Assembly (NCBI RefSeq): GCF_041146345.1 | Contig: NW_027191409.1 | Span: 1,674,001-1,738,000 of the forward strand | DNA from: Neodothiora populina | Taxonomy: Eukaryota | Direction of reading: 5' to 3' | DNA: 64,000 bases | In this document: in pieces, positions 1 to 64,000 of the stretch | Layout: every line of letters starts with the position of its first letter | Position numbering within the stretch: the stretch's first letter is position 1 | The notes under the pieces: model-generated | The model's database searches: none | What the model was told of the DNA's origin: nothing | Seen by the model: the letters and a program-made list of their open reading frames with translations, nothing else | Program-made: the position numbers and the translations under genes

Positions 1-603
1 AGGGTGGAAGTGGCAGAGACGGGCGACTGGAGGACCGAGGCTGTAGCGTTGAGGGTGATGCTGGTGTCGAGAAAGCGGTCGACGGGAGAACACTTTGGTG
101 GATAGGTATGGAGCAGACTCGTAGTAAGTGCTGTAGCAAGTACTGTACTGTATATCAGGCTTGCAGTACAGTATGAGTCGACGGTGGGTGTGCCCTGGTA
201 GTAAGCCCTATGCTCGGGCTCGGTCTCTCACTCCCGAGATTCTCTGGGCGAGCGAGCGAGCCTTGGCATCGACAAGAAATATCACGAAGAATCACAAATT
301 CCCGATCATCAACCAAAAAAGGAATAGCGTCCACAGAGCACCCCGGCCAATTAGCGTCGCGGCAATCAGAGAACGCAAAGCAGCAGAAGAGAGCAGGAAC
401 GGGAGCGCAGGACTTGGACTTTGGCAGGTGCGCTGTACTTGTTCGAGCACATCCATCGCTGCTGCTGTTGCCGTCCGTCGTCGCTGTCGTCCCGGTATTC
501 ACCACCTCTTCTGTCGCTCTACCACATCACCCTCTCCATCTCTCCCCTCTACATCCTCCTCCAAAGGTCTCATCCCCACCTCTGGCCACATTTGTCAATC
601 GCA

Positions 604-1841
604 ATGTTGGCAAGGTCTACCGTCTCGTCCGCGCGCACCGCCGCCGCCGCCGCCCGCAATGCTACCTCCAGGACTGCCACGGTATGTTCGCGCCATCCTA
701 TTTCATCTCAATTCACTCGGAAGAAGCAGAAAGAGCGAAGAGAAAAAAAAACAATCTAGCAGCAAGCCATTGACGCACACCGCTGACTGCTACCTCTCAC
801 ACAGCGGTCCGCCTCGACTTCCTCCACCTCCGAGGCTTCTTCTCAATGGAAGGGCAATGCCTTGACCGCCGCCTCCGGTGCTCTCGCCGTTGGCTCCGTC
901 GCCTGGTACTACTACCAATTCGTCCGTCCTGCCTACGCCATGACTCCCGCCGAGGAAGGGTGAGTTTTTCCTTTTTTTTCTGGTTTCCATCTTCCAGCTC
1001 TGCTGCATCGCCGCCACTGACGAGTCCGACAGTCTCCACCCCACCAAATACCCATGGGAACACGAGAAGACATACAAGACATACGACCACCAGGCCCTCC
1101 GCAGAGGTTTCCAGGTCTACCGCGAGGTCTGTGCCTCTTGCCACTCGCTGCAGCGCATTCCCTACAGAAACGTCGTCGGTAGCATGATGACCGTCGACGA
1201 GGCCAAGGCCCTTGCCGAGGAGAACGAGTACGACACCGAGCCCAACGACGAGGGCGAGATCGAGAAGCGCCCCGGAAAGCTGTCCGACTACCTCCCCAGC
1301 CCATACAAGAACGACGAGGCCGCCCGCGCCGCCAACAACGGTGCCCTGCCTCCGGATCTTTCGCTCATCGTCAAGGCCAGACACGGTGGCTGCAACTACA
1401 TCTTCTCGCTTCTGACCGGTTACCCCGAGGAGCCCCCGGCCGGTGCTGTCGTTCCCTCCGGCCTGAACTTCAACCCTTACTTCCCCGGCACCGGAATCGC
1501 CATGGCCCGTGTTCTCTACGACGGCCTTGTCGAGTACGACGACGAGACCCCGGCCACCACCTCTCAGATGGCCAAGGATGTCGTCGAGTTCCTGAACTGG
1601 GCCGCCGAGCCCGAGATGGACGACCGCAAGAAGATGGGCTGGAAGGTCATGGCCGTGACCGGCACTCTGTTTGTCATGTCCATCTGGGTCAAGAAGTAAG
1701 TTCCTTTTTTTTTGTTGCAGTAAAGCACAAATACTAAACTTCGGCAAAAACAGGTACAAGTGGTCCACCATCAAGACCAGAAAGCTCGTCTACAACCCTC
1801 CCGTCAGCTCCGCCTCCAAGAACCCCTCCAGCCGTCACTAG
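604..1841 (+). CDS. CYT1: Cytochrome c1, mitochondrial (complex III); 4 exons: 604-681, 805-959, 1033-1695, 1754-1841
   Basis: Spliced translation gives an Arg/Ser/Ala-rich presequence, then AMTPAEEGLHP..YPW, the heme-binding CASCH motif, ANNGALPPDLS, NPYFPGTGIAMA, FLNWAAEPEMDDRKKMG and a C-terminal TM. All introns are GT..AG. Confidence 0.97.
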
Positions 1842-3605
1842 ACGATTCGTCTCGGCTTGAACGAATTTCGAACCTTTAGGTAATATTGGGGGGATGTGGT
1901 GTGTGTGTGTGTGTGGATATGGAGAAGATTTCTTTTCTTTTTGTTTTGTGTCTCACCGAGCCCTTGCTCTCTTTGTCTGCTGAAAACGCACAAGTAGAAG
2001 GAGGAGATGTAGAGCTCGGTCGTGGACGGAAGGAAAAGCAGAGGATGGACGAAACTCTTGTACAGCATCTCTTGTCTTTCTTGTCTCCATTCGGGCAGCC
2101 CAAGGAGAAAGCATCACCTCAGAGACATCAAGGAAAACCCCAAAAACCCAGACAAAAAACAAACAAACCCACTTTGTGTTATTTTCTCCTATTTTTTTTT
2201 ACTGCAACCACCTCAGTCTTGTACTATGAAGCTTCTCCTTTTTTGTTTTTGTTTCCTGCTGCTTGCGCGCGCCCGCTGAAATCGCAACCATAAAGTAAAA
2301 CCAATTGTACAACTGCCATGCCTCTCCTTTTCTTTCTTCCGATTTTTTTCTGGATTTTGTGACCTTTTGTTCGTCGACTACCTGGATCGTGCTCCTTGAG
2401 ACATGCACTTGAAGGAAGAGACGAGACACCACGCGATCTTTTCCCCCCATCGGTTCCTTCAAATGCCCATGACCCCCTCGTGTCCTTCGATCCTTAAATT
2501 CCAAGTCTTCTCAGGCCGCGCACACGAAGAAGATGTGATGATTACCACAAGTTCACTTCGATCCCACTCCTTCGTCTCTACCTCCTCGATGGACGACGAT
2601 GGACGACGATGGACGAATAACAGAGCAGATCAGGCTCCTTCTCCTGGCTCAGGCGGTCATGCACTGAGCAGTCGTGCACCGACGAAGCGAAGGGAAGACA
2701 GGCAAATAGCACGACCACGCTGCTTGAACCACGACAGAGACCAAGACCAAGGCCGAGACAGGGACCGATGCAGAAGGCGACTTGTGGACAGTACTGGTTT
2801 CCTACAAGTTCAGCGGGAGTGGCTCTCTCGCTCTGTGTTGTATCTGGTACCGACGTCTATACAGTCGATTAGTTGAGAGCCAGAGGTTCCAGAGTAGAGC
2901 ATACTGGTCCTGTTTGGACGTCGTCGTGCTAATTGCATCAGTCTGGCTGCTTTGGACTTTGGGGAATACGGAGTAGGGCGTAGCTTGTTGTCTGACTCGT
3001 CTGACGAAGGCGGTTGACCTGTATACATTCTGCGAAAGTGCAGGCAGAGAAAGAAACAGCACAAGGCGCAGATGGACAGATAGACAGTATGGTTGAATAC
3101 ACAAGCCCAGTGATTATCCTATCGATACGTTATCAAAGGCTAGAGAATACCGTGTTTCAGAGTGCGGAAGGCTGTCCACCCTGCTACCAACCTAAGTAGA
3201 AAGGGGGCGAAGAAGAGTATGGATACGTAAACATGTTAATGGATGGGACTGTCCACACCCCTCACGTTCTGCATGTTTATTCGGTTCAGACGGATAAAGG
3301 ATATTTCAGGTTCAATGAACGCAGTCTATCTATATACCTGCCATTAGAGAAAGATGACTGGAAGAAGTAGTAGAGAAAGCAGAGAGGAAGAAGCTATGGT
3401 ATAAATGTGAAGAATGAGAAAGAGAAAACGAAAATAGAAGGATGAGGTGGTTGAAACTGTCGCCAGCGACGTGTTCCGACTACGCTTTTCCTCTGGAATA
3501 ATAAATGCTGAAGTGCAATTCTATCGATATCATGTTAGTACCGCATTTCCTCTCGTCGTCCCCTTCGTCGCTATTTTGTCAGAGTGTATACGCGCTGCCA
3601 ATCAT

Positions 3606-6600
3606 TCAAGAAGTCCCCAAAGCACTACCCCTCCGTTTCTGGGTCTTCTTTCTCTTGTTATCATTCTTAGCACCACCGCTGAGCAGACCAACCAGCAACG
3701 AAGCTCTCCTCTTCTTATCGCTCGAACCACTACCGCTCTTCTTCTTTTTGCTCTTGCTCGCCTTCGAAGCAGAAGAGGAAGCTGTGGGAAGAGTGTTACT
3801 CGAAGAATGTCTCCTGCTGATCAATGCGTCTTTCCAGCTGGGCTTTGAGTACGCTCTGTTGCTTTTCGCTGCGAGATCTAGCCCGCTGCTGCTTCGTCGA
3901 CGCATCAGTTCGGGAGAGCTGACGGATGATCGGCCTAGTGAGGGACTTTGCAGAGATTTGGATTTCTTCGCTGAGGAGACTATTGTGAGTCTGGGAGGCG
4001 GCATCGCGTCGTTGTTCGCTTCGGGTTCTGGCGCTTGTGATCTGTCGTGGTGGTGGTCGAAACGGAATGACTCGGACAGGTCACTGTCGTCGCTGAGCTT
4101 ATGATTTCTCTGCGAGAACGGCGACGGAGACCTGCCTCTTCGCGACAAAGGGAAGGGAGGCGCCATCTCTTGCAGCGGGAGTCTATCGGACATGTCATCT
4201 TCGACCCTGGCTGACTGCATCGCATGTCGTTGAGGAGAACGGAGACTGGGTAGGTCGTCCATTGCTCGGCTTGACTCCTCCAGCAATTGCAGGCTGGGCC
4301 CGTCCAGCTCTTTCTGCAAGTCAGACACGTGCGTCCAAGTACCTGGTGCGTCACCCTGGAAGTACTGCCCGTTAGCGTACGCCATATCGCGCGCATCGTC
4401 CATATCCATCATGTAGTCATCATCATCTTCCTCTTCGCTGTCATCGTGGCCGTCACCCTGCTGTGCCACGTGGGTATGCGGGAGTGATGGCGATGGGCTG
4501 CGGTATATTTCCGAATTATTCATCTCCTCGACATCGCTGTCATCGTTGTGATGCATAGAGATGTTTGCTTCGGACGCCTTCATCGACGGAGACTCGACTA
4601 GAGCTAGCGCTTCAACAAAGTCCTCGTCATCAGGCTGCAACGCGGAATCGCGCTCTTCGTCAACGTCACCCTTGTTGGCGTCCTCAGCAGGAGACCCAGT
4701 GACCTTTGTCTTGCCACTCAGAACATCTAGTATGAGTGCTGTCGTCTCCTCTGTACCCTTACTTGCGTGTGACAGGCGATCGGGCAAAGACGCACTCGGC
4801 ACATTGTCATGATTTTCAACAGCCGGTGACTCTGAGACCACTGCTGCGGGCTGAGACGAGCGCTGCATGGCCGAAGCCGGTTTACTGGCATGTGCTGGTG
4901 CTGTAACAGGTCGATCTGGCGAATCATGCCTCTGCAGAGATGGCGAAGGACTGGGTTGATCAGAAGACGTTGTCAAGGGTTTTGGAGTCGCACGGTCTTC
5001 TTGACTCGATGGGACATGCACGCTCTGCTCTGCACTGGCGGAAGCTGGAAGGACAGCATGTACATCAGGCTCAGGTAGTGCTGTCGTAGCACTATTCGTC
5101 GCAACAACATCGTCGTCATCCCCTGCCATTTCCTCGTTTCCATCATTTTCGTTGGCTGCAGGGGTACGTGATTGTACATCGTCCGTCGCGCCAACATCAG
5201 CAGGTGGCGGCGAGCTGCGAAAGGCCTGAGACGACCTCTCCGCCAATTCAGTGAGAGTTTCGTCATCCAGATCAGAGTCACTATAAGTCGACGACTCGTC
5301 GTCTGAGATGAAAATGGAGACTGGAGCTCGGGGTCGGGACGAAACTGCCGTGTTTGGTGTGCTGCGCGTGGTTCGTTGTGGAAAAGACAGAGTGCTCTGC
5401 CGGGTTTTGCTATTGACTCTTTTCAGTGCAGAGGTAATCGAGGATTGCTTGCGCTTTATAGGCGAAGAAAACGATCTGTTCGAGTCGTGCTTGGACGACT
5501 TCTCAGGCCGAGGCTGGGTCAAAGCAAAGCGTTCTGCGTCGCCCTCTTGTGATGCGATGGCCATTTGTAATGAATAGGGTGATTTGGTCTTCACGATGGA
5601 CGCATCAGAATCATCAGGTCCGGGGGTCTGTCCAGATGGAGGAGCTTTCTTTTGCTGAGACATGCCTGGAGAGTCCGTCTTTCTCTTTTTAGGTACAGGA
5701 ATCACAACTTCGACAATCGTAGACGTCTTTCGCTTTTGGCTTTCAGGTTCCCGTCGAGTATCTGCGGTCCGTGGCTGCGCCTTTGCCACTGGTTGCGACG
5801 GGTCAGATGAAGCATCTCGCGACAGTTTTGATCGGGTAACTCGTGGTTGCACGGTGGCCACTTCGGTTCCGATGCGACTAGGAGCAGGTTTTCTCGGTGG
5901 AGACTTGACCGCTCTTCCAGAAGCTTTGTCAGCCTCTGCCTGGCTGGCCCACTCGCGATATTCTCGCCAGTAAAGCCGCTCATTCTTGAGGTCCTCGGCG
6001 AGACGACGGGATTTGATCTCGTCTTCTCTTTGCTGCAGCTCCTCGACCTGAGAACTTAGTCTGTTGTTCCTATCTGCTCGTTCTCGGGCCTCAGATGTTC
6101 GTGCTCGGTCATTGGCGAGTCTCTGGCTCAACCGATGCTCTTGGTTTCTGTCTTCGGCGTACTTCCTCGCATCAAGTCGCAGCTGCTGACGTTTCTCTTC
6201 GACACCCTGGCGTGTGCACTGGTCGAGACTATTCATGATGAGCTGCGGATTGAGGGCATCGGAAGCTGACGCTTGACTAGCAGTGAATTCAGCAGAGCCG
6301 GCAGGAGGTTGAGACGGAGAAGATTGCGAGTTCAGAACTTTCGAGGCCTTTCGCCGTGCGTCCTGATATAACTTTGCGGCCAGCGACTTAGCTCGCTCCT
6401 GACGGTCCAGCGGAAAGTAGTCCTTGAGAAACCTCTTCATCTCCACGTTCTCGAGTCTGGCGGCTAGCAGCAGATGTTCTTCATACGGCTTGAACCTCTC
6501 GCCTGGCGCACTTGGCGGTTCGTTCTTTTCTTCGAGGAACTTGACTCGTTCGGCAGCGTGCTTCTCGGCGTCAGCGTGTTCGACTCGACGGTGTATCTCG

Positions 6601-8192
6601 GCAAAGTGGATCTTGACACTGTCTTGGGTTCTGGTGGGATAACGTCGATCGTGCAGGCTTCTCCAGTCCTGACCTTCTCTGATTGCACGAACGAAAATGT
6701 CGTCGTCTCCTTCGGACCAGACGGAAGGTGTAGCTCCTTGCTTTGGCGTGGGTCGGCGGTGTGTAGTTTCTTTTGGCCTGTGGCTAGATTCGACTTCGAC
6801 GACTGGTGTGAATCTAGAGGAGGCGGTGCCGTGGACTGGAGTCTGTATAGGCTCTTCGGACCCAGTCTCGACTGGTCGGACACTGTTGTTCGAAGCATTG
6901 TCCTTTGACTCTTCTGATTCCAGCCTCTCGAGCGTTTGCTTCCGAGCTTTTATCTCGGGAGAGTGATTCTTTTGGATGTTACTGATCTTCTTCCGGACGC
7001 TGTCCCAAGTCCGCTGCGGAAAGTGTCTCTCATGAATGGTGCGATTGGCGAGGCCGCGGGCGATGGCCGTCACCAGTGTGTCCGTGTCCTTCTCGGTCCA
7101 CGACCGTGCAAGATTTGACTTGCGCTGTGATTCGAGTCTGGCGTTGCAAGAGGGTTTAGCAGCAGAGGCTTCGATACCAGAAGAGGGCGGAGCGTCGGGC
7201 TGTTGGGTGAGATCTGGATTTTCGCCGCGACTCAGACGACGTCGACGAAGCTTCTCTAGAGCCTTACTCGGGAGAACAGGCTGTCGGACTTGCCGAGGTC
7301 GACTGCTTGGTGTCGTAGGGTGGTGTCGATGATTGGCTTCTCCGTCGTCTTCGATGGGGTCTTGGATGGGGTCTTGGATGGGGTCTTCGATGGCGATGTC
7401 GCCTCGATCAGGTGTGGGACTGGAGGGTCGTGGACTGGCGACCTGACGAGCTTCAGACTGCGGCGAATCAGGGATTTCCAGTCGCCTTGTCGCTAAGAGC
7501 GGCTTCTTGAAGACAACAGAGTCGTCGTTGTCGAGAGAACGAGGGGTCAGTTGAGTGTTGTCCTTGTCAGGAGTTGTGTGCGCATCATTCCCAATGCGTC
7601 CAACCATGACACTCAATGCTTGCGCTTTGTCTGCTGCAGCTCGACGGAGATCACGGTCTGGTGTCTCGGACACGCGCACCCTCGGCCTCTTGCTACGGGG
7701 AGCTGTGTCTTGCTCTTGTTCTCGTCGCTGCTCGCCCGACTCGACTGGGTGGTCAGGATCAAGACCGGCGGCCACGGTTCCATAGCGCGCTTCCTGCCGC
7801 CGCAGCTTCGCATGTTCTTGCAGAAGCTTATCGTCAAGACGTCGGGCCTGATCCTGTGGTTGCAGGTATGATCCCTCGGGCACCGTCTCCTCGCGATGCG
7901 ACAGCCTCTGCACGACCTGAATGACGCATCGCGCTCTGTCCTCGCCGGCAAAGACATCTCCCACGCTGTCGCCGAGACTGATGTCCGCGCCATAGGCATC
8001 CTGGATCTTCTTGAACACCCAGTCGTCGTGTCTCGGGTAGTCTCGCTGGTAGCGCGTCAGGATCTGTTTCCAGGCGACCAAGAAGGTGAGCTCGGGCGGG
8101 AGATTGATCAAGAACGAGGCGGCAGCTGGAGGATTCGGCGCATCTTGCGGCGGCAGGACTCTGACAGTCAAATGGATCTTGGGGGATGCCAT
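3606..8192 (-). CDS. Large nuclear/nucleolar protein: Net1/Tof2/Dnt1-like N-terminal domain, 2-3 Myb/SANT-like repeats, long disordered tail
   Basis: Single ORF; first ATG at 8192 (MASPKIHLTVRVLPP). FLINLP..LTF..AWKQI..RY..YP..KKIQDAYGADISLGDSVGDVF resembles the Net1/Dnt1 N-terminus. WTEKDTDTL..FPQRTWDSVRKK and WSEGDDDIF..YPTRTQDSVK are Myb-like. Lys-rich C-terminus. Confidence 0.7.
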   Translation of the reverse strand: MASPKIHLTVRVLPPQDAPNPPAAASFLINLPPELTFLVAWKQILTRYQRDYPRHDDWVFKKIQDAYGADISLGDSVGDVFAGEDRARCVIQVVQRLSHREETVPEGSYLQPQDQARRLDDKLLQEHAKLRRQEARYGTVAAGLDPDHPVESGEQRREQEQDTAPRSKRPRVRVSETPDRDLRRAAADKAQALSVMVGRIGNDAHTTPDKDNTQLTPRSLDNDDSVVFKKPLLATRRLEIPDSPQSEARQVASPRPSSPTPDRGDIAIEDPIQDPIQDPIEDDGEANHRHHPTTPSSRPRQVRQPVLPSKALEKLRRRRLSRGENPDLTQQPDAPPSSGIEASAAKPSCNARLESQRKSNLARSWTEKDTDTLVTAIARGLANRTIHERHFPQRTWDSVRKKISNIQKNHSPEIKARKQTLERLESEESKDNASNNSVRPVETGSEEPIQTPVHGTASSRFTPVVEVESSHRPKETTHRRPTPKQGATPSVWSEGDDDIFVRAIREGQDWRSLHDRRYPTRTQDSVKIHFAEIHRRVEHADAEKHAAERVKFLEEKNEPPSAPGERFKPYEEHLLLAARLENVEMKRFLKDYFPLDRQERAKSLAAKLYQDARRKASKVLNSQSSPSQPPAGSAEFTASQASASDALNPQLIMNSLDQCTRQGVEEKRQQLRLDARKYAEDRNQEHRLSQRLANDRARTSEARERADRNNRLSSQVEELQQREDEIKSRRLAEDLKNERLYWREYREWASQAEADKASGRAVKSPPRKPAPSRIGTEVATVQPRVTRSKLSRDASSDPSQPVAKAQPRTADTRREPESQKRKTSTIVEVVIPVPKKRKTDSPGMSQQKKAPPSGQTPGPDDSDASIVKTKSPYSLQMAIASQEGDAERFALTQPRPEKSSKHDSNRSFSSPIKRKQSSITSALKRVNSKTRQSTLSFPQRTTRSTPNTAVSSRPRAPVSIFISDDESSTYSDSDLDDETLTELAERSSQAFRSSPPPADVGATDDVQSRTPAANENDGNEEMAGDDDDVVATNSATTALPEPDVHAVLPASASAEQSVHVPSSQEDRATPKPLTTSSDQPSPSPSLQRHDSPDRPVTAPAHASKPASAMQRSSQPAAVVSESPAVENHDNVPSASLPDRLSHASKGTEETTALILDVLSGKTKVTGSPAEDANKGDVDEERDSALQPDDEDFVEALALVESPSMKASEANISMHHNDDSDVEEMNNSEIYRSPSPSLPHTHVAQQGDGHDDSEEEDDDDYMMDMDDARDMAYANGQYFQGDAPGTWTHVSDLQKELDGPSLQLLEESSRAMDDLPSLRSPQRHAMQSARVEDDMSDRLPLQEMAPPFPLSRRGRSPSPFSQRNHKLSDDSDLSESFRFDHHHDRSQAPEPEANNDAMPPPRLTIVSSAKKSKSLQSPSLGRSSVSSPELMRRRSSSGLDLAAKSNRAYSKPSWKDALISRRHSSSNTLPTASSSASKASKSKKKKSGSGSSDKKRRASLLVGLLSGGAKNDNKRKKTQKRRGSALGTS

Positions 8193-8391
8193 TTTGTCTC
8201 GGATGGGAGGATGGGTGAGGGTGGGTGTGTGCCACGGAAGGAGGCGTTCAGTCAATGTTCATGTAGCTAGTACAAAAGCGGATGGCTTTGTCTTGTCAGT
8301 AATGCCCTAGAGGGCTCCTGCAGTCATTCAGGCAGCCAATGGACGATATTGTGAAACGGTGATAGCAAGAGCGCAGTGATGGAAGACAGAG

Positions 8392-8456
8392 TCGCGTTAC
8401 ACGTTACAGGAAGTGGAAGTGGACGACGCGAAAGTCGAAAGTCTGGGGACACGCGC
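8392..8456. promoter_or_regulatory. Cluster of three ACGCG (MCB/SCB-like) cores upstream of the Dnt1-like gene
   Basis: tcgcgt at about 8392, acgcgaaa at about 8426 and acgcgc at about 8451, all within 65 bp and 200-260 bp upstream of ATG 8192. Confidence 0.4.
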
Positions 8457-8585
8457 TGAATCACGCCCGAAAGGGTCAAGCGTCGAACACTAGCTCGCCT
8501 TCGCTTGCAGTAGCTTGCAGTACGTCATGCGGGGGAATCTCACTCATCCCCACATCTCACCTTTACCTTACCTACCATTAAACAA

Positions 8586-8631
8586 TTGCAGACAGTCCAT
8601 GACTTCGATTGTAGACAGTCCATGACTTAGA
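8586..8631. repeat. 23-bp tandem duplication in the divergent promoter
   Basis: ttgcagacagtccatgacttcga is followed immediately by ttgtagacagtccatgacttaga (2 mismatches). Confidence 0.85.
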
Positions 8632-8851
8632 CATTGCTTAGTGCAAAGGTACCTTACGCATAGTCAGCTACTTTACCTCACAGTACGTATACGCCACATC
8701 TTACTCATCTGTGCATCTGTACAACGACATAGGCATACCTTTATGTATATAAAACAGTGCTTCTTCAACCATCATCGAGGTAACAACCACTACACAGCCG
8801 CTCCTCTCATCTCTCTGCTTCTCTTTCTGTGATTACTACAATACGGTGACA

Positions 8852-10094
8852 ATGGGTGAGCACTCCATACCAAAGACAATGAAAGCCATTCAGGTGGTAG
8901 AGGTAGGTGCAGCACATCCCATCCCCCATTCCAACAACTCACTAAATCAACGACCCCGTCCGTCGCACCTCTCCACAGTATGACAAACCCTACTCGATCA
9001 ACCAAGTCCCTGTCCCCACCGACCTCGCACCCCTAGACATTCTCGTCAAGATCGGCGTGGCCTCAAACTGCCACACCGACTCCATGGTGAGCGTGGGCGT
9101 CTTCAAGACCAAACTGCCCTGCACCGCCTCGCATGAAGGCGCAGGCACCGTCGTCGCCGTGGGCTCCGACGTCCAGCCACCCTTCGGCATCGGCACCCGC
9201 GTCATGTGCGGCCTGCCCTACCACCCCTGCGGGAAATGCGACGACTGCACCGGCCCGGAGAAGTTCAGGCAGTACTGCACGCACATCGAGGGCCACTCGG
9301 GCGTGCACCGCGATGGCTTCTTCGCCGAATATGCGCTGGTCGACAGCAGGACGACGGCGATCCTGCCGGACCAAGTCACGTTGGAGTCTGCCGCACCGCT
9401 GGCGTGCGCGGGCAGAACCATCTGGGCTGGAGTGCTGATGCCAGAACTGCAAGAGGGCCAATGGCTCGCTCTTGTAGGCTCTGGTGGCGGACTAGGCCAC
9501 TTGGGGATCCAGTTCGCCAAAGCGCTGGGTCTGAAAGTCATAGGCGTCGACGCGCGCGACCAAGGCCTCGCTCTGTCCCGAGAAGCCGGCGCAGACATTG
9601 TGCTAGACGCGCGAAAGGGCCAGGAGGCCGTCGTGGAAGAAATCCATAAAGTGACGCATGGCCGCGGTGCAGACTCGACCATCGTGCTCTCCGACGCCGA
9701 AGACGCCGCTGGTCTCGCGTGCGCCATCACCGCTATGCATCGCACCGTCGTGCAGATCGCGCAGCCGGACAAGGTCGTCATTCCCTTTGCCGAACTCATC
9801 TTCAGAGATGTAAAAATAAAGGGCTCGCTGCTGTGTTCGCCCGCGCAGGACAAGTCTATGCTCGAGTGCGTTGCTGAGCACGGCATCAAAGTCACGACGA
9901 ACCCGTTTCATGGTCTCGATCAGATCGGGAAGTTGACCGAGTTGGTTCATAGCGGCAAGATCAAAGGTATATCATCATCTGTTCTGTTCTTTCGCCTTGG
10001 GGCAAAGTCACTGACATTCATTGCAGGCAAAGCAATCATCATAGTGGACGAGGAGCAGATCAAAAACGAAAAGGAGCTCGGCGCAAAGTACTGA
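8852..10094 (+). CDS. Zinc-dependent medium-chain alcohol dehydrogenase; exons 8852-8902, 8979-9966, 10027-10094
   Basis: IPKTMKAIQVVE|YDKPY, CHTD catalytic Zn motif, SHEGAG, CGKCDDC..C structural Zn, APLACAG and GSGGGLGHLG Rossmann motif. Confidence 0.92.
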
Positions 10095-10305
10095 GTTCAT
10101 CTACTCAACTTGAACAGTGAAGCAAAAACATCGGGACTGAAACTGTTGTCATCCAACGGTCTGTGATGCAAGATATGTTGTGGATATAATGACCCGAGCC
10201 AGTACTTGTGGCTAGCCAGCCACGATGCTTGGATTTCTTTCTTTGTAGTTGTTGGGAGTGGGGATGCCCATATCCTTGATAGTATAGTATGATTTCCTCC
10301 TCTCC

Positions 10306-11150
10306 TCAAATCATGTTCTTGTTCTTTTTCCTGTTGAACGCGCGCTGGTCCTTGAGCCAGCGTCTGTAGTCTGCAACACTGCCAATCTTCTCGCCATAGT
10401 AATCCGGCACGGGGTTATTCACCGAAGAAGAGGCCGGGTCCGCGCGGTACTGTTTGATGTGGCCGTAGAAAAGCTTGTCTTTCTGTTCCTCGTGGTCAGC
10501 ATATATTCTTTCGCTACCTCGTGCTTCTTCGCAATCAAAAACAGACTTACCCTCGCGAATTCACCAGCCACAGAGCTCTTCCAGACCTTGAAAAACGCAG
10601 TGCCCAAGAACGGACCCATGAGCCAGCCGACTCCTCCAACCGCCACGAGCGAACCTCCAATGACGAACATGGGGTCGAGGCCCGTGAGCTGCGCGCCAAT
10701 GTTCTCAATCTCGTACTCTGCGATCAACGGCGTGGCGATGGCGATGCTGCCCACGCCCGAGAACATGGACGCCGCGAGGTTGACATATCGTCTTGTGCGT
10801 CGCAGCTTGAGGAATTCGTCCCAGGTGAGCGTGGGCTGCTGCACGGCGGAGTGGGGAGATGATGTCGAAGGGCTGGTCGAAGGAGAGCTGGTGGCTGACG
10901 TGGACGATGCGCTGCGGCGGGCGACGACTGCCTCTGAAAGGGTGCTGGGCGCCCAGTCGCCGTGCTTGACAATGCTCGATTGTTGCCGCGATGAGATGAC
11001 CGGGCTTGATGTGGTGGAAGTGATGGTGGTGTACTTTGCGAATCTGGCGCCGCTGACTGGAAGGCTCTGGGTTGTTCTGAAGGCTGATCTGCCGAGACAG
11101 CAGAGGCTGGAGGACGCGTTGGTTGCCATTGTTGCACACACACTAGACAT
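10306..11150 (-). CDS. PAM17: Presequence translocase-associated motor subunit Pam17; intron 10550-10483
   Basis: LTWDEFLKLRR, GLDP, GWLMGP, then after splicing F..HIKQYRADPASSSVNNPVPDYYGEKIGSVADYRRWLKDQRAFNRK. Confidence 0.93.
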
Positions 11151-11927
11151 GAGCCTTGATGTACAGCAGGGGTTGTGTAGAGGGAAGAGAAGACAATAAA
11201 GATGGTGGAAGCTTGGTCTTGGTCGCAGCCAACTTGAACATGTGCCGAGCGTTACTGCCCTGCGGCGTGCGCTTTCTGTTTCTGTCCAGAAGAACCGTAC
11301 TTGCCCATTTCATAACCGGCACGTCACGCGCCAAGCCTTTCTACAGTACCTCTTCGATACACCCTGATGGAGACCACAGTAATTATTCGGCGAAAAGGGA
11401 CCTGACGAAACATTAAGCATCCAGCATGTTCCTACTGTAAAGCTAGCAAGACAGGCACTCACTGAGAAGGAAATCTATTCTCGATTCGACAAATCTCACA
11501 ATGCAATAAAAACAGACCAGCTCCAAACGCTGCAGTGTCGAAACAATCAGAAAAAAGAAAAAAGCTATGATTCGTCTCGTCTCCTTCATCAGTAATCCGA
11601 CTAACCCCTTCCCTTTTCCCCCCTTTAAGAAACACCGTGCAAACTCCTTTTCAAGTCATGAATTCTTTTGCCCAGATGCGCGCAGATAGTAGACCTCCGT
11701 AAAAAGCGCCGTTCGGAACAAATGGGTATAGTGGTCAAACATTACATGCAATGGTCCTGAGCGACTGTCCGACGCCCGCATCTCCTGCAATGCAGAAAAG
11801 GTACATGGAAATGACGCAGTAATATAAAAGCATACCATCATCCGTTCGTCTGCCGTCTGTGACGTCGTATGATGTGGTTGTCACCATTCTCTTTCTCTTC
11901 TCCAATCTTCTCTTTCTGTCAGATCGC

Positions 11928-13988
11928 TCAGGGGGTTTCACGAGAGAGAGTGGTGTCCAGCGTGACCTTCATCGGAGACATGCCGGTGACGTCGGATGAG
12001 CTCCTCTGAGACCTTCTCATCGGCGTGAGCAGGAATGCGCCCTCCTCAGCAGCCGAGTGAGACGCCTCGGTATGCGATGTTGCTGGTCTTTGTAGGTCTT
12101 GTGGAAACATGGCCCCGGCGGTTGGGGCACTGCTTCCAGACGAGGAAATGGCTCTTTCGTTGGATTGAGCCAGCAAGAAACCTTCGTTATCCCGGATGAA
12201 TTGCGGGTAAGGGTGTTGTAAGTAATCGTATTCCGCCTTGAGGTATTCGTTCTCCGTCAGGCACCCCGCCCAACACTGTCGCCATTCTCCAACCAAGGTG
12301 TAGAAGATGCGACCATCTAGCTTCAACGACTGGTTGAAGCATCGGTAGAGATTGTCCAGAGTCATCTTGTTCTTCGACTCGTATGAAAGCAGCAAGCTCA
12401 AGTGACATGTTATCGCGAAGAGAAGATAATAGTTGAAGGGGGCGAGTTGTTGTAGCTCGTCCCGTAACATCTGCGTGACAGCACCTCGCTCTGGCAGTTC
12501 TCGAGGGAGCTGTGAGGTTATGCGCTCTTGTGCATCCTTGGGGAATACGTCTTCAGGAAGCTCCCGGATCCACTCTTTGAAAAGGGAAGCGATGATGCTG
12601 GCGTCGTACAGCTCGGATTCGTCCAGCAGATTGACGTCCAGCTCTGGATATTGAGTCAGCAGGAGTCAAGTCATCGAGCTCTGATATTCTCCTTACCCGT
12701 ATCGAAACGTTTCCGCCATTCCTTGACTTTGGTAAGTCCACCGGACACACGGTAGAGGCCTTCTTCCTCGCACTTGCCATTGAGGTAGCTAACTCATGTC
12801 AATTGTGATTACAGGCAATATGATTTGTGACACTCACTCGATACAGCGCCACGGCAAGGCAGGCATCCAAAACTCGGTCTTATCCTTGCATTGATCGTAT
12901 GACTTTGCTATCCGCGTTATGCGAGTTTGCTGAATCAGTGGTAGCGTGAGGACGCCGGGGGTGTGGTCGATGATTGGGGTGACGGGTTTCTCAGTGCTGC
13001 CACTGCGGGAGAATTTGCTGAAAAGTCCTTTGCCTGCCTTGCCAATGCCAATGGCCGCGTTGGACGATGTGTTGCGAAACTCGTTGAAGAAAGTAGAAGT
13101 GTTGTGTTGACGGAGCGACGAGGACAGGGGGTGACCTTGTCGGACGCTTGCCTGCTTGTCCTTGATCTCCTTCTTGTCCTTTTCCTTTTCCTTCTTCGAT
13201 TTTGACTTCTTGAGCAAGTCCTCGTCGGTCATTGTGGTCAAGCGATCTTCGGATCTGGCACGGGCCTGGTGTCCATTGACTTTCTTGCTGGAGCTCTTTT
13301 TTGATTTCGAGAGCTCATCTTCGGCACGAACAGACTTGGACCTGGACAGCATCTGCAGGCGTTTCTTGTTGGGCTTTTTGTTCTCGACAAGCGGTGCAGA
13401 CTTGGGTCCGGGCGTGGGTTGTTGAGGTGGGTGGTTGAGGGTTGCCGTCGAAGGGGAACGCAAGCTGTTCTGCGATACGGAGGTGGAAACTTTGGACAAA
13501 GGAGCTTCTGAGAGTGTCAGTGTTATGCCTAGCTTGGTCGACAGACACAAAAAATCACCTTCTCCTGATCTTCTGCCATCCTGACTGGGGCTATCGCTCT
13601 CCGTGGGCGACGAGGCATTTGTAGCACGAGTGTTGGCAGGGAATGAAGGCCACATGGACGTCGGCCGAGCGCTGCCTTGGTCAGAGGACTTCGCCATCGG
13701 GAAGGTTGCTGAGCTGTCGTCCCTGGGGCGCCCAGACGGTGAGGTGCCGCGGGAGCCAAAAAAAGACTTGGAGGCATCCCGTTCGCGGTCGCCGTCATTG
13801 GGCGACGATGGCAGTTGCGTCGATGAACCTGCAGTGCCGACCCGGATGTCCCTCACGTCCAGAGACGAGATGTCAATGTCGATGCTGTGCAGCGAGTTGG
13901 AGGTGGTGGCCGTTTGTGGTGCATGTTGGTGATTATGGGGGTCCTTGGGTGCAGAGCCAGCGACCAGACCCGGCACCTGCTGTGCCAT
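11928..13988 (-). CDS. Rho GTPase-activating protein (C-terminal RhoGAP domain); two introns near 12838-12789 and 12697-12644
   Basis: Spliced: FWMPALPWRCID|YLNGKCEEEGLYRVSG (arginine finger)..RFDT|ELDVNLL..IASLFKEWIRELPE..LAPFNYYLL..HL..NKMTLDNL. Confidence 0.88.
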
Positions 13989-14157
13989 GTCGGCGGACGG
14001 CAAGAAGGTCTGATGTGGGTTGGAAGGGGACACGAGAACCGTTGACCTGTGCTATCGGCGCATAAGGGCGACTAAGGCACCGAGCAGTCAATAAGAAGTC
14101 ACTGGTAGATTCGAGAGGAGACAGAGGGAAGGCAAAGACGCGTCGTATTGTTGCTGT

Positions 14158-14239
14158 GCAGTGTAGAGCAGTGTAGAGCAGTGTAGAGCAGTGTAGAGCA
14201 GAGTAGAGCAGAGCAGAGCAGAGCAGAGCAGAGCAGAGC
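14158..14239. repeat. Compound microsatellite: (GTGTAGAGCA)4 grading into (GAGCA)n
   Basis: Directly visible; lies inside the putative 5'UTR intron of the RhoGAP gene. Confidence 0.9.
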
Positions 14240-15264
14240 GAGGCAGATAAGGTAGATAGCTGAGGCGAGCAGAGCAGATTGGGACAAGGTAACGCAGGTA
14301 AAATTGAGTTGAAACAAGCAAGGGACGGTGATAGACAGTCTTAGAGCGACGAGGGAGGAGGGCACTCACGAAATTACGACCACGATCGCAATTGGTTTCC
14401 CGTCAGTGTATACTGTCAATCTCTCAATCTCTCCAACCGACTTGTGCTTGTTCAGCACCGTCGGCAGCCTGCCTGGGTTGTCTGGGAGCTTGGACGAGAT
14501 TGTGCGGATCAATGTGGACTGCGCTCGTATAAGACACGGTGGATCAGCTTGTAGCGGTCGACCACCTTAAGGTACAGGAGGTATGTACATACAAGTACCG
14601 TACAAGTACTTTTTGTAAGCGTTCAGGGGTTTCTGGGGGTGTGAGGGGGGCACAGGGCTTCGTCGACGACTGCAATTGTGGAACTCGACAGCAATCATCA
14701 GTTTACTGACTCGGGCTAGTTCGTATCTAGAGTTGTGGCGGTATGGAAGGATGATGAACGCAGATTTCAGAACACAAGTGGAGTATAGCCTTGCTGTTGC
14801 TCTACCTTACTCACTTGTACACAATTAACAAGATTAAGGTACCTCAATAAATCGAGTCCATCGTACTTGTACCGTAGGTGACTTAGCACTAGCATTTACC
14901 TGAGCTCTCGGCGACGACTGTATGAATAGAATATGCCAAGCTTTCCTCTTGAACTCTCAGAAAAGCCCTCGGGATCGGACTACCGTGAACCGCTCAGGGT
15001 CTGCGCGGGCCCTGGCTCCGTCCGAGTTTCATGGTCGCAGCTCTGGCCAGTCTAACCGGATGAGGCACTTGTACGCTGCAAGGGTCCTAAAGCTTGGCAC
15101 CCCGTCACTGTGTATCTGTGCCTGTATATCATATATCAAGTAACATATAGCATCTCATCTCTGCTAGGTACCTTTCGCTACATACAGTAATTCTCATTGA
15201 CATCGACAGTCATAGACGACAAGAAGACGCCACATCACTCTCCGAATATATCCCTTTGCCGATC

Positions 15265-16558
15265 ATGTCGCTTGTCGCCGGCCCCGGTCGAGGCGGCTTC
15301 CAACAACTTCCCGCCGACTTGCAACTTTGCGCCCAGAAACATGTCGACTACATCAAAACTTTGGACACTGTGCGAGGACAACATAAGCCGGCTGTTCTGC
15401 TCGCAGCTATTTGAGAGCAGCCGCTGACGAATGGCTAGCGCAAAGATGAACTAGACTATTGGCTCACCGAACATTTGCGCCTGAACGGAATCTACTGGGG
15501 CCTGACTGCATTAAACCTCTTGGGCCAACCCGACGCCCTTCCGAGAGATGGTTTACTGGACTTTATCTTCTCTTGCCTACATGAAAACGGAGGATTTGGA
15601 GCTGCACCTGGTCATGATCCGCACATGCTCTACACGGTCAGCGCTGTACAGGTACTAGTAACACTCGACGCCTTCGATGATCTAGAAGAAAGAAGACCCG
15701 GGGGCAAGGAACACATCGGCCGGTGTACGCACTATCCTCGACAGTACCCAAGAGTCATGAACTAATTCGCTGTAGTCATTGCCAGTCTTCAGAACACCGA
15801 AACAGGAACCTTTGCTGGAGACGAGTGGGGAGAGACCGACACACGTTTCCTTTACGGCGCTTTCAACGCACTATCCCTGCTCGGTTTACTACAACTGGTG
15901 GACGTTGACAAAGCGGTCGACCATGTCATTTCCTGTGCCAACTTCGACGGCGGCTTCGGTACTGGTCCGGGGGCAGAGTCGCACGCCGGGCAGGTCTTCA
16001 CATGCGTCGGAACCCTCTCTATAGCTAACAAACTGAATCTGATAAATATCGACAGCGTGGCCGGTTGGCTCAGCGAGAGACAGCTTCCCAACGGTGGTCT
16101 CAATGGACGGCCTGAAAAGATGGAAGATGTCTGCTACAGCTGGTGGGTGGTCAGCAGTCTGGCAATGATCGGGCGACTACACTGGATAGATGGGAGCAAG
16201 CTCATGGAGTTCATACTGAAGTCACAGGTGCGCCACTAAAACTTCTTCAGCGCGTGGTGTGTTACTGACCTTCTAGCAGGACCCCGAGTTTGGCGGTATC
16301 TCCGATCGCCCGGGTGACATGGTGGACGTCTTTCACACCCATTTCGGCATTGCTGGTCTAAGTCTGGTGAAATGCCCGGGACTTGAGGAGATAGACCCCA
16401 CATAGTGAGTGGTTTGAGGTGTCACCTTTGGATCGCGCGCTAATACTATGACAAGCTGTATGCCCAAGAAGGTCGTGGATCGTGTGTTGGCACGATTATC
16501 CGACTTTGACAGAAGTTCCTGCAGTGGCGGACAGCCCCTGAAAAAGCGACAGCGTTGA
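15265..16558 (+). CDS. BET2: Rab geranylgeranyltransferase (type II) beta subunit; 5 exons
   Basis: KHVDYI..|[92 protein letters not shown]. Confidence 0.95.
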
Positions 16559-17688
16559 GAACCAGGCTGCAGATCTGCTGACGGTGTGAAAAACAATACA
16601 AGTCAGCTACCACAGAACTCTCTCCGAACATTGGTTGTCGATGCGACATAACAGTTTCTATGTTTGTTGCTCATTAGTACCATCATGACGGATGACCCTA
16701 TTTGAACACAAATGAGAAAGTGCACCTACCAGAAGCGAATTGTTTCCTTGCTTTCAGGACAATTGGTGGACATTGCAAGATAGGTGCATCTGCAGATGGC
16801 AGCACTTTGAGTAGCAAAAGTAAGGCGCGATAAGCAGCACCCGAGACAGCAAAGAGGGAGAGGAAGATTCTACAGGGATGAAACTATCGAAGTGTCAACA
16901 ATCTTCAAACAAAGGCGCTAAAGTGTCCAGACTACGAGTGGGTAGCAGGTCTATGTACAGACCCTATAATACCTTTTTCTCTCCATGCAAAAACAATCGC
17001 AAAGCTTGCGAAGAGTAAAATCATCTACATTCACGCATTTCTCAATAGCAGTGTGCTATCAAAGATACACTCCTTGATTGCGACCAAGGATGAGTCGCAG
17101 ATCAACGAAACTCAGATGGATGAGCGAGTTGAATGGGATCTACGAAATCCGGAACACGTCTGCTATCTCAACACAACATCGCCGCGGCGATGAGAGGAAG
17201 AAGAGACATCGCCACGGCGATTAGAGCAAGACGACCAAAACAACGAAAAGCACAAGCCGTCGAACGAAAACGAGCGTGTATATAAGCCGAACATCTGGGC
17301 ACTTCAAGCTGGCTGTACTTCAGCTCTTCACAGAGGTCGTCGAGGGCTGATTTGACTCCTTCCGTCTTTACTGCGCCTGCCAATATTCGCTTTCGATTCA
17401 TCCACTTCTCATCCAGCAACAGCAAGCCTCGGTCGCTCTTGTGTCAAGACGAAAGTCAAGTCAAAACATTCAATTCGACGACAATTCGTCAGACACAAAA
17501 CAATCACTTGTTTACTTTTCCCTTTTCTCGACCTTCCGTGCCTACTACTTCCCTCTCATCATCATTGCTTGTGTCGTAACCTCGGTGTCACGTCCTGCCT
17601 TCTATTTCTCAATTCAGGCAAGCGATAGTCACGGCCTGCACCTTGATCACCGTCGATTAATCCGCACACTTTGCAACAGTCTCCAGCC

Positions 17689-19248
17689 ATGAACGCAATG
17701 CATATGGGTCAGGCATTCCTGCCAGACGCCATCCCATTGCATTGCCACATCTGTCCCGAAAAACCCGATTTCAGCGATGTTTCTCATCTGCTCACCCATA
17801 TCGCCAGCAAGGGTCATCTTTCGACTTACTACAAAATCAAAGTCAAGGCGTCCAGCGAGGAGGCGTTTCGTCAGCTCATCCGAGACTACGACACTTGGTA
17901 TGCTCAATGGCACATCGAGGATCTCATGTCGAACCGGTTGAGCCAAAAGGAGAAGCGTAACGCCAAGTTGCGCAGTGCAAGCAATTCCATGCCTGGTAAG
18001 TTGACATTGAGTATCCCTAATTCTCGACCGTATTGACGTGTTGTGACAGCACCTACGACCCACTACCAGATGCAGCCAGCCTACGCACTTTTCCCCGGCG
18101 GATCCCAGCATGAACATGCAGTCGATCCACGTCTCGCCCTCCACCCGATGGTCAAGACCGAGGCGCTGCCCCGTGGTGCAACATCCATGAATACGTCGTA
18201 TGCCGACTCAACAAACACCCAGGGTCACCAGCATTCCTACACCAATGCCATGCCGCTTTGGCACCCTGCCCCTTATATGTTTGTCCCTGCAGCATCGGAG
18301 GGCCAGGTTGAAACTTCCAGCGAGGCCTCGTTTGTGCCCGGACTTGGACCAAACATGGTTCCTTTCCAACAGGCTCAGAGTCAATCCATTGGTGAAAGCG
18401 ATGAGCAAGGCGAGGAGAACAAGGGTCAAAGCAAGATTAAGGGAGTTGTGTGGCCTGGCATGGATATGTTTGACGCGGCACCCCTCGAGCAGAGGCGCAA
18501 GAGAAACCAGAAGAAGGACACCTCAGTCGTGAAGCAACTCGAGGCTGCATCCAAGACGATTGAAGCCATTGAGAACATCTACAGCGCCGACGGCACCCTC
18601 TGCAGGTCTCGCCCGATCCCAGCCCTGCCAGATGACGGCGACAGCCCGCTTCCCGGAGAGGAAACGCCTCCCCGTATCAAGAAAGCAAAAGGAGCCCCTC
18701 GGAAGAAGGCCTTGGATCGCGACGAAGCCCAGGCCGATCGGACCGCGGCTACCAGGCACCAGCGCAGAGGCCGGGCTAGACGGGCGGCTGTCACAGACAG
18801 TCATCAGCCTTCACAAGACACGGTGGGCGGCGTTGGCGGCGTCGTTGACGGGGGCACCGACAGGGGCACCGACAGGCGACAGATGGGGGCACAAACAGCC
18901 CGCACCGAGGCTACCTTTGACAGTCCCGCCACAATGGCCACTCTGACTTCTGGGTTCTGTCCACCAGCGCCGCCTGATCAAGGGAGTGACACCAGACTTC
19001 CTCTGCTTGCCAACTATGGGTCTAACGATGCAGCTTACTTTGCACCCCAGACATTCTACCCATGCCAGGGATTCTATGCCAACACCTTTGGGCTTGACCA
19101 GCAAGCCCTGCCATCGTGGGACCTGTATGCTCACGACAGCACCGGTCCCGGAATCGTCAACCCTCTGTACCTCGGTATGCAGCAGGGAGGCAACGTTGGC
19201 GGAAGTGATGACCAGCAGACGGTGTCGATTCCAAGCTCTGAGCAGTGA
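17689..19248 (+). CDS. Uncharacterised Pezizomycotina protein with an N-terminal C2H2/U1-type zinc finger; intron 17996-18049
   Basis: CHICP..FSDVSHLLTHIASKGH finger, plus a KIKGVVWPGMDMFD..RRKRNQKKD block that I recognise from fungal hypothetical proteins. Frames join across GTAAGT..ACAG. Confidence 0.75.
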
Positions 19249-20199
19249 GCTGCATTGCTCGAGGTCCTTTCACCAATGAGGATAGGCAGTATCTACTAGT
19301 GCATACCGCCGTCTCGATTGCGGCCAAGGGGATCTCGCTGCTCGAAGTGCCCGTCATGATGCTTGCCATAGTGGACCTTTTTACTTGCTTCTATCACCAA
19401 TGGCTTATGGTTATGACGACGATGAATTGTACGATAGGAGACGACAGACGAAACATGCGACAGGGGATATGGGAGATGATGGGGAAAAACAATGCAGGCA
19501 GCAGAATTCAGGTGTTTGTTCTGCTGGTCAAGGAACAGACGACGGACATGATCTTGTTTCTTTACAGACACAAAAGAAGGGAGGGCATATACTTGACTTT
19601 TGCCTTTACTCTACCTAGCATGAAATTCTATCCAGAGAGGATATAATACCGATTCGGGAAGTTTGCTCAGGAGATTGATGTGACGTTATACAAAGGGGAT
19701 GGGATAACAGGAGTTTGGGGATGAAAGATGACTTGTACAGTACATAGCCATCACTGTAGCTGGACGACCTTTGCGATCCAATGTATGATAATAGAAATGC
19801 TGTCACGCTGAGACGCCGAGACCAGCGCCGAGACTCGAGTTTCTGACGATCATATGTTCAAAGCTGTAGTGCGAGGCTTGGTGTGAGCATGTGAAAATGT
19901 AGTGTAGACTTGGGAAAATGTGTGGTTTCAGAGTATGAGATGCAGTATATGATTGAGATGTATGATATATAAGGTATGAAAGAGGCGTCCGTGTGGCTGT
20001 GGAGAGGTTGTGGAGAAGGCTTCCTTCGGGGGCTTTAACCCGTTCTGGCCATTTGACGGGACGCCAGTATGCCAAGGACGGAGATATAATTCTCATGTCC
20101 GCGATTGGCTTTACTGTGTTAAAGAAAAAAGAAGAATCATCTACTTTGTAGTGACGATTGATTTTTTTATCTCATTTTCCGGTGATATCCATCATCGTC

Positions 20200-21750
20200 A
20201 TGGCTACCGTTGTGCCACCAGCGTCGAAACGCCAGAAGACGGCAGCCTCAGCGCGCGCCCGAGAGCAGATTCTGCCAGAGCAAGTGCCGCAGGGAATACA
20301 ACGCATTCAGTTCACGGATGCAGACACTGGCGAAGCACAAGGACCCGTCACAGCAATTCCCCTGTCTGATCTGAGTCCCAAGAATCTTTCTCTCCTTCTC
20401 AATACTCTGTTAGGACGTGAAGATCCCGGAGAGCGACTACCCTATCGGTTCTACAATCCTCTGGGCGATGGCGACTTTGACCAGCAGGCCATCATCTCTG
20501 CCTTTTTATCTGGGGACTCGACCACTGAAGTACAACTGAATATCCCGTGTCGTGCAGAGGCTGTGTTTAGAGTAAAGGCCGTGACGCGGTGCTCGGCCAG
20601 TATCAGCGGACATGGCGAGTCCATCCTCGCAACTCAGTTCTCACCCTCGACATCATCGCGTCTGGCGACTGGAAGCGGAGACAAGACGGCGCGCATCTGG
20701 GACTGCGACACGGGAACCCCCTTACACACTCTCGGTGGACACACTGGCTGGGTGCTGGCCGTCAGCTTTTCCCCCAATGGCCAGATCCTCGCCACAGGCA
20801 GCATGGACAACACAGTGCGATTATGGGATCCTGCCACCGGCAAGCAGCTCGGCGGCCCTCTGAAAGGACACACAAAGTGGGTGACGTCTCTTTCGTGGGA
20901 GCCCTATCACATGCAACAGAGTGGACGACCGCGTCTGGCGTCGGCGTCAAAAGACGGCACAGTCAGGATCTGGGACTGCACGAACAAGCGAGCAGACGGC
21001 GCCCTGACCGGCCACAAAGGCTGCGTCTCGTGCGTCAAGTGGGGCGGCACAGGACATATATACACGGCGAGCCACGACAAGACAATCAAAGTCTGGGACG
21101 CCGACACGCAACGCCTGATCCACACTCTCTCCGCGCACGCACACTGGGTCAACCATCTGGCGCTATCGACCGACTTCGCCCTGCGCACCGCATACCACGA
21201 CCACACGGGCAAGAAGGGCGTGCCGGAAACCGAAGACGAGAAGCGCGCCAAAGCAAAAGAGCGCTTCGAAACAGCCGCAGGAGTCAACACCCACAATAAC
21301 GAAGGCAAGCTCGTCGAGCGCCTCGTCTCCGCCAGCGACGACTGCACAATCTACCTGTGGAACCCGGCGCAGTCGACGAAACCCATCACGAGGCTGCTCG
21401 GCCATCAGAAACAGGTCAACCACGTGACTTTCTCGCCCGACGGGCTACTGCTCGCCTCGGCGGGCTTCGACAACTTGATCAAGCTGTGGAACGCCGCCGA
21501 CGGAACCTTTATCTCAACTCTCAAAGGTCACGTCGGCCCCGTGTATCAAGTCGCATTCAGCGCCGACAGTCGTCTTCTAGTCAGTGGAAGCAAGGACACG
21601 ACGCTCAAGGTCTGGGACGTCAAGACGGGGAAGCTGAAGGAGGATCTGCCGGGCCACAAGGATCAGGTGTTTGCTGTTGACTGGAGTCCTGATGGCGATC
21701 GTGTGGGCTCTGGAGGCCAGGATAAGCAGGTTCGCATCTGGTGTCATTAG
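20200..21750 (+). CDS. RSA4: Ribosome assembly protein 4 / Notchless homolog (NLE domain + WD40)
   Basis: MATVVPPASKRQK, AVFRVKAVTRCS..ISGHG, multiple GH..WD repeats, HAHWVNHLALSTDF, DLPGHKDQVFAVDWSPDG. Confidence 0.96.
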   Translation: MATVVPPASKRQKTAASARAREQILPEQVPQGIQRIQFTDADTGEAQGPVTAIPLSDLSPKNLSLLLNTLLGREDPGERLPYRFYNPLGDGDFDQQAIISAFLSGDSTTEVQLNIPCRAEAVFRVKAVTRCSASISGHGESILATQFSPSTSSRLATGSGDKTARIWDCDTGTPLHTLGGHTGWVLAVSFSPNGQILATGSMDNTVRLWDPATGKQLGGPLKGHTKWVTSLSWEPYHMQQSGRPRLASASKDGTVRIWDCTNKRADGALTGHKGCVSCVKWGGTGHIYTASHDKTIKVWDADTQRLIHTLSAHAHWVNHLALSTDFALRTAYHDHTGKKGVPETEDEKRAKAKERFETAAGVNTHNNEGKLVERLVSASDDCTIYLWNPAQSTKPITRLLGHQKQVNHVTFSPDGLLLASAGFDNLIKLWNAADGTFISTLKGHVGPVYQVAFSADSRLLVSGSKDTTLKVWDVKTGKLKEDLPGHKDQVFAVDWSPDGDRVGSGGQDKQVRIWCH

Positions 21751-22512
21751 AGTCTTTAGTCCCGATCAAGATTTATGTGTTCCGGTTCTCGAGGCGAGTG
21801 GATTTTCTTCTGCTTTTTTGATGAAAATCTTGTCGTATCAAATTCTAGGCATTAGACTTGACGTTGTTCGATCCAGTGGTTTCGCAATATTGTCCATATC
21901 TCCCTCCATCCCTATTGCAGCGACTCTCTCCCGCCCTTTTCCCTCTTTGTACATTGAACCATCATATTACATCGCATTACGCCTCATCAGACTTGACACT
22001 CTCTGATCAACAGGCTCTACAATATTCCTCGACCAGGTAAGGTAATTATTCATCTTTGCTTTCCCCGCCCTGTCACAGTAATGGTATTCCCCACCTTCAA
22101 GGCGAGTGGGTTGTCTCACATCCTTTTTTCCATTTATCGAACAGACCTTGGTTCATCACATGTTCACAGTCTTTTTAAACTTTACGTTGTCTAACAGGGA
22201 TCGCTGCGTTCTCTGATCCCCTGTGTCGCTTTCTATATTCCTTGCACTCTTGTCCTTGTTGTGGATTTGGCCCCCTCCCACTTACACCTCTTACCCCGCT
22301 GTTTCTATCACTTTGGACGCAAGTTTCAATCCCCTCTCCCATGTCATAGTGGACTTTGGTAAAGTGGTCAATGCTGCAAATCAAGGTGGGTTTTCCCATT
22401 CCATTTCACGAGCGTCTGAGAACCGTCTTGCGACACCACCTCCAACACCCACCTTGCCTCGCCGTACCACATACACGTCGTTCCATCCCTCCACGCCGCA
22501 TAGACACCACAT

Positions 22513-24540
22513 CTACGTCGTATAAACGAAATCTGGCCTCTTGTCCCCCAACATCTTGACTTCAGCCTCGTCGAGTCCCTCAACCCACGCGTCCCTCTTG
22601 CCCTCCGCCCTCTTCTTGTTCTCCGCCTGCAGCGCGAAATGCGTCGCGACGCTGCCGCCGAAGAGGAACAGCGTCATGTACGCTAGCACTACCGCGTGCC
22701 CGACGTAGTACTGCGGCTTGTCCTTTGCGCGGTATATGTTGCTGGAAACCACGCCGTTCAAATTTCCCCAGCCAATCACGAAGCCGATAGTCACGCCGCG
22801 CTTGTACGAGCCTTCGACGTTGTTTGCGGCCCATGATATTGTGTTGGAGACGCAGGGGTAGATTCCTGGGAAAAAGGTGTCAGTGGAGGGACTCGAAGTC
22901 GGGATTTGTGGGGTGTGGGGGAGAGTTAGGAAACACTCAAGGTAAAATTTGCGGGGTGAGGGAGTGTGGTCTCACCTAGTGCTCCGAGAAAAGTTCCAGC
23001 TACAGACGATAAAGGTCAGCAAATCGTCAGAAACAACAAAAGCACCAGCAAAGCATACCGTATTTGACTCCAGGCTGCTGTGATCCGAGCAACATACTAA
23101 ACCCGGCCATTCCGAGAAGACTGGTGAAGATGTTACACATGCCTCTCTTCTTGGTCCTGTCTGCGATCCAGCCGACGACAACCGTCAAGACAGCGGCGGC
23201 AGCATAAGGTGGCACCGACAATAAGTTGGCCGTCGTGCTCGAGTATCCCAGCTGGCCAATAATGGTGGGAAGAAACAAAGAAAACGCATAGAGCGCTCCA
23301 TCACATCCCATATAGATGATTGCGAAAGCAAACGTCTTCCAGTCGAGCACACTTTCCCAGAAGTATTTCATCTTGAACTCCTCGTGGTCGGCGGACGCTT
23401 GGCCGTCTTCTCTCAAACGCGCCAGCACTCGCTGTTTGTCTTCTTCGTTGAGGAAAGTGGCTTGGTCGGGGAAGTCCTGGACCATCCAGTACGAAACTAC
23501 TCCTACCACTACTGTTGCCAGACCCTGTTTTGTCATAGTCAGAAATACTCACCCCAAGAGCGATTGATGTGTAGACTCACTTCTAAGATGAAGATCCATG
23601 CCCAACCGGGCTTTCCTCCTACACCCCTCATCTGTGCAATACCTGCTGCGAGCAAGCCACCGAAACTTCCTGCGAGAGCTGCAGCGGAGAAGAAAACTGG
23701 GTCCCATGTCAACTCGGGTTGTTTAGATCATCATCAGACAGTGTGTCTCACTAGCTGCGCGAATACCCAACTCAGATCGTTTGTACCTGAGAAAGTCAGC
23801 ATATGCATAAGGTTCATGTTAGCTGGAGATCTACGCACCAGCAGCTCAAGTAATAGTTGACGCCAGGAAAAAGACCGGCCTTTATGATATAAAGTCAGCA
23901 TCAATACGAGAAAGGCTTGCGATCATGGTAGCTGTCATACCTCTGCCATGCCCAAGAACCATCTTGCAGTGGCGAGACCAGCAAAATTATGAACCAGACC
24001 CAAGCAAACACTGCATATCCCCCAAATGATCATGATCAAAGGCAGGAAAATACTCGGCCGAAGCCTCTTCAGTAACACATTTGTCAATGGTTCGAACACC
24101 GAATAAGAAACGAAGAAGATCGACAGTGAAGCGGTATACTGTCCATCCGTCAAATTCAAGTCCTCGACCAGACCATCGATCTTTGCGTTGCCGATGTTTG
24201 TTCTATACTCACAATCGTCAGAGGCTAGTACAACAAGATCATATTGCCATTTGACTTACCGGTCGAGGAAACTGATGAGATAGAGAAAACAGAGCTGTGA
24301 CCCGTTAGAGGCTTGTCAACTCCACCGTCTTGGTCAATACATACCCAAGGAATTAGCTTGAGATCAAGCTTGCGTAAAAGCTTCTTGTCCTAAATCAACG
24401 TGTGAGCCTCAACTTCTGGAGATACCAAGGCTTGGTTCACATACTATTGCGGCTCTCTCCTCATCTGAAAGTCCAGCATCTGGATGATTGAAGTCAACGT
24501 CTTCATAGTGAGAAGCCTTGAGCTTCGATTCCACATCCAT
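22513..24540 (-). CDS. MFS transporter of the anion:cation symporter (allantoate/nicotinate, Dal5/Tna1-like) family; more than 10 exons including micro-exons
   Basis: Spliced: DKKLLRKLDLKLIPW|LCFLYLISFLDR|TNIGNAKIDG, FEPLTN, RWFLGMAE|AGLFPG..W|YKRSELGIR, WAWIFILE|G, LLSVPPY, WAANNVEGSYKRG, N..R..GKRD..LGDKRPDFVYT. Confidence 0.92.
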
Positions 24541-26428
24541 TGTTTCTAATGGGCTGAGTGTACCGGAAGATGGATGAGAGAGTCGCTATCAGTAGTAGGG
24601 AGAAGTGGAAAGATAAAGACCTGGGGCCCTCCAATATGATTAGGAGGGAAACAGCCCTCCTAAAAAAGAACGAGCGACCATCGATGACTGCCGCCAATAT
24701 CTCGATACCGCAAGCAACGGTCACAATGACCCACACGATACAAAGTCTTGAGTGATTGAGACGTCAATGGCTTGCACAGGATTGGACGACCGAGGCACCC
24801 ACACATGTCACGTTGTGGGTATAGATCTGCACTGTGGGGGATGCCAATTGCGGGGTTTCCGGGGGTAAAGTTCTGCCCGGAGCGAATCTGTGCATGCAGC
24901 AACGGCAGACTACAACCGCCCACTGGCCCGACGACCCGTTCTTCACCACCCGGATATAAGTGTCTAGCATGTAGCACGTTCTCTTTTCTAGGCACTCTTG
25001 GTCTTCCATCGAGATGATTCGGCGGACTTGGTCATGACTTGGCTTTCCGGCCCTGGGTATCAGAAGATGACAGCTAGTGATTCTGCGGTTTAGACGAAAG
25101 GTACTGTGTGCAGTCCTCCAGGATCCGGAGTAGTGCCATGGACAATGTAGAGTATCCTCATGATCCAGATAACTGGTATTATTGTGTCCAATCCAATGTC
25201 GCCTTGAGTCGTAGCTCATTCCAGACTCTATACGTTGTGACCGGATTCTTGATGAAACCAGGTAACGAAACCACAAAGGGGACTCGACCGTGATTCCAGG
25301 ACCAAAATATCTACTATCTCACGTACCCCTGACATCGGTGCATTGCGCATCTTGTGCAGATAATGGCTTTCGATCCGAGTCTCTGCTATGTCCTGAAACG
25401 AATGAGGGATGACCAAGACACTGATAGTTCTCTACCCCCGACGAAAGTCCTGTCGTACCTGGACACAAATGAACGTCGAAGAATGGCCTTGTAGCTCTTC
25501 ATGCCCGCGTCCTGGTCGATGGTTTGGATCTAGGCCTTCTGGACTGGTGTGTTGCGGACATGTCGCTCTTTGCTCGCTGTGACTTCCCTTGGGATGGATG
25601 AGTGTACTGGACTGTCGCGAAGATTCCGATCGCCTTCTCTTGCATTGGGAAATGTCGAGATTGACTCACTTCCATCTTACAATTGGACATAGAGATCGAG
25701 TCGACCGGAATATGCTGGAGTGCCCTGACTAGTGGTGTTCTTGATGGCTGATCTATCGCTGCTCACTTCGAGTACTCCCGAGGCTTGGTTATATCAGCTG
25801 GATTAATGAAAGAATATCAATGAACCTTCGGATTGGAACTTATTGATCTTTGCTTACGTTGCGATGTCCATTCCAGCTTGATGCGACAAAGCCCAATGCA
25901 GGTATGATGATAAGGGATGATGAAGATATCCCGGCACCTCACTATCATTCACTGTCTGCATGACTTTTTGATTGATCAGAGACCGCTATTAGGCGTCACA
26001 GATGGTGGTCCATGGATTGCGGCATTGCTATGTTGACTGTCGCGCTAGTGAGCTGTGGTTGTCCCCATCATGTACGATGTGGCGCTGGATATGTGGCGGC
26101 CTGTATGTGGCGCGGACCACCTCCATCTCTCCTCAATCGCCTCTCCATCTATTCACTTGACACCAGCCACCCTCTTGACATGCTGTAGATGGGCTCATCT
26201 CACTTGGTTCTGGCATTGGTTCTACAGCCTTCTCTTAGTTACGCGCTAGCGCCCCATTTGGTTACCCACTTGATCGCTTCTTCGTAGGTTCACCTCCTTC
26301 TTCTTTACTCAACACCCAGCCTCCTATTTTACACATGAGCTCTCTGTTCTCCTCCTCTCAATCATTCCTCTCTACCCATCATCAGAACAGAATCTTTACT
26401 AACATCTCTTGAGAGGCGCCTACTCATT

Positions 26429-28606
26429 ATGCAGCCTCCTACTAGCCCTGTCGCGATGGGATGCTGTCGCCATAAAGAGTGCCATCCTGCAGCATTCTGC
26501 ACTCCTCTGACTTCAAGCTCTCAGCGTTTTCTACCCGTTTTCACTCCTCCATCGACAGGACACTCTTGTGCACGTGGCGACACTATCCACTCATCTTATT
26601 GTGTCGCAAATGTCTCTGCACTGTTGGCTCGCATCGCTGTGCTCGAAGCTGAGGTCAAGCTTGAGCAAAAGAAAAGAGAGATGGCAGAGCAGAACTGTTC
26701 TTATCTCGTCGAGCAATTTCGCTCGCACCAGTCGGGCGCTCAGCAGACTTCCCCATCCAGCGTCGCTGGTAAGATCACCTTGGGCCATTGGAAGGCTAAC
26801 CTCCTGAAGAAGAAGCTTCAGGAGCACCGCAAGACATGTGATCGCATGTCTCCAAAGAGCTTCTCCACGATTAATAATATGGATGTTGATCGCGCCAATG
26901 ACGAGAATGTTACTTCTGTAGGAAATGGTCAAGCTGCGAATGCCCAGACTACTACTCCTAGTACCGGCCTTGTGATGAAGTCCACAAGCGGTTCAAACAT
27001 CAAGACCAACAGCTTGACTGAAGGTGCCCCTGACCCTGCAGTGCGTCGCGAGGAACCAGAGGAAGACGTCTTTTATGCGCCTCCTGCAGCAAAATCGGTC
27101 AGTCCCTCCACTTCTTGTCCTTATGTCCTTCCTTCGCCACGTCACTTGTATCGCACTTGTCATGGCGATAGCAGACCAAATGCCTCTAGCGGTTCTCAGA
27201 TGGACCCAGGTCATCCTGTAGCCACTGATGGTGAAGACATGATGGGTTACTCTCCATTGGCCCTCATACGCAACGAATCCGTTTGGCCAGCAGCCCCTGA
27301 GAATTCTCCGTCTTCTGAATTTCAGGCCAGCAGAGACTACCATGTCCGCCACGGATACTCCGGCTCGCCACAGACCAAGGCATTGAAGAACGAGACATCC
27401 ATGGAAGACTTGGTTGTCGTTGATGAGGCGACCGAGGAACAGCCTGATGTCAACCACGTCGACGCGACCAATCATGGCGAATCTCTAACTCCGAACATCG
27501 CGTCTCACGATGCCACTGCTGCTTCTTCCCACGATGCTATTGGTACTTCTTCTCAGTTGCCCAACATCGAGCACGCGATCAGGCGCAGATCAGAGCAACC
27601 CCATCATCTTGATGCCCAGGAGGACAAACAGGCTACTCTCAGAATGCTCGCATATCGGGTCTCACCAACAGACACTGATGTCTACCGCACGGTCCTCGTC
27701 CAAGGCATACCCCCACAGATGAAACTGGCGGAACTCACAGCCAAAGTCTGCGGCGGCTTGGTGGTTTCGATCAAGTACATGGATACAAAGTCGATCTGCG
27801 GTACCAACAGCGCATTCATTGTTTTCTTGCGCGAGGATTCTGCTCGCAATTTTGTCAAACATGCCAACGGAGGCCAGGGCCCCCACAAGAACGGCGCTAC
27901 CATATACGGCCCCAAGATGACAGTCGGAATCCTCAACAGTCCCACTCACCCTCTGTCTGCAGGCGAGCAGGATGCAATCGTGAACCTCCAGTGTACCCGT
28001 TGTCTCGCTCTCTTCGGGGTCCCTCCATCGAAGCCCCTGGCGGAGGTTGTTGAAGATCTTATGCAAAGCTATATCGTCGGCTGTGATACCATTGACAAAA
28101 AGAAGGCGTTCATCAAGGCCTGCCGCACCGATGACGATGAGATTCGCTTGGACATGGTTTCTGTGAGGACTGCGGGGAGAGTTATCGCACGCTTGGACAA
28201 TTCATTCAAACCATACCTCGTGAAGGCTCATATTGTTTGTGTTGAAGATCCTTGCGCTAGGGACATTCCTTCTTCGTTGTCTTTGGACGCCAGTTGCCAT
28301 GCGGTCTTTCCTTCCAAGCAGGCCGAACACAAGGCTGTCCCTGAGACAAAGTATGCGACTTTTTTGGACTCTAGCTGCTATGCGCCCGGCAACTCCTCTC
28401 AGACTGACACCAAGACTGGTCCAAAGAACGCGCTTAACCCACGCGTTGTCCCTTTCGCTATCAAGGAGGGCAAGACCATTCCTGAGCCTGAAACCGACAA
28501 GACCTTCACTTCCGCAGGCGCAACCATTGACCTGATGGACTTCGAGGACGACAGCAAGAGCATGATCGAAGACATTGGCGATCTCATGGATTTCGGAGAC
28601 AAGTAG
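26429..28606 (+). CDS. Coiled-coil + fungal RRM-like RNA-binding protein
   Basis: 725-aa ORF. N-terminal heptads (LARIAVLEAEVKLEQKKREMAEQ), an RRM-like YRTVLVQGIP..GGLVVSI..SAFIVF..SARNF segment and a second RRM-like half (TRCLAL..SVRTA..EDPCA). Confidence 0.7.
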   Translation: MQPPTSPVAMGCCRHKECHPAAFCTPLTSSSQRFLPVFTPPSTGHSCARGDTIHSSYCVANVSALLARIAVLEAEVKLEQKKREMAEQNCSYLVEQFRSHQSGAQQTSPSSVAGKITLGHWKANLLKKKLQEHRKTCDRMSPKSFSTINNMDVDRANDENVTSVGNGQAANAQTTTPSTGLVMKSTSGSNIKTNSLTEGAPDPAVRREEPEEDVFYAPPAAKSVSPSTSCPYVLPSPRHLYRTCHGDSRPNASSGSQMDPGHPVATDGEDMMGYSPLALIRNESVWPAAPENSPSSEFQASRDYHVRHGYSGSPQTKALKNETSMEDLVVVDEATEEQPDVNHVDATNHGESLTPNIASHDATAASSHDAIGTSSQLPNIEHAIRRRSEQPHHLDAQEDKQATLRMLAYRVSPTDTDVYRTVLVQGIPPQMKLAELTAKVCGGLVVSIKYMDTKSICGTNSAFIVFLREDSARNFVKHANGGQGPHKNGATIYGPKMTVGILNSPTHPLSAGEQDAIVNLQCTRCLALFGVPPSKPLAEVVEDLMQSYIVGCDTIDKKKAFIKACRTDDDEIRLDMVSVRTAGRVIARLDNSFKPYLVKAHIVCVEDPCARDIPSSLSLDASCHAVFPSKQAEHKAVPETKYATFLDSSCYAPGNSSQTDTKTGPKNALNPRVVPFAIKEGKTIPEPETDKTFTSAGATIDLMDFEDDSKSMIEDIGDLMDFGDK

Positions 28607-30878
28607 GCGCAAATGGCATGATCTGTCCGAGAGGATCAGATCGACGACGCCTTGGTGGATTGGACAGAGCAGACGGGAGCATAATTGGGGGAGTTGCAGA
28701 AGGCTGTTGGTCCGTTTCTGCTTTCCTTTCCTTTTTTCCCTTTTCACTTTCCTTCCTGAGCTTACTCATTAGTTAAGCATGCGTCCGTATACGCATAGCG
28801 ATGGCATTTCATGGAGTTCAGGAACGATTATTCTAGGTTTTAGTAGTACCCGAATTGAAAACACAATCACAAAAACCGTCCGCTCCCCTCAAAACGAACA
28901 CAGTGAACAAGAAAAGAAATGAGATGAAGAGAGGTTACCTAGCAAATTGATATACACACGCCTATGCCCATACCTGTACTTATACCTGACGAAGAAGACC
29001 ATGTCTATGCCATCAGGCGAACATGACCCAGTCCATCAATGCAAACATGAAAGCCAGAGACTGCAAAGGACAAGACAAGGGCGGTATCTAGATGTATCGA
29101 GCTACTTCCTCCGCTGCGGTCTTTGTTTTTGACGAATACCCAACCTTAGGCCTCTGATCAGTTCGATCTACTCCATGATCAACTGTTTGTCTCTTCTACC
29201 TCTCGACGGACGACCTCTTGTCTTGTTAAGAAGCTGATACGCGAATATACATGGAAAAGCCTTTGACAGCATCTTTCTTCCTTGCTCTGCTGCTTGTCCT
29301 TCGACATTCTATCTCCCCCTTTCTCTGATGTTGCACTGTTCTCTCTGACTGTCGATCGATTGAGCAGACAAGTAGACGAGCAAGCAGATATCTATTAGTC
29401 CCTCTGTCATGTATCTCGCGAGTCAACTACCTAGTCATTTGGCTTAATAGTCCTATGCCTTCCTGTCTGATCATATACTTGATCCATGCATCTATTTACC
29501 TTACTGATCCACCCGCTCACTGAACTATCTACCTACCCACCTACCTGTCTACCCAGCGAGAACGCTATGAAGAAGAAACCCCTACAAAGTCCTCATACCC
29601 GCCCACTACAGCGCAGATAACTTCGACAATCGAGACCGAAGTACTACCGCCGTAGACGCCCGTCACGACATACCTCGTAACCTCGACATCCCTCGATATA
29701 AGTAGTTCAAGCACAGTAAAAAGACAAACGAGGGACGGAGACAGACGTGCGCACAAAACGGTAGCCACGTTCATTCCTCATATGCATGATGCATCTCATG
29801 GGATTGGTATAGGCAAGATCTGCGCAATGGAGATGCTCTATCTACCTTGCGTGTGAACGCTAGCGTATAGACGCTCTCCTTCTGGCTTCGTGCAGATGAT
29901 TGTTCTTTGTCGCTTGTGCCTGTACCATAGCATGCTACGACAGTCGTCTCATCAAAGGCATGGTTTGGATTGCAGGAGATGCTCCATCTGCTATCCATGA
30001 TATTGTGCTTTTGGAAAGGAATTGTGCCGCTGGTCTACCTCCCTTTTTTTCCGTCCCCCTTTATCTGCGCTTGTTGGGCACACTCTGCTCTGCTCTGCTC
30101 AGCTTCTCATCAGACGTTCTGCGCTCTTGCACAGTCATGTCAGAAGCCGCTCTATCTCTCTAGGCGAGTGCGAGTTTCTAGCCTCAAGTACTTTCCTCAT
30201 AAGAGGTGGGGACACCCCGTCTTTAGCACAGACAATCTGCCATCCCGTGGCACACTCTGCCATGACGTGGAGATATCCTGCTTCACACCCGTTCCTTGCT
30301 CTGTCGTGCGTAGACTGTCGTGCGTAGATGAGTATGTTTTTCTTCCATGATGATGTTGTAGCTTTACTGTGCTTCGGGACAGTGTTGCTTTGGTTCTGAG
30401 CTGTCTTATGGGCTTGGCTATGGCTATGTCTTGCCTTCTCCTCTCTCGACAAGCATACAGTAAGTCTGTACGAATCAGGAGCAGCATTCCCTGTGAAAGT
30501 CCATGTGAGGTGGTTCTTATACTGTTTAGCTTGTGCGAAGGCTGTATAATTTCCCATCGTCTTTCGTCTTCGCTATCGTCTCCTCTATCGTCTTCTCCAT
30601 CGTCTGTAACACATTGACTGTTTTCGCATTCTTCACACACTAACTCCATTCACAAGAAAGACAGAAAACCATTGACAGTCAGAGAATCAGAAAGAAGGCG
30701 AAGAGGAAAAAAAGGAAATAGGGCTTATTCTTCATGCATGCCCATTTGATAGCAATTCATACATTTAACAAGAAACAGTTCATCTAAGGCGCGGAGAAGG
30801 ATATAGACACACACACATTACACAATCCACTTCAACGACAGGCCTTGGTCGGATGGGAGCAACACTTTATGTACTTGC

Positions 30879-32640
30879 TCAACCACTCTCCTCTGCAGCT
30901 GCTCTGCGCTCGTATTGAACTACGGCGGGGCTGAGGGGGCGCGAGAATAACGACTATGTAACAAGAGTCAGCTTTCCGGGATTCAAACAGAGAGAATAGA
31001 CAGAAAAACACTTACAGAGTAATCAGTGCCAACAACACCCTCCACACCCTCCAGATTACGGAACTTGAACGTCCTGACCATAGTCGCGAGGATCGTCTGA
31101 AGCTGGACATACGCAAACTGCTCTCCGATGCAGCGATGTCTGCCGGCTCCGAAAGGTAGGTACGGCGACGAGGCGCCCTTGCTGACCATTCCGTATCCGT
31201 AATCCGTCTTTTCGTCTTCATCGAGGGCGGAGGCAGCGATCTTGGGCTTGAGTTTGGCGTATCTGTCGTCGTCGGCGGTCTTTGCCGTGCTGGCGTCCCA
31301 GCGGTGAGGCTCCCAGAGTGCGGGCTCGGGGAAGTACTCGGTGGACTTGGAGGTCACGCCGGGCGCGGCGAGGAGGACGTGGTCGGTGGGGATGACGTAT
31401 GGAGTGCCTTCGACGGGCATGGGAGACTTGACGGCGCGCATGATGCTGTGAATGGGACTGTGCATACGCAGCGTCTCCTTGACGGTCTGGGCGTGCAGGG
31501 GAAGACGAGAGAGGTCCTCGAAAGTCAGATCGGGAAGATCATCTCCCAGGACGCGCTTCTGCTCTTCCAACAATTCCTCCATGATGTCAGGTCGAGAGGC
31601 GAGACGAAGCATGATCCACGAAAAGGTAGAGGCAGAGCTGTGTTGACCGGCCATAAGCAGAGCAATCATCATGTTGGCAATCTCTCTGTCAGGAATCTGG
31701 ACGCCGTCCTTGTACTGGCAGGTCATCAAGTTCCATATCATGTCCTTCTCTCCGGCTTCTTCACCCTTGGCAAGTGCCTCTCTTCGTGCCTTGATGATGT
31801 CCATGTAGGTTTGGCTCATCTTCTGCTGGGCGTAATCGCGTCTCCGGTTCTGGGGCAGAGGAGCCCAGGGCAACATGAAGTTGATCGGGGTGAAGCCCAT
31901 GTCGAGATCGTGGAAAAGGTCGGCAAAGGTTCCGTCAAACTTGTCGCGCACTTCCTTGCCCTGCAGAGAGCGACTGGCGGTGTAGATGGTCAATTCGGCC
32001 ACGGCCTTGGGCACGTCGATGGAGCCCTTTTGGCCCTTGAAGTAAGGAGAAGTCTTCATGTAAGCCTCGGTTTCGGATGCGATCAACTGGACGTAGGACC
32101 GGAGAGAGTCTGAGGTCAGGCCGAACTTGATGAACTTCTTCTGTTCCATGAGCTTCGAATTGGGGCAATCGTAGACGACATCAGGACCGAAGACAGGAGT
32201 GGTCAACGGGCTATAGATTTCCTCGGCGCAAACATCCTTGAGCTTGCCGTTCAGGATGAAGTCGTTTCCCTTGGTGCCCAGGCAGACGGTGGTCTTCTTG
32301 CCGAGGAGGATGAACGTGAAGACGTCGCCATACTGTGAACATAGATTGCGTCAGTTGGCAGTCAATTGAATCAGACACTCGGGGACAATCATACCTGCTC
32401 GCGGCAACGAGAAAAGAACTTGTAGGGCTCCATGCCATACGTGACAGTGCTACCAATAAAGGGCACCCAGTGAAACACCAATGGCGGCTCACTGCTCTTC
32501 CTTCGTAGCAATTGACTCGCCACGTTCAAGAGACAGGCGGCCGTGATGAATGCACCGATTCCAATGACTGCGAGCAGGTACACTGGTTGTCCCTCAAGAC
32601 GCGCCGACGCCCACTGCGTGACATCCCCTGATAAACCCAT
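30879..32640 (-). CDS. CYP51: Sterol 14-alpha-demethylase, CYP51B-type; exons 32640-32395, 32332-31016, 30953-30879
   Basis: [56 protein letters not shown], heme signature [15 protein letters not shown]. Confidence 0.97.
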
Positions 32641-33431
32641 CGTGGATGGTAGAGTTTATTTTTCCGTTCTGTTGTTGATGTGTAAATGCAAGAGTTGGCG
32701 TGGCGGGGGAGTAGAAATCAGGGGAGTGGAGAGTTATACAGAAAAAAGAAGCGGAGGACAACAGACCCAACCGAAACTCCTCAACGGCAATAGAGAAAGA
32801 CAGAGACACGAGATGAAGAGGGACAGAAACTTGATGGAGACAACACGCCGATGTCCGCCCTGAACTTGGACCGAGACTAGGAAACAGGAATTACAGCAAA
32901 TGGGAAACAAGATGATTCTATATTGCGTCTGAGAGAAACACCAAAGCAGCAACAACTAAAACCACACTCCGCTTGCACAAGATTCAATCACCAACACCAA
33001 AGCAGATATGGTTCGATTTTGGGCAGGAAATCAGCCCATTGGTTTCCACCAACACCATTGCCGTACACCTACAATTGCGCACGACAGTTGAGATTGGCCA
33101 CCTTTTTCCCACTCCTTTGGGTAAGGTAAAAGCCAGCACGGACCCCACCACCGAATCTCCAGTCCTTGGCAGGGGAAAATCATGTCATAATCTATCTGGC
33201 CTCGATAGAACCCACTCTGTCATTGGTCGTCCAATCGTTGGCCCGCCTGGGGTGCATGAACTCGGTGTTTCCCTGCTTTGGTTTTTTCCTTCTGGTGAGA
33301 GATGATGACCTATGACCAATTTTATTTGTACCGCATGTCATTCGTGAGCCATTGTTTCCATGCTTCATTATCTTACTGTAGCAGTAGCAGTAGCAGCAGC
33401 GTTTCTTGTCGGCTCATGTTAGATCCGGAAA

Positions 33432-33441
33432 ATCATACGAT
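33432..33441. promoter_or_regulatory. Candidate sterol-regulatory element (ATCATACGAT) about 790 bp upstream of CYP51
   Basis: The 10-mer is seen directly and fits the ATCNNNNGAT shape bound by fungal SREBP-type bHLH factors. Function is untested. Confidence 0.4.
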
Positions 33442-33826
33442 TTGTCGTCGAAGGATGCCATGTCGGCCCTAGGACACAGCGACGCAGGAACAGGTAGCAC
33501 TTGCAGATGTCGCGGCATATTTGCCTCACACTGGACAGATCAGTACACTACGTTGAAGGTACAACATAGAGGCACAGTAGATCATTCCCTGCGGTGTACC
33601 CAATACAGCGTGGACGCTGTTTTGCTGTATACGAAAGAGCGCATGTGAGCGGAGACGCAATGAGTTTACCTGGATCACTGCGCATACTCAAATTCATAAA
33701 GTGTTCTTCAGTCTTATTTTTCTGTCATAAATTATATAGAGCACAAGTAGCGTGTTGACAACGAAGACACCAAAACATGTCCATGCCAGGAAAAGAAAGT
33801 CTATCCTTCACAGTGACACCGCTCGC

Positions 33827-36057
33827 CTAGTCTTCCACAGGCTTCATCGACTGATCCTGATAGTGACTGGCGTTGTCGTTGCCGAAAAGAGGTTCGTCCA
33901 CTGCGCCTCCCATCTTGACAAACTCCTTTGGATCTCTCTCGTGGCCTGGCGTGATCTCTTGCTTCTTCGCTTCTGTCTTTTCAGAGGGCGTCGTCTTGTC
34001 GTTGTTCTTTTCCCACACCTTGACCTTGGTGTGCTCCTTGTCTCCAGCGTCGATCACCTTGACAACACTGACGTCGTTGAGAGAGCTCAGTAGCGTCCTC
34101 TCGCGCACTGGCTTTCTCTTCGAAAAGTCAAGTTTGCCCATTGCTCCAGTCAGTCCGTCTGTGCTCTCCATACTGGCTCCCGGGTTGATCACGCCATCTT
34201 TGCCAGGGGGGCCACCCACCTGCCCTGTGGTCCAAGGGTGTTCGAGACACTCGTCGATGCTGATTCTCTTTTCCACATCCACAGTCAACATTTTGTCGAT
34301 CAAGTCCAGAGCCGGATCGCCCACACTGTCCCAGTAAGGGCTGGGGTAATCGAATCGGCCTAGCTTGATCTGTTGGCTGAGGTTATATGGGTTGTCGCGG
34401 GTGCAAAGTTCGTCACTGAACGGCGGAAAGCCGCAGAGACAGATATACAACACCACACCGAGTGACCATACGTCTACGGCCCGAGTGTATCGTCGACGGT
34501 TGCCAGGCTCGAGAATCTCCGGCGCCACATATGATGGTGTTCCGCAAAGCGTCGAAGTGAAGGACTCCTCTCCAATGATCTTGGCAAGGCCAAAGTCTGC
34601 AATCTTGACGTGAAGATCTTTGTCGATGAGTAGAATATTCTCCGGCTTAATGTCACGATGTACTATGTTACGTTCATGCTAGAGATAAAACCGTCAGTAA
34701 GTCTGCGTGACTGGTAGTAGACATACAAAACTTACCAGATACTTCATGCCTTGGAATAGCTGAACAAAAATCTTCCGCGTATCGGCTTCGCTCAACTTCT
34801 GCTTGGCAACGATCCAATTGAAGAGCTCTCCCTCTGGCGCAAGTTCCAGAACCAAGTAGACACCATCCGTCTCGTCGTACGTGTCCTTCAGACACAGCAC
34901 ATTCGGATGAGAAACGCCCATCAGCACTGCGATTTCCTGCTGCAGACCCTCGACTCTGCTCTTTTCCTCTGCTGCTTGTGAATTGCCCACTCGGCGCTTT
35001 TCGAATCGCTTGACTGCGTATTGAAGGCCGGAACATTTCTCGGTGCAAAGGAAGACCGTGGCAAAGTGACCCTTGCCCAATTGACCTTGGATGGTGTACT
35101 GCTGTCTGAATCCGTTGCTGTCACGTACACGAGGATAGCGGAAGATGAAGCGAGCGGCGTCCAGGACCGAGACCTCGTCGCCGTCCTGGAGATCGCGGCG
35201 CTTGTTCCGTCCAACGTAAGCGTCGTTGACGTAGGTACCATTTCCGGAAAGGTCTTCGAGCACAGCTATACTGTCGCCGTTCTTGTTTTCGTTGAACAAA
35301 AGACAATGTCGGTTGCTGACTGTGGGGGAATGGATGACGCGATCTGTATTGTAGAATTAGAAAACAGCGCTGGCATGTGACTGAAAGTCATGTGGAAACA
35401 TACCACACTCGGGATGTCTGCCCAACAAGTAGCCTCCAGCAGGCACACCCTTGGTAGCCTTTTCGCTCTCGTAGTTGTTCTCTTGCTCCGTGTACTCGCT
35501 AGTCTTGACCTTGTTCTTTCCGGTGGTCTTGCCGACCTTATCCCCAGACACCGGGCATGCCGCTCTTTTCCTCAGGACAAGGACTTTGCTGCTCTTGGCG
35601 TCACCTTCGACAGGAATCAGATAGCCCCAGACACCTTCGGCCTCCTCATCTTCGACCTCGTAGGAAATGGGAGGCGGGGGCAGAAACTGGCTGTACGGTT
35701 GAGTGTCTGAAGGGGGCGAGTTGAGACCGGACTGAATGGGCGACGAGTCCGGTGTGGGCTGACGGTCCTGGTGCCGGGACTCGACTGGAGGAGTCTTTGT
35801 CTGTTCTTCGGTCGAGTTGGACGCTTTGCGAGTGACGGGCGAAGGCAAGTGGGTCTGGGCGAGTCTGTCTCTGTCTGTAGCATCGGGTTTTCCGGACAGG
35901 CGATCGGATCTTCGAGGCTTCTTCTGTGAGTCGCTGGCGGCATCATCACTGGAGCCCTGTGTGATGAAGCAGATGAGTAAATTGGTTCAAGTCAATGCTT
36001 TACGAGATTGCGACTGACCCTGGCTCGCTTGAGGCTCTGTTCTTTCGATTGCGGCAT
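33827..36057 (-). CDS. CHK2: Checkpoint kinase Chk2/Cds1/Dun1 family (FHA + Ser/Thr kinase); 4 exons
   Basis: MPQSKEQSLKRAR|..KKPRRSDRL, TQ/SQ sites, FHA (YLLGRHPEC..SNRHC..LEDLSGNGTYVN), kinase GKGHFATV, HRDIKPEN, DFG, CGTPSYVAPE. Confidence 0.93.
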
Positions 36058-36998
36058 TGCGTTGTGCTCTTTTTGTACCTTCTATGTCTAAGGGTAGAGT
36101 AGGTGCATCGAAGTGATGCGACCTATGACCGGAGCAAGAAATGGTAAAAGTGCGGACAGCAGCTGTCGGCAAGAGCGATCCTGACGGCTTCTACAAGTAC
36201 AGTAGATGTGTGACGTCGACCAGGGTATGTGTTTAATTACCTGCTAAGGTACAACTAGGACAATGCACAGACTTGAAGAGACAAGAGAGCGAAAAAAAAG
36301 TCCAGGGTTTTTGATAATGTAAATCAGAGAGATTACAAAGACGCTGTCACTTGTACAGTAAGTACAGCAGTACAGTACGGAAGACGTTGTGTTGATCGAA
36401 CCTCCGAGTCTGGGGATGTGAACTGTGGGTTGACGATCACTCTCTGCCACGATCGGTGGGGTTCGTTACTGTTACAGAACTGTATTTCAAGGCTGAAGCA
36501 AATCGTCGGCAGAGAATGGGCTGAGTCCACTTTTGAGCTTTCAACCGTTTACGCTCTGGCTGCTCTGACTCTATTTCACTTCCAATACCACTCGGAAGAA
36601 GAACCCGAAACGCTGGGAAAGAGAAAGGTGTACAGCAAGAGGTAAATGCAGTAGGCCGAGAGACTGTCTGATCGGGGAAGCCGCCAGCGATCGAGAAACG
36701 ACAACGGACTCGACCCCCGAAGTTTCTGACCACCTGAGGTTGTCTCCACCGCCTTCCGCACGTGCACCATTGACTCCATCCAGGTCCACCTCTGCATCAT
36801 GCTCTATTCTATGCAGTAAAAGGTATACTTTGTCACTCGAGTTGTGATCCAGTGAGGTGAGATGGGTTCACTGACTTGACTCAAGATCATTGGTGCATCA
36901 TCACCAAAAGCCATATTTGCGTACACAACGTCGGGCAGTTCGAAAGACAGGGCAGGATATCTGTGAATGCAGTCATTGTTACCCCGAATTGTGTAATA

Positions 36999-37653
36999 AT
37001 GACCAAAGTCTTGTCACATTTCCCCTTTATCACAGTCGAAGAGTTCGAAGAGGCCTGTCGTCACATCGACAGATGGTCTGAGTTTGAGCTATCGCTTGCA
37101 GGTCCTGTTAGTCTGAAGCTGTCGAAAAGTACATCACTAAATGCTATACACAAGCCAGACGAAGACGGAGACGAAAACGAAGTCAATGAAGACGATGAGG
37201 AGCTGCTTCAATCAGACAGCAATGTGCCGCCGGCGGTGAGATTGGATTACGAAATCATGCTTTCCACCAGCTATCGAGTTCCTGTTGTCTACATGCAATG
37301 TCGCGATAGCTATCTGAGCATCGACCAGGTGTATGATGCCTTGGTGCCTGCCTCAGGCAGTTCTGCCATGAGAGCAGTCGGAGTGCTCGGCGCCTTATCT
37401 ATGACGGTATTGTTGTCTCATGAGCAGTGCGAGAGACGAGTATGCTGATGGACAACCAAAGGACCATCCTTTGACTGGCCTGCCCGCGTATTTCGTCCAT
37501 CCGTGTCGCACTGCCGAGGCTATTCGTTCAAGTTCTGCATCGTCGCAGATGGATCCTTTGGCATATATGATGCTCTGGTTTGGAGTTATTGGCAGCAGTG
37601 TCGGGCTGAGCGTGCCGACAAAAGTTGCGCTACATTCAAACATATGCAACTGA
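36999..37653 (+). CDS. ATG10: Ubiquitin-like-conjugating (E2-like) autophagy protein Atg10; intron 37407-37461
   Basis: FPFIT.EEF..AC, YEIMLSTSYRVPVVY, ALSMT|DHPLTGLPAYFVHPC.T (catalytic HPC), W.G.IG..VGL. Confidence 0.88.
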
Positions 37654-37761
37654 GCAACAACCCTGGACGGACAAGGCATTGTCCTCGGAGGCGTGAGATC
37701 GAGATTACGCGTGAACGTGCATCGAGAGTAATGGCACTCGTCGCGCATTTGGTCGGCCCAT

Positions 37762-38420
37762 CTACTCTGGATCGCTCTCCTCCATAGCTTCGTCATCTTC
37801 CATGTCCATGGGGGCCTCTTCCTTCTCGTCGTCACTTTCCTCTCTCGCCCGCTTGACACCCTGGCTGGCAGGACTAGCAGCGCTATCGGTGGCAGCAGCA
37901 GCTGGCTTCAGGCTCGGCGGAGGCGCTGTCGTCGTCGAAGCAAGAGCTCCAGCGGTTCCAGGGGGACCAGCAAAGATCGATTGCTGAAGGGAGCTTGATT
38001 GATTCTCTACTGCAGCCGAGGCAGAGGCGGGCGTGGGCTGCTTGTATGTTCCATCGAGCTTGGCGAGCGTGTCCGACTTTGCTTTTGCGTATTGTATCTT
38101 CTAGGGGAGATCTTAGTATATAGGTAGACATGGAAAAAAAGGAAGAAGATTACCATTTCCTTGCCAAAGAATTCCGAGCCTTGCGCCGCCCTCATGGCCT
38201 GTGTGCTCGCAGAGACGTCGCGGAACAAAACGTGAGCCTGACCGCGCATCTTTGGGGTCTTCATGCAGACAACGTCTAGAACTGGACCGTAGACCGAGAA
38301 GAGCATGTAGAGGGCGCGCTTGAGATGGTCCTTTTGGAACTTGTCGGGCAGGTTGGAGCAGTAGAGAGTGTGACTCGGTCGTGGCTGGGTGCCATTGGCA
38401 GGCGCATTGCTGGTCGCCAT
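37762..38420 (-). CDS. U2 snRNP B'' / U1A-family single-RRM spliceosomal protein; intron 38153-38101
   Basis: PSHTLYCSNLPDK..LKRALYMLFS.YG.VLDVV.MKT.KMRGQAHV.F..FFGKEM|KIQYAKSKSD, followed by an acidic tail. Confidence 0.9.
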
Positions 38421-38836
38421 GATTATGATGATTTTTGCTGGAGGTGATCCTCAAGTGTACTGGTCACTGTATCTACCTTATCTCAAGCAATGTACTGGAG
38501 GACGATCGAAGCAGACGAGATGGTAAGTCAGGTCAGTGCCTGATAGACTTGTGAAGTGGTATTGTCTGATTGATTAATCATATCATGTGGCAGCGCGACT
38601 TGTCTTTCTGCTTGTCTGAGCCCTGGATGCAAGCTGGAGAGAGCGAGAGGATTCGGCAGCGACCGAACAGCACGGACCCCTCTGTGCTGTACAAGTACTT
38701 CAGGTTGTAATTAAGCTAAGGTAATTACACAGCTAAGGTACCGGAACTGCGTCACCCCCATCCTGCACAGACCATATACCATTGCGGACCCCTCGGTGCC
38801 TGAGCTGTCACTGACAAGACAATAACACTACGACAA

Positions 38837-38889
38837 CCACCACCACCACCACCACCACCACCACCACCATCACCACCATCACCACCACT
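38837..38889. repeat. (CAC)n trinucleotide microsatellite upstream of ARC40
   Basis: About 17 near-perfect CAC/CAT units, ending about 70 bp before ATG 38960. Confidence 0.9.
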
Positions 38890-38959
38890 ACAACACCCGC
38901 CACAACTCTCTTCTCACCCCCAGGCAGTCGAGAGCAACTCCTGCCTATTCCGCATCATC

Positions 38960-40109
38960 ATGGCCGCTCCCCAGGTCCACCACCTCTTCCACCACCCAAT
39001 CGCCGACCACTCCTTCTCCGCCGATCGCAACACCCTCGCAGTCGCCAGGGACAACCTCGTCGAGCTCTACTCTACCAATGCCGGCAAGTTCGCCCTCCAG
39101 GATGAGCTCCGTGGTCACGACAAGCTTGTCACCGGTGTCGACATTGCCCCGAACAGCGGCAAGGTAGTCACCTGCAGTCAGGACAGGAACGCCTATGTCT
39201 GGGAGAGATCCGGCGATTCATGGCGTCCCACTCTTGTCCTGCTTCGCATCAACCGTGCAGCGACTTGTGTGAGATGGAGTCCCAGCGAGACCAAGTTTGC
39301 TGTCGGCAGTGGTGCCCGCATTGCTGCCGTCTGTTACTTTGAGGAAGAGAACGATTGGTGGGTGTCCAAGCACCTGAAGAAGCCTCTTCGCAGCACCGTC
39401 ACCAGCGTCGCCTGGCACCCGAACAGTGTCTTGCTCGCTCTGGGCAGTGCAGATGGACACGCCAGGGTTCTGAGTGCTTTCATCAAGGGCGTGGATGAGC
39501 GTCCCCAACCTAGCGTGTGGGGAGAGCGTCTGCCTTTCAACACCGTCTCTGGCGAGTTCCTGAACCAGACTGCTGGTTGGGTCAAGAGCGTGGCTTTCAG
39601 TCCCTCTGGAGATGCATTGGCTTTTGCCAGTCACGACTCGACCATCACTGTCGCCTACCCTGCTGGAGAGGGCCAACCTCCCCGTGCCATTCTGAACATT
39701 ACAACCCAGGTCCTCCCCTTTGCCGACCTCCTCTGGATCAGCGAGGGCGAGATTGTCTGTGCCGGATATGTAAGTTCTTCATATCGCCCTATACTGAAAT
39801 GTTGTGTTGATATTGATGATTCGACAGGATTGCGAGCCATTCCGATTCCGTGGCTCTGCTGAGGGCTGGGCTCTCGTCGGCTCCCTCGACCTTTCCGCGC
39901 AGGGCGATCACAGCAACCAGCGCGAGGAATCTGCCCTCAACATGTTCAGACAGATGGACCTCAAGGGCAAGAGCAAAGACGACACCCAGCTGAAGACCAT
40001 CCACCAGAATTCTATCAGCACTCTCCGCGACTACTCGGGCAGCCCCGACAATGTCCGCCAGATCAGCACCAGCGGTGTCGACGGAAGAGTTGTCATCTGG
40101 AACCTCTAA
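38960..40109 (+). CDS. ARC40: Arp2/3 complex subunit 1 (p40/p41, WD40); intron 39769-39827
   Basis: VTCSQDRNAYVW, PTLVLLRINRAAT.V.WSP.E.KFAVGSG, CYFEEENDWWVSKHLKKP, WGERLPF, SALNMFRQMDLKG, TIHQNSI. Confidence 0.96.
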
Positions 40110-40228
40110 ATCAATATCTCGGATCTTTATCATACATCGTATTCAGAACCAAAAAAACATGTGAAGAACTGACTACACACTCCGCTGAGCAATTATTCGT
40201 AACCACCTTACAAATGATCTTGGACAAG

Positions 40229-41538
40229 TCATGAGTCAGCGCTGCTTCGCGCATTATCGTCATCGCTTTCCGTGAGATCTATAACACCTGGCACGCTGCT
40301 ACGGAAGATGCCCTGCTCGCCACAAGTGATTTCAATCAGCCTTTCGACGACGTCCATATTCTCCATCTTTGCCAATGCGTTCAAGCGACCGTAGTAATCC
40401 CCCTCGCGTGGCCAACCATTCATGTAAAACGCATACGGCGCAGCCTCGTGCACCGCTTGGTCTTCATCTATGTTGACCCGGTGACAGAGCAGGTCGAGAT
40501 CTTCTAGCCTTTCCGACGGAGGGTAAAGGGCCATGAGAACGTCTTGTGTCATGGTTGGAGCTCGCTGAGTGCGCTGAACCTTATCAGCCAGATGCGAATG
40601 GCCCGCAGCGTTCAGCAGACTGATGCCTATCTGCATATTGTGACACGGACAGTTGCTGATGCTCGTTCTGGCGTCCTGCTCGAGGTAAGCCTCACTTCTT
40701 TTTGTTCTTTGAACGATACGACACTTACCTGCCTCGTGTCGCGGGTTGTGACTTTTCGTCGTTTTGATCCAAAAGCCACGGGTTCTGCCCTTTCCCGATA
40801 GGTGTGGCTTTTGGGTACGACCCCATCCTTTCGCGCTCGAAGGTTGTATCTCCTGAACACCACTACCAGAGCTTCTTCATTCGGCACGCCCGGCGTTTCG
40901 GCGACTTCCCGAAAAGAAGCCCGCGACTTCAGTTCGTCTTCTTCCTCGACACTGCCATCACGGCTAGTACCTAATGTGGCAGACGATGTCTCCTGTACGT
41001 ATGCATCACTCGATACAGAGGGTTCGACATCGTCTTCCTCATCCATCTCGAAAAGTTCTCTTTCGGTACGACTGCTACAGCTGGTCTGACTGACACTTCT
41101 TTCAAGACAAGATGCTTCTCGCGTTACTGCCCTATTATTCCCCACCGCTTCCTCGTAAGATGTACTTTGACTGCTACTGTTGGTATGCAATACATGATCT
41201 GACTCGCTGATCGACTGCGGTCCAAGTTCCATCGAGGGTACCACAGTCGGATGTCCCAACTCAATGGCATCTTCGACACTGTTGCTCGGGGTCGCTGAGG
41301 TTATATTGCATTGCACGATAGCGGTATCTGGAGCCTCTGTCGTCTTAAGTATTCTTCGACTCATGGACCCCTCAGCGGCTGCTCGAAGGACAGCCATGTT
41401 GGCCCTTTTCTTGACCATCTTGCCCTGTTGAGAGCCATCGTCGAGTGTCTGACCTTTGAGGTCGTGGATGGTACTTGCAGATGACGAAAGCGATATGGTG
41501 TCAATGGTCGAGCTCCTGTCGGAACTTCTTTCAGTCAT
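40229..41538 (-). CDS. Hypothetical protein (about 418 aa); exons 41538-40729 and 40675-40229
   Basis: Two ORFs join in frame across a 53-nt GTAAGT..CAG intron (DTRQ|DARTSISNCPCHNM). No recognisable family. Confidence 0.55.
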
Positions 41539-42526
41539 CGTCGCGGTTGATTGGAAATGTCATGAATGACTCGCAAAACGTAAAGCTCCAAATCCCCACC
41601 TGTGGGACCCGGTGGAATTCCAGCGCTTCGATACCTCCCGCAGACTTAAATGCGCCGCTATTCTCGGAATGGAACAGACAATACTCACATCTCCATCTAC
41701 AACAGTTGGCTAGGACAGTACAATAATGTGCGGCATGCAAATCTGTGAGCCATTTGAATTCGGCAGATATCCTTTTGCACAGCGCAGCTTCTTGTGCTGT
41801 ATCAGGAAAATCTGGACGACCCCACACAGCTACGTGTACTCAATCAATCTTGTGCATGCATATATCATCGCGGATGCAGACTGGCACTTACCGAAAACAA
41901 ATCTAAATAGAGACCCTGCAGATTGAAGCAAACAACTGGCCATGCGCCGGACTGCTCGTGCGATTTACATCCGCGCAGTCTCGACAGGGTGACCTATGCA
42001 CAATCACTTGTTAGGCGAATCTAATATATCATAGTGCTATCGCAGCATTCAACACACGTTCGAAAAGATCGGTCCTCCAATATATGCCAAACCTCAACCT
42101 GGTTTATCGCTTCATGGCTGCGCAGCCGATGTACTAGAGCACTGGGACAGGGTGTCGCTTGCACGAGGTGGACAGTATTGGCGGCAGTACGGCGTTGTCT
42201 GATCCGCGATCTTGCCTGACAGTGTTGTCGCAAAATCTGCAAATTCTACACCAAGGCTGGCGGCTAGCTGTCCATGCGAAGCCATAGCATCTGGTCGTTG
42301 AAAATTCTTTGGTGTGAAATACTGCAAGCTTCACAATTCACTACATCCCTACCCTCTCGAGCCAGATATTCGGAGCAACGCACTGTCGCTGGAATCTCCC
42401 TAAAGTATGCTCGCAAAGTATTGACTCCGTCAGAGGTCACTTGTCCGCCTTATGACTGCGGCATAGCCTCCTGCCAGCTAACATCCATCCACAATCTCGG
42501 CTGTGTCATCTCACACATCCTCACCC

Positions 42527-44391
42527 ATGAACAAGCCGCTTAATCCTTGGACCTGTCCTGATCCCCACAACGAGCTCGACTTTGCTGATTGGGAAGAGAA
42601 GTGGCTGGTACTTTCCTCTGCAGCCTTGGCACCGAACGGAACTGACTCCTATAGATCAAAGTCATCTACACGGCAAAGGCTATCTGGCAAAGGTATCTCC
42701 AATGGGCTAACAAAGGTCCATTATTCCAGACCCTTTGTTCAGATGCCAGTGGTAAAGATTCGAAGGGCAAAGTCCCGCCATTGACACAGGCATTACGAAA
42801 GATTATCTTCAAAAACACACCGCAGCATGAGCCACAGATTCTACGATGGATCGTGAACAAGTTCATCGGAAGAGCAAGAAAATTCCAGCATATCTATGCT
42901 CCGTATGCCTGTAGCCCAAAAGGCGTGGTCCATATGGAGTTTCAATGGGCTTGCGACAAGGTTGATATTAGCATACCGCCGAATCAATGGCCTCGAAGCA
43001 CAAAGTATTGCCGGACCACTCAGCCAACTACCACTGATGCTAGTCGATTCTCAAGGCGATCCATGGCAGCAGGGCAACATGTGCCATATGAAGGTTCAAG
43101 TCGATGTCTGCGGAGTGGTAAACAACGCGATCCTGGTACTATCGTGGTCAGGGATCCAATTGATGAGTACGAGCAGAACAATATCGAAATTCATTCACAC
43201 CAAACAGAGGGTTTAAGGACGGACGAAATGCCAGACGATACGCGAGGTGCCCAGGGTCCAATCGTCTCGAAATTCTTCGTGAAAAGCCGCATCTCGCCTG
43301 TCCCCTCGGGAACATCGACACCAGACACGCTTCCGCGCTGGAAGGGAAAAGAGCGAGCCGATATCAGGATGATCGCAGAGGCAATCCATCCATCACCATT
43401 GCCCGGTCGTTTCGTAATCCAGTCATCAGCAGCTACAGATGATGACCTCCCATACGCCGTATTTGACGGACACGGCACTAGCGATCACACGCACGAGTCG
43501 CCTGCAGGTATCTCGGTCGGCAAAGTAGACGCAGAGATTATGGATCATAGTGACCTCGCCTCTTTCCACACTGCGCCTCATTCTTCGACGAGTGCCTTGC
43601 GTGCTCAAAACGACCTTGAGGCAACACGTTGTGGATCCATCCGTAACAGAGGCATGTCTTCTGCCCTAGTACGAGTTCCAGCAACGCCGCATATCTCGCC
43701 GGCCCAATACGGATCTCCGCATATAGACCACGAGGCCGAGCAAGTCTTCGAATGCGACCTGGAGAAGGAGCGGGATTGGTGGAAGGATCTTGGAGTCGCA
43801 ATCATGAAGGAAAGTCTTTCGCAATACGTGCCGGCAGTTGAAGATCAAGACACGCGTGATCAGAATGTGCATTTCGGAGGTAGATTGCTCGACCACGGAG
43901 CGCGCCTGTCGCGAGTCCCGCAAACGGCGTTATGCTATCTCACGATTGGAACGAAGCACTTGCGCAACTGTCACAGTCTTGCTTCCAAGGCAGCGTGGTG
44001 GCGACGAGTGGCAGATACGGTCTTGGAAGGTCATGCTGTGCTGCAAATGCAGACGTCAGGACCAGGCCGACACCAAGCAAGATACTATCTTGAGCTCGCA
44101 GAGAAAATCTATACACACGCAGGCTCCATATCTACACCGTCACGTAGCACAAGACGACAAACTAACCACAGCAGCAATGGTAGGTCGTCCTTCCATCGAC
44201 ACATTGCTGGCAGGTTTCAATCACACGTTCCGGCAACGTCAAATGCTTTGGACGCAGGGAGCATCGCGGCTAATACAAGAAGACGCAGAGGGACGACCGA
44301 AACGTCTTCTGTTCGAGTGTTGAGACCGTGGCAATGGCGCGGTAGCCACTATGGTTCACAGACAAGCTCCCAGACGATCGACTATGGCTGA
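42527..44391 (+). CDS. Hypothetical protein; 5' and 3' exon structure uncertain (may extend to about 44761)
   Basis: 536-codon ORF, with a possible upstream exon joined by a short in-phase intron (42752-42789). No recognisable domain. Confidence 0.45.
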
Positions 44392-45220
44392 GAAAGGCAG
44401 GCGAACGATTGTTCGGTAGCACCAAATCACAATTGCCTTGGGCGTGCACTGGACTCTTGTGTTAGGGGAGGCATTACACACCGAGTGACCAAACCAATAG
44501 ATACGCACAAGGCAGGTTGACCACTTCAACAGATCTGACAGTATTACCATCCATGCAAGAACTGATCTACCTGAGGAAGTGACGTGTTCATTGCGCTTGA
44601 GTGATACCAGTGAGCAAACAAACAGCTTGCAAGCATTGCTCGCTGCTTTGCTAAGCGATGACCAGATAAGCGCGTTGAGTGAATTATACCTTATCGAGCT
44701 GGCACTGATAGAAAGATGCAGTGAAGCATTATTGAGCTTTGCTTCACTTTGTACGGAGTAGATGAAGTTGATCACTTAGCGCTCTTATTGTGCCTGTATA
44801 TCCGGACCCTTGATCCGGAGCGGACCGCGAGGCGTTCGAAACTGCCGAATGCACGGAATAAGTGAAGCTCAAAACGCGGCGCCAGGGTTTCTGACTGAAG
44901 AACGAGCCGAGGCCGTGCGTCATCTCCAAGTCGCGTGTCGCGTCTTCGTCGTTGCCCTTTGCTTAAAGGTGCTGCTGCTATCCTTTGCGATCCACTGGTT
45001 CACTGTGGGTTCGCATTCGTCGATATCGTACGTTTTGTGATTCATTTTTTGCTTCTTGTGATTACGAAAAATGATTCGATTGAAGAAGTGATTGCAATTG
45101 GATTACGATACCCTTCGTGGTAGCTTTGATTCCCTTCACTTCCGATCATCCATCACACAGTGCTTCTCTTATCAGATCGTACTTGTACAGTTGTCTGGTG
45201 GCAGTGAATATAGCCAGATC

Positions 45221-46962
45221 ATGTCAATACCTTCGTCACCGCCAGCTCTCCCTGATGAAGTCTTTAATGACCCGCCGAGCTCACCCCCTTTGCCGCCTGT
45301 GGTCTTTCCTACACGAAAACGACATGCAGACTATGAAAGTAGTCTGTCGAGCGATCCCATCTTCTCAGAGGATGCTTCCGAAGAGTCTGAGATGATAGGC
45401 GTGTTCAAGAAGAAAAAGTATACCAAAGGACCGTGGTTCAGACATGCGTCTTCTCATCTTCAGGAGATTGCAGCTTCGGCCTCTCAGAACAAAGACTCCG
45501 TATGACTTATCCCATGCTTCTGTTCAGTACACAATTGCTTATGCATACAATCAGGGAGTATGGATGGGCTCAGACAGTTCCACGGACAGTATCGCGGGAT
45601 GCAACAAACGTGTGCAGACCCTGTCGTTTCAAGACTTTGCAGTGAAGCGCGCGCCTACGATTGCCCCTGCGGCCAAGGCAAAGAGTCCTCAAGATGTCGC
45701 GGCGGAGCTTGTCTTTAGGGCAGTGGATGCTTGTCAGGAGACAATTGACCTTTCGTACGTGGCTTGATTGGTTCTGCCAACGTTTTCGCTGACTTGAGGC
45801 CAGAGAAATGCAGCTTCGAAGTATTCCGAATGAAGTATTACGTCCATTGCATCAGCTCATCCGTCTGCCAATCGCTGTGGACGACAGCCAAAAGATCACG
45901 GCTGACCACTACGCTCCACTAACGCCCGAGATTAAACTGTATCTGGCGAAGAACGAGCTTACTACTTTACCATCGGAGCTGTGGAATTTGGGTAATTTGA
46001 CCGTGTTAAGTCTACGAAATAATGAACTGACAGAATTGCCTCCATCTGCTGCACGTCTGCGCAATCTGAAAGAACTAAACGTGGCTGGAAACCAGCTTCA
46101 ATGTCTACCATGGGAACTTCTGAGTCTGTTGCTTGCGGATGAACGCAAGCTGCGTACCACACTGGGCCCCAATCCCTTTTTACAACCGTTGGGGCTTCGT
46201 CCATCCCCAATGCTCAGTCGCTTTAGAGTCCCGAACTCTACAGGAGAATGCTTGAAGAACTTGCGCACAATTCGTGCTCGCTTCCCTACAGCTGCCGCCT
46301 CGGATACGACTTATGAGGCTTTACTCATACGATTACACGAGACGCGCTTGCATCAGATTGAATGCTCGTCTCAAGAAGAATGCACAGATAATGATGAACC
46401 AAATCGACAGACCATTCGTGACTCGCAGCCCATATATGTTGCATCGTCTAAGACTACTTACCTCGACTTTGACGGATCTGTCATGCGATCCCCAATGTCT
46501 TCTTTCTCTCCCCGCACCACATCAAATACTACCGCGACGTTATCACCGACACCCTTACCACAGAAGAACTTATCATCAGCTCCCTCGCTCTTCGAGCTAA
46601 GCGCTCGTGCATGCGCTCGATCTCCCTACATCGACCAATTATCAGACCTTCTACCCGACGACGCCTCACCTCCCGTAACAGGCGCTCTCGACAGAGTCAT
46701 CAAAACCAAAAGTCTCGGTCTCTCAACTTGCTCAGTATGTCGCAAGCACTACGTCATCCCGCGAGCAGAGTGGATAGAGTATTGGTTCGACGGCCATGGA
46801 TCTGGCGAGCAGTTTCTTCCTTTTCTAAGACGCGCTTGCTCTTGGAGATGTGTGGAGGGGTTGTCGACAACGAGAGCTCGCGAGTTGGACGCTATTCGCG
46901 AGACTGTCGCGCAGGTGGGAGCGTCGGTATCGACGGCTGAGTTTGACGAAGAGAACTTGTAA
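45221..46962 (+). CDS. Leucine-rich-repeat protein with a C-terminal Cys-rich (CxxC..CSW.C) module; two introns near 45500-45554 and 45754-45803
   Basis: LYLAKNELTTLP, LSLRNNELTELP and LNVAGNQLQCLP repeats; DS|GVWMGSD splice junction; PSLFELS..C, CSVCRK..EWIEYW..PFLRRACSW.C. Confidence 0.85.
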
Positions 46963-47642
46963 ACAGGCGCTTTCTTTTGTTCTTGTCGAGCTGTTCGCGG
47001 ATGAGTGCAAGGTTATCGAACATTCTGCGAGGAGCCTTGGTTTGAGCGTTCCATCATATGCTCCGGTCTTGTACAAAGGAGGCATATTGCGCGGATTTCA
47101 TCCTTGTTGTACACATGCACATGGCATCATATTGTACGAATGCTTTTCCGTAGCACTTCAATGCAGAAGAAGAAGAACGCACATGATCGCTACCTATATC
47201 GCATCTACGAATGACGCCGGGGATTGTGTCATGTCCTTAATTCGAGACCAATGTAAACACTGTAAGAAAGCTATTGTACAGCGGATCGATGAACCAGAAA
47301 CAGAGGACGTGAATACCGACAGCTATAACCAATCAAAATCGCAGTAAAGTGTCCCCACCCTGTTCGCAACCCGCCGATTCCTCAAACTGACAGAACGCCG
47401 TGTCTCCAGCAACGCCACCACGGCCACTTGGCCATAAGTATGAAATCCCCTCAGTACAAGAGAAAACACGCAAACTCAAGATCGACCAAAGAGAAGGAAA
47501 CTTGATCAAGCAAGCAATGTCGTAAAGGCATCAGCAGCGGTGAAGACCAGCAATATCGAAATCCAGCACCACGATTCACCCAGCAGCATCATTGTTGACC
47601 GACATCATGGCAGACTGGTAACACCATTCCCTAGCAAGAGAC

Positions 47643-48569
47643 TCAAGCACCAGTAGCATCAGAAACAACAACAGTAGAGAACCGCGTAGCACAAGCCGGC
47701 GGCGTGAAAGACACCGTGACTCCGTCGCATGAGTTCTCGTCGTAGCAGCTATTCATTCGCCACATGAGTCAGCATTTCTTGTTTCCAAGTCTTTCCGATC
47801 CACCATTTGTACATTGCTAGATAGCTACTCGGTGGACTGATGCGGAGAGTGAGAAGAAATAGAGGGGCGACTAGCGGCAAGATCGTAGGAGAAAGAAATA
47901 GGTGAAAAAAGAACTCACCCTCCATATCGCACATAGCAAGAATTGATATAATCCTTACAGACACTGCGGGGCTTACACGGCGGTGTCGAAGAAGTCGCAG
48001 CAGCAGCAGCAGCTCCTCCGGAATCAGGTAGTGTTGCGTTCTTCCTGCTGTTGAGACTCGTGGCTGATGTTATCAGGGCGCTTATTGCTGCGTCTGTTTC
48101 CGTTTCTGCTCCTGTTCCTGTTGCTGTTGTTGAGGTCGATGTTGCTGATACTGATGCTGATGATGAGGTCGGTATTGATGATGGAGTGAGGGTCGATAGT
48201 AGAGACAAAGACGATGAATCGTCGTCGTCTGCTCTGGGTACTATCTTCGCTCGAGGGGTTTGTAAACACGGTGGGGAAGCGAAGGCTGTGTCGAAGGATG
48301 TGTGGCAGGAACCATAGCATCTTTTCGCTTCTGTTAGTGAATACTTTCCACAACAACCATCTCTTTTGATCACTAATGACTATGTCCGCATATGGGAGGA
48401 GCAGAGAGGGATTCTGATTAGCTCACCCTCCATAAGTCACGCCGCAAGCATTCGTAGCCATCCGACACGCGATCTGACAGTCGTCGCCTCTTTCGGGAGT
48501 TCGCTCCTCAATCACCGCCGTAGCGCTTGCTAGAGCGGTATATATGAACAGCAAGCCAGGGATCAACAT
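47643..48569 (-). CDS. Small secreted Cys-rich protein with two copies of a Cys module separated by a Ser/Thr linker; exons 48569-48427, 48320-47919, 47748-47643
   Basis: Signal peptide MLIPGLLFIYTALASA; modules C..AC..NACG.TYGG|CY..C..F..PPC and C..VC..NSC..RYGG|CY..C..F.PPAC. Confidence 0.8.
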
Positions 48570-49415
48570 TTTGAGGGTCGTGCTATAATGTCTAGTAAAA
48601 GAAATATAAGAAGAGATAGGTTTCGGGTTGCTGGCATTGTGTATAGAGAGCAAAACGAGAGAGGTGGGAGTGCGAAACAATTTATATAAACACCTCGGTA
48701 CACCGATAACTTTTCCGAGACTCCACGTCTCTGTGATACCGCACCTCGACGACAAACAGTTGCCAAGATGAGACCATCGATCGATGGTGCTGATCATGAT
48801 GATGGAAATGCTCTGGAATGTGGCTTTCTCTTGAGTTTACAATTGGAAAGAAGTTGAGATGGGCAGTCCGTCCCAGGAATGTGGGAATTGGGGGTGGCGG
48901 AATTCAGATTGAGTATAAGAAATAATCATCGTGCTGTGGAGAAGTGGCTGAGGGTGGCGAACGATTATGGGTCTCCTCGACTCGAGGGTGAGCAGAATGT
49001 ACAAGCTGGGGGTTTTTCTAAGGTGTTATGAAGTACGGAGTTAGTTGTGGGAAGCATTGTTGCATTTCTCAATTCCAGTCTCAAGTAGGCAGGCGCCGTG
49101 CTGCACACATCTGACGGGTACATGTTCGATCTGTCCGAAGCAACCTCTGGATAATGTGTACGGACGACTTTGTCCAATTAGCGTTTAGTAATAGTGTAGG
49201 ATCTGTGCGAATTAGAGCTTCAATGGCGATGATACCATAGTAAAGAGCTGACAAGAAGTGAAGATAAAAGATTAACCAGAAGCAAAACCACCCCCAAAAG
49301 GTATCATCTCCCATGTAAAGCCCACCAAACGCCCTTTTCCCATATTCAATAGTTGTTCGCCATCATTATGCGAATTGAGCATGTATTTGTCGCGACGAAC
49401 AGGGCAGGTGAAAGC

Positions 49416-50069
49416 TCACGGCGACTGTGGAGGCATCTCGCTGACTTCCGTTCTTGCTTTGCCCTTTTTCAACTTTGTACGTCCCGACTCCAAGTCATGT
49501 GCTGCAGGCGTGCCTCCCCTAGCTTCGTTCAAATCCCGAATCACATCCGAGTCGGTTCTGTCGAGCGCATTCCTCTCCCTGACCACAGACATTTGTCTCG
49601 CGCTGCCCCCGTATTGTTGTTGATGATATCTACCGTACGGATCAGAAGAAGCCAGTGAAGCGCTGTCGTTCGCGCCGTCGTGGTTGCGATAGAGCTGAGG
49701 ACCCGGTGACTGGGTCATGGGTGCCGAGCGCTGTGTGATGCCGGCGTTGAAACCCTCGGTGATTTTGTCTTGCTTTCGTCTGTAGCGACGGTGTAGATAG
49801 ATGCCGATGGCGAAGATGAGGATGAAGCCGATGAAGAGAACGATGACCATGGCGATCCATCTCTTGTGCAGATCCCAGCTTTGATTCAAGTCAGTCTTAT
49901 GCTTTATTTGCCATGAAGAAAAGCACAGTATGGTGGAAGAGATGACTTACTATGAGTGATGAGTCGTACTGCTACTACTGTCACCGCCGCCGATACTAAT
50001 GTCCGTTGGAGTGACGGCGGTCCCAGCAGCCGTCGCGGTTGGCACATTCGTGATAGTAATTTCTGCCAT
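49416..50069 (-). CDS. Small single-pass membrane protein; intron 49950-49879
   Basis: Ser/Thr-rich N-terminus, YWDLHKRWIAMVIVLFIGFILIFAIGIYL TM, basic stop-transfer HRRYRRK; frames join across GTAAGT..AAAG. Confidence 0.75.
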
Positions 50070-50834
50070 GTTTTCTTGGTTCGGGCATGCGTTACTGCAA
50101 GACCAGGAGGAAGAGACGAAAGCTTGTCGAGAAATGCGACAACAAGGTCCTGGGATAAACAACGTTGTCGACTCGATGCTTATCGTCCAAGCTATGGATT
50201 ATATCGGCATGGACAAGTAGCTCTTGAGCTTCAAGCAATGTTATGCCAGATCGTCTATCAATGGGAAGGTCTGATCTATCGTTCTCTTGCCAGATGTGGA
50301 AGCGACGTTGTCGAGCAGTGCATTCTCTGCTCCATACGACAACGACTCGAACAGAAAACAAGTCTCTGGGATCAACAGATTCATTAGACGATTGCGCCAT
50401 GGGAAAACACCACGAGGCAGTGGGTGGGGAGACCAGTTGATTAACCAATGGATTAATTGATCATCCGTGGCCTGAGCCTCATAGCTCCTGCAAGGGGTTT
50501 AGTGTTGTCTCTGTGTCGCTTCGAACCTGTGCATTCAATGCATGCGGCTCTTCACGCCTCGTGTCGGAATCTGGTTTGGTACTGTACACGTACGATCGGC
50601 GCGACCATTGAATCTGCAAGACAACCGTACACGACACCGTCTTGCTGGGGACTATCAATCATTCCTGAGGGATTGAATTGGGAACGATTCCAGCCCGTTG
50701 TGTTGCGTACGACGCTGGTGCTCGCCAAACCTCCGTTGACCTAAAAATGAAACAGACTTGCGGGCCGTCTCCGCTTTTAGCTTCTGTCACAAGAGCTCTC
50801 GTCCACTAGCGTCAAGCCATGAACCTGTCTCAGC

Positions 50835-53437
50835 CTAACGTCCACACAGGTCGATCCAAGCAGCCTCATCCTGCTTCTTATGAACAGCCTTCTTGCGTCT
50901 TCCACTCTCTTTGCGACCCAAAGGCTCTTCGTCGCTGCTTCTCAGATCGTCATTCGTCAATTCCCCTAAAAGCTCATACGGCGAGCGCTTGAGCATGTAT
51001 TCGGGTAGTGGTTGAGGTAATTGACCTCCATTTCGATCCCGCTCCTCATGTAGCAAGCCGCGAAATCTGTTTATCACAGATGGGCCACTGTCTGCCTCCG
51101 TTGTCACTGTCTTCGTGGTATTGATCGACAGCTCGCACGAGGCTAGTGAGATTCGGGCTTGTTCATCTGTCGACTGTCGCCGGCTTCCGACTCTTTCAGC
51201 ATGCGTCTCGGCATGGATAGCAGGGGTTTCTGTTAGTCGGTCAACTTCAGGAACTGCGGAGATGTGAACCGTGTCGTTCGTTCCGAGTCCATCGCCTGTG
51301 CTCGCATCGGTCTCGTTCTCGATTGAAGCTGGATCAGGCGCAGCTTGCGCGGCAGGATGGCGATCGTGAAGCAGACTCTGTGCGCGAGGCACGCGACTGG
51401 GAAAATTACATGAGGTGGAGAACGGCGTCACGTTTCGTGGCTAAAAGGCAACACTATCAGCTCTGTGCCATCGTAGCAGTGATTCTTTCTGACTTACAAG
51501 AGGCTTCGACCGTCGTTCTGCCATCGTGCCCAGAATGCGCCTAGACGCACTGCAGGGTGCCGCATCTACGATATCACACAATCGCTTACCGCATCCATGT
51601 ACGACCCACCACTGATGGTACCAATCGGTCACGAGATGATCCTTCCACACCCAGTCTGGTGGAAAATTTGCAGGTTCGATGAAATTGCTCCATTTGCGAA
51701 GGATCTTGTCAAAATGCCTACCGTAGAATGTTTTGTCCAGTATGTCACGGACTAAAGAGGCTTCACTAGAACTTAGATCGTAGCCAAGTGTGCCGTGTTG
51801 CAACGTCTTTCGAATCTGATATGCCGTCTGGAAGTTTGCTTCCGAGCTGAACCATTCGGACCATGAAGTTGTCGCGCACAGGTATGAATGGCGCAAGACC
51901 GGCGAAGCAACCGCGATCGTTTGCACTTGGATCGGGTGTATATGTTCAGCGTGCATTCGGCAATCAGCGCAACGCTTTGGCACAATCACCTTCAATCTGA
52001 ACGTGTTGCTTTCGATGCCGTTGGCTGTGTCAACAGGCTGCGCACAACACGGGACGTCCGGCTGTTGTACGGGAACAGTCCAGGTATGGCTATCGCCGAT
52101 CCGCCGAGTCTCCTCACAATCAGAAGCAAAGCAGCGAGGCTCTGAGGCGGGAGAGGTAATGAAGTCCTCCCCATTCCATCTATAACCTTGGTAATTGGCC
52201 TTGATGGTTTCGTACCGCTTGCCGACGTGAAAGCGGTGAAGCCTGCGGTCATTGAATGTGGTTTGGGGAAACAAGCAGTATGCCTTGTCGTGGGTGATGA
52301 TGTTGAGCAAGGACGAGTCTGCGGTACACATGAGCAATGCTTGAAGTGGTGTGCCCTTCGTGGTGACGACTCGTATCGTAGGTGCGCCAGGCTTGGATAG
52401 TATATAAGTCTATTCGATATCAGGACACACCTTTACAAAGCATTTGCGATTGGCTTTACCGATCGAACATGAAAGTTTGGACGGAATGTCGTATCGATTC
52501 CGGCGACACGGTAGTGTTGGTTGCGACGAAGGTACTGCCGTAAAGCTTCCCAGGTGCCGCCTGTTCGAACGTAAATGTCCATCTGAACGCGGACCGTCTG
52601 AGCCCGAGAGAAGAATGCAAGGGCAAAGGGACCAGTAACAAAAGCGCCCACGGACTTGATGACATGACGAAAAGTGTCAGAACTGTCTTGAAAAAAGACT
52701 GATAGCGCAGCGTCTATATTCCAGTACATCTGTTGCAACTGAGTGAACGGCGCAAACCGAGACGTCATGCCAAACCTGGCTATCGATATGGGGTCGAGGT
52801 GACGAAACACTTGGTCGCAAATGCTCCTATTAGACAACAAATGCTTGAGCTGTGTCTTGACCTTTGGGAGCGTGGGTGCACATTCTTGGCAGGCGCCAGA
52901 CCCCGGCTCCTCGTCTTGAGCAGAGCAGAGGTGAACTGGGGGCAAGCTTTGCTCGCAGGGCCTCAATTGGGTCTGTAGAGGTCGAGAGACAAATTGTGGC
53001 AGGATCTCTGCACCTGAAGGTCGGCGTTCAGGACTAGTGACAGCACATGAGGTCAAGTGGGAAGGTTGGCTCGTGTGGCATCCACCATCGACGATACCAG
53101 GAGACGAAACTGGGTCCGCGAGCGATAAGGAGTGGCCTGGCAAGGGAGAACAAGACGATGACGATGATGATGGCGAAGACGACGAGGATGACGATGATAT
53201 TGTGATGATGTGCTCTATCACAAATTAGTGGGACAGGTGGGTCGAAGGTTCAAAAGTTAACATACGTTCAGCAGGGGAAAGCGCCAATCGCTTCGTAGGA
53301 GTAGTCTGCTTGTATCTCAATGATGGGTCTTTTCTAGGAGTTATCTGAACAATGACACAATCCAAGTGGTCATCGATGTTTTCCGGAGATGGTGCTCTGC
53401 TACGAACTCTACGTTTTGACAGATCCACCCTGTCCAT
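50835..53437 (-). CDS. F-box-like protein with a degenerate nucleotidyltransferase-like domain; 4 exons
   Basis: Four ORFs join in frame through GT..AG introns (AE|QHII, NFH|TYIL, KPL|PRNV). F-box-like LLSNRSICDQVFRHLDP.SI..F..TSR, then WNID..L..FF..FR..GAFVTGPFALAFF..MDIYV and LNIIT.DKAYCLFP.TTF. Confidence 0.65.
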
Positions 53438-54905
53438 AGTGGACGAGGCAGGCGGCAAGCCGCGAGCAAGAGGCAATTGTGGTAGAAAATCAGGGATGAA
53501 AAATGTCACTGAACAGAAGGTTTAAGGAAAGATTAGACCAATGGCATCGTTTGAGGACTGATTGTTGAAAGAGTCCACCATTGGTTAATCACATGTTGAG
53601 TAGCAAACCTTTTGTGCGAATCGTTTATATCTTTGGAACTCATGATCGACGCGATAGCAGGGGTCGCGTGGTGGAGTAGGTGGTAGAGGATGCATATCAT
53701 GAACTTGCATTTAGTGGATTGTACACGAACTTCGTCTATGTGCACATTGATCAGCAGCAGCTGTCTAGCAACTGTCTGAATCTACAACACAGTCGAGTAG
53801 CACAGTGAAAGTTGTAATGAAGCCAAGATAGACAATGTCGATAAGGTAAGGTACCTTAGGTATGCAAACGCAAGGCGCAGTCAAGACGGAGTGACGGGCT
53901 CGGTTAGTCATGCCGCTCTCTCCCTCGGCTGCACATGCGATTCACAAGTACAGTCAGTCAAGGCAAGAACCTGAAGATCATTGATGGAGCTTTGACCTCC
54001 CAAGCTGCAAGTAGAGTACAAGCTAAGCAGCTCTGCCGTTCTAGCCTCCGCAGCAAATGGATCCCAAGGCCTCCGCCATCACCAGTCAGTCATTACAGCT
54101 TGGCAGGGGGTTTTTTTTTGATCGAGTGCTCGGACTTGTTTCGTATTCGCAAGTCAAGACGGAGCAAAAATTGAGAAGCAAGCGAGGCGGACATGTGGAT
54201 CGGATGAACATGATCTGATCAAGGACCTGTGGACGCCTGGTTGTGCAAAGTCGATCCGGCTTAGGCCGAGCGCCAGCCTTCTGCTCTAGCCTCTACTTTC
54301 TGTGTCCTCTCAAGCCAGGCGGTTGCCAGCAATGCCGTGTTCCCTGTATGCTTGCAACGAATCTGACATTTGTCGCACAAGTAAGTGTATGACGCAGATG
54401 AATCAACTTTTGACCGAGGGCCACGCCATGACATCGAATTAGAGTACATGAGCTACAGTGTAGACTGGGAAGCTGTTTCCTGATAACCTGAAATGTTCAC
54501 GTTACCTGAGATAGCCTTAATGCAGAGACAAACGCCTATAAAGCCAAATGGAAGTCGAACCCCCTCTCAAGCCTCAGCCGCTCCATAGCGTGCAGCACAT
54601 ACCTCAAGCACCCAAATTTACCTCGTCACTAGCCGCCATAGATCGAGCAGGATAGTGCGGTCGTTTTGGCTCGGACTCCTTCATAAGTCCCACTCGTAGT
54701 CCACCTGTAAAGTTCTACGCGTATCTGGACTTATTTGTACCTTCGCTGTTCCTGCCTGCCCTGTGTGCTCCTCTATCAGTCCGTGTTTCCTTTCTTTGAC
54801 CCTTTCTACATACATAGCAAATTACAGCACCTACTCTATCTCATCCTAGCCTGGTGCCTGATATACGCACACACACTCACACAGACACAAGAAAGATATA
54901 CTGAG

Positions 54906-56698
54906 ATGAGGCGCAGTATTCAGACATGCCTGGCGCTGGCGGGAGCCGCGGCTGCCACTTCGGGAACACTTGAATTTGCTCTTTCCAAACGCGACGCATT
55001 CGGCCAGCAGTCCCAAGTCGCTCGTGGCGTTCTTTTGAAGCGACAAGACACGATTGGCACGGTCGAGCAGTCTGTATACGATGTATTGCCCTGGAGTCTA
55101 GGAGGCGCATACTACACCAACAGTAGGTCTTTACACTCGTCCAAGTAATGATCAGCCAGAGTGCAGATCCCCAAGCTGACATCCCCACAGTTAGTGTAGG
55201 AACTCCTCCACAGGTCCAAACCGTCATCCTCGACACGGGCAGCAGTGACACATACCTCGACGCATCTTCTGCTGCTCCTTGCCAGACTACCGGCGTCTAT
55301 TCCTGCAGAGGTGGATCATTTGACTCTTCTACCTCGTCCACATACAGGGTCACAATCCCCGACGGCTTCGAGACTGCCTTTGGCGATGGATCGTCGGCCT
55401 CTGGCGACTTTGCTACCGACGTCGTCCAGCTTGGCGACGTGCAGATAAGCAACGTACAATTCGGACTGGCTACCAAGGTCAACAGCACAACTGGGTTTGC
55501 TGTTGGCTTGATGGGTATAGGTTACTCGTTGAACGAGGCCAGTCAGGTCCAATATGCGAACATGCCCGAGGTGTTGAGAGACGCCGGCGTCATCAACTCG
55601 AGGTTATACAGTGTTTTCTTGAATGATATCGGTATGTTATTCTTATTTGTGTCAACAAAATCCGTGTGCTAATATGAAACAGGTGACGCCTCGGGCACCA
55701 TCTTATTTGGAGGGATCGACACGTCAAAATACTCTGGCAACCTCGTCACATTGAATCTTCTCCCTGTTCCCATCCCCACTAACTCTGGTACGCTCGACGT
55801 GGTCTATGAGTTCGTTGTCGCAGTCACTGCTCTGTCGGCTACAAACAATGGCGAGACGACTGAGTTCTTCTCTGGTGGTGAGGTCGATGGTACTTCTGGC
55901 TCTCTCCCGGTTCTTCTCGACACTGGCTCCGCAGCCTGGACAGTGCCTACGTCCGTGTACGACGCTGTCGCCCGCTTGATACCAGATCTCGATCGCTACG
56001 GCTTCCTTCCGTGCAGTTCGATTCCCGAGTCCTTGAGCCTCAAGCTTACTTTCGGCGGCGCTGTTGATATCGAGGTTCCCGCATCTGAGCTCATTGTGCC
56101 CGTCTACGATTCCCTTACCAACGAGCAGAACACCACGACAAATGGCGAACCCCTCTGCACTTTCATGTTGTCTCCTGGCAAGGCTACGACTGACCAGCCT
56201 TTCCTGACTCTCGGCGACGCTGTCCTCCGCAGCATGTACGTTGTCTTTGACCTCGACAACGGCCAGGTCTCCATCGCCCAGGCCCGGACCAATACATCCA
56301 CCAGTGCTTCCTCATCAAGCTCGGGCAACAACATCAAGGTCGTGCAGGCAGGTCTTGACGGCGTAGCGAACGCGGTCGGCCCATCCAGTGTCTCTACGGC
56401 TCCGGCAAATGGAAACACCATCGCTCCAGCCGTATCGGCGACAGCACATTTCAGCGTAAAGACCACCCTGCCTGCTATTGGCACCGCCACTGGAACCGAC
56501 GCCGTCCCTGGCAGTGGCCGTGTAGGTGAGACGGCTGCAGCAGGCGGTAGCAGTGGGTCTGCCTCGGGCAGTAGCGCAGCAGCGAGCTCGTCCGGCGCCG
56601 CCTCTGGGCTCAGGGCACCACCCATGGAATATGCTATGCTTTCTTCCGTCGCTTTTGCTGTTATAGGAATCTTCGCTGGTGCAGCCTTGATGTTGTGA
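54906..56698 (+). CDS. Secreted, probably GPI-anchored aspartic protease (yapsin-like, family A1); introns near 55123-55189 and 55632-55682
   Basis: Signal peptide, dibasic KR sites, both catalytic motifs (VILDTGSSD, VLLDTGSA), GTILFGGID..KY.G, LGDAVLRSMYVVFDLDN, Ser/Gly/Ala stalk and a hydrophobic C-terminus. Confidence 0.92.
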
Positions 56699-57600
56699 GA
56701 AGACCACTCTAGGTGGGACCAAGCCATTTGATACGGTCTGGTGGGCCCACGCGCATCAAGAGAACGTGGAAGAAAAAGAACCCTTGTGAAGATAAGTATT
56801 ACGAATTATATGAATTGAAACTTTGTCAGCGTCTGCGTTTGAATGACGTCCACTGAGCTATCCCCCTTGCTTCTGCCGTGCGTATTTTTCATGATCGCAA
56901 AAGATGGTTCTTATCAAGTCCAACAGCGCAATAGAAAATGCAGAACCACGTAAGATAAAATAATGGCCTGGAAAAGGTATGTCTTCAAGGTAAGGTTGGC
57001 GGACAAGCTTCAAGAGAAGCTTACCTATCCGCCCCGCTTCTTAGCAAGTCGCGTCTGAACGACCAGGGTCGCCCAAGATTACCCCACCTTGTGAACGACA
57101 CGACTACTACCTTCAACGCATCACACGCACAGCAAACATCAAAACTGCTCCGAACCCATTTTGTATAATCTTATAATTTTATGATTGAATTTCACTAAAC
57201 TATCTACGAGTACAATGCCGACATCGGGCAACTAAAATTTTACGCAACGAAGAACAAGTGCATCAAAGCAACAAAACGACAAGGCGAAGCAAGCAACAGC
57301 AATCCTCCAGCTCCATTGACTATCCAGTCTCGACAAATCCTACTTCTATGCTGTGCTGCAACATGCAAAGTGACCGAAAAACAAAACATCCATCCTTGCT
57401 TGACTTTTTCTCCTTTCCTTATTGAACCCTGAGATTAGAGAGAAGATGGAGCCAAGCAAAGATGAAGAGAGAGAGAAAAGTGGATGATGGAAAGTGATTA
57501 TTAGAGCAGTGATCAATGAAAACGTGAATGCCGGAAAACGTGGGTATTGGCGAAGTGAAGTCCGAAAAGTCCATACATGCCGAAGAAGTGAACACCGAAA

Positions 57601-57625
57601 AGCAACCCCCGAAAAAGGGGTTGCT
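57601..57625. repeat. Perfect 9-bp inverted repeat (hairpin) downstream of the C2H2 gene
   Basis: agcaacccc-cgaaaaa-ggggttgct. Confidence 0.7.
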
Positions 57626-57725
57626 GAAAAAAACGACTGCCAGAGACCTAGCTGTCGGAAAACGTGATTGCTGACAAAGTGATTGTGCAGCGAAGAAAGG
57701 AACCGCGTGTGAAGATCTCTGACGT

Positions 57726-60171
57726 CTAGAAGGCTGTGTCGTCTACCTCTGCGTCTGGTTCTGCATCCGCATTCGCGTCCGCTTCGAGAAATTCAGAGAA
57801 AGTAATCTCTGGAAGGGAGTCATCGACAAGACCATCATTGTTGACTTGGTCCGCGACTTGATACGAAGACTCTGTGAACTGAGATGGTTCAGTGATCTGA
57901 CGAGGTCCTGTGAGCTGAAGAGGTCCGGCGGCTTGAGCAAGACCGGCGAGCTGAGGAGGTGCGACCATTTGAGCCGGAGCAGCGACTTGAGGAGCTCCAG
58001 CGAGTTGAAACGGTGCGGCGGCGGGATCATGAGGAGGGATTGGACCATACATCTGTACATTGTTGTACATGCCAGGGTCAGAAAGCTGGTAGGTGTCGAA
58101 ATAGGTTCCAGCTGCGTGATTTCCGATTGCTGGGTTACCGCCGTTGTAAGAGGGAGTGGTGAACTGAGATGGTTCGGCAAAATCACAAGTTTGGAAGGGT
58201 CCATTTGCAGGTACGCCGAGATCATAAGTAGATCCAAAATTCTGCACTGGGGCTATGTAGCTCTGAATTGGAGCAGGGCCAAATGCTTGATTACCGTTGT
58301 AGTAGTTGACTCCGGGTATCATCTGCGAAGTGTTGGCCAGACCATAAGGTTGGACAAGTCCTTGTCCTCCTCCACTTTGATAATGGGTGGGTCCAGAGAC
58401 AAGAGGTACATCGTTTTGAACCTCTGGAGCAATATTCTCAGTTCCAGGAACATCTGCGTCGGAGAATTGAGATGGATCAAACAAAATCTCGTCGGTGATA
58501 GTCTCGTCTATTTCTGGAAGCTGCATAGGAGCACCATCTCCTTCTGGCATGACGAAATCCGCGCTAGCGAGATGCGAAGGATCAATGACCTCTTCACTCG
58601 CGACGTTTGCCTCCCCAGCGAGCAGCAATGGGCCGATGTCACCCTCAGGGGCGACAACGTTGATGCTAGGCAGCTGGAGTGGCTCGAGACTCTCAGGGAA
58701 CGGGCCTCCAGGCAGAGCGGTCCGGGGCATAATGACATTCCCGTTGTACTGTGGATTGTGGAGAGCAGTGTATTGTCCAGGGGCACGGGGATCATTGGTC
58801 TGCTGGTTGTATGAGGTCAACGAAATGTCGGCGGGCCTAAAGGTCTGTTGGTTGTACGCGTTTGACAACATGTCAGCGGTGCCGGAGGTCTGCTGATTGT
58901 ACAGGTTTGACGACACGTCAGCGAGCCCAACGGTCTGGCCGCTAGCACCCTGGTTGACAGAGAGGATGGCAGGATCGATGGTGACTACATTGCGAAAACC
59001 ATGGTCGTGGGCGTTACTGGCTGGTAAGTGGGATGGGAACGGGTTGTAGCTTGACGGAGCCATGTATGAGTTGTAGCCATGTTGCTCGATGTCAACACTG
59101 TTGTTGTGTGGCTGAATGTAGTTTACTTGAGGAACGTCTGAACCAAGGGACTGGCCCACAGCAGGATTTGGCAGAAGCAGAGACTGCTGTACCTGGTTTG
59201 ATCTACCCAAGACAATTGGCTCATTGCTGCCAGGAAAAGTGTTGTCACGAAGCAGGGGTTCTCCTCCATAGGAATTCCACTGAGGAGCCTGAGCCGAGTT
59301 CTGAGTGGGGGCGACTGGTGGATAAGTAGATGCCAGAGGCTGGATTGCCGTCGTCTGGCCTATCTGTCCCTCGGTCTGGAGGTCTGCTGTGGAGTTCTGC
59401 AGTAATTGTGCAATAAGACGCTCACGTACAGCGGCGCATGAGCGAAGAACTGAAAACATGGCGGAATTCGGATCCAGAGGTTCAGTCAAGACCTGGAAAC
59501 CTGGCTGCATAGAAGTCTGACCCGCATCTTGATCAGCACCCTCTATCCTAGTAGAGTCACGCCCACTAAGGTCGAAATTTATCACGAAGGGGTTTTCGTG
59601 CTTAGCCCGCTTGCGATTGCTTCTGCAATAAAGGCATTGAAAGTCAGCAACAGTTACGCTTACGCATTGAATAGAGCGAGCAAACGTACGAACGCCTCTT
59701 TGCAGGCTCAACTTTAGAAAATTCAGTCGCACTACCAGTCGCGTCTTGCTCGGCGATCTCGGCGGCCTCGGCGGCAGCAGCCCTTTGGTCGCGTATAGTA
59801 GCCGCCAACTCTAGGAGTTTGTCCTGCTCGGCGGCCTCAGCGCTTCCAGCAGCAGCAGTGCTTTGGTTACCTATAGCAGCCGCTGACTCTAGGACTTTGT
59901 CCTGCTCGGCGATCTCGGCGGCCTTGACGGCAGCAGCCCTTTGGTCGCGTATAGTAGCCGCCAACTCTAGGAGTTCTTCCTGCTCAGTGCTGTGTTTTGT
60001 TGTTACATGGTCAAAGAGGTTCTTGCGCCTGGTATAGATGCGCTTAGGACATTTAGGACAAATCCAGACCTTGCCTCTATGAGTTGCCATGTGGTCTAAA
60101 AAATGGCTCTGCCGAGTGTAGTTTTTACCACAGTTATCGCAAACAAATGGCCCCGACGACATGGTGTTCAT
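57726..60171 (-). CDS. C2H2 zinc-finger transcription factor (2 fingers, long Q/P/N-rich activation-like region); intron near 59689-59623
   Basis: FVCDNCGKNYTRQSHFLDHMATH and WICPKCPKRIYTRRKNLFDHVTTKH fingers; splice KRRS|SNRKRAK gives an NLS-like stretch; acidic C-terminus. Confidence 0.8.
59743..59985. repeat. 78-bp coding tandem repeat, about 3.1 copies (26-aa helical unit)
   Basis: Units start at 59743, 59821, 59899 and (partial) 59977. Units 1 and 3 share an identical block of about 47 nt. Confidence 0.92.
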
Positions 60172-62122
60172 ACGCGATTTTAGTTGCGATAGCGATGAAG
60201 ATGACGATTCGATTACGATGGCGATATTAGCAGCAAAATGAGGAAAAAAAGTGTTTGTGAAGTAGTAAGTGAAGGTGAGGTTAGACCCTCAATCATAGGT
60301 TATGGTGTTTGTGTTTTGTTTACGCATCGCTCGCCGAGCATCGCTCATATAGATATGAGATGTTTTTGTCAGTGCCCTGAGCCATGTGGTAAGGGTCCGC
60401 AGACCTAGATGACTCTGTCCTCAAGGACTTTCGGCCTCTGTCTCTAGTCTTTGCAGTGTCCGCATCCCGCTTTGTCCTGTTATCCATAGGGACTTACTTA
60501 TCCAGCTTACATAGAGTCTACTTAGCCTCGTAGAATCATTCGTAAAGGAGAAGAGTGACTATTTCTTAAATGCTCCAATGTGCTTTTGATAGAGCGAAGT
60601 ACCCTCTGTATGGAACACAGAATCAATAAGGGATGTTGACGCTTTCCTTACCAGGTCAAGGAGGAAACTTGTGATGTAGCCTCTCGAACTGAAGAGCTGT
60701 CTGACTAGATAAGCAATGAGAGATTACCTAGTGATCGTTGGCTGCCTTCATAACACCTTGATGCTGGTAAGATGACATTGTTCACGCCCCGTGGCGGTGT
60801 TGCTATGCACAACCAAGATGTATACAACCTTTGAGCATGCACGAAGATCATGCAATGCTTTCCCATGTAATCTGCGGCTTCTCGTCGCTATAACATCTGT
60901 TTTGATGGGGCAAAGAAGGACATAGGTATGTCTGTAGCAACAGATCGAGCAAGTCGACTTTTGATGTATTGACACGTGCAGACAACAGGCGGGCACGTTG
61001 GCCATATCCTCAGTGCTCATAGACTCGACTGCTCAATCAAGGCATGATTCATGTCCTCAGACTGCTGAAACAATTCGATGTCTGTTATCCGAAGGAAGAA
61101 GGGGCGAAATTATTGGATACGGCTCGGTGGCCTCAAGAGACCTTAAAGTCGTTGTAATCCTAGGCTCCAACATCAAAGACAGCCGTGCTACAAACATAGA
61201 TTCAGTATGAAAGATATCAGCCAAGTCACAGTACACGAGGGTCATCTTGTATGATGGCATAGAAGTGAATATAGCACACTCTAATGCTATCAACTCATCG
61301 AGGGCGTAAATACTACGCGCATACAGAGAGGATCGCGACACGCGTTCCATAGCAGTTGTGTCGGAATCTCAGAAACGTGTCGGCTATGTGTACAGATTTG
61401 ATCTATTTCACCACGCGACAGACAAACTTATCTGCACAGGTCGCACATTTGTAAGGTTTTTGGAGAATGAATTTTGGTACTGGAAAAACTGTGCCAGTCC
61501 ACAGTGGCGTTGCAAGTCGATCGGATTGTATGACTAAGCATATCCGCGAATTCATCACCCGCCTTCGATTGGGCACCACACCCATACAGTCTTGCGACGG
61601 CTATCATACAGGGACCAAATGCCGTTTATGGATTCAACGATGTGATCAAGTAGATCAACAAAAGAATTGAGGTCACGCATGTGGTATGCGCAATGATAGA
61701 GGGTACATATAGATCCAGTAGCGCCGACGGTGGCCAACCAATCATCTCTACAGCTCCACGAATCAGATGCCCGAAGTCGATCTGTTGTGCAACACATGTT
61801 CTTGTCAAAAATTTGCGCCACGTTCTGCAGTACAAATCAGGCTACATCTCCACATCAGCGATGGGACTACGAATAAGGTCTTCAGGATGGACGAGGTAGT
61901 ATCCGTTCGTCCAGGGGTCCAGTCGCAGAGGGCTGCACCTGTGAAGATCAACATTAAAGCAGCCGATCTGGCTATAGACCAGGCTAGGATCTAGTAAGAG
62001 CTGGGTCATAGTATAGCCACTGACGATTTTAGCAAGCGGACAAGGAAGCTCAAAAGTAAGATTGATCTGTATGCCAAAAACTGTTCTCCAGGGGAATAAA
62101 ACCATTGATTCTTCCAAGCCAC

Positions 62123-62876
62123 TCATCTCCGACCTCTGAACATTTCGGCGTTTAGATCAGTGTTCTGATAGCCCATAAAGGTGACTGCATCTCCGTTCAC
62201 TGTGACTCCACTGACGTCCAATTGGAAATCAAGATTCCGCAATTCCCCGGCGGCATTCGTGATCCCCATTATCGCATACGCGGACTCGCTGATTTTGACG
62301 TCGTCAATCTTCACACCTGTGCGCTTGGATTGAGACTGCTTGTAAACCGACTCGCAAGCGGACTTGTGATGCCGCCAGGCCCTCTGCTCATCACATACGA
62401 AGTCGATTATGTTCCGAGTACCTCTCCTATCTGCACGACTTCTGACATTTGCTTTCAGTTTTTGAAGTTGTTCCTCAACCTTTTGTGACTCATCAATTTT
62501 CACTTCCGCATTTTTGATCAGCTGCAGCATACTCTTCTCTTGTTCTTGCAAGACAGTACTGACATCGTCAGTAACTCGGCCCTGATGGGGCTGGACATGG
62601 CTGTAGAAGGCATTAGCTGAGTATCAAATCGTAAAATATGGGCGAAGGAACGAACAGAAGAGACGTGTTGTTAGCGATGTCTAGCGTCAGTTTGCAAGCA
62701 CCCAGCTGACCATTGGAAGAGCCGATCGCGTGCGTCTCGAAGGCCATGTGAATGCGGTCTTCGAGACTTCTCTGCGAAGCCCTAGAGACCTTAGACCAGC
62801 TTTCCAAGAAAGACTGCAAGGCCTCACAACAATCACCGCAGGCGTTGACCGTTTCTGCTAGTCTCATATCTGACAT
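62123..62876 (-). pseudogene. 5'-truncated HeLo-like/SesA-type ('fungal N-terminal domain of STAND') protein with a C-terminal two-repeat HET-s-like amyloid motif; intron 62655-62601
   Basis: LAETVNACGDCC..L..W...SLEDR..LGACKLTLDIA helical segment, a clean 55-nt intron (GTTCGT..GCTAAT..TACAG), a coiled segment, then VKIDDVKISESAYAIMG / LDVSGVTVNGDAVTFMG pseudo-repeats. The usual hydrophobic N-terminal helix is absent. Confidence 0.65.
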
Positions 62877-63345
62877 GGCAGTATCCGGAGGTTGGTATGG
62901 TGGGGATCCGTTTTCATATGTAGGGGAATCTGATGATGATGCAGCAGCGATAGTCAAATTGCTGTTGGACACTAGGAAGGTCAATATGGACTCGAAAGAT
63001 GACTCCGGCCGGACACCGCTATCGTTCGCAGCAGGACTTTGGTATGGCGCAGGCGCAGCAAGAGTCAAAATCCTGTTAGACACTAATCAGGTCGACATTG
63101 ATTCCAAGGATGCGTCAGGCCGGACACCGTTATGGTACGCAATAGAGGAAGGATTAATCTTGTCAACAGATTCGACAGTCGTTCGTATGCTACTCCACAC
63201 CGGCAAAGTCGACGTGGAGGCTATGGATCACATAGGCCAAACACCACTGGGGAATGCAGAGCAGCAGGGCATGGTGGAGATTGTCAAGTTGATGCACGGG
63301 TATATGGAAGCATCAGGTCATTCTTGCGAGATCTGTCCAGAGTGA
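62875..63345 (+). pseudogene. Ankyrin-repeat fragment (3-4 repeats) of the type found at the C-terminus of fungal NACHT-ANK NLRs
   Basis: IVKLLLDTRKVNMDSKDDSGRTPLSFAA, VKILLDTNQVDIDSKDASGRTPLWYA, VVRMLLHTGKVDVEAMDHIGQTPL. Begins mid-repeat; no NACHT domain upstream. Confidence 0.8.
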
Positions 63346-64000
63346 AGGCCAGTCCTTCCCAAGATAGTCATAGGATACGTCAGATTGAATTCCAGTAAGC
63401 AAGCATTTGCCATGGTCAAGTCCAGTAATCAAGCATTAGACGTCTTAGACTTGTTGTGCGTGTGAGGCATGCCCTCTCGCAGGACGCCGGAACACTCGAC
63501 GAGGTTGACAAGCTAAAATACAAGTGGGTTTCGGGGCATGCTATGGAGCCATTCTTGGTATTACCTTGAAGAGTTGGGGGCACTCAATGGTTGAATTGAG
63601 CGACAGCTCAGAAAGGACAAATTGAGAGATTTGCTAGTCAATAGCAGAGGCGGAGAGTTGTCAATAGTGTACCTTAAGGTAAGGTACAGGTAGGTATTAA
63701 CAACAACAAGTTGTGAAACGTCAAAGTGAGAAGCTTGGCGGTGGGATGGCGAGGCTCGAGCTCCAGTTTGAGATTGGCTGGAGATGTTCTTGTGGTGGAA
63801 GAGACGAAATGTGAGATTAAAGTTGGTGGAATTGCGGAGTAGAAGGCGCAGGTGCATTCATTTCCAGCAGTTTGAGAGTTTGGGGCAACTGGCGGGAAGG
63901 AGGTGGAGCGTGCAGCGCAACGTCAGAGACGGGAATTTGTGGCAGCAGCAAGTAACAATAGCAGTGACGGCAGAGATTCACTTGGTTGATAACAATAATT

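Follow-up and report, generated by a model that had tools for sequence, protein, structure and literature searches.

Amyloid-templating NLR/effector pairs are an already described part of fungal immunity and allorecognition. The amyloid motifs known as HRAMs form the C-terminal ends of HeLo and HeLo-like (PF17111) proteins whose genes lie beside NLR genes (PMC9815663), and 98 of 155 HRAM effectors were found to have a neighbouring NLR that carries one copy of the motif (PMC4518210). In Podospora anserina, het-s and nwd2 are divergently transcribed neighbours, and other pairs are arranged in tandem (PMC3321046). HELLP/PNT1 consists of a HeLo-like effector with a PP motif and an NLR of the NB-ARC-TPR type (PMC5485727, PMC12881547). 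Membrane targeting and cell death by HET-S and HELL proteins are reported to require the helix at the extreme N-terminus, and HET-s, an allele of HET-S that naturally lacks cytotoxicity, propagates as a prion (PMC12881547).

The fungal DNA analysed here, referred to as the window, is a 64-kb stretch from Neodothiora populina. Its last 2 kb contain two divergent open frames lying back to back, and the two start codons overlap in a palindrome, CATG at 62874-62877. A sequence-only reading had placed a gene on the minus strand at 62876-62123 and an ankyrin ORF on the plus strand at 62875-63345, and both were found at those positions. The minus-strand gene, called the effector gene below, differs from that description in having one intron, 62655-62601. 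Its parts are as follows.

62876 to 62123, minus strand: effector gene, from the ORF list, the match to the annotation and the contig splice
62656..62876, minus strand: exon 1, with in-frame ATGs at 62876, at 62867 (229-residue isoform) and at the MAFETH codon (189-residue isoform)
62601..62655, minus strand: intron of 55 nt, phase 2, GTTCGT...CTAAT...CAG, skipped in a contig of run X2
62123..62600, minus strand: exon 2, with a long helical region, an amyloid-like tail and the stop codon at 62125-62123; equal to residues 32-189 of P0122
61823..62122, minus strand: 3′ UTR, down to the poly(A) site at 61823, where an X2 contig ends
62417..62861, minus strand: partial PF17111 domain (PigL_N, formerly Helo_like_N), residues 3-132 of the 229-residue isoform, corresponding to profile positions 70-201 of 209

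Contigs of three public runs (X1, X2 and X3) were compared with positions 58000-64000. X1 is a DNA run and contains the unspliced form of the gene. X2 comes from the same sample as X1; the kind of library is not on record, and its contigs leave 62030-62434, 62708-62775 and 63091-63345 uncovered. X3 covers only 62883-63152 of the locus. The gaps in X2 and X3 carry no information on expression of the parts concerned. One X2 contig was found to lack 62601-62655, a segment with ends CT..AC on the plus strand, which on the minus strand is an intron of the GT..AG type. Across this joint the annotated proteins have TSLL followed by HVQ, in agreement with the contig splice. Because the splice joint in the contig and the reading of the annotated protein fix the 55-nt intron, the coding sequence can be given as 62876-62656 plus 62600-62126, comprising 232 codons from the first ATG at 62876 or 229 from the ATG chosen by the annotators. 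An earlier intron model of 64 nt, with the donor GTCTCT, was dropped since the X2 contig supports the 55-nt intron. A second X2 contig stops at 61823 with 12 non-templated T residues (plus strand). The genomic DNA before 61823 contains no T-run, and the contig end therefore indicates a poly(A) site 300 nt past the effector stop codon. Both the splice and the T-run are features expected of RNA, and the effector remnant thus occurs in a form that is spliced and ends in a non-templated T-run. Its product is letter-for-letter identical to a hypothetical protein of Neodothiora populina (locus tag AAFC00_003901) that is annotated with isoforms of 229 and 189 amino acids.

The 229-residue isoform scored 29.1 bits against PF17111, which Pfam describes as a 'fungal N-terminal domain of STAND proteins' (E 7.7e-7; gathering cut-off 27.2 bits), and exon 1 alone scored 24.1 bits. 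The HeLo-like character proposed in the sequence-only reading was thereby borne out by a match above the cut-off. Only two residues of this isoform precede the match. When the effector frame was extended upstream, it ran antisense to the ankyrin repeats, without an ATG, as far as a stop codon at 63087-63089, and the PF17111 match still began at profile position 69 (69-132). Since the match starts at position 70 and nothing is gained from the upstream frame, profile positions 1-69 have no counterpart in the effector or in the frame read upstream of it, and the domain is incomplete. The same reading had described the effector as lacking its N-terminal helix, and this holds in the sense that the first 69 of the 209 profile positions are missing. 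On the evidence of the profile match, the effector belongs to PF17111 (HeLo-like) and has lost its N-terminal end. A feature-based comparison with the ESM Atlas, which we treat as a lead only (score 0.86), likewise gave PF17111 proteins as the nearest clusters. Their representatives have 279-289 residues, compared with 229-232 here, in agreement with a loss of approximately 50-70 residues. Because HET-S and HELL proteins rely on their extreme N-terminal helix to reach the membrane and kill (PMC12881547), and because the receptor that would trigger the effector is missing as well, the effector remnant would be expected to be unable to kill.

Relatives of the effector are rare. A phmmer search of 1.84 billion representatives with exon 2 gave four matches at E <=0.001, namely the effector itself and three short ORFs on Logan contigs, which are 49, 47 and 46% identical to it; a mate in one of the clusters adds a fourth relative (P0123, P0124, P0125 and P0127 in all). 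The ORFs of the relatives all begin at or after an internal methionine, which is what ORF calling exon by exon would produce, and they do not extend into any upstream exons. A word-index search with the 229-residue isoform recovered its own cluster only. When metagenomes were scanned with a three-row alignment, 395 pattern matches were obtained and 0 were confirmed; a scan at the DNA level for the pattern G-Y-Q-N-x-D-x-N-A-D/E gave 15 loci, all of which proved by tblastn to be chance matches of 10-43 residues. One metagenome locus with two weak matches (L013) was discarded as a garbled inverted-repeat contig. As no intact relative was seen in these searches, the terms 'truncated' and 'pair' as used here rest on family models and published statistics.

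The last 70 residues of the effector contain two pseudo-repeats, 10 residues apart.

62258..62320, minus strand: pseudo-repeat r1, 21 residues, with a glycine at motif position 19; score against the repeat model 37.3 bits
62165..62227, minus strand: pseudo-repeat r2, 21 residues, preceded by a 10-residue loop, with a conserved aromatic residue in the short tail behind it; score against the repeat model 36.6 bits

Both repeats follow the HRAM rule: numbered as by Daskalov et al. (PMC4518210), they carry a glycine at position 19 and hydrophobic residues at positions 5, 8, 10, 16 and 18. Across the four tails of the family, that of the effector included, the hydrophobic residues at these five positions are present in 8 of 8 repeats, G19 in 7 of 8 and an asparagine at position 22 in 8 of 8, and the loops are of 9-11 residues. 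The HRAM rule in its strict form applies to both repeats in 2 of the 4 tails; in P0127 r1 has D at position 19, and in P0125 r1 is cut by the start of the ORF. The bare rule is not very specific: it was also satisfied by 2 other pieces among 1603 from the six-frame translation of the window, by 35 of 20000 shuffled versions of the effector and by 4 out of 240 proteins unrelated to it. The likeness of the two repeats to each other was measured separately. For the four family members, 11, 2, 9 and 0 of 20000 shuffles reached the in-register score of r1 against r2; the register was anchored on G..N, which slightly favours the observed score. What the sequence-only reading had called an amyloid-like tail is therefore a true internal repeat. 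Alignment of r1 with r2 across the family gave 7 pairs of opposite charge, all at positions 4, 6 or 7, and 0 pairs of the same sign; these positions are among those for which charge complementarity has been described in HRAMs (PMC4518210). At positions 6-7, the r2 of this species reads S-G, compared with K-K or K-R opposite acidic r1 residues in the three relatives, and this could represent decay or plain variation.

The tail thus resembles HRAM subfamilies 1-5 (PMC4518210) in having two related repeats of about 21 residues, linked by a loop within the range of 6-18 residues, at the C-terminal end of a HeLo-like protein, with G19, the hydrophobic pattern, the complementary charges at positions 4, 6 and 7 and an aromatic residue after r2. 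It differs from them at three places. Position 3 is V or L here (V, L, I or M in the family) instead of N, Q or H; position 15 is Y or V, and aromatic or aliphatic in the family, instead of R or K; and an invariant N22 gives G-x-x-N instead of G-N. Judged by the residues at positions 3 and 15, the motif fits none of the five described subfamilies, and it may represent a separate HRAM subfamily. The strings GYQN, MGYQ and YQN are absent from all 155 HRAM proteins in the supplementary files of PMC4518210. GYQN, MGYQ and MGITN are absent from 11 of the 13 supplementary files of PMC9815663, the other two of which (files 9 and 10) might contain the motif. No match was obtained between the effector and PF11558 (HET-s_218-289; none at E up to 10), Ses_B (PF17046) or NACHT_sigma. 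The missing PF11558 match is not decisive, because only 38 of the 155 HRAM proteins matched this profile (PMC4518210).

Structural comparisons of the tail gave leads only. The Atlas model of the tail aligns with the PF11558 portion of a HeLo/HET-s cluster at a TM score of 0.63 over a short stretch, 63 residues, and with the C-termini of PF17111 clusters at 0.62-0.65. AF2 predictions were of low confidence, with a mean pLDDT of 51.9 for the whole effector (5-row alignment) and 49.6 for the tail (4-row alignment); in the latter just two strands were predicted, lying over r1 and r2. Foldseek comparison of this low-confidence tail model with the PDB gave nothing below E 3, and a sequence search of the PDB gave three weak, irrelevant matches. 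The tail may still be able to adopt an amyloid fold.

The plus-strand ORF contains approximately 3.5 ankyrin units.

62875..63345, plus strand: ankyrin-repeat ORF, 156 codons, in a frame open from 62752; Ank_2 match at E 1e-20
62947..63291, plus strand: ankyrin units found with the NLR-unit model, comprising a partial unit 1 at 62947-63003 (model positions 15-33), unit 2 at 63007-63114, unit 3 at 63118-63231 and a half unit 4 at 63235-63291

The unit model was built from 58 units of 34 residues taken from ten of the best NLR matches. The first unit was matched only over model positions 15-33, as expected if the ORF starts within a repeat, which the sequence-only reading had proposed after comparing a 'WYG' segment near its start with a similar one in the next repeat. 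That comparison extends to the DNA: 62887-62900 and 63034-63047, the latter lying in the 'WYG' insert of unit 2, are alike at 12 of 14 nucleotides, and units 1 and 2 are 77% alike over 87 nt. What precedes the first match to the unit model can be read either as the degenerate start of a unit or as a copy of the unit-2 'WYG' insert, and under neither reading does the ORF start with a complete unit, a cap or any other domain.

The 120 best matches of more than 273 residues were 34-54% identical to the ankyrin ORF, a level of identity to NLR arrays that is generic for this type of repeat. Counted by hand, 101 of these 120 proteins carry NPHP3_N (PF24883) and/or NACHT (PF05729), the domain names having been verified for four; the remaining 19 carry a HET or a kinase domain or nothing but ankyrins. 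The repeats are thus of the NLR-associated ankyrin type, and the ORF best resembles the arrays of NACHT-ankyrin NLRs, as the sequence-only reading had suggested. It aligns to the extreme C-termini of such NLRs, for example to residues 1361-1500 of the 1500 residues of P0002. Among 117 tblastn matches of 11 NLRs to the window, 116 fell on 62815-63339 and came from the ankyrin parts, and the remaining one was a kinase match at 34355-35080. No protein of 85-273 amino acids was found that is more than 55% identical to the ORF, and none among those matches was the window's own product. The exact ORF is absent from the protein collection that contains the annotated proteins of this genome, and it has no annotated counterpart. 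Its frame is open over 156-197 codons, deviates from the unit consensus by in-frame indels only, and has an ATG in good context. From these alignments we read the ankyrin ORF as the putative 3′ remnant of an NLR gene.

One X2 contig departs from the genome after 63090, directly after ankyrin codon 72, at a GT on the plus strand. The 9 loose letters at its end occur nowhere in the window, so any intron starting at 63090 would have to be longer than 900 nt; the putative donor, GTCGAC, is weak. A splice to an exon beyond 64000 and an artefact of the contig tip would both explain the departure.

These observations bear on a reading in which nothing at the locus is broken. The effector would then be a naturally short PF17111 variant with a working tail and a receptor elsewhere, and the ankyrin ORF would be a small gene, or a first exon that runs past the end of the window. 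The effector may indeed be a working gene, given that it is spliced, bears the non-templated T-run and is annotated with two isoforms, and these features count against a broken pair, as do the ankyrin frame that is still open, with its well-placed ATG, and the possible plus-strand transcript spliced at 63090. The Logan ORFs of the relatives likewise start late, at MLQL, and one PF17111 cluster among the Atlas matches is 230 amino acids long. However, the effector's PF17111 match begins at profile position 70 with two residues before it, and HET-S and HELL are reported to depend on their extreme N-terminal helix to target the membrane and kill (PMC12881547). Likewise, the ankyrin ORF begins in the middle of a unit and has neither an annotated product nor an ortholog of similar size, and a first exon ending at 63090 would have to use a weak donor and an intron of more than 900 nt. 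We consider it distinctly unlikely that both genes are whole.

The two truncated pieces meet at a sharp junction.

62865..62877, no strand: junction, 13 nt between the end of the PF17111 homology (62864, minus strand) and the beginning of the ankyrin similarity (approximately 62877, plus strand); contains the CATG

According to the sequence-only reading there is no intergenic DNA between the two genes. As a statement about the ORFs this is nominal, because the plus-strand frame is already open from an ATG at 62752; what stands is that the boundaries of homology are only 13 nt apart. A chimeric join made by the assembler would also bring two pieces head to head. A 4776-nt contig from an independent reassembly of X1, at a depth of 40, spans 60245-64000 in one piece with no joint at the junction, and an X2 contig of 324 nt covers 62776-63090 across it, again with no joint. 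X1 may be the source sample of the window, and is then not independent; the bridging rules out assembler error rather than adding independent biology. Since contigs of both X1 and X2 bridge the 13-nt gap, the junction is not a misassembly as far as contigs can show. An assembly artefact is extremely improbable.

The surroundings of the junction were searched for the parts that an NLR/effector pair should contain. No recognisable domain was found in the flanks at 60.7-62.1 kb and 63.1-64.0 kb. The tblastn search with 11 NLRs revealed no NACHT relic in the window, and neither the ankyrin ORF nor its flanks contain the NACHT or NB-ARC domain that marks a fungal NLR. In the six-frame translation of the window there is no third copy of the motif, the next best match scoring 5.3 bits (E 1.9) compared with about 37 bits for r1 and r2. 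An adjacent NLR with a single N-terminal copy (r0) is thus absent from the window, where only the ankyrin remnant adjoins the effector, and no r0 motif was found in the N-termini of the 120 best ankyrin matches or elsewhere in them. A window with neither a NACHT relic nor a third motif fits a deletion, and fits equally well a locus at which no cognate NLR was ever present.

The locus resembles nwd2/het-S of Podospora anserina in several respects. The effector has a helical domain of the death type followed by two 21-residue pseudo-repeats joined by a loop, and its neighbour contains a repeat array of the NLR type and lies head to head with it, as het-s and nwd2 do (PMC3321046). It differs in that the effector has a PF17111 domain rather than a HeLo domain (PF14479), its tail is not matched by PF11558, the repeats are ankyrins rather than WD40, and the receptor motif, the NACHT domain and approximately the first 69 domain positions of the effector are lacking. 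HELLP/PNT1 is similar in that an amyloid motif common to both proteins places a HeLo-like effector under the control of the NLR encoded next to it (PMC5485727, PMC12881547). The PP motif of that system, however, is a single pseudo-palindrome centred on Q, whereas the tail described here has two HET-s-like repeats of 21 residues and no Ses_B match.

From these comparisons we infer that the two pieces were once a cognate pair and that a single deletion made the junction. The ancestor would have been a divergent NLR/effector amyloid-signalling pair of the nwd2/het-S type. One of its genes would have encoded a cell-death effector of the HeLo-like (PF17111) type with two HET-s-related repeats of 21 residues at its end, and the other an NLR with one N-terminal copy of the motif, an NTPase of the NACHT type and ankyrin repeats. 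A deletion with its ends at approximately 62865-62877 would have removed the first 70 or so codons of the effector and, in the same event, the shared promoter region together with the motif, the NACHT domain and most of the ankyrins of the NLR. That one deletion in a divergent pair left both genes beheaded is the simplest reading of the locus, and in our judgement a moderately probable one.

The same junction could have been produced by another rearrangement, such as an inversion, a translocation or the insertion of a stray 3′ end of an NLR gene, that joined unrelated fragments. The effector would again be truncated, and the ankyrins would never have belonged to its receptor. All that the junction itself displays is two truncated coding pieces abutting, and NLR ankyrin arrays are numerous, with a likeness to the ORF (34-54%) that is generic. 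Moreover, only 655 nt are visible past the ankyrin stop codon, and the missing parts could lie beyond 64000; an adjacent NLR is also lacking for 57 of the 155 HRAM effectors (PMC4518210). Joining of unrelated fragments nevertheless requires more events than a single deletion, and the flanks examined contain no NACHT domain, no N-terminal piece of PF17111 and no transposon-like domain. The head-to-head order is, in addition, exactly what the collapse of a divergent pair would leave (PMC3321046). We regard an origin from unrelated fragments as unlikely, and prefer the single deletion in a divergent pair.

If the effector was disabled by such a deletion, its remnant resembles HET-s, a death effector in which the killing domain is disabled and the amyloid tail is kept (PMC12881547). 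HET-s, however, is of full length and carries substitutions relative to HET-S, whereas here some 69 domain positions are gone and prion behaviour is hypothetical. Lacking the N-terminus for membrane targeting as well as its receptor, the truncated effector could be a natural protein of the 'small s' kind, a harmless carrier of a double repeat that is still amyloid-competent. It could propagate as a prion, or it could serve as a sponge or decoy that captures the matching motif where other strains have intact alleles. We think such a role very unlikely.

The locus is most likely a decayed example of a type of system that has already been described. As such, it adds a Dothideomycete case with a PF17111 effector, in which the double repeat obeys the general HET-s rule and falls outside the five published subfamilies, and it would illustrate how a pair of this kind can die, with both genes beheaded at one junction and the effector stump still transcribed. 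It is also useful as a warning for annotation, because the effector stump figures among the annotated proteins as if it were normal and the ankyrin stump has no annotation whatever, and it provides a lead toward an intact pair in relatives. The locus itself raises no new question unless the stump behaves like the HET-s prion. Were it indeed a harmless amyloid carrier or decoy, an HRAM subfamily not described before would form the basis of a new element of allorecognition or of protection from cell death.

Several genes and open frames lie outside the locus in which the minus-strand effector gene and the plus-strand ankyrin ORF stand head-to-head:

3606-8258, minus strand: an unbroken frame of 1550 codons
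20155-21750, plus strand: a 531-codon frame with at least seven strong WD40 repeats (E 5e-79)
33827-35356, minus strand: an FHA domain, then a protein kinase domain across two frames
57726-59810, minus strand: an open frame of 694 codons
59644-60288, minus strand: a C2H2 zinc-finger frame with an internally repeated alanine-rich segment

The WD40 frame does not resemble an NWD-type NLR, because a domain search of the frames directly upstream (18037-19646) returned neither NACHT nor NB-ARC. The FHA domain and split kinase have a checkpoint-kinase-like layout with an intron. Outside the locus, this region gave the sole tblastn match of 11 ankyrin NLR proteins to the window, through the kinase part of one query, P0003.

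No family exceeded threshold in a Pfam search of the 1550-codon frame, its only match being a weak Myb-like one (E 2e-4; 21.9 bits, below the cut-off of 24.4). The 694-codon frame had no Pfam match. In the reassembly of X1, a sequencing run that may come from the window's source sample, positions 59772-60249 of the C2H2 frame were split into small contigs and depth was raised, as a repeat would cause.

A low-depth contig from X2, a second run of the same sample, matches the window within the locus at 62776-63090 (plus strand) and departs from it at 63090/63091. Its nine further letters do not occur in the 64 kb window. At the break the genome carries GT in phase 0, and the ankyrin ORF's codon 72 ends immediately before it. 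The break reflects either plus-strand splicing to an exon that lies past the end of the window or an artefact at the tip of the contig.

The effector tail contains two 21-residue pseudo-repeats, r1 and r2:

62165-62227, minus strand: r2, with S-G at motif positions 6-7 in Neodothiora populina

In the short ORFs of three relatives these positions are K-K or K-R, opposite acidic residues of r1. With S-G there, Neodothiora populina lacks two predicted salt bridges between r1 and r2.

What the first reader, a model, noticed from the sequence alone, without database searches (positions are those of the whole stretch)
62126..62314. Two-repeat HET-s-like (HRAM-type) prion-forming motif variant
Seen: R1 VKIDDVKISESAYAIMG (62314-62264) and R2 LDVSGVTVNGDAVTFMG (62221-62171) are each 17 residues ending in hydrophobic-G. 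A 14-aa loop separates them, and a short tail with a Phe (DLNAEMF) follows. By eye they align without gaps to the HET-s repeats NSAKDIRTEERARVQLG and NSVETVVGKGESRVLIG, keeping the inward hydrophobic pattern, the small residue at position 12 and the terminal Gly. The first Asn-ladder position is replaced by V/L. Inference: a beta-solenoid functional amyloid of a divergent HRAM subtype.
Basis: partly seen in the sequence, partly recalled or inferred. Interest (0 to 1): 0.75.

Follow-up and report, generated by a model that had tools for sequence, protein, structure and literature searches.

The report
Amyloid motif on truncated fungal effector
This is a real member of a known family of fungal amyloid signalling motifs, but it sits on a cell-death gene that has lost its front end and apparently its partner receptor, so it is most likely the leftover of a broken immune switch.

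Summary
Both repeats are present as described. They end a two-exon, minus-strand gene for a HeLo-like (PigL_N, PF17111) protein (NCBI AAFC00_003901, Neodothiora populina). The motif aligns in register with a published HRAM member from Aureobasidium, is kept in five unnamed homologues, and its low-confidence model ranks HELLF and HET-s fibrils first and second of 48,161 chains (Z only 3.7 and 2.9). So it is an HRAM, nearest the Q3 (HRAM2-like) group, with V/L at position 3; hydrophobic position 3 already occurs in the 2015 data set. The gene lacks about 72 N-terminal codons, including the hydrophobic helix that forms the pore in HET-S. It abuts, back to back, an opposite-strand ankyrin remnant with no NACHT domain in front. 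An intact divergent effector/NLR pair lies on contig C18. The simplest reading is a deletion through a head-to-head effector-NLR pair. One same-sample run holds a spliced contig and a poly(A)-like end, so the remnant seems transcribed. Amyloid formation was not tested. A het-s-like non-toxic prion allele is not excluded but is unlikely (about 8%).

The parts
62258..62320 (-). HRAM repeat r1 (21-residue numbering; V3, I5, V8, I10, A16, M18, G19, I20)
62228..62257 (-). 10-residue loop; its first residue is an Asn (position 22) that is also present after r2
62165..62227 (-). HRAM repeat r2 (L3, V5, V8, V10, T16, M18, G19, Y20)
62126..62164 (-). C-terminal tail with Asn22, a conserved Asp and a Phe
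62123..62600 (-). Exon 2: helical end of the HeLo-like domain plus the two-repeat prion-forming domain, with stop codon
   Evidence: HMM positions 148-299 of 310, 28 bits
62601..62655 (-). 55-nt GT-AG intron, phase 2, at the same protein position as the exon junction of the C18 paralogue
   Evidence: sequence; skipped in one contig of run X2; NCBI model P0006
62656..62876 (-). Remnant of exon 1: HeLo-like/PigL_N domain from about position 70-73 onward; first usable in-frame ATGs at 62876 and 62867
62877..62907 (.). Inferred junction between the minus-strand effector remnant and the plus-strand ankyrin remnant
   Evidence: HeLo-like homology ends near 62876; ankyrin DNA self-similarity begins at 62908
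62899..63345 (+). Open ankyrin-repeat remnant (3-4 repeats to a stop codon), no NACHT or start region in front; inferred 3' end of the partner NLR
   Evidence: Pfam Ank_2 E 4e-20; NLR origin is inferred, not tested
61823..62122 (-). 3' untranslated region, ending at a probable poly(A) site at 61823
   Evidence: 12 loose T before 61823 in one X2 contig, depth 2

Best explanation
The motif is a genuine HRAM prion-forming domain inherited from a HeLo-like cell-death effector. In the ancestral locus (inferred) the effector and a NACHT-ankyrin NLR lay head to head. Activated NLR would fold its single N-terminal r0 repeat into a beta-solenoid and template r1/r2, releasing the N-terminal pore-forming helix (mechanism taken from HET-S/NWD2 and HELLF, not shown here). 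In this genome one deletion removed the effector's first ~72 codons, the shared promoter and the NLR's r0, NACHT and first repeats, leaving the two 3' ends back to back. The remnant still seems transcribed and spliced and probably could still aggregate, but should not kill and has no evident cognate trigger: a relic of a disabled immune module. Shown: motif, truncation, ankyrin remnant, intact sister pair. Inferred: deletion, NLR origin of the ankyrin piece, amyloid fold, loss of toxicity.
For: Carrier is PigL_N, profile positions 70-201 of 209 only. An HMM of 11 full-length homologues matches exon 1 from position 73 of 310 and nothing further upstream in the three minus frames of 62001-63700. 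Best N-terminal 19-residue hydropathy is 0.63 against 1.56-2.04 in 11 of 11 full-length homologues. The ankyrin remnant begins within about 30 nt of where HeLo-like homology stops. Contig C18 holds an intact divergent pair: 299-aa effector and r0-NACHT-WD40 NLR, start codons about 0.48 kb apart. Homologue P0019 ends in the same sequence as row Aurpu_var_mel1_81883 of Daskalov 2015 file S2. An HMM of 15 Aureobasidium-type domains scores our domain 10.6 bits, reached by 0 of 500 shuffles. Positions 3, 5, 8, 10 and 20 are hydrophobic in 12 of 12 repeats of 6 subfamily members and G19 is kept in 11 of 12; the domain is as conserved as the helical part (32 of 61 against 33 of 70 identical to P0003). 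VIA-align ranks HELLF 6EKA (Z 3.7, rmsd 5.8, 50 aligned) and HET-s 2KJ3 (Z 2.9, rmsd 6.0, 56 aligned) first and second of 48,161 chains. The Atlas model of residues 160-229 matches a HET-s_218-289 cluster at TM 0.63. X1 record 5 and X2 record 8 bridge the junction (one sample, possibly the source).
Against: No intact allele or full-length orthologue of this subfamily was found: all close homologues are exon-2 fragments without genomic context, so the ancestral layout is inferred from a paralogue. The ankyrin piece was not traced to an NLR by a homologue search. The structural model is poor (mean pLDDT 57), and the Z scores are far below what the tool calls meaningful and are tied with unrelated rows. 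One subfamily member (P0007) has Asp for G19 in r1 and scored only 6.7 bits (3 of 500 shuffles). The profile score of 10.6 bits is only a little above the best shuffle (8.0). The genome search for NLRs scores only the best candidates, so an unlinked r0 can have been missed. No independent sample bridges the junction: the X3 contig starts at 62883, under 31 letters left of it.
Confidence: 0.72

Rival explanations
1. het-s-like exaptation: the truncated protein is a non-toxic prion-capable allele kept by selection, which kills or incompatibilises strains carrying an intact allele (or soaks up seeds from the C18 NLR as a decoy).
For: Same end state as Podospora het-s: dead pore domain, dead NLR, intact prion domain (PMC3321046, PMC4344463, passages). 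The frame is open for 229 codons, splice sites are intact, and one run holds a spliced contig and a poly(A)-like end. The C18 r0 is the best non-self hit of the subfamily repeat profile among the fetched loci (8.8 bits, E 0.53).
Against: The ankyrin remnant is equally free of stops, which fits a recent deletion as well as selection. No intact allele is known. Read depth in X2 is 2-3, single contigs. The C18 r0 resembles its own neighbour more (BLOSUM 32 and 40) than our repeats (23 and 23), and HRAM subfamilies HELLF and HET-s do not cross-seed (bioRxiv 2020.07.06.188508, passages).
Confidence: 0.08
2. The effector is still complete or functional (unseen upstream exon, or a naturally short form), and the ankyrin piece is an unrelated insertion.
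For: NCBI annotates two isoforms, 229 and 189 aa. X2 cover reaches 63090 and ends in 9 unplaced letters.
Against: Neither isoform has a hydrophobic N-terminal helix (0.63, 0.72). No PigL_N or full-length-homologue match for the missing part lies upstream or elsewhere among scored candidates. Upstream in-frame ATGs close within 31 codons.
Confidence: 0.12
3. The repeats are a chance beta-rich tail or a decayed motif that no longer forms a solenoid.
For: Only 4 of 21 identities between repeats; no Pfam HET-s_218-289 hit; no polar residue at 3 and no R/K at 15 in 12 of 12 repeats; one charge pair only.
Against: Position, spacing and pattern are conserved in 6 subfamily members and 15 Aureobasidium-type relatives. 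Only 38 of 155 published HRAM pairs match that Pfam family (PMC4518210).
Confidence: 0.06

Closest known systems
HRAM with Q at position 3 (HRAM2-like; Aureobasidium melanogenum KEQ66045 / file S2 row Aurpu_var_mel1_81883, and N. populina AAFC00_007133 on C18)
   Same: HeLo-like carrier, same exon junction as the C18 paralogue, ungapped alignment of each repeat, Asn after both repeats, Asp-x-Asn-like tail; r1 has 8 of 21 identities to the C18 paralogue's r1. The HRAM2 label is my inference from the paper's text; file S2 has no group column.
   Different: V/L instead of Q at position 3, loop 9-11 instead of 7, r2 more diverged (3 of 21 identities to the paralogue's r2), carrier truncated, no adjacent r0.
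HET-S/HET-s and NWD2 (Podospora anserina; HRAM1)
   Same: Two 21-residue pseudo-repeats, hydrophobic 5/8/10/16/18, G19; divergent effector/NLR layout; natural alleles that have lost both pore activity and the NLR.
   Different: No Asn at 3 or 20, no basic residue at 15, HeLo-like rather than HeLo domain; loss here is by an inferred deletion, not a point change plus transposon; no prion or incompatibility shown.
HELLF (P. anserina, HRAM5; PDB 6EKA)
   Same: HeLo-like domain plus two-repeat domain; top structural neighbour of the model (Z 3.7, 20% identity).
   Different: Lacks the QxFG and QG hallmarks of HRAM5; HELLF is full length and shown to kill.

Membership tests
HRAM superfamily | Two ~21-residue repeats at the C-terminus, loop of 6-18 residues | tested here: met
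   loop 10; 9-11 in 6 of 6 subfamily members
HRAM superfamily | Hydrophobic residues at 5, 8, 10, 16, 18 and Gly at 19 | tested here: met
   5, 8, 10: 12 of 12; 18: 11 of 12; 16: 8 of 12 (Thr in four r2, including ours); G19: 11 of 12
HRAM superfamily | Carried by a HeLo, HeLo-like or SesA domain protein under 310 aa | tested here: met
   PF17111 29.1 bits, cut-off 27.2, but only profile positions 70-201
HRAM superfamily | Preference for R/K at position 15 | tested here: not met
   0 of 12 repeats. The paper calls it a preference, and the published Aureobasidium member lacks it too
HRAM superfamily | Inter-repeat charge complementarity at outward positions | tested here: inconclusive
   all 9 charged pairs in 6 members are opposite in sign, but ours has only one (K4/D4); no control run
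HRAM superfamily | Adjacent NLR with a matching N-terminal r0 (98 of 155 published cases) | tested here: not met
   only an ankyrin remnant is adjacent; among 10 NPHP3_N matches (7 upstream regions read) the only r0 seen is the C18 one
HRAM superfamily | Match to the published generalised HRAM profile | not testable with these tools
   the published profile and motifs could not be loaded into the script box; a profile built from fetched relatives was used instead
HRAM superfamily | Beta-solenoid fold, fibrils and prion propagation | tested here: inconclusive
   low-confidence model with repeated strand pattern at offset 31; weak top hits HELLF and HET-s; no experiment
HRAM1 / HRAM2 / HRAM3 / HRAM5 subfamilies | Position 3 N (HRAM1), Q (HRAM2), H (HRAM3); QxFG and QG (HRAM5) | tested here: not met
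   V/I/L/M at 3 in 12 of 12 repeats; so nearest to, but not filed under, HRAM2
Active HeLo-like death effector | N-terminal hydrophobic (pore-forming) helix | tested here: not met
   first ~72 positions absent; hydropathy 0.63 against 1.56-2.04

The most novel reading that the evidence does not exclude
A second natural het-s-like system: one deletion disarmed a HeLo-like effector and removed its NLR while leaving a transcribed gene with an intact HRAM variant (hydrophobic 3/20 pair, Asn at 22 in both repeats). The product would propagate as a harmless prion in this tree-canker fungus and trigger death in strains that keep the intact allele.
Probability: 0.08. Interest if true: 0.75.

Novelty: new member of a known kind. 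Interest (0 to 1): 0.32.

Why it matters
If only the best explanation holds, it adds a small, rare HRAM offshoot (six sequences) and a clear example of how an amyloid-signalling pair dies in one step; useful, not surprising. It also offers a natural test of whether a beta-solenoid tolerates hydrophobic residues at both sealing positions 3 and 20. If the novel case held, it would show that the route from NLR module to prion, so far known from Podospora het-s, can be repeated, and by deletion.

Tried and rejected
First homologue search for longer proteins: 0 hits among 463 candidates. Metagenome scans: none of 97 candidate stretches with alignment A4; one locus with P0003, L025, which is a bacterial DegP-like protease and a false positive. 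PDB sequence search: nothing under E 0.37. Foldseek against PDB: no match at E <= 0.001; HET-s 2LBU only at rank 41, E 8.3. AlphaFold on the 229-aa protein left the motif region unmodelled (pLDDT under 35). Three-copy complex prediction: no answer, score 0.07; no evidence either way. Atlas feature search gave PigL_N clusters at 0.78-0.86, leads only. Sequencing-run search: no RNA holder listed. The 9 loose letters at 63090 in X2 were not found in 20 kb of contig C7 around the locus. No second copy of 62600-63700 and no displaced 5' piece; the weak C14 match L031 is noise. The exact ankyrin ORFs are not in the protein collection. No sign of RIP by TpA/ApT (0.51-0.53 in both remnants). X3 was rejected as independent proof of the junction (under 31 letters on one side). 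Three look-ups of earlier findings returned nothing. Paper searches listed no paper on this gene or organism's amyloid motifs; the library lacks most subscription journals.

Full report
Observation. The two repeats, the loop and the tail are present at the stated coordinates. They close a 158-codon exon on the minus strand, 62599-62126. In the 21-residue numbering of Daskalov et al. 2015 (PMC4518210; I read parts 1-3 of 5 of the text and all five parts of file S2), r1 is 62320-62258 and r2 is 62227-62165, with a 10-residue loop. The best repeat pair in the last 70 residues lies on this diagonal and was reached by 8 of 2000 shuffles; the double HRAM pattern arose in 4 of 50,000 shuffles, with the caveat that I wrote the pattern knowing the sequence.

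The gene. A 55-nt GT-AG intron (62655-62601) joins exon 2 to an upstream frame that matches PigL_N (HeLo-like, PF17111). The collection holds two isoforms of 229 and 189 aa, named AAFC00_003901 of Neodothiora populina, the fungus named as the cause of aspen running canker (PMC8032200, one passage). Run X2, labelled 'DNA?' and from the same sample as the possible source run X1, has one contig that skips exactly this intron and one that ends in 12 loose T at 61823; X1 shows neither. I infer that X2 is RNA and that the gene is spliced and polyadenylated. Depth is 2-3 and each feature rests on one contig, so this is weak.

Relatives. Close homologues are rare: 3 besides itself in 1.84 billion representatives and 6 besides itself with a profile search, all exon-2 fragments at 43-53% identity. 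Six sequences including ours cover both repeats (P0005 lacks the first two positions of r1). Positions 3, 5, 8, 10 and 20 are hydrophobic in 12 of 12 repeats, G19 is kept in 11 of 12, and the motif is as conserved as the helical region. A more distant group comprises the C18 paralogue AAFC00_007133 and Aureobasidium melanogenum proteins of 299-328 aa. One of them, P0019, ends in the same sequence as row Aurpu_var_mel1_81883 of the published HRAM set. A profile of 15 such domains, which excludes our subfamily, scores ours 10.6 bits against a best of 8.0 in 500 shuffles; the other five score 6.7-26.8. This ties the motif to a published HRAM.

What differs. Position 3 is V/L, not Q; position 15 is never basic; an Asn follows both repeats (position 22) in our subfamily and after r1 and r2 of the Aureobasidium type. 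The paper predicts contact between positions 3 and 20, and both are hydrophobic here, so a hydrophobic seal and a shifted Asn ladder are plausible (inference). It is not unprecedented: at least 4 rows of file S2 (one Botrytis-type GenBank row CCD5181.., two Hypoxylon, one Gymnopus) have hydrophobic position 3 in both repeats, read by eye. The motif fits no single described subfamily signature and lies nearest the Q3 group.

Fold. AlphaFold with 18 sequences gave a poor model (pLDDT 57) whose strands repeat at an offset of 31. VIA-align placed HELLF (Z 3.7, rmsd 5.8, 50 aligned) and HET-s (Z 2.9, rmsd 6.0, 56 aligned) first and second of 48,161 chains; these scores are low and the second is tied with unrelated rows. 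The Atlas model of the same region matches PigL_N-protein tails and a HET-s_218-289 cluster at TM 0.62-0.65. This is consistent with a beta-solenoid and does not prove one.

The locus is broken. Against 11 full-length homologues the protein starts at position 73 of 310, and Pfam agrees (70 of 209). The hydrophobic N-terminal helix present in 11 of 11 homologues is gone; in HET-S this helix makes the pore (PMC5485727, passages). Within about 30 nt of that point, on the plus strand, an ankyrin-repeat frame begins and runs to a stop at 63345, with no room for a NACHT domain. Contig C18 shows the intact form of such a module: effector and r0-NACHT-WD40 NLR head to head, about 0.48 kb apart. het-S and nwd2 are arranged likewise (PMC3321046, PMC4344463, passages). 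Deleting the middle of such a pair leaves exactly two 3' ends back to back. Two contigs of one sample bridge the junction; the contig of an independent study (X3) matches 62883-63152 without a difference but is too short on the left to count. No missing piece or second copy was found among scored candidates elsewhere, and no r0 other than the C18 one in the 7 upstream regions read for 10 NACHT-type matches. These searches give lower bounds. That the ankyrin piece came from an NLR is inferred from context and from my recall of fungal NACHT-ankyrin repeats; I did not test it.

Mechanism and odds. Motif is an HRAM: about 0.9. Locus is a deletion relic: about 0.8. Joint best explanation: 0.72. The remnant should be unable to kill and lacks an evident trigger. 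This is also the state of Podospora het-s, which is why a harmless-prion reading is not excluded. Against it, the ankyrin remnant is as free of stops as the effector remnant, which a recent deletion explains without selection, and no intact allele is known.

Literature seen: PMC4518210 (text parts 1-3, file S2 whole); PMC9815663, bioRxiv 2020.07.06.188508, PMC5485727, PMC3321046, PMC4344463, PMC12261475, PMC8032200 (passages only). Supplements of the 2022 paper (generalised HRAM profile, motif tables) were not opened and may already cover this variant. Verdict: real, a new member of a known family with minor sequence novelty, on a disabled locus; interest 0.32.

Noticed in passing
G000:C18:27160-32693 (L002, L005, L006): Intact divergent pair: HeLo-like effector with a Q3-type two-repeat HRAM (AAFC00_007133, 299 aa) and an r0-NACHT-WD40 NLR with near-identical WD repeats; a better candidate for a working amyloid-signalling module than the locus reported.
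   Followed up: partly
G000:C7:1745100-1748100 (L004, L018), about 8-10 kb beyond the window end: Broken PNP_UDP-NACHT NLR on the minus strand and further PNP-like fragments; this end of contig C7 holds several decayed immune genes.
   Followed up: no
G000:C16:347500-349100 (L010): HeLo-like-NACHT NLR with a stop inside the NACHT match.
   Followed up: no
G000:C18:541500-543200 (L013): HeLo-like N-terminus followed by a frame ending in ankyrin-like repeats.
   Followed up: no
window 59644-60171 (-): C2H2 zinc-finger protein with a two-copy ~40-residue Ala/Glu-rich internal repeat; probably joined to the 57726-59732 frame.
   Followed up: no
P0007 (unnamed Logan protein): Subfamily member with Asp in place of the otherwise invariant G19 of r1; possibly another decaying allele.
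   Followed up: no
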